A stretch of 64,000 bases of DNA from Rhynchobatus australiae (Eukaryota). Location: positions 38,383,016 through 38,447,015 of the forward strand of contig JAUZTB010000048.1 of assembly GCA_034780895.1 (NCBI GenBank), in the 5' to 3' direction. This document shows, piece by piece, positions 1 through 64,000 of the stretch. Made by a program: the position numbers and the translations under genes. Position 1 is the first letter of the stretch. Every line of letters starts with the position of its first letter. The notes beneath the pieces are model-generated. The model saw nothing but the letters and a program-made list of their open reading frames with translations, did no database searches and had not been told where the DNA came from.

Positions 1-108
<108 letters not shown>

Positions 109-159
109 TAAAAAAAGGATAAGTAATATTTGATACAGAGTGAAAACTAGAATATTCGG

Positions 160-335
160 AATTGGAATTTGTTTATTATTGTCACTAGTACCTAGGTACA
201 GTGAAAAACTTGTCTTGCATATCGTTCATGCAGTGCACTGAGGTAGTACAATGCAAAACAATACCAAATGCAGAGTATAAAGAATGCACAGCTGCAGAGA
301 AAGTGCAGTGCAGGGAGACAATAAGGTTGCACCAC
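160..335 (-). mobile_element. 3' tail of a LINE (Rex1/Babar- or L2-like)
   Basis: Reverse complement ends tttcactgtacctaggtactagtgacaataataaa; a similar copy lies at 28622-28785. Confidence 0.55.
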
Positions 336-3300
336 ATAATCTAAGGACTCTTGATGGTCAATTTTCCAGAATAAATTCCTTGATGGCATGCACTATAGTT
401 TTAAGGAGATCATTTGGGGCATTTGGGTCAGTTATGGATTAAAACTAAAGAGGCTTTCCCACTAGAATTTTTGATTGGGATGTCATTACTGCTGGCCTGT
501 TGAGGAATCTATAATTGACTGCCAGGACAAATTGTGGTGTTCGGGCCTTAGATTTACTGCTGATCTTGAAGATCTAAAGGTGATCTCACTACAAGGTTTA
601 GGGACACATTAAGTAGGGATGATTACATTGATTCACCAGTGAATTTATCAGTTGAACTGCAGCCTTTTTTTTAAAACAAATGAGTTCTTCAAAATAGTAA
701 TTTGCAGGTTTAGGTGATGGATGTCAACCACTCAAATTTTTTCAGTAGTCTAAAGTCATGATTAAGTTAATGCCTTGTAATCCCTCCTGTAGTTCAAGTT
801 ATTTTACAAAGATGTAAATGGTTTCAGGTGATGTGTGTTTTTGAGTTTTTTGTTGCTATGAAGTTCCCTTTCCTTACAAGTTGGCTTTGCGATTTCTGGG
901 TTATGTTCCTGGCCGTGCTCACTTCTACTACGGTAAACTTGAGAGTGCTGAGTGAAGATCAGCTGTACAAGTAATTCTCTGTACATCCACTCTGACATTT
1001 TAATGTTGGGAGTAAGTAGAGGTGATGTCTACTTGCTGCTAATGTGAAGTGGCCACAGAAAGAACTNNNNNNNNNNGCTTGTGTGCAAAGAAATATACTG
1101 TTGTTGTGAATGTTGTTTTTACAGTAGTATTTGCGTGCCACAACTATTTGATCTGAAGTCATTCTGTGATACCAATTAGCAAGCCAGTTTGTTCAGGGAT
1201 AATTAAGGATAGAGAATAAATGCCAACCTTGCCAATGACATTCACATCCCAAAAACACACAAATGATTATTAAAAAGTGGTTTAAAACTGTTATACAATA
1301 CAGCATCATTTGGATACTGCTTCAAGTGAAACTGCTTTGTATTTGTCCAAAAGCAAACTCTTTCAGTTGTTGGAACTATGAAATAAAAACAAAAAGCACT
1401 GTGAGTACTTAGATCCTGCAGAATCTGGGGGGGGGGGGGGGGAGAGAATCAGAGTTAACGTACAAGATCCATGACTTATCATTAGGTCTCGTGAACATTG
1501 GAATTTATATGTGGGGGTTGTATTTCAAAAGTAATGCAAACTGAAAAATCAAATGTTTAACTGTTAAATTGTGAGCACAACCGTTGTCCATTGTGATGGT
1601 TGTTTTAAATGGTATTTGTGCCAATAATTTCTAAATATTCTGTGGTGGAAATCTATGATAAAGCTCTATAGAAAACAAGACAATGTACATAATTGTTGCT
1701 TATCATTGAAATTGTCTTTTTTTTAATCCGGTTGCTTGGGATCTGGATGTTACTAGCAAGACCAACATTTATTTGCAGTTCTCTAATTGCCTCAAGGAGG
1801 TGGTGGTGATCTACTGACTTGAATCCTGCTGTCTTTCTGGTGAAGGTCCTTTCATTGTGCTCTTAGCTAGGAGTTCTCAGATTTAGACCCAGCGACAATA
1901 AAGAGCAGCAGCATATTTTGAAGTCAGGATGGTGGTGTTCCCATGCATTTTCTGCCCTTATTCAGGAAGTGTGGTTGGAATGGTCTCGGTGAGTAAGTTC
2001 AGTGCACCTTGAGCCACTTGTGTGTGAAGGGGGTAGGAGGAAAACAAAGGAATGGCCATCATTTTGAAATAGAGTAGGTCTGCCGACTTCATTACTGCAT
2101 ATCCCTGTTCCTATTCTGCAACCCTGTCTTTGCTTGATATTAGCATGTCGCAGGTCTAAGCAACTTAAGCTGATGTTACTGAATGGCAGCATCCCACAGT
2201 CAAAGACAATTGCACCAATGCATTTAGTTTGGAAGGTAGTACTTGTTTTCATAAACGGTGTTCATAAAAGGTTTAGTCAGTTCTTTATCTGTACCTCTTA
2301 GGATTAGCTTCATTAAATCTCTCATTATAGGAAAACTGAAGGTTCTTGCGCAATAGTGAATCAACCAGTTGTAATGTTTAAATGCCACTGGCACTTTACC
2401 ATGCTTTGATGCTGACCAACCTATAGGTGAAACTGAACTGCTCTCAGACATGTTGGATTTTTTTATGACATGGAAGTAGAGTACCAAGTAGCTGGATCAG
2501 AGAGGATCATAAAATTGGGAATAGACCTCTGTCTCTTAAACTCTTCAAATAGATTAGACAGATTGTGGCTAATCTATTCCTCAATTCCATTTATCTTGTC
2601 ATAGGTCTATTATCACTTAATACCTTTCCACATCAAAAATCTTATGTCAGTGCTGAAAGCTCAAATTATCCCAATGTTTGGAGCACTTTTTGGCGAAGGG
2701 AATTTGATTCCTTCTTTCCTTAACATGGAATAGGTGCCTTTTTAATTTTATTTCTGAATGGCCAACTGCTAATTTTAAGATTGTCACCTCATTTTTGATG
2801 GCCCCCGCTGGAGGAAAGTTTCTCTCTTCTATTGAGCCCTTTTAGCATTTCAGTTAGACCACCTCCCAATCTTCTTGGTTCCAAGCTCTACTTGACAAGT
2901 TTATTTAACCTGTCCTCATAAATAAATCCCTTGGGCATTGGTCTGACATTTCAATCACTGCATTAGAATTGTTGTGATGAAAGCAACTTAATAAAAACCA
3001 TTAGAATGCTGATCAATTTGGACTCCAAAATTGGTATGTTGTCTGTCGAAAGGTGAGAAAGACCCTACACAATAGACCGCATGAACAGGAGTGACCCTTT
3101 ATGGCACCATGTGCTTGTTCTACCATTCAACAGAATTATGACTTGATTATGGTATCCATATCCTTGATATTTCTGGTTAACAAGAAACTATCAAGCAATT
3201 TTTTTCCTAACTGAAATTCTGAAAGATTTTAATTTATTTTTTTGGTTAATGGTTATCTCTATTTACCCTACCTGTTTAGTATCATTTTCTTTCTCAGCCT

Positions 3301-4489
3301 GCAACCACTCTACTTAAATTCTTATGGTTACAGAGTGCACTTTACAATAAATGCTGCATCAGTTCTGCAAGTCAAGTGTGCACAGTGCTGCTTATCCAGA
3401 AGAGCATTATGGTTTTGTGAACCTATTCTGCAGTGAGACTGCTGGGCCTTGTAGTTATGGTGCAGTGTTGCTTCCCTGAGAGTAAATATTTAATGCTGCA
3501 ATTGGTTAGTTTTATTTTGGGGCTGTAAAATTTAATTTGAATGGAGGCTGCTTGTCTGCACTTCCTCTTTACACAGCCCACAGGCCATCGTTCTCTATTT
3601 AGTTTAAATCTTCATGTCTGCAGGCAGCCCGCTGCATTGAAGCTTCCTTGTGGTTTTCCATTTACTTGCACGTAATGACTTGTGTAGCAGATCAAACTGG
3701 CAACTTGTTTCCAGTTCTTCACTGTGGCTCTGCAGGTCACAAGTAGCTGTTATATTGTTGTTGGTTTAGAGTGGATAATGAGAGACTGGCCATTCTGTAA
3801 GGACAAAAAAGCCAGATTGTGCTATTCTAATTGGTGAAAGACACTCCTGCCAATCCAGATCAAACAGCAGTTCTCTTCCTCATGGTCACTACTTGTGTTG
3901 GGAGGTTGCAACTAAATTACAAAAGGGGCCCAGTTGTTTGGCTATTTGAAAAAATTATGGACATGCTGATGCTTTGAGAGTATTAATTTTAGCCACCATT
4001 TCATTTCCACTGAAAATATTTTAGTGGTAACAGTCGGATCTGGTGCATGTTCGATGACTCCATTCCACAATCTGTCACATTATGCACCAATACAAGTAAT
4101 GTATACATTATGCATCACTGATATACATGAAAGAAAAACTTCTATTTATAAAGAAACTTTAATGATTTTGAAGTGCGAAAGTGGTTTCGATATAGGACAT
4201 AGGGTAACAAAATAGTGCACAGTAAGATTCCACAAAAGGAAGCATTGAAAGAAAATACAAGCACTCAGCATGTTGGGCAGCAACTGTAGAATGAGGAACT
4301 GAATTAATATTTCAGTTTGAACACTTTCAGCATATGGAGCTTTTTCTTTTGATCTTTGTCCACAAACACTGGATTGATGTTGCCACTTTGGCCAAAATAC
4401 CAGGAAAATCTCCCTTGCTGTTTAATATTGCATGTCAAAGCTCAACAGCCACTTGAGAGATAAGGCTGCTTAACATAATAAAAGTACAT

Positions 4490-4625
4490 GATCTACTGAG
4501 CAGCAGGGCAAAGGGATAGTTGACATTTTCGGTCCCTTTGCCTCTGCAGATGCTGCCTGACCTGCTGAGTTCCTCCAGCAGTTTATGTTCCAAATTCCAG
4601 CACCTACAGGCTCTTGTGTCTCCGC
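4490..4625 (+). mobile_element. Penelope-like element terminal fragment
   Basis: cagatgctgcctgacctgctgagttcctccagca core, repeated many times in this window. Confidence 0.7.
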
Positions 4626-4859
4626 CCTTTTCTCCTTCCTCACTTGGCCTATGATAAAGTAGGCACTCTACCAGATAGAGCAGTTTTGGTAAGGGAAGCC
4701 TCAATTATCACTTAGTGATTTTTCGGTCATAATTTCCTGAATTCCAGTCACAGGATAAGACTTTCTGGTGAAATTTTATGGGGGAAGCCACGCACATTGG
4801 AGGTTCAAGATAATTAATGCTCCTAACATATCAACTAAAATTAGTTATTGATGGGATGA

Positions 4860-5000
<141 letters not shown>

Positions 5001-5959
5001 TGAAATAACCCAATTACTTTAATATGTGAGTAAGAAAAATGTGTACAATTTTCCCTTTTACAGCAAGAATTAAAATCTCGTGGGCAATGCATTTTCTGAT
5101 TTCTGTAAATCAAAGAAGGCATTAAACACAAGCAGTGTTCAAATTATTTAAGCGTTTTCACATTCCACTCTTTGAGCTATAGCTGTGGTATTAGAGCTTT
5201 CAAATCCTGTAATGTTTGGAATTTTCTTTGTTTTGGAACGGGTGTTGTAAGTTGAGCTATATTTTGCAATCTACATTAGTTTTTATGTTCTTCAACTTTA
5301 GTTCTAGTTTTGGTAGTCTGAAACAATATGTGTTGCTATTTTATTTCTTTGACTGATTTCCTCAGTAATGAGGTTCCTGATCTAGGTTATATAATTTGCA
5401 GTATACGACTGAATGGGGAAAATTGGCAAAATGTTTNNNNNNNNNNNNNNNNNNNNNNNNNNNNNNNNNNNNNNNNNNNNNNNNNNNNNNNNNNNNNNNN
5501 NNNNNNNNNNNNNNNNNNNNNNNNNNNNNNNNNNNNTCCCAATTTTTGCACAAGGTCACATTTTATTTCATTAGTGAAGAAAAATTGAGTTTTTAGCCAG
5601 AGTGAAAGGGTTGGGAATTGGGTTAAATCAAAATTCCTACTGATAAACCAGCCAAGGAAACATTTTGTTTTAAGTAATACACAGGGAATGAGAAACTGTT
5701 GCCTTTGATTTATGTTGAACATGTTTTGGAGATGCACTTATTGGAATCAAGAATAATTCTACGAAAACAGTAAATGATGGACTGTGACAGATAAGGTTTG
5801 AGGGATTTTTCAGTGTAAATTCCTTTGTAAGGCTTAATAGAGACCATTAAATCAACTTGGATGAAATGTAGATTAATATATCTAATTTTAAAGAAAAATG
5901 CTATTACCCATATAAAGCTGATATCCAAAATTTCTCTTGGGGCTGTGTTTTACTCGTGC

Positions 5960-6720
5960 AAGGATGTTCCTGTTGCTGGCAGGAGCATTTATTGGCCGCC
6001 TTGGAGGAGGTGATGGTGGTGACCTACCACTTCAAACAGCTGCATTGCAGATAAAGGTGCTACTACACTGTTAGTGAAGTTGCAGGATTTTGGCCTGTGA
6101 GTGATTGGTGGTGCTATCAATTATGATGGTGTGTGATTCGAAGGTGGCAGTGTTCCCTCGCCCTGCTGCATTTACCTTAAAGGGTAGAGATTATGGGTTT
6201 ACAAGTACTTTTGGAAGCATTAGTGAGTTATTGCCAATCAGCCATTCTGCAACTGATTGAGGGAATGACTGCTTAAGCTAGAGACTGGGCTGCTGATCAA
6301 GCAAGCTGTTTAGTCTGGGATGGTGTCACACTTCTTGAGTATGGATGGGAATTGCATTCATCAAGAGGAGTACATTTCTGATTTTTGTTTTGGCTCATGG
6401 ATGGTGGAAAATCTTTGAGAAGTCAGGTGATAGTCACTTGCTAATCTGCTTGTTTAGTCAGGGTATTTATCTGGCCAGTGTAGTTAAATTGTTGGTCAAC
6501 AGATGTTGCTGAAATGCACCGCTGATGTCCATCATCAAGGGGAGGTTGTTATCTTTTGGAAATGGTAGCTGCTGCTACCTGTGGTGCAGATGTTTCTTAC
6601 CATGTTGGCCCAGTCTTGAATGTTCTTCGAAGATTTGGAAATGGAGCTGAATGCTGCAAAAATCCCCACATTTGGCTTTATGATGAAGTGAAGGCTATTG
6701 AAGGTGGAGGTTCATTGAAA
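5960..6720 (-). mobile_element. Old non-LTR LINE fragment (CR1/L2-group family with a tail like AATAAATGCTGGCCTTGCCAG..CCCACATCCC)
   Basis: Starts gcatttattggccgccttggaggaggtgatggtg; related segments at 1735-1960 (-), 48830-49280 (-), 40570-41290 (+), 50380-50680 (+) and 61640-61850. Confidence 0.55.
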
Positions 6721-8175
6721 GGACTTCATCTCTGTAAGGATGATGGCATAGTGTTTCCTATCAATGCTCTTGAGAATAGATGCATGTACAGGCTGTGGTG
6801 AAATAAGACTATCCGTCAAGTTAGTTCTACCATCCTGATTTAGATTCAGTCTGTCAGCTTTGTGCTGTAGATGCGCTGTTAATGGGGCATTGTTGTCCCT
6901 TGCCCAGAGGATATTATAACGGTGTATAAGAACTTTGCTGCTGAACATGTTTATACAATTAGTACAACACACTGAGCTTTGTATTTTTCTTCATCTAACT
7001 CTGTTTTGCACTAACTCTGCATTTTGTATATACTTTTTTTTTGCACTATTTGTACTTGCACAATTTTTTTTGTTTATGTTTATTGTATGTCTTCTGTTCT
7101 GTGTGTCTGGGGGAAACGACATTTTGTTCCACCATGTGTTTTTACAGCATGGATGAATGACAGTAAAGTAACTTGAACTTCTCTGTCTCTGCTATGGTCA
7201 GCGGTTTTTCCAGGTTGTACATAATGTGATGCACTGGTCCATCAACTGAAGGAGAATGACGCATGGTAATGAGTAGGAGGTTTCCTTGCATGTGTGACCT
7301 GATGCAGTGAGACTGGTTCTGAAGTCAATTTGGTGGATTCTCAGAATTACTTCATGACCCAATACCGCTGTTCCTATGCCTTTGAGATTGTTCTGTCTGT
7401 GGGAAAGGATATACCCAAGAATTTTGAGCTTGGAACGTTCATTGAAGTGTTCAACTTTCACAATTTTGGCATGTCCCCAGAAGTAAATGGGGAGGGATGT
7501 GCAGGGATGGCTGGTTTGTGCGTCTGTCCTTGTGAAATTTGGTGTTGAATTCTATGCTGGTGGCACATTCCATTTTAATACTTGTGTTAAAGTGAGAAGT
7601 ATAACAGTAATTCAACTACCTAAGAGTGGGTGGATGTGCTACTATCTTCATTCTTGTAAGTGAACTGTTATAATTGATATGAAAGTGCTGTAGATCTAAT
7701 AAGTGCAGTCAGGCAGGTTCCTGATCATGGATCATGTCAGTGCTGTACAAAATTCTAATCGACGTNNNNNNNNNNATTGGAATCAGTGGACATGCCATAG
7801 TTGGTCTTGGCACTGGAAGGCCAGGAGAGAGAAGTTGTGTGTGGGAAGATTCAGTGAGGACTTTTTTGCTTTTGATTGCTGTGTACTGATCCCTGCTGGC
7901 AAATGCACTCGTGGGTGTCATTTGAGGAAAGGATTAGATAGTCCATGTTATCCTCTGTGGTCCAGTAGCTCACAAATGCTCTGCATGCAAGCTGGCATTT
8001 GAAGCACTAGAGACTTGGATATGAGAATGGAAAACTGGCAACACTCAATACTGTATCTCTGCAATGCCTATAGAAAAGATGAGGATTAAATATAGATCTT
8101 GGGGTTTGGTAGAGGCTGGTAGGAATGTTAACCTAACCATATTGAATGTTACTTCAATTACTTGCTCTGACCTAA

Positions 8176-8400
<225 letters not shown>

Positions 8401-11279
8401 TGACCATAATTTTTGTTGGATTGTAACCATACTACTTTGGTCTATTTTGCAGTTTAGCACACAAGTAAGTGACTTTGGCATGGAGTAAATAGAAATACTA
8501 TCAGCTAACTGCAATGAAGAGAGAAACCAAAATTACTGTTTCAGGTCAATGACTTGACATCAGAACACAGCAACTTCTGACCAGCAGAGTACTTCCAGCA
8601 ATTTTGTTTTTGTCTTTTTCAGATTTGTAGCTTCTGCTTTATTTGATTTAAGCTTTGCTTTTGTTTAAAATGGTGATAATTTTAATATGTAGATTGTAGA
8701 TGTAGAATGTAGTACAAAAATGTTTAGATTTTTTTTGGGTTTGAGCACATTTTCTTTGCATTCAAAGACTTGGGCCACCCTGTGGGTGAACTTGCATTCC
8801 ATTCAGCTATTATCATGTGAATGTAGTAAACATGGTTGCAACAGAAAGCTCTTGGCACAGGACTCTCTACCCACTAGATATATCACATGCCACTGAGATT
8901 TCATCAACTGTAGAAAGTAAGGATCATGGGTTAGTGCCTTAGATGATTATAATACTGATTATACAGTTGATTTATTCAGTTGAAACCTTTATTTGCTGAA
9001 CACTTGTAAAAGCTTGAAGTTTAGAACCATGTAAGTTTTACAGTAATTAATAATATACAAGGATTATCTTAACACTGACTGCAAAAGTGGATTGGCAGAT
9101 CATCTTGATGCTAGATTCCAATCCACCTCAAATAAATGGGATACAAGACCTGTCTTTTGTTCTCTTGCAAAAAAAAATTATCATAATCAAATGCATTATA
9201 ACAGCTTTAAATCCTAGGCAGGAATTAAATAAACTTGCTTAGTTGATAAATATCATTTCAGACAGTTTCGGGTTTTTATCAGTCCTTTTATGGTCTTACC
9301 ATTGGACTTTTGTTGAAATTAGGACCCAGCACAGACTTCTATCCTGACGTTCTTTCCTTGCACTTTCAAGTGAAGTTGCTCACCCATGTGCACCATGTCA
9401 CTATGTGCAAACCCAAATTTAATGACACTTGTTTTTTTTCCGGATCTGTTTTTGTTTCTCTTTTAAGCCTTGCCCTTCACCTCATTTTTCTTTACAAAAA
9501 GTAAGAAACTTCTTTTAGAGAAAGTGATTTCCAGAAATCTTGGTTTCTTGCTGATATTTTCAGAAACAGATATATTGCTGTTGGTGAATTTACACTACAA
9601 TTACAGATGATTTTATAAATGAAGAATTCATTTGCTTGTTTCTAGTCTTGAGATTCTAGAGAGCAATGAACAATACCTTTCAAACAACTCAGTTAGAAAG
9701 GATTCTGGGCATGCATTTCCTTAAAATGTAAATCCTTTCTTTTCCACTTTATCTGCAAATAATATCTACAGTGAAAAAGATTTTTAAAATGTAAAGCATT
9801 TTTTAAGCATTTAGTAAGAGAAAAGATGCAATTGGAAGCCCTGGGTAAGATGGCTAATTGCAAACTCTCAATGCTTTTTTTTTGCTCATTTGCACCCCAG
9901 TCAGTTTTTACATGAGCCAAACCTGACAAATCAAATGGACAGTTTTAAAAAGCATAACATATCACCCGCTATTAAGTATCTTCCTTGCACAGGTTAATCA
10001 CTTTTCATGCCTTTGCCTTAAACAGGACCTTTGATTTAACTCGAAGGCATTTGCCCAAAAGTTCAGATTAACTTGTCTGATCCAGATTTTCCAAGAATGA
10101 ACAGAGTTTATTGTACAAAAGTCAAAGAATCTCACTCACTCACACACAGAAAACTTGTGTTACTGCATAAAATATCCTTACTCAAAGTAGAATGCCTTGG
10201 AGAAAAATTTTATTTGCCCTTTTTGGTTTTCAGAAGACAGATTTAATTACCTCCACTCTTGTGATGAATGTAGAATATTTGAAACTGGAAGCTTAAGCTT
10301 GGATGTTGCTATTACTTGCTATTGCGTCAATGAATACATGTCACCTTGGAACTTGGGTTTCATTTGTGCAGTAGCATTAAGTAGCAGGAAATGGAAAAAT
10401 AAACTTCAGGGTTTTCTAGATGAGATCTTTTTTATAATCTTGACATGCTATACACATTGAGCAGCAAGAGGATTTTCAACACCATTACTGCCCTATGAGG
10501 TTGAGGTTGTCACTGGTGTGGTGAGATGCACCTGATCAAATAGCAGAGGGATCTAGAGGCAGCATTGTACAGCAGCAATTATATGGTGGTGTTGGTACTG
10601 AATGCCTTGTTGATTGTGGGGAATGGTATTGAGAAAATGTGATTTGAGTCAAACATTTTGATGGTGATCNNNNNNNNNNNNNNNNNNNNNNNNNNNNNNN
10701 NNNNNNNNNNNNNNNNNNNNNNNNNNNNNNNNNNNNNNNNNNNNNNNNNNNNNNNNNNNNNNNNNNNNNNNNNNNNNNNNNNNNNNNNNNNNNNNNNNNN
10801 NNNNNNNNNNNNNNNNNNNNNNNNNNNNNNNNNNNNNNNNNNNNNNNNNNNNNNNNNNNNNNNNNNNNNNNNNNNNNNNNNNNNNNNNNNNNNNNNNNNN
10901 NNNNNNNNNTGGAACGCTGCTTCAAACACCAGAATCTCTGTTCATGTTTAGAAGGATAAAAATCTGTTCTTGGATTACACTTGTAGTCTTCAGTTTTAAG
11001 TGCGAAAGCAAGTGGCCTGCAGCTGATGATTTAACTTTGTACAACCTTAGGATTTACTTAGTTGAAATCATGTTTTGTTTTTCCTCTTTTTGGGATTTCT
11101 GTACAAAGTTTGGTAGGACAGGTGGAGGACTTGTTATGAAAGGTTTGAATTAGATTTGACGATCATTGTATATATATCTTTGGCTCTTTTGCCTGACTTA
11201 GATACATGTGAGTTCACTTTGAACTGCAGATGCTGATCGTATAATCTCTGCCTACACTTCAGTTTCAAACTAAGGAAGT

Positions 11280-11570
11280 CCTGCACTGTCAGAAGTGCAG
11301 ATTTTCAAGCCTGTCTTGTGGCTACAAGTTAAAGAGCTTATGGTACTTTTGAACCACAATGTATTCTCCTGGTTTTGGACATGTTTCTTCTGTGCCTCCT
11401 CAGCCCATGCCATTTGAATGTATAATCATCTATTTCTTTACTGTCAATGGTGATTTGTCATGTGAAAATTGTCTTCCAATTTTTCTATTTTACTTGCAAT
11501 AATTAAATGCAAGTACTTTATAACTAAATCATGTTTAGATCTCCTGATTAGGTCGAAGATGTTACATTCT
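11280..11570 (+). mobile_element. Degenerate Deu-domain SINE (SacSINE1/AmnSINE-like)
   Basis: ctgcactgtcagaagtgcagattttca start and similarity to 42400-42830. Confidence 0.45.
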
Positions 11571-11574
11571 TCTG

Positions 11575-11950
11575 TATCATGGTCGATTCAATTCAATAAC
11601 TAGCTGGATCATAAATACAAAATAGTCCAGAGTTTGATCATTAGTCCGTGCTGAGTTAACATCTCAACTTGTGCATAATAGTTGGTGTTATCACCTTTTG
11701 AGGATGGAAAGTGGACCACTGTTCAGGATCCTTATTCATAATTACTGTCTCATAGTCCCTTTTGGAAAGCTTGTCTGAAGTTAGTGTTAATCAGTGATAA
11801 TCTTGTGTAGCAGGAAAAATTGAATACAGGCCCTCCCCGGATAATGAACAAGTTTCTTTTTTTTACAGACATCCATGAGTAGGAGAATACACAAAAATCA
11901 CTCAATATTGTAATCACACCTCCACAGTATTGTAATGAATGGCACCAAAA
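11575..11950 (+). mobile_element. LF-SINE-like ancient repeat
   Basis: gtccagagtttgatcattagtccgtgctgagttaacatctcaac resembles the recalled LF-SINE core ggtctgtgctgagttagctgatctcagc. Confidence 0.4.
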
Positions 11951-12510
11951 GCATGTAAGACTGATAAGAAAGAACAATCACTAAAAGCGGACAGAGAGAG
12001 GAAACTAGTTCTGCTGTTCGTAGGAATGAATGCATGTCAGCCTTTTGAATTTAATATTTGTACGTTAGAGGTGTTTGTACATAAGTTGGGCGTTTGTGAC
12101 CTGGGGGCAGACTGTAGTTACTGGGATAAGATACCAGAGTAACCCTCATGCAACCAAACCCTGACAAAAGGTAGCAGCTGCAAAAGAGAATGTTCAGAAA
12201 AGATAGTTTTCGAAGAATTTCATGGATGGAAGGTTTGTTAGTTTAGAATTCCCTTGTGTGATAGAATATTAGTGGCAATTGTTTTCCTAAAGGATACATT
12301 CAGCACTTGGGCTAATTGTTGCTATGTTTGAACCAAATCCATGTCTAGGAAAAGATCAGTTGATTGAACAATAGTATTTACTTATCTTGTCTCTCCAAAC
12401 CTTGGAATATTTTACATGGTAATCGTACACGGAAATTCTTTTGAAAATGGATTATAAAGGTTTTGTATCACTTTTTCAAGTGAGACTCTTTAATTACTAT
12501 CTCTTTTTAA

Positions 12511-12726
<216 letters not shown>

Positions 12727-14406
12727 TGACAAGTAATGGCATTACTATCAGCCTATCTGCATTCTGTTTTGTGGGACAATCAGGATTACCAAATATGATT
12801 CAGTAGAAGTAATAGTGCTGATCTCCGTCAGGTTAGGGTAATTAACCCCAAACTCCTCACTGGAAGACACTGCATTTTTGTATTCCTGAAAGTTCATATT
12901 GAAAGATTTATTTTTGTAAAAGATCATTTCATTAGTTACAGCCATCCCCAACCAGGAAACTAGAGTGTTGAAATTTATCATTCTTGGTCTGAACAGACAT
13001 TCAGTAAAGTCATGGTTGATCAGCATCTTAACGTTCATTTTCCCTTCTGTGGTTCATGAGCCCTTGTTATCCATCAGTTCCCTACTCCATTTAATGAAAT
13101 TTCCCTGCTTTCAATCTGAGCTAATTTATTTGTTCAACATGGTGTTATACTCGGACTAAAAACTAAAATTCCATTGCAGAGGAATGATTAGTATGATGTT
13201 ATGATTAATCTGAGGTGCAGAATCCTGAGAATGCAACGTCTGACATAAAGCTTGTTGTTAGTTTGTGGGCATAAATTATGTATACTGGGATTTAGTTATA
13301 CATAGTATATCAAAATTATATAAATAGTTCCAGGAAATGTCTAACCAGTATTATGTCAGTTACAAGTGTTCAAAACGAATTAATAGAGCATTCTTTGCTG
13401 CCTTTTATACCTGCTTGCAATCTTGACCATTCATTCAGTGATGTAAGCCTTGCCTGCTCCTGTCTGTCACTGTGAGGTAAATCTTCCTTCACCTTGATCC
13501 TTTGATGCAAGTGGGTGGTCTGACCTCCCTAAAACTCTGTCAAAGGAATGTGATGAATTGAAGATCTTAAAATCCATGTTGGGTGTTACCCTGCTGGTGG
13601 GGAGAAACGGTTTTGCATTGGTCTTCGAAAAGTCCTTTACTGGGGCAAGTTGCAAAATTGCTATGGATTAACAAGACAATTTGCCAATCTAAACTGACCT
13701 GTTTAGAAGGAAGGTACAAGTCCTCCTGTTCCCCCTACCCCCACAACTTTGGTTCCCCACCGCCCCCCCCCCCCCCAACCCCATTCCCGAGTAAACACCA
13801 GTATCTGGTTGTTTCTTAAATTAGGTGGGAGTGACGCTTGTCTAAATTGTCAATTCAGGAACTCCATTCTACTTGTTCCTTGTTCTTGTTTTGTAGGAAG
13901 GGTTTCTAGCTGTCTAAATTTGCTATTTCATGAATCATTAAAATTCAAACTGTTCTTGTAGATATTAATACTATGATATCAATGAAACTAAACCTGGATG
14001 CAACTTAACTGACAAACTATGACTAACTATAGTTATAGTGGATTGGAATGTTAATCTGATTATCTTAGTCGGTTTAACATTCCAACCACATTGGAACTAT
14101 GTCCCAAGATGAGGTTTTTAGGGAATATAGGCACACCTGGGAAATTGCAACATCTTCAAAAGATTGCACTCTTGAAACCAGTGAGTGGATGGGTATTACA
14201 TTCCATTGAGTATGCAAGAGAGCATTGTTAGAACTAGTGAAGCAATTACTGAAGTTACAAAACTCAGCTAGTTATCTATTGTGGAATAATTTCTATGTAG
14301 CTTTATTTCCCTGATTACACACAGCAAAAATTAATTTGCTATCAAAACCATTGCATTCCTTCAATAATTTTTCTCAGTGACAACATTGTTATTTTCCTCA
14401 AAATAA

Positions 14407-14634
<228 letters not shown>

Positions 14635-14694
14635 TGATGTATCATTTATGTTACAGCATCAAAAATAGATTTAAGTAGTAGCTCTATGTTTTGA

Positions 14695-15078
<384 letters not shown>

Positions 15079-15256
15079 TAAAAAAAATAAAGATTTTCTT
15101 TCTTTCTCTATTTACTGGGAACAGGGGGAATGGATAAACAGAGGCTTTTATCATAGATTTGAATTAGTCATGTCTTCAAAGCTGATCGTGTTTGTGGAAA
15201 AATCAGGATAAATTATAGATGCTTGTACCAAGCTTTGATTCTGTTTTACTCTACAG

Positions 15257-15346
15257 ACCCAATTGTGAAAGACCAATCCCGAATGGGCTCCTGTGGTAAT
15301 ATGCCAACTGGTAGCACTCCAATCAGTTCAGCCAGTATGATGTCAG
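15257..15346 (+). CDS. CSNK2A1: CK2 alpha C-terminal tail exon (YPIVKDQSRMGSCGNMPTGSTPISSASMMSG)
   Basis: ctacag acceptor, gtcagt donor, 90 nt, phase 1-1; not in the ORF track. The tail identifies alpha rather than alpha-prime. Confidence 0.93.
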
Positions 15347-15482
15347 GTCAGTTCCACTGCCATTAGCAACTTGTACCGAATGGTCTATTTCATCTGTTGG
15401 TTGATGTCCACTCAGTTTAAGTCTGTTCTAAAAGTTTTTGTTCCTTCATGAAGTTAATATTATTTAATATGCTTCTGTACAG

Positions 15483-15598
15483 GGATATCTGCAATGCCAA
15501 CCTCATCACCACTGGGACCCCTTGCTGGCTCGCCAGTCATCTCTGCTACCAACACCCTTGGGACGCCGGTTCCTGCCACTGCTGGGGCCCAGCCTTGA
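15483..15598 (+). CDS. CSNK2A1: CK2 alpha last coding exon ([37 protein letters not shown])
   Basis: tgtacag acceptor; TGA at 15596-15598; matches the recalled alpha tail [12 protein letters not shown]...PVPA.AGAQ. Confidence 0.94.
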
Positions 15599-18500
15599 TG
15601 TCGCCCTCCTGACTACTTGTAACCCTGGCAACAGCCTGGTCACCCCTTTCCACCCCCTCCTTTCCACCTCACTCCTCTTTTTGGAAGCACGGGGAACCAG
15701 CTGGGCTTGTCACGTCTGAGCAGTTGCTTATGGATTCTCTTCAGTTCAATCATTTTGAAAAGGAAAAAAATGGCTGATTTTTACTTGAGAATTTTTTTTT
15801 GTGTTTTGTATGTTACAAACTTAGAGACAGTATACCTCTTTTAGTCCTAACTAGGCCATATGTAATGCCTCTGTCAGAAATTATTGCCTACACAAAAGCA
15901 CTTGTTCAGTGTTATCACATTTTTCCCCCAAAGGTTTTTGAGTGGAGTTTGAGCAGATGATTTCAAATTCTCTGAGCATTGTCTGCTGCCATAACTTAGT
16001 AACTTGGAAATAATTTATTTTGAAATAATCAATTTTTTTTCATTCAAGTCTTTTTACCAGCAATGGGAATAAATGCGATTTGCAACTTTGCCATTTAAAA
16101 TCCAAGTGGCCAGTATTGGCTATGCTAAGAGAGATTGTCTCTGACCTGAAACCTATTGGAAATATTGAATACTGAAAGCACAACATTAAATTTATACTGT
16201 GCTTTTCAAAGTACTCCGGTAAAACTGCTCTTATTTAAGAGCATCATGAAAGCTAATCCGTTCCTCCTGACTTTTTTAATGTTTTTTGCTTGGACAAACC
16301 AAGTGAACCATGAGCTTTCCTATTTTTGTCCTAAGCACAGTACACCCTAAAGTTCCTTTGGATAACGCAACTGTTTTCAGAGTTTGAACCATAGTGAACT
16401 TGTTTTCAGACTCTTGGACTGAAAGTTTTTAACAGCTTTGAGAATGTTTCCAAATAAAAAGGCAGCACCAGTACCATTAATGCCACATAGACAACCACTT
16501 TATATGCTCATTTTCCATTGTTTCTATTTTTTTCCAGTTGCCTTTTATTTAAAGCAGTTAAAGGGAAGTGGGGATGTTGAATCAGAAAACAGAGGTTCAG
16601 CTTTTTTCGGGAGGGTGGGGAAGGAAAATTTGTGGGTGTTTTTTTTTGTTTTAAAGAAAAATGTTTAGAAGCAAGGCTGCTGCTGGTGATTAGTGAGATG
16701 GCAGTTGAGTAAATACTGTGTTTGACTACATTTTATTAAACAGCCCCTGATTACACATTCATCATCCAGTTAGGTGCATTATTTGTTCTTTCCACTCTGC
16801 ATTTTATCAGACGGTGTTTTCATCTGCCTTCTCAGATCCATTGGGTCAGACTGGATCATTGGGTGAGCTCACTCATGCACCTACAGGCTAGAGTGATGAG
16901 GCACTTCTGCATCTCAGTTAGTGCTGGGGCTTAATGACATTGTGCATGTTTATATGCAGAAATTCTGTGTTTATGCAGTGGCCATACATTACAATGCTAT
17001 TCATTGAATGGTGGTACCCTTATACACCCACATATTAGTAAATGCAGAGCAGCGCTGTTTGCTTTGTGATCATCAGTGACCCCAAATCAGCTCCAGTCCA
17101 GGAAATATTAATATTTTAGGAGGTATGTATGCTTTATTTTGTTTTAACCACCCATTAAACTGGTTATTCAGGAGCTGCTTTCCTTGGAGATGCAAACTTG
17201 GAGTAGTGTTGGAATCCAAAAGCAGCTGTCACTGGTACATATTGATATGAAAATAGACGAGATACTTCTAGTCATTTGTTTTGTGTGGCTCTTGTGTATC
17301 CCTTGTTGGGGGTCAGTGTGTGCACTGCATTTGTGGGTAAGCAAATTTGGTTTCGATACGGGAACAAGAAATAGCTTCCTCTCAATATACCAAACCTTGT
17401 TGACATGCTTGTCTCTTCTAAAACACACCTCATGTAAATAAGCAGCAAAGATCATCACCAAATCCTCTTGCAAGACTTCAGTTTCAAAGAAAACTAAAAT
17501 GAAAGCTATAGGAAGCACTGCAGTATCTTGATTTATTTTTTGGGGTGTGAATGGTCTCCTAATATAATCATTGGAATAGTATTTTGGCTTAATACAATGT
17601 ATACAATGAAATTATTACTAAAATGTTTTAGCAATGCAAGTTAACAGTCATTTTGGATATTTGACCCTAATTCTGATATTTTCTTAGTTTTTTTTTGTTT
17701 AGTTTATTCTGAACAAATTCTAATGAAATTCCCCTCATGAGTGCCACAACTGGATTCAAAAGGCTGTGCGTGATGTTAACACTCGTGCTTTCCTTTCTAA
17801 AGTCACATTCCATTTGGTGCAGATGGTTCATTAGCACAATGATACAGCAATGCATTGTATATGTTACTGTTTCACAGTAAATATTTGAAACGCCTCTCCT
17901 TCCCCTTTATAATTTTATAGCATTTCTGGGCATGGAGTATCAAAACTCCACTAACTGGGTCCAAGATCTGCTTTTCAAATTACAGTAACTTGTCTGAATT
18001 TAGGACCTGTGCAAAACNNNNNNNNNNNNNNNNNNNNNNNNNNNNNNNNNNNNNNNNNNNNNNNNNNNNNNNNNNNNNNNNNNNNNNNNNNNNNNNNNNN
18101 NNNNNNNNNNNNNNNNNTTTAGGACCTGTGCAAAACTGAAGACTTTTTAATAAAAGAACTGGTAAAATGCCCCAAGAATCTTTTGTGATACACTGCACGT
18201 CATAAGACTTGTAGTTTCATTGGTCTGTCTTGGTTTGCATTTAGCAACCTTGTTCTTGTGTCATGGTATATTCAGCTATGAGGAAGAAGATGTCAACATT
18301 TACCAACATGTTTGCAATGAAATATCAAGGCTATCAACAAATTGGTTGAAGATGGAATTAACAAAAACTTTCCTCAAAGGGTTAAACTTTACACCACCAG
18401 TTGCTATCCAGTCTTAAAAGTTTTTTTTTAACCTGTTTGATTTACTGCCTCCTTAATACCACTTGGATGTACGGTCCATTTTGTTGTACTGCACTTGCTG

Positions 18501-21185
18501 ATTTTACTGTTGGATATTGCTGTGCCTATTAGCAATGTCTGATCATAGCGAATCAGCAGCACATAACTCTTAAAACTCATGGGTCCACCTTGATCTTTGT
18601 GTGTATATATACAGTATATTGGTCCAACAGCTTCACTCCTGATGATTTGAAATAGTCATCACAAAAAAAGCATATCTATTCTTTTGAATTTCCTACCAAA
18701 ACCAAATGTGTTTGAAGGTTCTAAATGTCAATACAAATCAGGCATTGCCTCTCCTTTTTAAAAAAAACACCTATGGCCATGTACATTTACAGAATTAAAT
18801 GGAGCTAATTGTTATCCTGCAGTCTTAGGAATAACTAATTTAGATGTGAAATGCATTTAGACTTGATAGGTGATCTGTTTAAAAAAAATAAATTGCTAAA
18901 ATTGCAAGTCTCTGTTTTGTTTTAAAATTAATGAGATAAACACAAACTCAGCTTAACAAAATTTCATCTGAACTATTGTGAAAAGTGTCTTGGTTTCATT
19001 ATGGCTAAAATTGAGTTGTCAAATCTTTTGGCAAGACCAATGCTTATAGAAGCCTCATTTCCAGAGGCATGAAAGGAAATGGTACTCCATTTGTGCCAGG
19101 TATCTTCTGGCCAACAATTATTTGTGGCTTACACTTTGGAAATTTCCTTAATTATTGATTTTTTTTTAAAGTAAAATTGTTGCAGTCATTTGAGAGGTTC
19201 AGAGTTGGTGTGTTTTCCTTCTAACTTTTTGAGCGGAGTGATATGGCGCCTAAGCAGGTTGAAGATACCTGTTCTTGTCCCTGTCGCCTCTAAATTATTA
19301 CCATTCTTCTACCCCTTCTCTGCCTCCAGCTGAGTCATCTATTGCATTCCAGAGTTTTTCAACACGGGTGGGGGTGGTAAGGAAGTGGTAGAACTTGACA
19401 CTAGCATTTCACAATTGTAACCATTGTCAAAGCTATATAAATCTTGCCCTAATCAGTGTAACCCTTTGGAGAAATTATCACAGCTGCCTGATTCAAACCC
19501 TGCCGCCTTCACTCAAGTCTCATCCACACCCTTCATGCTCCAACTTGACCAGAGTTAGATCTGTTGTTAGTATTCTTAAATAGCCATGCTGTACTGGGGC
19601 ATTCATGACAGCCTAATCATACAAAATCTTACAATGCAATAATGAGTCACTTTGTTGTGACAATGAATACCAATATAGTGCTGTGGCTCTTCTTGTAACT
19701 CAACCTTGCAAGCACCATATCAACCTGGGGGTTGGGGTGGACAGCTTGCTGTTAAATTACTGTGTCAAGATTTGTAACCATTAATTCCAAGTAAAAGTAA
19801 CTGGATAAAAAAAAAGAAATTATTTTGAAAATTCTGAATCTCTGTTGCATTTATATACAAGTAGTTGTGATTGATTTGTATTTTTTCCCCTGGAGTGTGT
19901 TCAAGCACTTTCAGTGGACCACAACCTTCAGAGTTTTCATCACTGCAGTGTTTGCCAAGTGCCTGGGCTGTTAGGCATCTACAGGTTGACAAAAGGACTT
20001 AAGAGTGTAATCATGCTTGATGGAATAAACCATCAACCCATTTGAGTAAAGCCCACAGAAGCTGCATGAGGAGATCAACTCATTGGAACTTTGCTACAGT
20101 ATTGAGAGGAAAGAAAAATCTATAATAACATTACTGAATGTTGTTTCATCTGCTACTGGATATAAGGTTTAACTTTATTTTGTAGATTTATTTTGACACA
20201 TAGTTTGAGCACTGTAGATAGCAAAAGAAATATTGCTTGAAGATGTACTTTCTTATTGACTTGTGCTTTCTCACAATAACAAGCAACTGAGCGGACAGAA
20301 GACTGGTTTGCAGCAACAGTGTATCTTGGTTGGACTTCTGCCATTCATTGCAGAATTGCAATGTTAACTGCATCTGTAAATTGCCTTTGTTGGAAAACAA
20401 TTGTGCTTCAGCACCTCTTGCATCATAATTAGATTTTGAAGGTTAAAAGCCAATATTTTACAGTGCTGCTAAATTAACTTCTAATCTGTTTAAAAATGCA
20501 AGAAAAGTCACTAGTAGAAGTAACCTGTTTTTAATGTTGGGAGTTTAAAGAAAACAGGCTGTAGTTTTATTCTTGTTAAACTGAAATTGATAAATATGTG
20601 CTAGAGGGAAAACATGAAAATTGTGCCATACAGCGTGGGTTTTTTGTTCTGTTTTTGTTGCAAATGTTGAATGAATGCAAATACAAGAATCCTGACAGCT
20701 AGCCTGTCCTATCAGTGCCTGGGACAGAAATTCCATCATCCATCAAAACCTATTTTCCTTTCCTTCAGTATTTTTCTAAACTTGAATAGAGGGGAGAATA
20801 GATTTTGAATGGTGTATAGATTAATTTTGTGAAAAATTTACAACCACAACACTTTGGAAAATGGTGCATTCTAAACCACAAATGTCCTTTTAACGTGACT
20901 TGGATTCAGCGTAGAAAGTGCACCTCTTCAATACCGCATTCACATTACACCTTTAAATAGATCGGATTGTGTGTGTGTGCGCGCATGTGTAAATAAGATG
21001 ATTGTGGTTCATCTAGTGTTTCAAGTGCTCATTTTTACCTGACCATGTGTCAGTCACCCTTACTCCAATTTAGTTTTTGGGTCAAAATATGGTACAATGC
21101 CATTATAAATATACAGGTACTTGTTCGCTGTGCAGTGGTGCTACTGTACCAAACACCAATAAATATTCTACCACGTCACACTATG
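15599..21185 (+). other. CSNK2A1: Putative long 3' UTR of CSNK2A1
   Basis: About 5.6 kb of AT-rich sequence with no recognisable LINE debris; AATAAA at 16068, 16453 and 21158; PUM-type TGTA(A/T)ATA at 17433, 18602 and 20988. The end point is inferred. Confidence 0.55.
21158..21163 (+). terminator. Candidate distal polyadenylation signal of CSNK2A1
   Basis: AATAAA preceded by a TGTA element (ctactgtacc), close to where repeat-derived sequence resumes. Confidence 0.5.
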
Positions 21186-23464
21186 CTTTTGCAACAGTGT
21201 CTAATTGATATTAGGAAATAAAAGGAGTTGGCTTTCCTTGAAGGTAAAATTTAAAGTAAAAATTTTCAGTATTCCCACATCATTCTAACGTTGGGGCACT
21301 TGTCCTAGAATGCCGCCCTTCCAATTCAAAGATTTCTTAAAAGAAGAGACTTGACAACTGAGCTTTTCCCCGTCACTGGCTGGATTGATGAATTTGAAGT
21401 GTATCCCAATTTTNNNNNNNNNNNNNNNNNNNNNNNNNNNNNNNNNNNNNNNNNNNNNNNNNNNNNNNNNNNNNNNNNNNNNNNNNNNNNNNNNNNNNNN
21501 NNNNNNNNNNNNNCAATTTTTTTTCTCAACTATTGATAAGCCAAGGTGAGGTGGTAATTCTGTTAACACTGATCTGGGCAGGACAGCTCCTTTCATGTAG
21601 ATTTCCCTCTCAAATATTTGCATGTTCATGCATTTAAGTTAGTTTACTTGCCTGGCACAGTATACCAGCTCCAAGCAATGAGAGGTGATCATTTTAAGGT
21701 TCTATGTATCATGGTTGACTTTGTGATTTTGGGTTTTATGGGTGGAAATTCACCTGTTTGCCACTGCGAGGGTTCTAATGACATTACTGGGTAGAGAGCT
21801 GTCTTTCCAAATTCTCGTAAACATTCATGTCCTTCAATGGTTAAGCAGTAAAGTCGAGTAAAGCCAATCAAAATTGCTAACTATATGATGCTAATCTTGT
21901 ACCTAGAGATAGTTATCACGTCTAAATGTTGTTAGGAACATGCTAGATATTAAAACTTCTCGGCAATGAAAACTAAAAAATCAAAGGCAATAATCATATT
22001 TTACTAAGTGGTTATTGCTATGTCAATTGTCACAATGTAGCTCTGGCTATTAGGTTGCTCTGTGGAACAAGTTTCTGAAATCTTGCCACCTGCATTTATG
22101 CAAAGGAGTGATTAACTGTGGTCAATATCTTTGGTAACTGGTGAATCATCATGCTATAGTTCTGGAAGAAGCATCTCCAACTAGTAAAATACTCCTCCTT
22201 GTGCCAGTGATTTTAATATCTACCTCAATTGAACATGCATGTTACATCACTGCCATTATAATTGAACATTCCCAGTGTTTGAGTTGGGATAAAAGTTTGT
22301 GTTGAGAAGTTATAATGTATTGTCTCGGGAGACAAATCCTATTTGTGTACTGGATTTATAAATCCTTATTGTGTATAAATTGGTAGACTCCAAAATGAAT
22401 TCACTGGATTGTTTTAAATGGTTTAAGAAAATGTGCTACATAAGTTTAAGCAATTGTTTTTGTTATTTGTAACTTATAGATCCAATCCCTCAATTAACAT
22501 CAACTCTTGGACAGGATAAGTTAGAAAAAATAGTTCTTTGGTAGAGTCTTCAGGCTACTTTCATTGTGGGCGCTTGTACTGTCAAATATTATGAGTGATC
22601 AGGAACTCTGGCTGAGTGTGTGTTCCCTGGCCGTAGCCCGGAAATGGAGCTATGTATGTCACCCCAACTGCTGCACTGACCATGATTGGCTAACCTGGCA
22701 ATAAGCAAGCATGCCATGTAAGCAAGACAGTAATATTCTTTATTCACACTAAGAATGATCTTTCTTCACTCTAAGAATAATCTTCCTGGCATTTTTGCAA
22801 ATAGATTGAGAATCCCAAAAGGGCTCCTTTTGCTAGCAGTTGTATCAATAACTTGAGGCAGAAATGTAAAATATTAAACAAGCAAAATGAGCCAAGCAGT
22901 GACCATCATAAAGCAACATCCTAGGGTTACAAATGACCAGAACTTCAACTGCACCACCTATATAAATACTATGGCTGCAAGAGCATGTCAGAAGTTGGGT
23001 GTGCCATGGTGAATGACTAACTTCCTGGTGCATCGAAGTCTTTCCACCAGGCACACAGCGAGGCTGTGGTGTGTGTACATTTCATTTACCTGTGCGATCG
23101 CAGCTTCAACAAACAATCTCTTGACTGGCACCTTGTCTATTATCCAGAACGTACAAACCACATTGCTATTGGTGTTCTGTGGGTGCTCTGTGTGTCATCT
23201 ACAAAAAGTATGCAGTTACTTAACTTTTTCCTACAACTCCCAAATCTGCAGCCTCTTCTACCAAGATGGACAAGGACAAAATGTGATGAGAAGAATGCCT
23301 GCAGGTTCCCCTCCCAAGTCACAAAGCACACTGACTTGGAAATCTGTCAGTGTTGGTGGGTCATATCATGAGTGTTCGTGAGTCCTATCTTTGTTAGATA
23401 TCTGGATGGAAGTGGCCAGATACTTCCCACTGTTAAACCACTGGCCTCTCATTCCCAGCTCTGC

Positions 23465-23537
23465 TTTGTGGCAACACACACAAAAGGTGCTGGAGGAACT
23501 CAGCAGGTCAGGCAGCATCCATGGAGGGAAATAAACT
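23465..23537 (-). mobile_element. Penelope-like terminal fragment directly abutting a CR1 fragment
   Basis: gtgctggaggaactcagcaggtcaggcagcatccatggagggaaataaac. Confidence 0.7.
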
Positions 23538-24056
23538 ATGGTTAGGCTGCATTTAGAGTATTGTGTGCAGTTCTGGTCACCTCACTATAGGAAGGATGTC
23601 GAGGCTTTAGAGGGGGTGCAGAGGAGGTTTTTACCAGGATGCTGCCTGGATTAGAGGGTATGTGCTAGCAGGAGAGGCTGGACAAACTTGGGCTCTTTTC
23701 TCTGGAGTGGCGGAGGCTAAGGGGTGATCTGTTGGAAGTGTGTAAAATTATGAGGGGCACAGATAAGGTGAACAAGCAATATCTTTTTTCCATTACTGAG
23801 CGATCCAATACCAGAGGGCATGCATTTAAGGTTAGAGGGGGCAGGTTCAGAACAGACGTGAGGGGTAGGTTGTTTACTCAGAGTGGTGGATGCCTGGAAC
23901 GCGTTGCCTGAGGCAAATTCATTGGGGGCTTTTAAGAGGGGCTTGGATGGGCACATGAATGAGAGGAAAATAGAGGGATATGGGCATTCTGTAGATAGTA
24001 GGGATTAGCTATGTTGGTATAACATTGTGGGCCAAAGGGCCTGTTCTATGTTCTAA
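23538..24056 (+). mobile_element. CR1-type (HER1-like) LINE 3' fragment
   Basis: Encodes degenerate [23 protein letters not shown] and TRGH..K; ends with a ggccaaagggcctgttctatgttcta tail. Confidence 0.85.
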
Positions 24057-24269
24057 ATCCTGGGTCTTCTCATCTAATTGCACTGTGGGAGTACCTAAAC
24101 CAGAAGGACTCAAGGCTCACCAGAAAAAAGGAACTGGGCTAATAAAAACTCCCTCAAATGCCTAATACATAATCTAGACATTCACATATTGGTGGTTGTG
24201 GAATCTCCCTTGGTGCAAATTGATTATTAAATGTATTCCTATTTGCTGTACTGTTCTATGTGACTACTA

Positions 24270-24975
24270 GCCACATAGAACAGCACAGTATGAGCCCTTT
24301 GGTCCACGAATGTTGTGCTGACCTATATAATCACCTATTCTCTGATCAATGTAACCCTTCCCTCCAATACACCCTCCATTTTACTTTCTTCCATGTGTCT
24401 GTCTATGTCTAAGAGTCTTTTACATGTCTCTTGTATCAGCCTCTACCACCACCCCCGGCAGTGTGTTCCAGGCACCCACCACTCCGTTTTGAAAAAAAAT
24501 CAACCTCTGACTTCTGCCCTATACTTTCCTCCTCTGACCTTAAACTGATGTCCTCTGGTATTGGCCATTGCTACCCTGGGGAAAAGGCGCTGGCTGTCCA
24601 CTCTATCTATGCCCCTCATAATCTTATGCACCTCTATCAAGTTGCCTCTCACCCTGTGTCGCTTCAAAGAGAAAAGCCCTAGCTCGCTCAACCTTTCCTT
24701 ATAAGACATGTTCTCTAACAGGCACCATCCTGGTAAATCTCCTCTGCACCCTCTCTAAAGCTTCCACATCGTCCTTATATTGAGGTGACCAGAATTGAAC
24801 ACAGTACTCTGAGTGTGGTCTAACCAGAGTTTTATAGAGCTGCAACATTACCTTGTGGCACTTGAACTCAATCCCATGACTAATGAAGACCAGCACATCG
24901 TGTGCTTTCTTAACCACCCCATCAACTTGTGCGGCAACTTTGAGGGATCTATGGACTTGGACCCCTAGATACCTC
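24270..24975 (-). mobile_element. CR1-type LINE 3' fragment
   Basis: ORF-track peptides [25 protein letters not shown] and SYKERLSELGLFSL...TRGHQFKVRG are the CR1 ORF2 C-terminus, frameshifted. Confidence 0.9.
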
Positions 24976-26592
24976 TACACTTCTGGTAAATTAACACAAA
25001 ACGTTTTTGTATGAGTACTACTTTGGGTGTCTGAAAGCTACAGTGGAATCATTCTTGAAAAGGAAGTATAGGAGGGTTCTGGAAGTTGAAACAGAGGAGG
25101 TAGTTCCAAGTGAAGTTTATGCATTGGTAAAGGGTGTCGAAAAAAGACAGCACAGTATGACCAAAATTGCACACCAGGAGCTTCTATCGACATTTCATGG
25201 AAACATGATCAATTAGTTTTCTGGAAATGTATGAGATGATTTTATTCCCATTGCTCCTTTTGCTGAACTACTTGCTAGCTGAAAATGCCGATGTTAAAAT
25301 TTGTGCTGTGGAGTTGGTGTCTAAAGTTTGTCTTTCATCATGCTTGCATGTTCAATTATTTGGTGAAAGATAAAACCAGGATTTATATTCATAACTTTAG
25401 GGTAACCGAAAGCCAATTAAGTGCCTTGCAGAATTGCAGTCATTAGTGTTATAGAGAAAAACAGCAGTCGATTTTTACCAAAGATGTTTCCATAAACACC
25501 ATTACAGGAAGGACTAGATTGTTTTTAGACATTGTCTGAAGGATAAATGATGCCCAAGGCCACTAGTTTGCACCCCCAGGTCAGGCATGATTTAATAATT
25601 TTTTTTATATACTATGCCTGTAACAATGCAGCATTGAGTTGTCATGTCTGTCCCCAGCAGCAATGCACCCTATGAGAGCTGAGTTTAACTGAATGGTGAA
25701 ATTCTCAATGCCATGTTGACTTTAAGAGTTCGTAGACTTCAGCAATTACCAAACTATGTTCAAATTCTATGACTCTTATCTGGTAGGGTGACATAGCAGC
25801 TGCAATCTATATAACAGGGATTTTTCTCCAATTGGGTTGAAAATATTTAAGCAAACNNNNNNNNNNNNNNNNNNNNNNNNNNNNNNNNNNNNNNNNNNNN
25901 NNNNNNNNNNNNNNNNNNNNNNNNNNNNNNNNNNNNNNNNNNNNNNNNNNNNNNNNTTATCGAAGAACGCAGTGCAATTTGTTCTATTGGATCATCACTA
26001 TGGCAATATGTTTTCTCTAGCAGCATGATGGATTGCAGAAAGGAGTATGCTGGAACAATTTGCTTTGGTGCCATTAAAGGACTGTCTAAGATTTACTAAA
26101 GTCTCCTCATTAATATAATGACATCATAAGGTCTACTTCTAGCATTGATGGGGACAATTGGGAGTATGGGAACCTTTGGACAGGAGGTTGCAAGAGACCT
26201 CATACTTTGTTTCTGGGAGGAATCGTTGACTTAAGTTTTTCTTTGTCCACTGAAGGATGCAACAGGATGCAACAGGAGGCAACAAATGGGTAAGGAACAT
26301 GATTTTTTTCTCAAGCTGAGCCATGACAGTGAGAGTACATTTTCTTCTACCTAAGATTGGGACCATGAAAAGAAAATATTTGGAATTTAGGCTGGGAGAT
26401 CAATTAAGGATTGTTCCTGGAATAGTGGAAGGAGGCTTTGGCAGCCTGCGCCAACACCACCACCTGCATCAGAAAATTCAGTGCCAGAAGTCTAATGAAC
26501 AGGCTAGACCTAGTAACAAGGCACAATAATAAGTATGGCAGTCATTTCCCACTATCTTCTCCTCCCTGTTCCAGCAACAGCAAAAAACAGCA

Positions 26593-26886
26593 GGCACGGT
26601 AGTGTAGTGCTTAGCGTAATGCTATTACAGCACCAGCAAGCTGGGTTCAATTCCCGCTGCTGTCTTTAAGGAGTTTGTACGTTCTCCCCGTGTCTGTATG
26701 GGTTTCCTCCAGGTGCTCCAGTTTCCTCCCACATCCCAAAGATGTACGGGTTAGGAAGTTGTGGGCATGCTATGTTGGCGCCGGAGGCATGGCGACACTT
26801 GTGGGCTGTCCCCAGAACACTTTACACAGAGATGCATTTCACTGTGTGTTTCGATGTACATGTGACTAATAAAGATGTCTTATCTT
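26593..26886 (+). mobile_element. Full-length tRNA-derived V-SINE
   Basis: A-box-like ggtagtgtagtg, B box GGGTTCAATTCC at 26643, V domain gggtttcctccaggtgctccagtttcctcccaca, LINE-like tail ending aataaagatgtcttatctt. Confidence 0.85.
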
Positions 26887-27296
26887 AATGTGTGGGAGGT
26901 ACCAGGATACCTTTTACACTGCTGTAGTCCTCCAGTAGTTGATTTTCACCAGTAGAGAGAGGTAGATGAAGGCTTGTCCATTGCTTAGCTACCCATGCTT
27001 GCTATTTACTTTTATCCTGCCTTTTTATGTTTGCCACAGCAACGAGTGGAGTAAAATCAGCAAGAGGTACTTGCCCCCTTTGCCAACTCAATCCCCTGCC
27101 AGAAACCAAATATAACTCCAAGATGCCACCCTGAAACTTGTGTTCACACAGGATTTTATTGCATGCCTGTGAATTCATTGGGCTTTCCACAGTCACTTCC
27201 CCGAATGGAAGGAGGGTAAAGTTTAAAGGGATCAGTAAGGACAGAACTGGAGTTGTCTTTAATGTTCGATCATTTACTCTCATTGAAAAACCCTCT

Positions 27297-27780
27297 GATG
27301 CTGGAGGAACTCAGCAGGCCAGGCAGCATCCGTGGAGAAAAGCAGACGGTCAACGTTTTGGGTCGGGACCCTTCTTCAGGACTGAAGATAGGAAAAGGGG
27401 AAGCCCAACACATAGGATGGAAAAGCAGAGCAGTGATAGGTGGACAACAGAGGGGAGGCGGGGTGGACACAGGGTGGTGATAGGTAGATGCAAGTAAGAG
27501 ATAGTGATAGGGAGGTGTGGGGAAGGAGGGGAGAGCAGATCCACCAGGGGATAGGTCTAAGGTAAGGAGAGAGGGGGAAAAAAGAGGCTAGGAAAGGGGG
27601 GAAGAGAAGCATGCTTGGGGGATTATTTAAAGTGGGAGAATTCAATGTTCATGCCATTAGGCTGCAAGGTTCCAAGACAGAAAATGAGGTGATGTTCCTC
27701 CAGTTTGTGCTTGGAATTCTCCCGGCAGTGGAGGAGGCCAAGGACTGACATATCTGATAGTGTGGGAGGGGGAGTTGAAG
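27297..27780 (-). mobile_element. Penelope-like retroelement 3' fragment: GIY-YIG C-terminus, pyrimidine-rich UTR, hammerhead-like motif
   Basis: Minus strand reads FNSPSH/SDMSVLGLLHCRENSKHKLEEHHLIFCLGTLQPNGMNIEFSHFK* (stop at 27623-27625); hammerhead fold at 27346-27384. Confidence 0.85.
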
Positions 27781-28037
27781 GGACCAAAGATGTGTAGATT
27801 GTAAATTGCTCCTATTATGTAGAATAGTAAAATCTGGAGGGTATTTGATGGGGAGAATAAAATGGGATTAGTGAAAGAGTGGTGTAAGTGGGTGCTTGAT
27901 GGTTGGTGTGGACTCAAAGGGATAAAAGCACCAGAGTCCATGCTGTATGGCTCTATGGAAATAGCATCCTCCTCCATTGTGTCTGTTATTAAATCAAAAG
28001 CTGAAGCAAAATTTAGAAAAGATGATGCTTCATTTTT

Positions 28038-28395
28038 GGAGACACAAGGCTGCAGATGCTGGAATCTGGAGCAATAAACAAACTGCTGGAGGGACTCTGG
28101 GTCGGGCAGCATCTGTGGAGGGAAATGCACAGTTGACGTTTCAGGTCGAGACCCTTCATCTGGACTGAAAGGTAGAGGGGAGATAGCCAGTGTAAAGAGG
28201 TGATGGAATTGAGTTGAGCCAGAGCTGGCAGGTGATGGGTGGATGGAGGAGGGAAGAATGGAAATAGCAACAGAGCCTGGGAAGTGATAGGTGGAAGTGA
28301 CAAAGGGCTGAAACTGATGGAATCTGATAAGGAAGGTGGGCAGATGGGAACAATATGGGGAGTGTGTGGGTGGTGGGTGGAGGAGGTGGGTGTGT
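28038..28395 (-). mobile_element. Penelope-like element 3' end with hammerhead-like motif
   Basis: Same terminal sequence as the other copies; CAGTC CAGATGA A GGGTC TC GACCT GAAA CG TC AACTG at 28130-28167. Confidence 0.8.
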
Positions 28396-28829
28396 AACAT
28401 TTTAATAGAGGATATCATTTGTAATTTTGATGGGGCACTTTTTATGTTCTAACAAGGAAATCTGAATAGAAATTCAGAAGTGAAGTTGAAGGAAACTAGG
28501 GCGTTCTGCCTGTGGGAGATGAAGGAACGTGAGCAGAGTTCTATGAATTGAAATAAAAACAAAAAGAAAAGGAAATATTAAGGCCAGTTAACATCTATGG
28601 AAAGAGAAGAGAAGTTAAACTGGTTTATTGTCACATGTACTGAGGTACGGCAAAAAGCTTTGTTTTGCATGCCATCCATACAGATCATTTCATTACATCA
28701 GCACATCGGGGTAGTACAAGGGAAAAGCAATAATGGGATGCAGAATATAGTGTTACAGAGCGAGTGCAGTGCAGGCAGACAGTGATCATCTTTGCCTAGT
28801 TCTGATGAAAGGTCATTGACCTGAAAGAT

Positions 28830-29570
28830 TATTTGATAAGGTGCCCACATAGAAGGCTACTGCACAAAATAAGAGCTCTCGGCAGGAATAATATGGGATT
28901 ACTTAACTAAGAGAAAACAGATTTGGGATAAATGGGTCATTGTTGAGTTGGAAAGCTGTAACTGGAAGGCTACTGCTAAGACCTCAACTATTCACAATCT
29001 ACAGTAATGATTTGAATGAAGGGACAGAGTGTATTGTAACCACATTTGCCATGATACATGGAAAAATATCAGTATATAATGAACCTTCAAAGGCGGATAA
29101 GTACATTAAGTGAGTGGACAAAATGTGTGCCGGTGGAGAACAATGTAAGAAGTTCATACCTCTGGTCCAAGTACAGTTTTGGCTTTGGTAGGAGAAGAAA
29201 ATCCATGAAAATACCAGCCGCAGAACCCCGCCCTTCCAGTTAATATGATCATGGCTGATCTGTCACCTGCCTCATTTCATTTGTGCCTGTTCCCTGTAGC
29301 CTTCAAATCCCTGATCTTTCAAGAATGCACTTACTTCTTCAACTATCCCTACTGACACAGCCCTCACCTCCCTCCAGGATAGAAAATTCCAGACATACAC
29401 CACGCTTTGCGAAATGGAAAAATAGCCGTGTACTGGAGATCGTTTAGAGAAGATTGACTAGGCTAATTGCCAGAATGAAGGAATTGCTTTACGGCGGAAG
29501 ACTGCACCCCCTACTCATCTGGATTTATAAAAATGAGATGTGATCTCACAATGAAACATGCACGATTACG
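28830..29570 (+). mobile_element. Decayed CR1-type reverse-transcriptase fragments
   Basis: tttgataaggtgcccacatagaaggctactgcacaaaataaga reads FDKVPH.RLL.KI; cacatttgccatgatac resembles the FADD motif. Confidence 0.65.
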
Positions 29571-29828
29571 AGACTAGAGCAGAAACGTGTGCAGCAAAAA
29601 TCAAACAGCTGGAGGCACTCAGCAGGTCAAGCAGATTGTCCCCAGAAACTCGTGAATGGCGGGGAGGGGAGATTACAAGACCTTCTGAGAAATAGGAATA
29701 CATGTGTGTCAAACTTAGTTTCCTTGTGCATATAAAAGTAAAATATATTGTTGGTGTAGAATATCAGACTTAGAGCAGAGTGCTGAAAATACATCTGGTA
29801 GGAGAAGAAAAGGCAGCTTGTGTTTATT

Positions 29829-29985
29829 GAGGAGCTCAGCAGGTCAGGCGTCAGGAGTCCAGATGAAGGGTCTTGACCCGAAGCATCAACTGTTCATTTC
29901 CCTCCATAGATGCTGCCTGACCTCCTGAGTCACTCCAGCTTTTTGTATGTTTCTCCGGATTCCAGCATCTGCAGTCTCTTTTGGC
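29829..29985 (+). mobile_element. Penelope-like terminal fragment with a short inverted copy in front
   Basis: Hammerhead-like motif at 29856-29892; 29831-29849 is the reverse complement of about 29915-29936. Confidence 0.75.
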
Positions 29986-30156
29986 TCCAGCTTATGTTTC
30001 CGGCCTTTCATCAGAATTGGAACAAAAGTACGGTGAGTTGCAATGGGTTTTAAGCAAGTACGGGACCAGTGCAATGAGGAGGAAAGAAGAAAAGTATATA
30101 GTTAGAGAGAGGAGGTTACATGACAAGGTCTTGGTGCTACAAGGCTTAAAAATTAC

Positions 30157-31020
30157 TTTTATTTCAAAAATAAATTCTAATCATAAAATATATAGACAAA
30201 AAGAAAAACAGTGCAAAAGTTTTTACATTCTTAATGTCATTTGGTCAGTACATTCAGTAGTGTTAATGCCTTTTTTTTAAACCATAACACCATTGTCACT
30301 CATGTGGTCCCCTGGGGTGATACACTCCTTCATCGTTTGAGGGGCTTCCCCATTCCAACTCCATGTCCAGTACTGGAAGGATCCTAGACTGTGGTCCTTC
30401 CCCACAGAGCCTTTGCATTGGCTGCACCGAGCTTCAGTGCATCCATCATCACGTACTCCTGCACCCTGGAATGTGGCAGTCGGCAGCATTTCCTTACCAA
30501 CATCTCTCCGTGCTGGAAGACCAACAAGTTTCGGGCAGACCAAAGCCTGTCTTTTACCAAGTTGATGATCCTCCAACAGCTCTTGATGTCTGACTTGGTG
30601 TGTGCTCCTGGGAACAGCCCGTGGATCAGAGAGTCCTCCGTTACACAACTGGTGGGGATGAACCAAGACACGGACCCTCGCGTCTGTCTCCACACCCTCT
30701 TAGCAAATCCACAAGTCTGCAAGGGTGTGGGTGATTGTCTCTTCCATTGCAGCAGTCCCGAGGGCAACATGCATCGGGGATGATATTTTGTCTGTACTGC
30801 AAGGATCTGACTGGGAGGGTCCCTCCCACCACCAATGAAACGATGTCTTGGTATTTGTTGGTGAGTTCTGGCAATGAAGCATTCTGCCAGATGATTTGGA
30901 CAGTCTTTCTTAGGGAACCACCCCACAGTATCTATCGACTCCCTGTCCCGCAATACCTGCAGGACGTTCCGTGCTTGGCCACTGCCTGATAAGACTTGGG
31001 GTCAAAGGTGTTGCTTAGAA
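30157..31020 (-). mobile_element. Tx1/L1-clade non-LTR retrotransposon, 5'-truncated ORF2 C-terminus with 3' UTR
   Basis: Frameshifted pieces join to WQNASLPELTNKYQD...LPVRS...CPRDCC..EETITH...CGFAKRVW...LWSARN...LWGRTTV*, a zf-RVT-like CCHC region; A-rich 3' end near 30157. Confidence 0.8.
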
Positions 31021-31034
31021 AAGCTCTTCCACAG

Positions 31035-32085
31035 GGGACGGTGCTGGGCCCAATGTTATTTGTCATCTATATTAACTATTGGATGAGAATTGAATTAGAA
31101 TAGTTAGTAAGTTTGCAGATGACAGTGGTGTTGTAGACAGTGAAGAGGAGAATCAAGAATTGCAGTGGGATCTTCATCAGCTGGGTAGGTGGGTGAGGAA
31201 TGGCAAATGGAATTTAACTCAGATAAGTGTGAAGTGTTACATTTTGGAAGGATAAATCAAGGTAGGACTTCTTTCATTGAATGGAAGGGCCCTGGGTACC
31301 ATTGTAGAACAGAAGGATCTTGGAGTAGAGGTGCATACTTCCCTTAAAGTGGAGTCACAGGTAGATAGGGTGGTGAAGAAGGCTTTGGACACGCTGACCT
31401 TCATCAGTCAGGGCATTGAATATAGAAGTTGGGAGCTTATTATGTTGTGATTGTACAAGACATTGGTGAAGACACACTTGGGAGTATTGTGTTCCGTTTT
31501 GGTCACTTTGTTATAGGAAGGATGTGATTAAACTGGAAATAGCTCAAAAAAGGATTTACAAGGATGCTGCCAGGACTTGAGCGACTGAGTTATGGGGAGA
31601 GGTTAGACAGACTGAGCTTTTATTCCTCGGAGTGTGGGAGACTGAGGGGTGATCTCATAGAGGTATATAAAATCATGAGGGGCTTAGATGGGGTGAGTGG
31701 TCTTTTCACCAGGCTTGGGGAAATCAAAAACAAGAGGACATCAGAATCAGATTTATTATCACTGATTCATATGATGTGAAATTTGTTGTTTTGCAGCAGC
31801 AGTACATACAGTGCAAAGACATAAAATTACTATAAATTACAAAAATAATAGTTTTATAAAATATAATACTATAAGTTACAAAAAAAGTTTTATAAAATAA
31901 AATAATTTTAAGGTTAGAGGTGAAAGGTTTAATAAGAACCCGAGGGCAACTTTTTTTTAAAAAACACACACATAGAATGGTAGATATATGGAACCATCTG
32001 CCAGTGGAAGTGGATGAGGCAGGTACATTGGATACATTAAAGACCTATGTGGACAGGTACATGGGGAAGAGTTTAGAAGGGATAC
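31035..32085 (+). mobile_element. CR1-type LINE fragment interrupted by a younger tail insertion at about 31741-31905
   Basis: VLGPMLFVIYIN, SKFADD, WQMEFN..KCEVLHFG, EQKDLGV.VH.SLK and LRGDLIEVYKIM are recognisable across frames. Confidence 0.9.
31741..31905 (-). mobile_element. Rex1/Babar-like LINE tail
   Basis: cagaatcagatttattatcactga...gtgaaatttgttgttttgcagcagcagtac is the reverse complement of the tail at 42320-42385; another copy lies at 32405-32500. Confidence 0.7.
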
Positions 32086-32764
32086 AAGAGAAAACTTCAG
32101 GTGATGGAAATCTGGAGCAACACACACACACAAAGTGCTGGAGGAACCCAGCAGGTCAGGCAGCATCTGTGGAGGGAAATATTCAATAAATACAGCAATA
32201 CAGCACGGATACAGGCCCTTCGGCCCAACCAGTCCATGCTGACCATGGTGCCCTCCCAGCTCGTCCCAATTTCCAACATTCCGCCTGTATCCCTCTCTGC
32301 CCTGCCCATCCATATACCTATCCAAAAGCTTCTTAAATGATAGTGGTAGAGTTAAAAGGAAGGTTGCAATAGCACTATTAGTAAGGAATTACACAGAAGT
32401 ATTTCCAGATTTATTATCACTGATTTATATGATGTGAAATGTTTTGTGGCAGAAGTACAGTGCAAGGACATAAAATCACTATAAATTACAAAAATAATAC
32501 TTTGTTCCTCGTTCCTTGAAATTGCATCAGAAGCCAAATAAGGGAGCAAAAAAAAAGTCGAGGTTGATGTTTTACAATGTTCAAAATTCGACACGTTCAG
32601 GATTTGCAATCAACAAAAGTTGCAGTTGGCAGTGCCGCATCAGGGATGTTCCCAGATGTGCGTTGCTCAAGAGTTGAGCCAAGTGCTGGGGGACGGCCTG
32701 AGCTTGACTCTGCATCTCGGTCAGCGCGGCCACGTCCAGCTGATGGGAGTGCGCCCCTCCAAAC

Positions 32765-32912
32765 GGCGGCGCGCACGCCGCCCCGCTGAGCGGCGTGATG
32801 ACGCGACAGACCCTCTCCTCCTCCACCCCCCCTCTCCCCCGGGCCGGTGACGTCTCAGTTGCCATGGCGCGGTGACGCAGAAGCCGCGGAACGTGCGTGC
32901 GCACGCGCGCCG
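32765..32912 (+). promoter_or_regulatory. Core promoter motif cluster: CRE half-sites, RFX X-box-like element, NRF1-like repeats
   Basis: TGACG at 32799, 32848 and 32873; GTTGCCATGGCGCG at 32858-32871; GTGCGTGCGCACGCGCGC at 32893-32910. These are motif matches only. Confidence 0.6.
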
Positions 32913-33045
32913 GGGCGATGTTTTTAAAAAAAAATCCCAACCGAAGCGAAATTCACCTGCGCGCCGACGATGAGGCGGATTCTTGCCTTTTAAGCCGCAA
33001 ACTGCTAGAGGCCGCGTCGAAGATGCCCCGCGGTCAGCTGCGCCA

Positions 33046-33097
33046 ATGTATCTGAAGAAATCTCGAAGCACCTCGTTAAACGGCATCGGAAAACAAG
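33046..33097 (+). CDS. TBC1D20: TBC1D20 exon 1 coding part (MYLKKSRSTSLNGIGKQ-D)
   Basis: ATG in the CpG island with an upstream in-frame TGA at 32971; donor AAG|gtgcgg in phase 1 joins exon 2 in frame (G+AC=Asp). The N-terminus is poorly conserved, so this exon is less certain. Confidence 0.78.
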
Positions 33098-33298
33098 GTG
33101 CGGGATTTAAAAAAAATAGAGGGGGGAGTTGGCGGCTCCGGTCATTTAGAGTGCGTCAGGGGGATCAGTTTAAACCGCAGCTCGGCGGTTGTCGCTGCAC
33201 TGGTGCTTGATGTTGAGGAGGGGAGTTGGAGCTCTCCCCTTTGCCGTGTCAACCGAACCGGATCCGGCCCCTCCGCTGTGATGGACGGCGGCGCCGCA

Positions 33299-33350
33299 CC
33301 AATAAGCGAGGGCGGTTGGGAGAGCGGGCCAATGGGGGCGGGGGGCGGGA
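33299..33350 (+). promoter_or_regulatory. Two CCAAT boxes 30 bp apart plus GC boxes in TBC1D20 intron 1
   Basis: CCAAT at 33299 and 33329, followed by GGGGCGGGGGGCGGG. Confidence 0.5.
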
Positions 33351-33781
33351 CTAGAGGGCAGTCAGGTTCGGTTGTGTGGGGACGGGGCTGCTCGTTTGCA
33401 GCAGGGGAAGGGAAACCACCGACGCTGTCGGTTCCAACCCTGCAGAGCGACCGAAAAATCAGCCCTAAACTTTGTTTCGGATGTGCATATTCTCAGTTGC
33501 ATGTTTGCAATCTTGCTTTTGCTGTGCAGAATTCCGACGGGGGGGGGGAGGTTGTTTTGTAAACTGTCGACCACCCTCCTCCAGTTCTCTCCCCCCCCCC
33601 CCCAAGGCATCTCTCCAAGACGGTCATCTGCACGTTTGTGACACGCCAGCACGGTGATGAGTGTTGGTTGTTTGTCCCTGCCCTCCCTGACAGCTGTACT
33701 TTGCGACGTGGGATTATTAAACAGGAGGAAGAACTCCTGCAGGGATTGGCGGATGTGCAAGACGGGAGGTTTCTGGTTCAA

Positions 33782-33792
33782 GTGACTCAGCA
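33782..33792 (+). promoter_or_regulatory. Antioxidant-response element / AP-1-MARE motif
   Basis: GTGACTCAGCA is an exact match to the CNC-sMaf consensus RTGACTCAGCA, next to the CpG island. Confidence 0.45.
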
Positions 33793-35904
33793 TCACGCAG
33801 CTCTGTCTGTTCATCATTTATCCCCCCCTCCCTTCAGCTGGCTCATTTTGTCCCTGAGATTCGTTTAAATAAAAACATTCCCTTTATGTTTGTAAGCTTC
33901 ACACAAGTTCATAGAGGTGCGGGGGTGAGTTACCTCGGAGAATCATAGCAAACGTGTTTGTTTTTGCATTGGCAAATATCTTCTGAGTTCACTCGCATTG
34001 GAGTAGGGATGATGTAGAAGACAGAATGAAATGCCAGCTGAAATTGATTGGTAAGCAAAAGTTGGAAAGTGAAAGCCACTAATAACAACATAGTGATCAA
34101 TGTAGGGGAATGAGATTTCCTCAGGGATTCCATTCTGAATTGCAGTTTATTTTCATTTCTTCGGCTAGTAAAGTGCAAATATCTTAAGAGACATCGTGGA
34201 GCAGTGGCTGGCTGTTCAGTTGCTTTGTTTTAAATTTTCCATCTATTTAAATGTTTAGTTCTGCTTCTCAGTCATTAGACTGCATCAAATCCCCTTAGAG
34301 TATGAAATCATAGCCTGCTCACTTATTTTCTGGTTTCCTTTTGGTTGCTTGCTGTCTCGAGTTAAATTTAGTTTCTGGAGTCATAGTGCTGCACCTCCAG
34401 CAATGTGTGAGAGNNNNNNNNNNNNNNNNNNNNNNNNNNNNNNNNNNNNNNNNNNNNNNNNNNNNNNNNNNNNNNNNNNNNNNNNNNNNNNNNNNNNNNN
34501 NNNNNNNNNNNNNGTGTGAGAGGAGCCAGCTGCAGGCTTTAGATGGCATTAGCTTCCCAACAGCACTCTACCTAGGATTTGAAACCTACAGTCTGGAGAG
34601 CTGCTCAGTTGACCAATGTTTTTGAGCACGGTTTCAAATATAAAAAGAAGTTGCAATTAAAAATATTTCTTAATGAATTTAAGACTGATGAGCCAGATTT
34701 ATTAATGTAGCAGATTTACCTCAACCATTTTTAACGTATCTGAAGATTCGCAGAGCAATTTATTATTTACATGTGTATGTAGTAGTCCATTTCTAATTAA
34801 AATTAAACATATTTAAAAGCTTTTGCCCATGCCTGTCATTTACATCGTGGCGAAAAAATGTTTTATTTCTTTGGCAGTTCTGTAAATTAGCAGGAATTCT
34901 AGAAAGTTGTTCGTTTCAGAATGACACAAAAGATTACATTTGTTTGTAACAAATGCTGAAATTTGCATTGGTTGTTACAAATGCTGAAATTCCTCCATCT
35001 TTTTGGCTTTGACTTCTTTTGGTTGAATATCAATGGAACCTGGTAGAAGCGTGGTGCGCTGAAAATCAGGAGAGAACTGAATTGTAAAGGTCTTTTAAGA
35101 ATGCTCTAACAGCAACCCGATTTGTATTTCACTTGACCCGTTCTTGTGGAATCATCGAAAGCCCCAACGTGGCAATAAGTTGTTTGCTAGTTTGTGTGTA
35201 ATATATGCCAGCTTGTTCAATCCTGCTATACTCATTCCCCAAATTGTTTATTAATTTTTCCAAATAGTACCACCTTCCTCTTTTGTTACTAACTAGAGTT
35301 CAGATATTATTTCAATCTTAAAAAGCTGTTTCCCTTAATTCTTCTAGATAGGTAAACCACTGGAGAGAGATGGATTTTGAATTTGATGTATTGGGGTTGG
35401 GAAAAAAAGCCTTGGACTTTTGATGTTCGGTACTTTGTAGCAATGCAATGTTTACTTATGACCCCTTAAATTTTCTCTTGCTATTCAAGTGAAGATGGGG
35501 CCTAATTTTGTGTTCCTCATTATAACTGTGACCCTCATCCCTGGTAATATGTGTGTCAGCACATTTTTCTTTTTGATGGTATGAATCCTTATGATTGATC
35601 ATTCTTAGCAATGTGCAGCAGTGCATCTAACATTTGAAACACTAGGGAGAAGTCTGAAATGATGCAGGAACAGCATCAACCTCTTTCACATAGTCAATGT
35701 CCCATTAGTTTCATTAGCAAATCCAGATGGTTATAGCAAATCTGTTTGGGACAGTGACTAGAAATGTGACCCAGTGGTTGAGTTTATGGGGAAGCAAAGG
35801 ATAGGGGGTTTTCTGGATACAGGCTACCTTTGAAGTAGTGGTTAGCACATACTGATGCATAGAAAGGGAAGTACAAGAGACAGATATTTCAGCAGTACTT
35901 TAAG

Positions 35905-36460
35905 TAGAACATGAACATAGAACGTAGGACAATACAACACAGTACAGGCCCTTCGGCCCACCATGTTGTGCTGTCCATCAAACCACACCTAACACTATCT
36001 AACCCCTTCCTCCCACATANNNNNNNNNNNNNNNNNNNNNNNNNNNNNNNNNNNNNNNNNNNNNNNNNNNNNNNNNNNNNNNNNNNNNNNNNNNNNNNNN
36101 NNNNNNNNNNNNNNNNNNNACCCATAACCTTAAATCCATGCCCTCTTGTCTTGAGCATTGGTGCCCTGGGAAAGAGGCGCTGGCTGTCTACTCTATTCCT
36201 CTCAATATTTTTTTACACCTCTATCATGTCTCTCCTCATCCTCCTCTCCAATGAGTAAAGCCCTAGCACCTTCAGCCTCTCCTCATATTCCATACGCTCT
36301 AATCCAGGCAGCACCCTGGTAAATCTCTGCACCCTTTCCAATGCCTCCACATCCTTCCTATAATGCAGTGACCAGAACTGAACACGGTACTCTAAGTGTG
36401 GTCTAACCAGAGTTCTGTAAAGCTGCATCAACACTTCACGGCTCTTAAACTCGCTCATAA
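35905..36460 (-). mobile_element. CR1-type LINE 3' fragment spanning a 100-N gap
   Basis: ORF-track peptide [37 protein letters not shown]; typical tail gaacatagaac...ggcccttcggccca. Confidence 0.9.
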
Positions 36461-36749
36461 CTGAAAAAGAACCTTGCATTTCAATGGCATTCTTCACAGC
36501 CTCAATGTCTCAAAGCTTTCTGGAGCTGGGGGAATGGTGGAGGATGGTCTGTAGTGTTGATATGAATAGAGCACACCTAGGTTCAGGACCGGCTAAAGGA
36601 AGCAGTTTTGGATAGCAGGCTGTGGAGGCTTTTTACAAGTATACCACATCTAAATACAGTACAATGGGAAAGTAATTTTTTTCTGTCCTTACTGGGCTAA
36701 TTATGTTTTCCAGCCCTCGGTGAGATCTGGTGAGGTAACTGGTGGTTTA

Positions 36750-37078
36750 TCAGAATCAAATTTATTATCACTGGCTTATGTGACGTGAAATATGTTGTTT
36801 TGTGGCAGCAGTACGTGCAAAGACACAAAATTACTGTAAATTATAAAAATATAGTGCAAATATAAAAGGAATAATGAATTGAGAAATCTGATAGCGAAGG
36901 AGAAGCTGTTTCTGAACCATTGAGTGTGGGACTTCAGCATCCTGTACATCCTTCTGAATGGTAGTAATGAGAAGAGGGCCAACCCTCTGCAGCCTCTTGC
37001 GATTCTGTGCATTAGAGCCTTCATACCAGGTGGTGATGCAACAAGTCAGAATGTTCTCCACTGTACATCTATAAAAAC
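36750..37078 (-). mobile_element. Rex1/Babar-like LINE 3' fragment
   Basis: FYRCTVENILTCCITTWY...LQRV and FSLLP..R.YR.LK.HT..F.NSF motifs on the minus strand. Confidence 0.75.
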
Positions 37079-37552
37079 TTGTAATTTATCAAATAACGTT
37101 CTTTTTAAAAAGGAATAATTACTGAGGTCACTTACTGGTGGGGTGGAGGAAAGTAAAGTTTAAGTATTACAAATGAGAGCCTTTAATTTTGTGATAGTGG
37201 GAGCTGCCGTTTTTGGTACCCTTATTTCCTTTATCATTTTTGGTGATATTGGTTCTTGGGAGTGGCTTTTTCTTCCTAGTGTGGATCCATTCTCGTCACT
37301 TAGGTCAGGATATTTAGAGAGCCCTCAAAAATGATGCATGATATTTGTGGTATTTTTATACATTTAAAACAATTGCTCTGGGATTGGTCAGAACATATGA
37401 ACAATTTTCAGTTTTGTACATAATGGCGAAATTATGAATCAGTTACTGGGGAGATCCAATTTATTTCTTTGCAAGGGATTGTTAGAAAAGATACATAAAG
37501 AAGAAAGAGAAAATGATTTTGATGTTGTGTTTTAATTTGTATTTCCCATCAG

Positions 37553-37738
37553 ACAATGAATCAAAGAAAAAGAAAAAGGCAGCAGAAATCCTCCAGGCCT
37601 TGAGCAGCTCTCCAGTAGATGTGGCTGCATTGAGGAGAATGGCAATCAGTGAAGGTGGTCTTCTGACAGATGAAATCCGCTGCAAAGTGTGGCCAAAGCT
37701 CCTTAATGTAAATGCGTGTGATCTACGCCCTAAACCAG
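37553..37738 (+). CDS. TBC1D20: TBC1D20 exon 2 (NESKKKKKAAEILQALSSSPVDVAALRRMAISEGGLLTDEIRCKVWPKLLNVNACDLRPKP)
   Basis: ccatcag acceptor, gtaact donor, 186 nt; DVAALRRMAISEGGLLTDEIR.KVWPKLLNV matches TBC1D20. Confidence 0.96.
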
Positions 37739-40011
37739 GTAACTCTTCAGTATTTGTTCCTGTATTGAAATACACAGTGAACATTAAAGATCAGCAAGGT
37801 TAGTGTGGATGTGAGCATAAAAATAGTCCTTGGGGAAAGTCACTATTCACATCATCTTGCATAGTTTCAGGAAAGAAGCTTAAGAGATATGTGGTCTCTT
37901 CAGCTTATTCCAACATTTAATAAAATCAGGATTAATCCAAGATCTCAACTCCATTTTCCTTTCCGATCCAATGAACCTTTGGTTCTCTCGGTTGCTTCAT
38001 TTTGACCCGGAATATATTTAGCTACTGGGCACACGGTATTTGGGTTAGAGGCTGCAGAGGATTCCAAACCCACAGACTGAAGAAATTTCTTCTCTCCTTT
38101 GTCAGAAATGACCAACTCCAAATGTAATATCTTGTAGATTTTGATAGCAAAATTTTCTTGTTCTTCAAACACCAACAACTTGCTCTCTTTGCAAACTTTG
38201 TGCTTTTTATACACCAAATCCTTTTGTACACCTGCATTTAATAGATTTTTGAAAAATACTTAATGTTTTTCCAAGTATGTAACCTCTGTATTGTACTACA
38301 TCTGTTATCTTCACATCCTCCCTTTCTATAATCGCATTGCAGACATATTGTATCCTTGCACTTTGCTTTCCTACCTAGCTATGTACTGCAGCAAACTTGC
38401 ATACATTACACTTGGCATCTTCATCTAATGTGGTGGTGTGGATAGTAGGTATCTGTGGTCCTAGCACTAATCATTGTGACATCTCTGAAGCCAAATGAAA
38501 GTGATTTATTTATTATCCTTGTATCCGTGCTAATACACTGGTGAAACTTGGCCTCTTTTGGCCAACTCCAGTAACTGGTAACTCCTGAAGAATTGTCAGA
38601 TCAAGATTGGGCAGTACCAAGGGAGCGCCCAAGCCGATGCTATCCTGATCCAATATTTATTTCCCATCCTCCATGAGTTCTTGTACAAAACCTTGTCTTC
38701 CCATATCCAAAGTCAGACTGTCCTGTTCATCCATCACCCCAGAATCTCTTGACAATGTTAGTCCTTGATTTAGCGTGAGCTTTATTTGAAGATTATTGTA
38801 AATGTGTCTAAAATTCTTCCCTGTATTCTCTATAAACCACCTTCAGTTCCACAAGCCCCTACACTTCTTCATTTCTGGTCACTTATACCTGTCCATTTTC
38901 TTTCTTCCCCAGCAATTTTTTTTTTTACCTTCTTTTCAACCCCTTTTGTAACACCTCTGCTTGATCTGACCTGATATCTCTGGATGTGGCTCAGTGTCAA
39001 TTTTGTCTGAAGATACTTCTGTGAAGCGCAGTAGGACCTTTTACTATGTTAAAATGCCTTGCAATGCAGGTTATTAACATCCTTTTTTGTATGTTTGCTA
39101 TCGGGGTGAGAAGTATTGACAGCAGGAATGTAATTATTAGTCCATTAAATAGACCGCACTCCTGGTGTTCAGTTGTTTTTTGCAAATGTACAATATCTGA
39201 CTGTCTTGAGTTTTATATATCTTTTTCTGAGCTGCTTTGTCCCCTTTCTCAGTGAAGGATCAGCTATCACTTCAACTGTTTTTCCACCATCTTTTCCCGA
39301 CGTCATTGAACTTGTGGAATATAATTTTTTTTGGGTGCTGTTTACCCAGTGGCTGTTTCAGTCCAAAGTCAAGATTCTGGATCCTACTTTTTACGAGCTA
39401 CCACATCTGCCATGGTCTAGGGAAAATTTGAATTAATGAGAGGCTTTCACAGTCTCAGGATGTGCACAAATGCATTACTGCCAGTGACGTACTTCTGAAA
39501 CTTGTTATATTTGTATATTTAAAAACATAAGTAAGTGGGAAATTTTAACACATCATAGATAAATTATCAATGGATTTTTTGTAATACTGGTGATTTGAAG
39601 AATGCTCTTCAGCAACTAATAATACTATGGATATTTATCCATTTGAGAGGGGAGTGGGTCTTGGATTTGCATCTCATTCAGAAGGAAGGCCCTCCAACAA
39701 TGCAGCACTCTCAATATTGCACTGGTGTTAGGCATGTCTTTGTCTTTGAGCCTATAAGCCTTCTGATATGAGAATACAGAACCAAGCCTTGCACTTTACT
39801 GGGTAGTAATTTCATGGCTTACTTGGTTCAGTGATGAATAAACATAAATGTAAAATATCTGAATAGTGGAGAATGAGTTTTTTGAGTTCAGTATGTTGTA
39901 TTGCATATACATTTGTATTGGATAGATTGCATCTGTAGTGTAGAACTTCTACATGGCTGCTGTTCATTATGCAACATTAATTCAATAATAAATACTTGAT
40001 CTCTGCAACAG

Positions 40012-40092
40012 GACCAGAACTCCGAGTGAACAACAAAGACTATCAACAGGTGCGACTGGATGTACAGCGATCATTACGGCGCTTTCCACCTG
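40012..40092 (+). CDS. TBC1D20: TBC1D20 exon 3 with arginine finger (GPELRVNNKDYQQVRLDVQRSLRRFPP)
   Basis: caacag acceptor, gtaagc donor, 81 nt; DxxR motif (DVQR); not in the ORF track. Confidence 0.95.
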
Positions 40093-40569
40093 GTAAGCCA
40101 CGTTGATGCGAAATACAGGTTTTGCTGGAAAAGGAGACTGCTGTTAGTGTGTTGTGTACTTAGGAACAGGTTGATATGGATCCTTAGTTCCAGTAATATA
40201 ACAAGACACAGATTTTAATTTACAGAGAAATCAGGCATCCTTGATTGAACACTCTAAAAGTTCTCCACTTTCCTCTGAAGTGGATTTTTGTGCAGATTAG
40301 CTTTACGCAAATATCTTGGTGCATTTGTTTTTGACGTAATTAATATCGCAAAAGTGAGAAAACTCCACGATCTACTTCATTGGCTTATCCTAATTTTGTG
40401 ACAGGTGTTATATAATTGCAAAGCCTCATTTCTTTTAATTATGCTAAGGTGCTAACTTCTGCAGATAATCTTCAGAATAGAGAGAATAGTCCTTTTTTGC
40501 TTTTTGTCACTGCTTTTAAGAACTCAGTTGTTTCCCTCCAGATCCTTAAAGTGGTTAATCAAATGATTT

Positions 40570-41290
40570 TTAGGAGATGTTGCATATTCAACAACCTATC
40601 TGATATAGGGAAAAACCTATTTGATCTTGTCCTCACCAATCTACCCATCGCAGATGCACTTGTCCTCAGCAGTATTGGTAGGAGTGACCACCACACAGTC
40701 CTGGCGGAAATGAAATCCCATCTTCCCAGTGAAAATACACGTCATAGTCTACCACACTGCTAAATGGGGCAGACTGCAAACAGATCGAGCAACTCGAGAC
40801 TGGCCATCCATGAGGCACTGTGGGCTGTCAGCAGCAATGGAACTGTACTCAACCACAAATATGCAGCCTCGTGGCCTGGAATATCCCTGTTTTGCCATCA
40901 CCACCAAACCAGGGGATCAACTCTGGTTCACTGAGGCCAGGAGAGCATGCCAGGAGCAACATCAGACATGCCTCAGGATGGATAATCATCCTAATGAAGC
41001 TACAAGACAGAACTACTTGCATGCCAAACAACATGCAATAGACAGAACTAAGCAATACCACCTTGAAGTTGTCATCCAAGCCACACGCCATTATAACTTG
41101 GAAAAATATTGCTCTTCCTTCACTGTCACTAGATCAAAGTTCTGGAACCCCTTCGTTAACAGTAACACCTCAAGGACTGCAGTGGTTCAAGAAGACAGGT
41201 CACCATCACTTCCAGGACAACTAGGGACAGGCAATTAAATGTGAGCTCAGCCAGTGATGCCCACATCCCTAGAACGAATATGTAACAAAA
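40570..41290 (+). mobile_element. Internally deleted non-LTR LINE (endonuclease end plus 3' tail)
   Basis: GKNLFDLVLTNLP....SIGRSDHHTV is the SDH motif of an APE endonuclease; ends gccagtgatgcccacatccctagaacgaata. Confidence 0.75.
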
Positions 41291-41837
41291 AATATATATT
41301 TAGTACAATGTAAACCCTTTCTATCAGTTATGATTACTGAGTTATGATTACTGCTGCTAGCATGTGCTGAGGTTGGGAAGTCTGCCTTTTCCCCTTAAGC
41401 AGTGTAACTAAGTACTGAGTTTCACTGATAATCTCCCTATGACGTTCATACAATGTTTATGGGTACCGTGGGGCAGAGAGGATGCCTGCCCTCCTGACTG
41501 CATTATGCACAGCACATACCAGGACATTAAGTGTGTGCAATAATATTTGTAAAATATAAAGAGAATGTTGTCCTTTAGAAAGGAATTGCATAACAACTTG
41601 CACGTAACAAGCTTTTTCTCTCTCTCCTTCTCCATTTTGCCAGAAATACTGCTGTGCCCTAGATGCTGCTAACTTTGAGTATCTTTGGTCACAGTTACCC
41701 AACTATCTGTGTTTTGTTTGCCAGAACCTGTTGCTCATGCCCTGATCTGCTGTAGGGATTGTGGTCCTGTGGTCTTGATTATATAATCTGGAAAGCTTCC
41801 ATTGTGTTTTTTTTGTATACTTAAAGATCAGAGGATC

Positions 41838-42388
41838 TATCTTGGGCCCAACACGTTGATGCAATCACGAAGAAGGCACACCAGCAGCTCTGCTTCATTA
41901 GGAGTTTGAGGAGATTTTGTATGTCATCAAAGACCCTTGCAAATTTCTACAAATGTATGGTGGAGAGCATTCTGACTTGCTGCATCACAGCCTGGTATGG
42001 GGGCTCCAATGTGCAGATTGAAAGAGGCTGCAGGGGGTTGTAGACTCAGCCAGCTCCATCATGACCACAACCCTCCCCGCCATTGAAGAAGGTGGTATCC
42101 ATCATTAAGGACCCTCACCACCCGGGACATGCCCTCTTCACGTTAATACCATCGGGGAGGAGGTGCAGGAGCCTGAAGACCCACACTCAACATTTCAGGA
42201 ATAACTTCTTCCCCCCGTCATGAGATTTCTGAACGGCCCATGAACACTACCTTGTTATTCCTCTTTTGTACTATTTATTTAGTTTTGTAACTTTTATAGT
42301 AAGTGTTACTACTTTGTCTTGCACTGTACAACTGCTACAAAGCAACAAATTTCACGACATATGTCAGTGATGATAAATCTGATTCCCA
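41838..42388 (+). mobile_element. Rex1/Babar-like LINE 3' fragment
   Basis: KKAHQQLCFIRSLRRF.MSSKTLANFYKCMVESILTCCITAWYG and HPGHALFTLIPSGRRCRSLKTHT..FRNNFFP; tail ends taaatctgattc. Confidence 0.85.
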
Positions 42389-42409
42389 TTAAGACCAGTA
42401 TATGATACT

Positions 42410-42830
42410 GTGTGTGGCTTCATTGGTAGCATTTATCCTCTTAAAATGGTTCTAGGTTGAAGAACCACTCCTGAGACTTCTTCAGCTGTCTAGTTCTTCA
42501 GTGCAGTAGTGTCTTTCAGGTGAGAGGTTAAAGTGAGGGTTGGTCTGCTCCAAAGAAGATGTGGAATATCCAGTTTTCATAGCTGGGCAGTTTCTTCCAG
42601 ATGTCATGACTGATGCATATTCTTCACCTGAAATTGCAAGAACATATTATTTGATTGTTATCACGTTGCTGGTTTTGGGAGCTTGCTGTGTGCACATTAT
42701 TGGCTGCGTTTCTGCATTCCAATAGTGAATATGCTTCATAATGGTTGCAAAACACTTTCTGGAGTCTTCTGAAAAGGACATGAAAATAGAAAAGCTGTGC
42801 AAACTTAACATCCTGATTTGCCAATGTGCA
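42410..42830 (+). mobile_element. Deu-domain SINE (SacSINE1-like)
   Basis: tRNA-like head gtggcttcattggtagca; Deu-like atcacgttgctggttttgggagcttgctgtgtgcacattattggctgcgtttc. Related copies near 39430-39800 (-), 57510-57700 (-) and 62285-62410 (+). Confidence 0.6.
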
Positions 42831-43232
42831 GTTGGATTCACTAAAACTAAATGCTCATATTAGTTGTTTTGATTTTAAAATGCTATTGCAAAATTGCAGC
42901 TTGCATTGTTAAAATGCAACCTAACCTGTAACCTAATCTGTAACCTAAAAAGTATTTATTAAAGAATAGTTTACAAGGTAATTGAAATAGTAAATGGAAG
43001 TGTTTAACCATTGACAGCAAAGGTGTATGTAGAAGGATTAGCTTACCAAAAGTGAAGAGTTCTGAATGTGTTGAACTTTGAAATCATTTTGCCCTTTATC
43101 ATGGGCTTCAGTGTAGCCATTAGTGTTTCTGGGTAATATGACTTATTCCTGCTCTCAAGATGGGAAAATTGGGGAAAAAAATAAGATTTTGTACTTTTTG
43201 GCAAATATTTGTTGTTGATCGATGGTTTGTAG

Positions 43233-43419
43233 GAATGCCAGATGCAGAGCGCGAGGCACTGCAAGAAGAGTTGATTGACAGTATCTTGGAAGTACTGAAG
43301 AAAAATCCCCAGCTTCACTATTACCNNNNNNNNNATGACATTGTAGTCACCTTCCTTCTGGTTGTTGGTGAGAGAATGGCAACAGCCCTAGTGGAGAAAC
43401 TTTCCACACATCATCTCAG
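43233..43419 (+). CDS. TBC1D20: TBC1D20 exon 4 (GMPDAEREALQEELIDSILEVLKKNPQLHYY[QGYH]DIVVTFLLVVGERMATALVEKLSTHHLR)
   Basis: ttgtag acceptor, gtattt donor, 187 nt; nine Ns at 43326-43334 keep the frame and hide the glutamine finger. Confidence 0.95.
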
Positions 43420-45512
43420 GTATTTGGTACATAACTGTTTTTAATTGTGTTAGTGTTTCTATATGTTACCCTGCTCGGTTTAGAAGGCTGTGTTCATCTG
43501 CCAGGAAACATTTGCTTCTTCCAGCCCCATCTTTCATTCCCTCCACTAATTTTTTTTGCTGTCCTTTCTTTGCTGTTCTAGTTTTCTCTTCTACTCTAAA
43601 TTTGAAGAATCATTCACTTGGAAACTCTGCAATTAGCCAGCATCTCCTCTGTAACTTGTTAAGGAAGCAAAGTTTGTCTATAGCAAGAAAGATGGCCTGG
43701 TGGTTTTACAGCTGTAATCTTACAATTATCTCGAAAGGACAATAAACAATCCCCTAACTACATACCCAACTTAAACATTGATCCTCCATTCAGATAGCTT
43801 GAATATACATAGTTAAGATTTTTACAGATGTACAATGAAACTTCTATAATTTGGTATACAATTATTCCAAATAATTCCAAATGGCATCTAGGTCACTCAT
43901 TTGCCCATACTGTGGGCTGGGTCTGTGGCTGGGACTGAAGTCTAGACAAGAGAATACATGGCTGGGGTCTGACTGTGGACCAGGGTGCAGAGCATTTGAC
44001 AACCTGAAACTTGTCGGGTTCTTTCTCATCTCACTTTTAACTGGCCAGGGCTCAGTTTCCATCTCCATTATACTACATATATTAAAATAAAACAGAGAGA
44101 AATGGAAGTGTCTGGCTATTGATAGAAGTAATGTCCAATGGTCTAGAAAGCCTGTTAGTTTGGCACCACCAAAGAGCCAATGGTGCCAGGTTACTATATT
44201 TACCTGTCTTCCCTTGCCTCTCTTTTGGTTCAAACTCAAGCTGTTTAAATGGAAATTTGTTACCCTGTTGTTGGAGCTGCCTTAATTTAAATTTGACCCT
44301 TGGAGCAGCAGTGTTCCACTTCTGCTAGCAGGGTCTGGGGAAAAGGGGAGAGCATAGGATCCAGAATTCAAAGAAGTATTTTGCCTTTTGAGTGGTTTTT
44401 GGATCTAGTGTTCATGTGATTTGTTTTTCTCTGTCTTGAACTTATTCCGCATCCTTAATACTAACCATTGAACCACTGTAGACTTCAGTTTGGTGTCCAT
44501 ATTAACCAGGTTCATGATGTTCCAGATATTGCTGATGATCCACTAGCCAGTCTGGCTCACTGAGAACAATTTATTTGATCAGCAAATTGTGGACAAATTA
44601 TTTTTCAAATCTGCAATACAAAGTAAATTTTCATCATTCAGTTTCAAGATTTAGACAACTTAAGCAACTTTACAATAGGAGTGAAAGGAGTATTATCTAA
44701 ACCAACTGTTAGATTAGACTGTCAGGTTATCATTACAGCTTGAAACATAAAATTGCTTTGTAATTGAGTCCTCTTAAATCTGGCCCTGTACATAAGACCA
44801 AACTGCTCTAACAGTGGAAATAAAGAAAATTATGTATTCACCAGAGAGGAAAGATAAACATTTTCAGGCTTCGTAATCAAATGCTTTGCCCTATGAACAT
44901 TCCGGCTGTTAATTAGTGTGGCAATTCATGTTCAGCTGTATTTTGTACATTTAACATTGCAAGGTATGCTACAGGGAGCATGCTAGCCTACTCTGGTTTA
45001 CAGTGAAATGAAACCTCAGTTCTGGCTGCAGGAATCTGATGTTCATGCCTTGTAATCTATGGGGTCTACAATGAAAGACTTCTGAAGACTGAAAATGATC
45101 ATGCCCACATGTCTGTTAAATAAATTGCACAGAGAATGGTCTTTTATTGTCTCTGTCAGTGATTAGTGGAAAGGTGGGGGGTTGGAAGAAGTAGAAAGGG
45201 TTCAAATTGGTATAGTTTTTGATTTTCATAGTATCACTAGATTTCTTTTTAATGGTTGTTCAGTGTCATCCAATTTGTGGATTGTTATGTGAATAATCTA
45301 AACCTGGCGAGTTAGATTGCAATCATTTAACACTGATAAATATGCATTTTTCTCAGTTTTTTAATCTCTGATCCTTCCAATACATTTAGTGTAGTGATTT
45401 TATTTTCAAGTAGGTGTTTGCACTGTGTATATATTTTTGAAAAGTCATTTTAACAGTTAAACATTCTGGCTGTTTCATTGTTGTAAGTTAAACATTCCTT
45501 TTTGTTTTATAG

Positions 45513-45614
45513 GGATTTTATGGACCCAACCATGGACAATACAAAACACATTTTAAACTACCTTATGCCAATAATAGAGAAGGTCAACCCAGAAGTACAT
45601 GATTTCATGCAAAA
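45513..45614 (+). CDS. TBC1D20: TBC1D20 exon 5 (DFMDPTMDNTKHILNYLMPIIEKVNPEVHDFMQK)
   Basis: tttatag acceptor, gtgagt donor, 102 nt, phase 2-2; not in the ORF track. Confidence 0.96.
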
Positions 45615-46548
45615 GTGAGTGTATAGCTTTGGATTCATTACAGCAAGTGGTTTACAAACTTAGGGGAGCTCCTGCAATTCATCTAACTTATGGGCTCCAA
45701 GTTTTATTCCCCATGTCTATATTCTGTCTAGACAACAGTTGCAAAAATCTGAAATTGGCTACATGTTAGGGATTTGGCAGTCTGTTTAAAGACACTTTTC
45801 CTTTGTCCTTTGAAGAATTTGCTGAGAGGAGATAAACATCCTGTTGCAAATAACCAGGAACATGTGACGTGGGCTGTATCGTAGACCAAAGCTTTCCAGT
45901 AGTCCAACAGCTATTTAGGTTGATTCTAGCCCACGTGATAAGCTTGTTTTTCAAAAACTCAAAGGTTTTGTCAGTAGGAGACTTTGAATTGGGAGCCCTC
46001 TGATCAGAAAACTTGCCTTTAGACCCAAAACCTGGTATCTGGATATCAGCTCTTCCAACTCTAATGAAAGATTGTCAGAGAAATCAACTAATATTTGATC
46101 AATGAACTTAGTTTTATAATAGATAGAGAACCATTTCATAAAATAACTGATGTTCACCACAGTGTTTCCTGGAAATAGGAAACCTTAAGTTCTTAATAGA
46201 TGATCAAAAGAAACATGTTAACTACTGGCACTTAACTGTAGTGAAAACCTGAAAGGTTTGCAGTAACGTATCCTGGGATTTTTAAATCAGTTTTGCGCGC
46301 TCAAGAAAGACATGAGACACCTTACAGAGAATTGCTTTCTTGTAACTTTGTTTCAAAATTAAGTTTTGCTGTGCAGTAAAATGTTTTGTGTCAGGAACAC
46401 CAATGAGCAATTTTGTCCCCTGCAGGATCAGACAAACCTCTATGAAATGAAAGAAACCTGACATTCAGTCTTAAACAGGTGATAAGAATCTCTAAAGGGT
46501 ATTTACTTGCATTAAAGATTTTTCTGTTCCCTACTCTTTTTTTTGTAG

Positions 46549-46690
46549 AGCTGAAGTTGGTACAATTTTCGCCTTGAGCTGGCTAATAACGTGGTTTGGT
46601 CACGTGCTTTCAGATTTCCGGCATGTAGTTCGGTTATATGACTTCTTCCTGGCGTGTCATCCATTAATGCCAATCTATTTTGCTGCAGTG
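46549..46690 (+). CDS. TBC1D20: TBC1D20 exon 6 (AEVGTIFALSWLITWFGHVLSDFRHVVRLYDFFLACHPLMPIYFAAV)
   Basis: ttttgtag acceptor, gtaagt donor, 142 nt. Confidence 0.97.
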
Positions 46691-46842
46691 GTAAGTGCAT
46701 CTATTTCCTTCTCTTATTTGTTTTGGAATGAGAAAATTAATTTGTTCAATATTCTAGAAAGAATTCAGATTTTTCAACAGCAAATCAACTGAATTGGAGT
46801 TGGATGCTTAAATCTGTGAATTAATTCAAGTATTGAATGCTT

Positions 46843-47050
46843 GTCTATGTGGGTTTCCTCTGGGTGCCCCAGTTTCCTCCCACATTCCAAAAATGTACAG
46901 GTTAGGAGCTGTGGGCATGCTACTTTGGTGCTAGAAGAGTGGCGACACTTGCAGGCTGCCCCCCCGCTCCCCCCAGCACATTTTCAGTAATGCAAAAAGA
47001 TGCATTTCACTGTGTTTCCGTGTACATGTGACTAATAAATAAATATATTA
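46843..47050 (+). mobile_element. 5'-truncated V-SINE of the same family as 26593-26886
   Basis: Shares the V domain, the body gtgggcatgcta...ggcgacacttg and the tail gtacatgtgactaataaa. Confidence 0.85.
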
Positions 47051-47175
47051 CCTTAAAAAAAATCTGTTGGCTTTCTGATGATTCACCACCTGTTTTTATT
47101 GTAAGTTTCTATGTTAAGGGTCAGCTGGATGTAAAATGTTGTCATCCACATTGTGTTGTTTCATTATTTCTCCAG

Positions 47176-47354
47176 ATTGTATTGTACCGAGGTCATGAGG
47201 TCCTGGAGAGTGAATGTGACATGGCTGCTGTCCACCATCTGCTATCCCAGATCCCACAGGACCTACCATATGAGACTCTGATCAGCCGTGCTGGTGACCT
47301 CTTTGTCCAATTTCCTCCGTCCGAACTTTCCAGAGAAGTTGCTCAGAAGGAAAG
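47176..47354 (+). CDS. TBC1D20: TBC1D20 exon 7 (IVLYRGHEVLESECDMAAVHHLLSQIPQDLPYETLISRAGDLFVQFPPSELSREVAQKE-)
   Basis: tctccag acceptor, AAG|gtaaga donor, 179 nt, ends in phase 2; not in the ORF track. Confidence 0.96.
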
Positions 47355-50300
47355 GTAAGAACTAACCAGACTCGGAGCAAATTAATAGCAAATTTCTTTT
47401 AGTTAGAAGAAACCAAACCCTTTGATTTGCTGCTGAAGTAAGGTTCCTTGTTTAAGATTTGGTATTTTTAACCACTCTCATCTACCTTCAAGGCCAAGGA
47501 CCCATTTGCAATCCCTTCTCTCACAATGTTCCCTCCCTGTCCTTGTGAAAATAATCAGTCATGGGTTTTAACAATTCCGTCCAAGAGTGTTATCTGCAAG
47601 GAATGCTGGTGTGACTGACTTCAGTTCTGGATTATGTGATATTTCCTACAGCAGTGTGTGGTTTTGCTGCTGTCCTTTCTACTTATTTAGCCAAATAAAG
47701 TGGTGATGGCTGAGAGGCATTGTGCTGTTGACTCAGTCACTCATCCCTTTTGTAACAGGGGACATGCAGCCCAGTCAAACCTGCTTATGAAAGGAATTAT
47801 TAAAACCATGGTTTTCACCAGAATTGGGGGAAAGCATTTTGAGAGAAGGGATAGCTAATGGGCCCTTTGCTTTATGAAATCAATCTTCAGCAGTAATTTC
47901 TTTATATATAATTAAAAGTGAATAAAGTGTAAATGAAGGCTAAATCTAGGGAGGAGTCAGGTGAGATGTCAAACAAATCTCAGCAGTGGGCTCTGGTAAC
48001 CTACCGTCTGTATCCAATTGGCTTCATCCTTGAATATATTTTATTAGCTTGCATCAAAATTAGAGTATTCTGGGTAGAAAATTTATTTCTGTGAAGAATT
48101 TTTTATATGGTTCATAATTAGATTTTTGAGTGCATCTGACTTAAAATGTGAGATTCTCTTTGCTGTGGGTTTGTTGCGAATGAAATACTTGCTACCTCAT
48201 TTTTGTTTGGATTTTTTTCTCTGCTCTTGAAAGAAGCTATTTGTGTATGTATTGCATGAGCAGTGTTAAATATAATGGGGAGACTCAACTTAATTTACTT
48301 CTCCCTTCTGTTGCCAAGACAGGGACAGACTAATCTGGAACTTTCATGACTGTATAATAAGTGTGTCCAACATGTGTAGAGAGATGGAAAATGTTCATAT
48401 TTTAGTGATCAAGGCACAAATGCTCCGTTCTTTGGAATTTCTATTTAGTAACAAAATTGCAACAATTAGAAATGAAATTCCAAGTCAATCTAAAAACATC
48501 TCCTGTAAGCATTTGTAAAGGGAAATTGTAAAAGCTACATGGCGTTCATCAACTGCAGATTCGCCAACTTCATCTGGTCGAGTGAAAATAGTTCAAGGTG
48601 AGACGGAGGGTTTGGAAAACTAGAAGTTTGAATGTGATTTTTTTTTTGTCACTCCCCTGTAGACTTAAAAAATGATTCTACTTAGCTTTTATAAAGATTA
48701 GTGCACTTTGAGGGAGCTTGGCTTTCTGTGAAATTCCCAGCACTGAACCTGGTTAGTTAAAACTGGCTAGTATTGGTCTCTTCTAGAAGATTTGTCCAGC
48801 TGTGGAGAAAGAGGAGCGGTATATAAACTATACTTGGATTTCCAGAGGCATTTGCTGAAGTGCTGTGTCAAAAATTGTTGCAGCAAATAATAGCTCGTGA
48901 TATAGCAGATAACATTGGCAGGGATGGAGATCGTGAATTTGGGAGGTGGGGTCAGAGTAGCTGAGGCGAATAACTGAATTGTCTTTTGTGAGTCGGTACA
49001 CACTGCAGCCACTGTGCTCTGGTGACGAACAGAATGAATTTGTAGAATGGTTGATGGGTTCCTTTGTCCTGGATAGTGTTGAGCTTCTTGAGAATTGTTG
49101 GTACTGTACTTACCTTGGCAATTGAAGAGTTCTGTGCTTTGTAGATGGTAGAAAGGCTTCTAGTTGTCAGGAGGTGAGTAATTCACCACAGGATGCCCAG
49201 CCTCTGATCTGCTCTTACAGCCACCATATTTATTTTGCTGATCCAGTTGACTTTCTGATCAGTAAGAACCCCAAGGATATTGTTGGTTTTGAGTGGACTA
49301 TTCTTGCTTTTAGTTCATAAGTTTGTAAGGAATGTCTGTAAAGTAGTAATTTCTTTGCAAATCTTCTGAGATATGCAGAAAAATATTTTCCCTGAGTCAT
49401 ACAGCACAGAAATAGGCCCTTCAGCCCACCCTGTCCATGCCAGTGGAGTTGTACAGCTCAGAAAGAAATCCTTAAGGTTATATTTGTGACAAATGGTGCT
49501 ACAATTGGAGCTTAGTGCTAACATTGCTCCTGATGGGTGAACCCCTCCTCATTGCAGCTGGCTTTTATGACCTCACTTCCTTTCATTACAAATCAGTACA
49601 GTTTATTAAAAGATGCACGGTATTAATTTTGAGTTGCCTTTTATTATATAAAGGTCACACTGGTACGTGAAAACTAAATGTCAGAAGGATTTTGTGTGGA
49701 TTGAATAGAGCAGAGTGTCCTTTTAAACCATTATTCTTATGAATACTGATTGTCTGTATCTGTGAATGTCGCACTTCAACTGCCAAATTTATTTTTTTGC
49801 ATTTTACTGTTTACCCAGAGTAGCAGGCATATTTGCTAATGTAAGCTCCAGAAAAAAGAAATATACTATAATTTAAGACAATTGGTGACCATTCAACCTT
49901 GGTGGAAACTGTGATCTCTTGGGTTGTCTGCAGTTACTCTGACAGCACCTCATTCACTTTCCCATATCCATTTCAGAAGCTGAGCTGAATTGTGCTGGTG
50001 AATTTTGACTTGATGCACATAATTAGAAATTCCAGACTTTTTGTAGTATGTAAATGCTAACAAATGCTTTCAGTTATTCTGATGACACTTGGATTCACTT
50101 CATTTTGCTTTCTGTTTTACCCCTAATCAAAATATGCTTCATAGCAGAAGTTTTGGCCACTTGTGGTGCCCGCAGCTACAGTTACTATTAAAATAGCGAG
50201 CTATTAAAAACCCATAATCTCAATGTAAAGCCCCCGTTGATCAATGTTCCTGAGAGGCAACATTGACAAAATGCGTTCCACTTGTCTGGATGAACATGGA

Positions 50301-52564
50301 ACCACTCAGAACAATGCAATCCACTTGATTGTCATCCTATCAATCACCTTAAATTCATTCCTGCCACCACTGGCGCACAGTGGCTACATTTAGCATGTCC
50401 CACCTACAAAATGCACTGCAATTGTTAGCTTGCAGTTACTTTGAAAGCATCTCTACTGCCTAGAAGGGCCTAGCACACCATCACCTGCAGCTTCCCCTCC
50501 AAGTTGCATGCCAAGCTGACTTGAAAATACATCATTGTCCCTGGTATTCCTTCCACAACAGCACTGTAGGAGTATCCTAATCAGTAGGGGTGAAGTGATT
50601 CAAAAAGGCTGCTCACTACTACCTTCTCAAAGACAAATAAATGCTGGCTTTACCTGTGATGACCAGATCTTGAAAATGAATTATGTAATAGTTTAATATT
50701 ACTGTCCCCTGTTATTTTTCTTGTGAGCAGCAGAGACCAAGTAACGTAACCATTTCATTGGCTGCCTGAGAAAATAGTTCAGACTGGTACAAAGGTATCT
50801 ATGAAGATTAAGCCATTTCGTGTGTATAATAGTAGAGTGGATAGTGCAGTTAGTATTAAAATCTGAGCTTTCATTGATATCTTCTTTTCCTTGCAGGTTA
50901 TGTTCACAAGCAGAAAGCACCCCAGTGTAGTTTGGTCCTAAATTCACCAGTAAATATTTTTACACTTGAAGCTGATTAGCAAGTGGGGATATGTTATTTT
51001 ACAAAAAGGACATCTTTGTAAAGGATGGGAACATCTGTTTTAGTACTGTACTATAATAGGGCAGTACAGTGGGCCTGATACAGCAACAAGGCAATTTGTC
51101 TCCAACTCCATGCATTCTCCACTGTCATATTTAGATGACACAAATTTGATTCTGAACTCTGGCTTTGCAGTAAAGATCCAGTCTCAAGCAAAAGTGAGAA
51201 CGAGGAGCTGTGGGTTATAAACTAACCAGGGGAAGTGCTTTACTGTTTACCTGGTGCTTTATATGATCAAAATAAATGACAGGCAGAAAATTCAGCAGTG
51301 TTTACATTATAACAGCAAATTAAGACAGGGTAAGAGTTTTTAAATTAATGAACCACTTTTCAGTTTTGATGTTTGTAGTTTTATTCAATATAAAATCAGG
51401 GCAGCAGACCAGGATAAAGCATAACATTGTCACATGTAACTCTAAGATTAAGTTACTTGTGGTACCTATTTCACTCCACCTGCGTTTTTTTTTCATGCAC
51501 GATTATTTAAGTTACTAGATGTGACCACTAAGCAACCACCTCCATTCAGTGGGGAAAAGTCTGTCAGTCTGTTGTATTGATAGAGAAGATTAATAAAAGA
51601 TGAAGACCCTTAGTGGAACTGAAGCAAGGATGTAAGACTTCCGTCTTAGAGATTGGACTTTCCCTTTTTAAAATAGAGATGGTTAAGCTGGGGAAGGTTG
51701 GAGGAAGGGTAAATTTTTAAAGTGGTATTCAAAATAATGAAATTTTTTAAAGTACCTAATTAAAACTGGCAGGTAGATCGATAACCAGGAGGGACAGATT
51801 TAAATTAATTGGCAAGAGAACAATGGGAAAGGTAGGATTTTCTTTTTTTGCCACTTATTGAATTCTGGAATCCGCAGCCTGGTGCAAATAGATTCAGCAA
51901 TGACTTTTAAATGGGAGTTTGATAAATACCTAAATCATTTTGCAGGCCAGGGAAGTGAACTAATTGAATAAACTTTTCAAAAAACTGGCACAAGTGTGTT
52001 GAGCTAAATGAGGCCTTTTGTAGCCCTGTGATTGCATGATTCGATTAATGTTACTTTTCTCAATCAGTTGAAGGTAAATTGCTTACTCAGTTTTGAAATT
52101 TTCATCTGCATCTTCATCCTGAAGTGTTGAGTGGATAATTCCTCCAGAGGTCCCCACTATCGCAGAAGTCAGTGTTCAGCCAATTCGATTCGCTCCATGT
52201 GGTATGCAGTAACTGCTGAGTGCAGTGACAACTACAGGTCCCAGCAATGGCAACCTCCCGGCTGTTGTCTGGAAGGCTTGTGCTCAAATCATACTAGTAC
52301 CTTTAGCCAAGCTGTTCTGGTACTGCCGCCTACCTGACAATGCAGCAAGTTACTAGATGTGACCAACCCTCAAAAAAAAAAGCAGGGCAGATCCAAATGA
52401 TCTGATCCCCACCTATTCAGTTGACTTTCAATCATTAGCAAAGGGATGGAAAATGAAGTTGATGGTGCAGTCAAGTGGCAGTTGCTCATCAATAATCTGC
52501 CTATTCCTCTTTCCAGTTAGAGCAGGAATAACTGATTGTCCCATTGTCCATGTTTAAACCAAGG

Positions 52565-53002
52565 CTATAAAGAAATATAACAGTTATGGAGAGGGGTTGA
52601 GCAGGTTGGGACTGTTTTCAGTGGAGCATAGGAGAATGAGGGCTGATCTTTTAAAGGTGTATAAATTCATAAGGGGCATAGGTAGGGTGAATGCACACAA
52701 TCTTTTTTCCCAGGGTTGGGGAACAAAGGACTAGAGGGCATATGTTTAAGGTGAGATGGGAGAGATTTATTAGGGGCCTGAGGGGCATTTTTTTTCACCC
52801 AAATGGTGGTCAGTATATGGAATAAGCTGCCAGAGGAAGTGGTTGAGGCAGGTACATTATCAATATTTAAAAGGTATTTGGACAGGTACATGGAGAGGAA
52901 AGGTTTACAGGGATGTAGGTCAAAATGGGAATAACTTAGATGGGAATCTTGGTCAGCATGGACTAGTTGGGCTGAAGGGCCTATTTCCATGTTCTATGAC
53001 TC
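52565..53002 (+). mobile_element. CR1-type LINE 3' fragment
   Basis: SYGEGLSRLGLFSVEHRRMRADLLKVYK and TRGH.FKVR motifs; tail gggctgaagggcctatttccatgttctatgactc. Confidence 0.85.
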
Positions 53003-54739
53003 AACTCTTCCAAAGGTGAGACATGAATGACTTCACTTCAAGATGGCACATAACCAAAGGAGCTCTAATAAAATTGAAGATGGTGGGAATTAAGAGGCTG
53101 AAATCTCCCATGGCTGTAGTGATACCTAGAATGTTACCTGTTGACCATTTCCACCTCCCCTTGATGTTCAGTGGCATATCACTATAAACAGCCAACATTT
53201 TGGGTGTGAGGAGCAGGAGAAATTTAAATGATACAGCCACACGCATACTATGGCTGCTGGAACAAAGGATTAGCTTTTGTATAGTGGGTGACTCATTACC
53301 TGACTCCAAAGNNNNNCCTGATACCTTAAAGCCTTTCCACCAGCTGCAAAGCAGGTCAGGTCAGAATGCTCAAGCTCAATATATCATCGTGGACACAGCC
53401 ATATTCTTCTTGGCATCCCATCTCTTGCCCTAAACATTTGCTCGCTCCACCATCGAGTGCAGCCTGGCTCCATTGTGTGCCATTTACAAGATGCTTCAAC
53501 TCACCAACTGTCTCCCAAGTCCAAGCCTTTGGTCACTTTGAAGAACGAGAACCTGAGAGTTTCCCTCCATTTCGCAGATCATCCTGATCTGGGAATGAAT
53601 TGCTAAATAAGGGGTACCTGTTAGATAAGATGTTCCTGGATTTGGATCTGCTGTTCAAGAAGTGAAGATGGTGTGTCGTAGCCACAAGGACTGCAGAAAT
53701 TCAACACTCATTACTATCTTCTCAAGAGTAAATTGAGGATAAGTATTGAGTTCCTGGTTAGGACTGAGGTAACTGATCTGACAGAGTACTACTAATGACC
53801 AGAGGAGTGTGTGAGTGAAGGACAATGATGGAACATCGGCAAACTTCCCAGTTTGCTGGAAAAAGTTGAGTGAGTTGGGCAGTTGTACATGTGGGCTAGT
53901 AGCCTTAGAGTAGGAAACTGATTGTTGAACCAAAAGACTTGGGAAGTTCCAGCTGAATCCAGTCTAATAAAGTGGTGCTACTGAGTTAAAAGGATTGTTC
54001 ATACGGATGCTGAGATTTAACCATTAGTTAATGCTGGTATCTAATTCTTCTGAGCATTGCTTTCCCCCTCCCTATCCCATCCATTCAGAAATATTTATTA
54101 TTGGATTCCATTTAACAGTTGGTGGCTCTGTTCTTTCGACTGTACTCTCTCCGTGATCTCACTATCAGGGAATTTGAGTCTGTGTATTCACAGACTGGCT
54201 CAAGTAATTCCCATCTAGTTCCTGTATTTTACTGTCTTTAGCTACTTGAGAAAACTCTATAATTACTAGTGTATAGTTTTGCTACCAGTTTAAGATGACT
54301 GACTAAATGAAGAAGGCAAAAACTCTTGAAGAACAACCAGCCAAATTAAGGCTTTGGCAGCTGTAGTGTTATCTGGAATGGATGTTTAAAGAAGCATGTA
54401 TTTTGGGATTGAAAAAGTATTCGAAAGTCATGTTGTCAGATGTAAAGGCACAGGTTCAAGATTGGAAAGACAGATTTAGGCCTGATGTTAGAAAGCATTG
54501 CTTTACAGGATTTAAATGGGCTGTCAGAATTGTTTAACTAAAATTAAGGAAAGCCCAAAAATGTTCCATAACTGTATAAATAGTAAAGGATTAAGAGTTT
54601 GAGTTGAGAAAGGTAGCTTGTTGTGAGAGGGTCAGGTTTTGGTGAGGTTCTGATATAATAATTCACATCTTCATAGAAGGGCATGATAAATTGTAATTGA
54701 GGAAGATTGTGAAATACTGAATATGATGCAAGAGGAACT

Positions 54740-55600
54740 TTTAAATTGCTTGGGTATTCTTAAAAGTAAATAATTCAGCAGGCCAGGATAAAATACATCC
54801 CAGGTTATTGAGAGGACATGCTGAAGGTTCTGGCCATTATTTTCCATTTCCCACTAATTATTGGCATGGTGCTGGTGGACTGGAACATTGCTAATGTAGT
54901 GCCATTAATTTCTAAAGGATAAAGTGATAGACTGAGTAATTACAGGACAGTCACCCTAACCAGTCCCGTGCAAATTATTGAAAATAACTTGAGGCAGTTT
55001 AAATCATAATTTAGATGGTCAGAGATTAACTGAGTGCAGCCAGTATATGGATTTAAGGGAGGGTCATGTGTGACTAACTTGACTGACTTTGTTATGATTT
55101 CAGTGAGGGGAGTGGATTTAATATAGTCTGCAATGATTATGGTATGGCTTTTAACAAGGTCCCACAGCCAGATTGATCAGCAAAATAAAAGCCCCTGGAA
55201 TCCAAGGAGATGTGGCAAGTTGGATCCAAAATTGGCTCAGTCATGGGTATCAAAGATTAATGTTGTAGTAATGGGTGTTGTATTAAATGGAAGACTACTT
55301 TCAGTTGTGGTTCAGCAAGGCTCTGTGCTAGTGATGCAAGGCTTAAGTCATTGATTTACAGTATACACAGGAGCCAGGAATATGAAATTGGCAGATGATT
55401 TATTTGTAATGGTTTGTGTGGTTGGTGTTATGGATCAGAAAGGTGTGGACTCATGACAATGCCAATGGGTAGTCATACAGGTAGAAAAGAGGCAAATGGG
55501 CTCCAATCCAGAGAAGTGCATAGTAATACCTTTGAAGGGGGCACACAGTGCAAGGGAACACAGATAATATGGCACATGATTAAGAAGACGCATGAGATAT
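54740..55600 (+). mobile_element. Decayed CR1-type ORF2 (reverse-transcriptase N-terminal part)
   Basis: GQDKIHPRLLR, DWNIANVVP, SNYRTVTLTS, GRSCVTNL.DF and AFNKVPH remnants. Confidence 0.8.
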
Positions 55601-55619
55601 TTCTGGAGACACAAGACAT

Positions 55620-56250
55620 GGCAGGATGAACATTTGAATTCTCCAACTTCCAGTCATTGTTTCCCCCTCTGTCCCTTTTTCTATTTTCTCTCTGCTCCTG
55701 ATCCACCTGGCTCTCAACACCATGTCCCTCTCCCCTCTCCCACCCTCTCCATCTGCCCATTACCTGCACTCTCCTCCTGCCCTCCCCACCTCTCTCCCTT
55801 TATTNNNNNNNNNNNNNNNNNNNNNNNNNNNNNNNNNNNNNNNNNNNNNNNNNNNNNNNNNNNNNNNNNNNNNNNNNNNNNNNNNNNNNNNNNNNNNNNN
55901 NNNNATTACCTGCACTCTCCTCCTGCCCTCCCCACCTCTCTCCCTTTATTCCATGCTCCACCTTTCTCACCTATCAGATTCCATCATCCGCAGTCCTTTG
56001 TCACTTCCACTTGTTGCATCCGAACTTCTGACACTAAACCCACTCTCCCCTCCTCCATCTGCCTCTCACGCTCCTCACCTGGATCCACCTATCACCTGCC
56101 AGCTCTTGCTCCACCCCTTCCATCCACCTCTTTATACTGGCTCTCTCCCCTCTGTCTCTCAGTCCAGATGAAGGGTCTTGACCCGAAATGTCAACTGCCC
56201 ATTTCCCTTCACAGATGCTGCCTGACCCACTGAGTTCCTCCAGCTTTTTG
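55620..56250 (+). mobile_element. Penelope-like element 3' end with hammerhead-like motif, inserted between CR1 pieces
   Basis: ggatgaacatttgaattctccaacttccag resembles GMNIEFSNF; pyrimidine-rich UTR; motif at 56160-56197. Confidence 0.8.
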
Positions 56251-56924
56251 AGTGTTGTATATTTGTATTCATTGGTCAAGACACTGGAATACAAGACCAG
56301 GAAGATGATGCTTGAATTGTATAAAACACATTTCAGCCCACAACCAGAGCAGTGCCACATGGTTCTGGTCAGGAAGGTTGTCATCAGTGCTGGAGGTTTT
56401 GTATTTTATTGCCAGGGCTTGAGAAATTAGCTAGGCTGGGGTCATGTTCTTTCCAATGGGAGACTTCACCCAGATGCATAAAATTAGGAGAGGCTACAAA
56501 AGATCTGTTTCCCTTCGAAGAGAGGCTAATAAGTTGGAGTAGTTCTGAAGATAATCGTAAAAGGATTAGAGGGAAATTACTTCTGAGGTGGTGGAGAAGC
56601 TTTTGTGGTACTGTAACCCAGAAGGCAATGAACCAAAAGCTGGAGCATAAAATTTACCTGCACGGATGCACAGGGCCGAAAGGCTTCCTCTTTCACCACA
56701 AATTTGTGTCTCTGTAAATCTAGAAATTAAACCAATTTTACAAGATGACCAGATGCTGCATGACCTGCTGACTTCCTCCAGCAGTTTTGTGTTGCTCCAG
56801 ATTTCCAGCATCTACAGTCTCTCTTGTGCCTGTGTTTACAAAATGACCAGATGTAGCACGGGAAATGAATAGGATAGGTAAGATCTTGCAAGGTTGCAGT
56901 AAAATGTGTTGCACAGTATTTTTT

Positions 56925-57165
56925 CATTCATGTGCAGGGTGAGTTTTTTTTACATAGTGGTAGGTGCTTGGAAGACACTGCTAGGGGTGCTGGTAGAAGC
57001 AGACGCAATAGTAACATTGAAGAGGCGTCTAGACAGGCACATGAATATGAAGGCATATGGATCCTGTGCAGGCAGATGGGATTAGTTTAATTTGGCATCA
57101 TGGTCAGCACACATTGTGGACCAAAGGGCCTGTGTGCCCCTGTGCTGTACTGTTCTATATTCTAA
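56925..57165 (+). mobile_element. CR1-type LINE tail
   Basis: gtggtaggtgcttggaa...catcatggtcagcacacattgtggaccaaagggcctg...ctgtactgttctatattcta. Confidence 0.75.
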
Positions 57166-58333
57166 CCTTTCTTGTGATATAGTGAAATAACAGAATAGAC
57201 CAATAACATTCTTTGAGCTTTATTTGGATGATTTATGCTGGTTGTCTGCAGTAACTTAATACAGTAAAAAGCAAGGCTGCAATACCTTAAAGGATTAAAT
57301 GAAGCATTATTTCTAGTCCTGACCTTGTGCCTTTATGGAGCATGCTGAATAGATGCCATGTACAACGTACCACGAATGTGAGTGCAGCCTGCAAGTACTT
57401 TGTTCATTGAGCAGTTCTTGGGGAAGGTTGTGCTTCAGTAAAGAATTGATCAGGGAATTCTTGTGCTAGAGGAGGATGTGTAGGCTCACTCTGGTACTTG
57501 CATTGCAAGGGGAAGAAAGAACGTGTATTTATAAAGTAATTTTCACAGCAGCCCAGTGGTTTACAGCCAATGGAGTACGTTTGTAGTGCAGTCATGTTAC
57601 AAAGCAATGTGGTAGCCAATGTGCACAGCAGAATCCCACGTGTACCAGAGAAATAAATATCAGAGATTATCTGGTCATGAGCATCAGAAAAATTCTTGTG
57701 CTTTGAAGATGAAGACAAAAAATATTAAATGCTGAAGCTTTTTGAGAGGTTATAATGAGTCTATATCAACTAATTTGCAATGCTCCACTAATCATTTCAG
57801 ATTCTTGTTATAACCTGTCAGTTAATCGGTCAGGAGACTATCAGTATAGTTCTTTTCCAGGGCTACAAGGGTGCAAGCTTTTGTCCTTGGCATGGATAGA
57901 TCTGTAGCTATGCAGGGTGGTCATGGAATTTGAGGCAAGAGCTTTGTGCAACTTGCTGTTGAACAGTTATTCTTGGTATGTGAATGTCATATGGTGGGGT
58001 ATTTGAGTAACATTTTGCAGTATTTCATTGGAGTTCAAGGATAAAGGGAGCTAACTGCTTGATGTTTCTGGCTACGTAGTATTTCTGTAGCTGATGCCAA
58101 AGGCTATTACTACAGAACATTGGTTTAATGAACCCTGAGCCTCAACCATTTTCCTTAGAAAAACACCATCAGATAAGTCAGGCCATTGTTCAAGTAGTTG
58201 CACCATTATGGAGCAGATGTCCAGGATCATATGGCATAATATGGTCTAAATATTATTGCAGTGAATGGAGGTATGCTTTCCTAACAGCATTGTATTCCTC
58301 TTGCCATCTTTTGTTTTGTCTTTTCTGTTTCAG

Positions 58334-58387
58334 TTTATCCTGGATGCATTCTGTTGATCTCTTTAAACGTCACAGAATGGTGGCTGG
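58334..58387 (+). CDS. TBC1D20: Candidate alternative cassette exon of TBC1D20 (S-LSWMHSVDLFKRHRMVA-G)
   Basis: CTAAC branch point at 58281, AG-free pyrimidine tract, tttcag acceptor, GG|gtatgc donor; 54 nt, phase 2-2, no stop. No transcript evidence. Confidence 0.5.
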
Positions 58388-58809
58388 GTATGCAAAAGGA
58401 ACTTGAACAATTCAGCATGCTAAAATGCCTGTATAAATGGTTATTTCACAGAATAACGAATAAATGTAGCTGTAGACTTCAAAATAAAATGTATTTATTT
58501 TATGGCAGTCTGATGAAGTTTGAAAAATTTTTAGGAAGATGCACAACTAAATGTTAAAGGTTTAACTTTTTGAATTTAATTACTTTAAAGGTTATTGCTG
58601 TAATTTTAATGGGATTCTATTGGGCATTTTGAATAATGGCCCTAATCCCATTTTTGAATTTTGTAGTGTAATAGCATGCATGCATGAAGCAAGAAATTAA
58701 TTTTACAAAATGTACAGATTTAGGATCTTTTGAATTCCTCTTTTATCCCTGATTTCTCTTCTCCCCTGAAAGTCTTAACAAGTTTTCACTAATAATGTTT
58801 GTTATCCAG

Positions 58810-59050
58810 AGCCTCACCTGGGCTTTCTGGTGAGTGTTGGTTGGCTGTTTTACTTCTCATCACTGCTGTGAAATGCATTTCTAGCATAAGATACTGGACA
58901 GCAACAAAGAACGGGGGCCTGGCTTGTGTTGTTCCCAGTCCTTAGCTGGTCCACCTGAGATCAGTGAATGGAGCATCATTCGATCTCTCCTCTTCCTGAC
59001 CTGCTGCAAATTGAACTTATTGTGATAACAGGGCATCACACTGAGGGAAC
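58810..59050 (-). mobile_element. LF-SINE-like ancient repeat
   Basis: tttctagcataagatactggacagcaacaaagaacgggggcctggct...ctgagatcag resembles the reverse complement of the recalled LF-SINE core. Confidence 0.4.
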
Positions 59051-59198
59051 ATAGACATTTTTGACCAGGGGTGAATTCTAAATTAGAATTTCAAAATGTG
59101 TATTATGTTGACTTTTTTATCATCGGACTGAATAGGTTAACTTTTACACTGCATGTGATTTGTCTAATTGAGGATTTTGTGCCTGTCCACTTCCACAG

Positions 59199-59454
59199 CA
59201 CCGCTGTCTCGACCTTTAAAGACTTTGAACTGGTGTCAGCTCAGCAACATCCTGATACAGTGCTCCGGAGGCGGTTTAAAGACCAAGTGCAGCAAGCACC
59301 CAGAACGAGTACGATTGTGGCAATGACGGGGACCAGGAGGTTGATAAAACTGGCAGTGATGGGCCTGACTGTAGCACTGGGGGCAGCAGCCTATGCAGTG
59401 GTCAATAGTGCGTTGGAATGGGCACCAAAGTTTGAACTGCAACTTTTTCCATGA
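59199..59454 (+). CDS. TBC1D20: TBC1D20 last coding exon with C-terminal transmembrane anchor (TAVSTFKDFELVSAQQHPD...KLAVMGLTVALGAAAYAVVNSALEWAPKFELQLFP*)
   Basis: ttccacag acceptor; the eight exons total 1185 nt (394 aa plus stop); the C-terminus matches recalled TBC1D20. Confidence 0.96.
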
Positions 59455-61111
59455 AAGCGAAAGGCATTTTTAGCCAATTTACAAAACCCCAATCATCCAC
59501 TGGGAGAGAGGGGCATGGTTTTTTTTTGTTGTCATTGCCTTTTAGCTCTGAGTGCGTAACTGAAGACTGGAAGCGGGTTATTCCACACATTGGACTGGAT
59601 TGAACACAGAATTTTTTTTTTGACTGCCACTTCGTGCATGAGTGGCACCAAGGATAAAGCTGCAATATATTGCAGAATATCAATTTTATCACCACTTTTA
59701 TTTTTGAAACAAAATCTTGGGCTATGACTTGTTAAAAATCTACTGCCTCAAAGTGGTGCAACGTGAAGTTACCCCACTAAATTCTTATATGGCACGTTAC
59801 TAATCTTATTTATGTTATTGAGGAAAGGAGGTGGTTGTGCGGTGATGGATGTGCGATGAAGTGTGGTTATGTCCTAGCAGGAAAATTATTGTGCTATATA
59901 GAGCAGTGCGATGGCAGAATTAATTTATCTGTCTCCCCCCGCCCCCCACCCCCCCACCCCATACTAAAATGTAGAGCTTCTGAAAAGCACGTGGTAAAGT
60001 GGGGAAAGGATTGCACTGTTCTGTGCAAAAATTGATTTTTAACAGCATGCATAACCCAGGTAAGGAGAGGAGTCTTGCATCCTTAATGGTTAATGAAGCT
60101 GTTTCACATGTTACTCAACTAAATTTTGAGACATATAGTAGAATATAACTTGTTAAGCACTCTTTTATACCATACGATATCTAGAAGAGATCAGGCCCAG
60201 TGCCATCTCAGAAAATTGTTGAACTGTGCCTTGTTGTACATTCATTCCCCTGGCTTATTTAGCAAGAGCAGCATTTTGTTGAATTATGTAGAGCTGGAAG
60301 TGGTAGATTTGATTTCAGATTTCTGCAGTTTGCTGACCTCTATCAGGTTGGCATTAGGGGCCATTTGGCTGACAGATCCTGCTGTACAGTTTGCAATGGA
60401 ACAACTGAGTTTCCACCCCGCTAACTGGCCTGCCAACATTGACAGTGTGCAATCATGAATGGTCACTTTAGTTATTATCAACTTGACACTGTTCCACAGT
60501 TGGTGTCAATACCTTGAAGAGAGTGGGAGAAAATGGGTGATTGGAAATGAAATGCATGCCCTTTAATAGGATTAGATCATTGACCGAAGTTCCCAGTTCT
60601 TCACTCTACCTTCCTACGTGATTAACAGTGGTGGTGACTTAGTGCAGCAGAAGGTGCTGTGCAGTGTGTTGGGCCTTGGTTATGTGACCACACCATTACA
60701 CAAGGCGGGTGAACTTGGCATGTCTGTGAGCTTCCTGAATCCCATTCTCTCAGGGTAGTTATACTTTCTCTCTCAATTTTCTCATTTCACTACTATCCTC
60801 TAAATTGCCCTGCTTTTAGCAATCTTATCTGCACCATTGTGACGAGATACCTCAACTGTGATCTGCAGGATGTTTTTTTTTCCCCCTTGTGTTCTGGGTA
60901 GCACAATAAGTATCACAAACCAAAATAAGTATCTTGATATCACAAACCAAACAATCATTTTCAATTAGTGCAAAAACACTGTCTAATGAGCACTTCAATG
61001 CCAATTTTATCACTGTAGGATTAATTATATCATTGTAAATATGGAACATTGACTTAAGAAGTTAGTGGTACCTGTTCAACAAATGTGACACAGGCTACAA
61101 GCCAACTATTT

Positions 61112-61121
61112 AATAAATAAA
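61112..61121 (+). terminator. Candidate polyadenylation signal of TBC1D20 (two overlapping AATAAA)
   Basis: AATAAATAAA about 1.65 kb after the stop codon, with a PUM-type TGTAAATA at 61034. Confidence 0.5.
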
Positions 61122-63084
61122 TTTCAATTGATAGTTAAATTTTAACTGTAGTATATTGCAGCCTTAATATTGGTGTCAACAGGCACACTAACCTCACTAA
61201 AAGTGTTCGTAACTTGTCTTGCTAGCCCTTATAAGGCTGTATTGCTTGAGAATTTGGTATGAAAGGATTATGTTCTTGATATATTGTTAGCTTTGATGAG
61301 CAATATACAAATCTTTGATCCACTTTGTTTTTGTCATTACAAGATTTTACTAATAATTTTGTGAAACCACCCAATATGCTTAACTTATGGAATTAATGAT
61401 GGTAAAATAGCTATGACTTGTGCTATAATACAATTTTATTTTCGTTCAGTGTTTTCTTCCCACTGTTGATGTTTCTGCAGATAAAGCCACTTTGTTGGGG
61501 CTTGAATTCCGACCTTGATGTTTCCTTATCTACGTTACAGTTGCTATCTCCCATGAGGTGCTAGCCATGGCCTTTTATAGAGATGCATTCTGGATGGAAT
61601 TCATAATTGATGGAATACGGCCCTATGTTGACAAAATTTACATTTATTGCCCATCCCTATTGTCTTTGAGAATGTGGTGTGAGCTGTTTGTCATGAACTA
61701 CTGTAGTACTTGTGATTGGTGCTCCCACAGCCTGCAGCAGTTCATGACAGTGGCTCACCACCACCTTCTCAAGGACAATAAGGGTGGGCCATACATGTTA
61801 GCCTTGCCAATGGAGCCCACACTCCATGAATGAAAAATAAACTGTTCCTTCTATCCAGAATTAATCTCTGCAAAAGAGATGACGAACACCCCCAAGAAAG
61901 CAGCAACGTTACCACTGTTACTCACTTCATGCATAAGTTCCCTTTAGTGCCTGTAACTGATGGCGACCCATTATGCTGTGGTCAGGCTTATCTTCTGAAA
62001 CCCACTCTTGGCCCCTTGATTTGTTGCAGGTAGGAATGGAGATCGAAACTAAACCACTAGCTACAGATTTTAATAACACACATTTTTGTCAGTCAAATGG
62101 GGACCTGATGACCAAATGTGATATGCCTTGGATTATTATTGTGGTTGACTTGATTGCCAGAGGTGGAGCTTTTAAGATGAGGTATCAGAGAGAGGAGCCA
62201 GTGCCTCAGTTTAGGATTAATGTACAAGAACTCAGGTACTGTTTGAACAGAAGTAGAGTTGTTCTCGCTGTTGTAAGAAATATCTGGTTATTATCACAGC
62301 TGTTGGTCAGAGCTTGTTCTTGCATTTTCCACTTTACAATAGTGACTCCATTGATTGTAAAGGGCTTTGGGCATTCTAAAAGGTGCTATATAAATTTGAG
62401 TGTGTATTTTTTAATTTAATAAAGGGTTATTAACAACTAAAGCAGAATTACTTTGCATTATAAATTCTAAGAACAAAGCCATTAGCGTCCATCTTTCATT
62501 GGTCAATCTGTCACAAAAACCGGATACAAAGGTTTGTAATTTTAGCACTCTGGTACTGTTTAATACAGGACTAGGTCTAATAAAGCTTTCCTTATTAAGA
62601 TAAATTTGTGAATTGTAGTGAGATTTGTTTGTGCATTTGGACCTTTTCAATGGTCGACCATTTTCTGAAGGCTTGACTTCTGAATCCTGCAGTCCTTTAG
62701 TTCTACGTGTCTTTACATCACACTTACCCATTCAAGTGTAGACTTCATTCTGTCAGTCAAATTCATGCATTAAAATTTGGTTTGTAGGTTACTTCCCAGT
62801 TAGCTGTATTGTTTGAAATTAACTAAATTGCACCTTAGATAATTTGCCTTTTGTGCATACTAATTAGACTGATGTACATTCCACTAATTACCATCTAATC
62901 TTGTACAGTGAGTAACTAATTTGCACAACGGAGGGGTCAGTTTTAGTGTTGCAGCTCTGTAAGTTCCTACTCCAGCCTTGGCAGGGGCAACAGGAAAGTA
63001 CTACAGCTAGTCACCAGCTCCTTGGCCAAAGGAGAAGAAACATTCATAGTCTGTTCACAAGCTTGCCAGAGCCTAACATCTAGG

Positions 63085-63905
63085 AATAAAAACACAATGT
63101 TGGAAACACTCAGCAGGTCAGACAGCATCTGTAGAAGGAGAAACCAAGTTAACACTTCAGATCTGAGGCTCTCTGTCAGAAGTGGGAAGAGAATAAACAA
63201 ATTAGTTTTGCATTGCAGAGAGGGTGCAGGGTGGATGGATAGGACATGGGGAATGTCTCTAATAGAGTGAGATCAAATGTGCTAGTGTGGCAGTCAGAGG
63301 CTGATTTTACTTTGTGTCGTGTGTTGCTAAGAATAAGTCTGTGAGATATGTCCAGCAGGTCAGGCTGTTTTAATGGATACAGAAAAACTGAGCCAAAATC
63401 ACAGATAGATGACTGGGTAGTTCATGTTAGTAACACGGCATGTTAGCTAAAGGAGAATTCAATATAGAGCCAGAAAGGTGGTTGCAAACCCAGAGAGGCA
63501 TGTTATTCCTCAAGCTTGCACTGGAACTACCTATAGCAATGCTGGAGGCCACAAACATGGGAGTGGGTTGGAGAATTAACGTGAGAGGCAACAAGCTCAG
63601 TCACTCCTGTGGACTAAATGCAGGTGCTCCACAAAGCAATCACCAAAATCTAAGTTTGGTTTCTCCAATGATAATAATGCAGCACACTTGGTTGGAAGAA
63701 GTATGAGCGAATTGCTACTTCACCTGCAAAGAGTATTTGGGTCCCTGGATGATGGGAAGGGGAGAGATGAAAGGAGAGGTGTTGCATGGGCAAGTGTCAC
63801 AAACCAGAGGGGTTGGTGAGGATGGAAGAGCAGATCAGAGAGCTGCAAAGGGAGAGATCCCTTTGAAATGCCGGGGAATGTGTGTCTGCTGGTGGAAATT
63901 GTGAA
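63085..63905 (-). mobile_element. Older Penelope-like element with GIY-YIG remnant
   Basis: Minus strand reads IGETKLRF/GDCFVEHLHLVH (IGETK at 63655-63669), equivalent to YIGETKRRLGDRF.EHL; terminal repeat sequence at 63090-63185. Confidence 0.75.
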
Positions 63906-64000
63906 GGATATTACATCCATAGTGAAAATGAACTGGTTGGGACCAAGAAATTGGAGTCTGTAGAATTTGTGGAGGGCATGCAAAGTGTCATGGATGTCAG

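Follow-up and report, generated by a model that had tools for sequence, protein, structure and literature searches.

A close described counterpart of the element considered here is a microexon of Snap23 that is activated by RBFOX2 and QKI, and whose inclusion was shown by RT-PCR, knockdown and minigene experiments (PMC12064062). GCAUG upstream of an exon represses it and GCAUG downstream activates it (PMC11874969). A first-pass annotation of the DNA described below relied on this positional rule, holding that downstream RBFOX and QKI motifs promote inclusion, and the rule is indeed in print (PMC11874969, PMC12064062). Microexons are held to a limit of 51 nt (PMC12064062, PMC4317164). Decoy exons, also described from vertebrates, outnumber real exons about tenfold (PMC3098058). 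TBC1D20, the gene concerned, encodes a GAP for RAB1 and RAB18, the loss of which leads to Warburg Micro syndrome (PMC10641524, PMC3283470).

A 54-nt block in the last intron of TBC1D20 of Rhynchobatus australiae resembles the Snap23 microexon (PMC12064062): it is a short in-frame candidate exon, its donor is weak, (U)GCAUG and ACUAA motifs follow downstream, and its insert would fall between domains. It departs from Snap23 in the spacing and form of its motifs, which in Snap23 lie within 300 nt, whereas here the QKI-like motif is at a distance of about 400 nt and the two TGCATG are overlapping parts of a single repeat; the candidate is also longer than the 51-nt limit and no inclusion of it was seen. 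The block is likewise similar to the decoy exons of vertebrates, being a pair of splice sites at exon distance in a long intron that is absent from the transcripts and proteins seen, although, compared with a typical decoy, its branch point is better and GCATG is more frequent downstream of it.

Methods

The window is the whole stretch of DNA that was analysed, 64 000 nt of contig JAUZTB010000048.1. Splice sites were scored in bits with our own rough matrix, made from consensus frequencies, and the scores have meaning only relative to one another. Chance rates came from two null models, order-4 Markov simulation and block shuffling, each run 60 times.

Among the best 120 of 358 matches, a protein search with exon 8 gave TBC1D20 proteins, with sharks at the top. 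The set of proteins compared numbers 244, in which sequences are not independent and teleosts are few; three lack the exon 8 anchor, seven lack the exon 7 anchor and 234 have both flanks. Chondrichthyan proteins were represented by 22 of the 54 members of three clusters (4/4, 15/47 and 3/3), from 17 species and including nine batoid proteins. Four of six available contig sets (X1, X2, X4 and X6) were aligned with 46400-60400 of the window. Contig sets X1, X2 and X4 are presumed to be of RNA type (spliced), and come from one study of one related species with unlabelled tissues, which differs from the window at 2 of 141 positions in exon 6 and at 4 of 178 in exon 7. The standing given below to each explanation is an estimate from the chance rate together with the negative protein and RNA evidence.

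Organization of the locus

The window contains the CSNK2A1-TBC1D20 locus, in which the 3′ part of the casein kinase 2 alpha gene lies upstream of TBC1D20 on the plus strand. The translation of exon 8 is 97.6 % identical to a sawfish TBC1D20 protein (P0130), and hydropathy reveals in it a C-terminal hydrophobic segment that we take to be the membrane anchor. The last intron, intron 7, is 11.8 kb long and contains all of the exon-like elements discussed here (Table 1). Elsewhere in the gene, isoform X2 of sawfish TBC1D20 has an alternative N-terminus (MKCQLKLI) to which the segment 34026-34052 (plus strand) of intron 1 corresponds; judged by this match, the segment is likely to be an alternative first coding exon. 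We also note a 9-N gap inside exon 4 (43326-43334), and a 46-nt exact duplicate within 55759-55950, on both sides of a 100-N gap (55805-55904), which is probably an assembly overlap.

Table 1. Features of TBC1D20 and of its intron 7, numbered from the first letter of the window
Feature	Position	Strand	Remarks
TBC1D20 coding exons (n=8)	starts ~33046, 37553, 40010, 43229, 45513, 46549, 47176, 59199	+	
TBC1D20 exon 7	47176..47354	+	phase 2 end, AAG/gtaaga; joined to exons 6 and 8 in RNA-type contigs
Stop-containing candidate exon	50897..50930	+	10/11 residues, and the stop, shared with horn shark TBC1D20 isoform X3 (P0124)
Branch-point-like hexamer CCTAAC	58280..58285	+	branch A ~50 nt upstream of acceptor
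AG-free pyrimidine-rich tract (44 nt) and acceptor AG	58288..58333	+	7.5 bits, own matrix
Candidate exon, 54 nt, phase 2-2, stop-free	58334..58387	+	skipped in RNA-type contigs
Weak donor TGG/gtatgc	58385..58393	+	0.9 bits
In-frame TGA 58404-58406, then AATAAA 58459 and 58483, U-rich run	58404..58488	+	
GCATG	58415..58419	+	28 nt past donor
GCATGCATGCATG, palindromic 4-base tandem repeat, two overlapping TGCATG	58674..58686	+	sole one in window
Second exon-like unit, consensus-type donor CTG/gtgagt	58773..58829	+	6.0 bits
ACTAAT, QKI-like or branch point	58788..58793	+	21 nt upstream of 58810 acceptor
TBC1D20 exon 8, coding part	59199..59454	+	carries hydrophobic C-terminal anchor

The 54-nt block and its splicing signals

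The letters on which the first-pass annotation based its proposal of a cassette exon are there. Its branch point CCTAAC was found, its AG-free tract of about 44 nt measures 44 nt (58288-58331, before acceptor tttcag/58334), and the exon that it delimited is a stop-free multiple of three with the 2-2 phase of intron 7, followed by the donor letters TGG/gtatgc and, farther downstream, by the GCATG, GCATGCATGCATG and ACTAAT motifs. The gene, the intron, the phase and the location of the 18-residue insert in the linker between GAP domain and anchor had been assigned correctly too. The end of exon 7 is in phase 2, exon 8 opens at 59199, and an insert of 54 nt is compatible with these phases. In the protein, the insertion point comes after the Pfam TBC domain, about 10 residues past the region present in PDB entries 4HL4 and 4HLQ, the solved structures of TBC1D20 (query residues 9-290), and about 50 residues ahead of the hydrophobic anchor. 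Two frames are open through the block, the phase-2 one (LSWMHSVDLFKRHRMVA) among them, and at 54 nt it is too long to be classed as a microexon. An AG at 58286-58287 stands immediately behind CCTAAC, and the AG-free zone starts only after it.

The acceptor score falls inside the range of the five real TBC1D20 acceptors that were scored (1.8-8.3 bits), and the donor score is below those of all five real donors that were scored (4.3-6.8 bits). Acceptors as good as this one or better occur 21 times on the plus strand of the window and 16 times on the minus strand. The minus strand has nothing comparable to the full package of signals. Stop-free in-frame units with an equally good acceptor are expected 0.67 times (Markov) or 1.15 times (shuffle) per window; if a branch point and an acceptor of at least 5.5 bits are required, the expectation under the two nulls is 0.22 and 0.52 in-frame units, and with at least one downstream TGCATG in addition it falls to 0.017 and 0.033, or about one in 30-60 windows. 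Such a package is thus uncommon in any one window, yet is to be expected many times in a genome scan. The exact set of features, which was chosen post hoc, arose in none of the 60 simulations of either null.

Four GCATG lie within 500 nt downstream of the candidate, a density reached in 0.7 % of 500-nt windows, and the real exons of TBC1D20 have at most one downstream GCATG each. The two overlapping TGCATG (58677 and 58681) belong to a (GCAT)n repeat, which gives TGCATG twice on the minus strand too, and over the window TGCATG shows no strand enrichment (27 plus, 24 minus). From the donor of the block it is 287 nt to the repeat and about 400 nt to ACTAAT. An RNA bridge that would move the GCATG cluster toward the donor was considered and rejected, as 58380-58720 folds no better than its shuffles (z -0.38).

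As for the origin of the block, a transposon or tandem origin was set aside within the scope of repeats in the window, there being no self-BLAST match in 57000-61000 and no tandem array, and a local duplication of the upstream GGTATGC was unsupported. Rfam gave no matches in 47000-62000. Directly upstream of the branch point, at 58268-58287 (plus strand), there is a donor-like GAG/gtatgc followed by TTTCCTAAC; the two are loosely like the consensus signals of the minor spliceosome, probably by chance.

Transcripts and DNA of related species

Each of the three RNA-type sets has one unbroken contig that runs through exons 6, 7 and 8 and the 3′ UTR, and the GT..AG joint from exon 7 to exon 8 (47352-59197) has depths of 54.7 (X1), 34.1 (X2) and 58.6 (X4). 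No joint at 58334 or 58387 is found among the 15 joints listed for these sets, beside which 873 more exist. Contig depth over 58075-58541 is 0, 0 and 0.5, the last value coming from a low-depth intronic piece (57924-58164). By the joint from exon 7 to exon 8, skipping of the 54-nt block is the main form in these three samples of a related species, although assembled contigs drop rare variants, so that minor or tissue-restricted inclusion is compatible with the result. In a separate part of the intron, the depths of X1, X2 and X4 are near-identical in bins 48268-48734 and 51070-51536 (23.7/23.7, 38.7/38.1 and 5.98/5.98); a DNA-type run is at background in both bins, and a repeat shared between them was looked for and not found.

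The DNA-type set X6, from a ray relative, covers 57966-59861 with one contig in which, over 1896 letters, there are 57 substitutions (3.0 %) and 22 gaps. Seven other intronic pieces differ by 1.7-3.5 % in X6 (computed by hand), and by this comparison, which has low power and concerns the piece as a whole rather than the exon within it, the exon-bearing piece is no better conserved than they are.

Related proteins and database searches

The insert that the 54-nt block would encode is in none of the 234 vertebrate proteins in which both flanks are anchored. The spacing of the flanks is 18-23 residues in 233 of them, and the exception is isoform X3 of a paddlefish TBC1D20-like protein (P0103, XP_041096069.1), which has a 21-residue insert at the exon 7/8 junction. 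We rejected this insert as a homologue of the candidate, as the two have no sequence similarity. The insert is likewise missing from all 22 chondrichthyan proteins (of 54 cluster members), in 20 of which exon 8 follows exon 7 without a break, and two of which have alternative last exons. Elasmobranch ends of this kind past exon 7 are those of the RefSeq models horn shark X3 (XP_067904720.1) and manta X2 (XP_072100003.1). These two models and paddlefish X3 thus have extra sequence at the same intron or junction as the candidate, but the 54-nt block is matched by none of them; for the horn shark end the match is at 50897-50930 instead.

When a 56-residue read-through peptide holding the exon was compared with 5.8 billion clustered proteins there were no candidates, and among 1.84 billion representatives there were no matches at E 0.001; for an element of 18 residues both results are weak. 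Scans of metagenomes gave no relative of TBC1D20 exon 8, and a 24-base acceptor pattern was not matched exactly in them. In the literature searched on TBC1D20 splicing, isoforms and microexons no pointer to such an exon was found, nor any paper on TBC1D20c, presumably an anchor-less mammalian isoform.

Other exon-like elements of intron 7

If the donor of the 54-nt block is not used, the reading frame comes to a TGA 17 nt past it. The stretch 58334-58488 thus has an acceptor, an in-frame stop and downstream AATAAA, as an alternative last exon would. The two AATAAA are 24 nt apart, and the plus strand has only two further pairs spaced within 40 nt, in a window that is AT-rich and holds 58 AATAAA on the plus strand and 73 on the minus strand.

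A second exon-like unit lies 400 nt away and has a summed score higher than that of the 54-nt block. Its donor is the only (C/A)TG/gtgagt in intron 7. From the AAG acceptor at 58773 the unit is 57 nt long, in frame, stop-free and hydrophobic; from the CAG acceptor at 58810 it is 20 nt long and shifts the frame. CTAAT precedes the 58810 acceptor by 21 nt and CTGAT precedes the 58773 acceptor by 24 nt, and the GCATG cluster is 124 nt upstream of 58810. Since ACTAAT lies at branch-point distance from the CAG acceptor, the QKI site proposed in the first-pass annotation may instead be a branch point.

The third element is the stop-containing candidate exon at 50897. Its acceptor has the top score in TBC1D20 (9.4 bits) and opens 11 codons and a stop, which agree with the C-terminus of horn shark X3 in intron, phase and stop position, and it is the only element of intron 7 with cross-species support. 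A possible donor at 50949, 19 nt past the stop, would make it a 53-nt cassette; alternatively it could be a last exon with the AATAAA at 51271. By the 50-nt rule for NMD, the stop is near enough to that possible donor to escape. The match may reflect either selection or slow evolution of elasmobranch introns, and the sequence suggests that use of the exon would yield an anchor-less, soluble form of TBC1D20.

Discussion

The proposal that the 54-nt block is a likely cassette exon gained no support from usage or conservation, with RNA contigs that skip it and with empty protein and peptide searches; this does not refute it, but the evidence leans against it, and that the block is a real feature, in the sense of an exon in use, is improbable. 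With no transcript or related protein containing it, an unused look-alike is a better expectation than a hidden exon of brain or muscle, and we consider the block to be probably a decoy (pseudo-) exon in the last intron of TBC1D20. It has the splice-site-like pair at exon spacing inside an intron by which decoy exons are recognized. The T-rich tract and the CTAAC hexamer make a good acceptor. The donor TGG/gtatgc would be expected to pair poorly with U1, so that exon definition would fail and the spliceosome would join the strong exon 7 donor straight to exon 8, a joint that is seen in all three samples from the related species. As one 4-base tandem repeat, the GCATG cluster does not have to be an RBFOX site under selection and may be without function, and inclusion would then be at most low-level noise. 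Against a decoy stand the resemblance to the regulated Snap23 exon (PMC12064062), in which RBFOX and QKI motifs likewise lie downstream of a weak donor, and the facts that the combined package is uncommon, that the GCATG density is rare and that the sampling of RNA and of shark and ray proteins is limited (15/47 in the main cluster).

Several other readings of the same letters have to be weighed against a decoy. The block might be a real, lineage-restricted and tissue-specific in-frame cassette, for which RBFOX at two sites (58415 and 58674-58686), perhaps together with QKI at 58788, would help U1 onto the weak donor in neurons or muscle, and whose 18 extra residues would alter the reach of the linker between GAP domain and anchor or the binding of partners. 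Its anatomy is coherent, from branch point, 44-nt AG-free zone, length, phase and absence of stops to motifs on the activating side, it has the low chance rate given above, and the linker tolerates an insert in at least one gene model (the 21 residues of paddlefish X3). We nevertheless regard such a cassette as unlikely, given that three RNA-type runs join across the block with no inclusion contig, that 234 proteins with both flanks lack the insert (the paddlefish one being dissimilar), that the large protein databases gave no peptide match, weak though this is for 18 residues, and that the 3.0 % divergence of the ray-relative DNA lies within the range of other intron pieces, a comparison of low power. 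The GCATG cluster and ACTAAT could serve the second unit instead, with upstream RBFOX repressing it and the 54-nt block either a bystander or regulated oppositely; ACTAAT or CTGAT would be the branch point, and the 20-nt form would shift the frame of exon 8 and remove the anchor without NMD. The strength and uniqueness of the donor in intron 7, the branch points at 21 and 24 nt and the open 57-nt form speak for the second unit, as does the place of the cluster on the side that represses (PMC11874969). Its acceptors, however, are moderate (5.1 bits for AAG), it is spliced over in the RNA-type contigs and no insert or end of such a kind occurs among the proteins examined, and we hold it to be very unlikely that the motifs act there. 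Least probable in our estimation is an alternative last exon, in which exon 7 would be joined to 58334 and read on to the TGA, with cleavage past the AATAAA at 58459 or 58483, to give a soluble, anchor-less TBC1D20. A strong acceptor with a weak donor, a nearby stop, the AATAAA pair and a U-rich run would suit it, and the horn shark X3 and manta X2 models do have an alternative last exon behind exon 7, but neither end matches the stretch at 58334, AATAAA is frequent in so AT-rich a window and the RNA-type contigs continue from exon 7 to exon 8.

The elements could also be imagined to act together, batoid intron 7 being a tissue-controlled switch for the anchoring of the RAB1/RAB18 GAP in which RBFOX at the GCATG cluster would turn the 54-nt unit on, to give a longer linker or, were the unit a last exon, a soluble form, and the 20/57-nt unit off, with the 50897 exon adding an anchor-less form. 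We think it very improbable that the intron works in this manner. Tissue-controlled anchoring of TBC1D20 was not found in the literature searched. The exon at 50897 is the better lead, and matters more than the 54-nt block, because it is conserved between shark and ray. If the 54-nt block is a decoy exon, as we favour, it illustrates how intron sequence offers a persuasive splicing code to the reader about once per 30-60 windows; were it real, it would be a young, lineage-restricted regulated exon in the TBC1D20 gene of cartilaginous fish, of modest interest as a member of the well-known RBFOX-type class.
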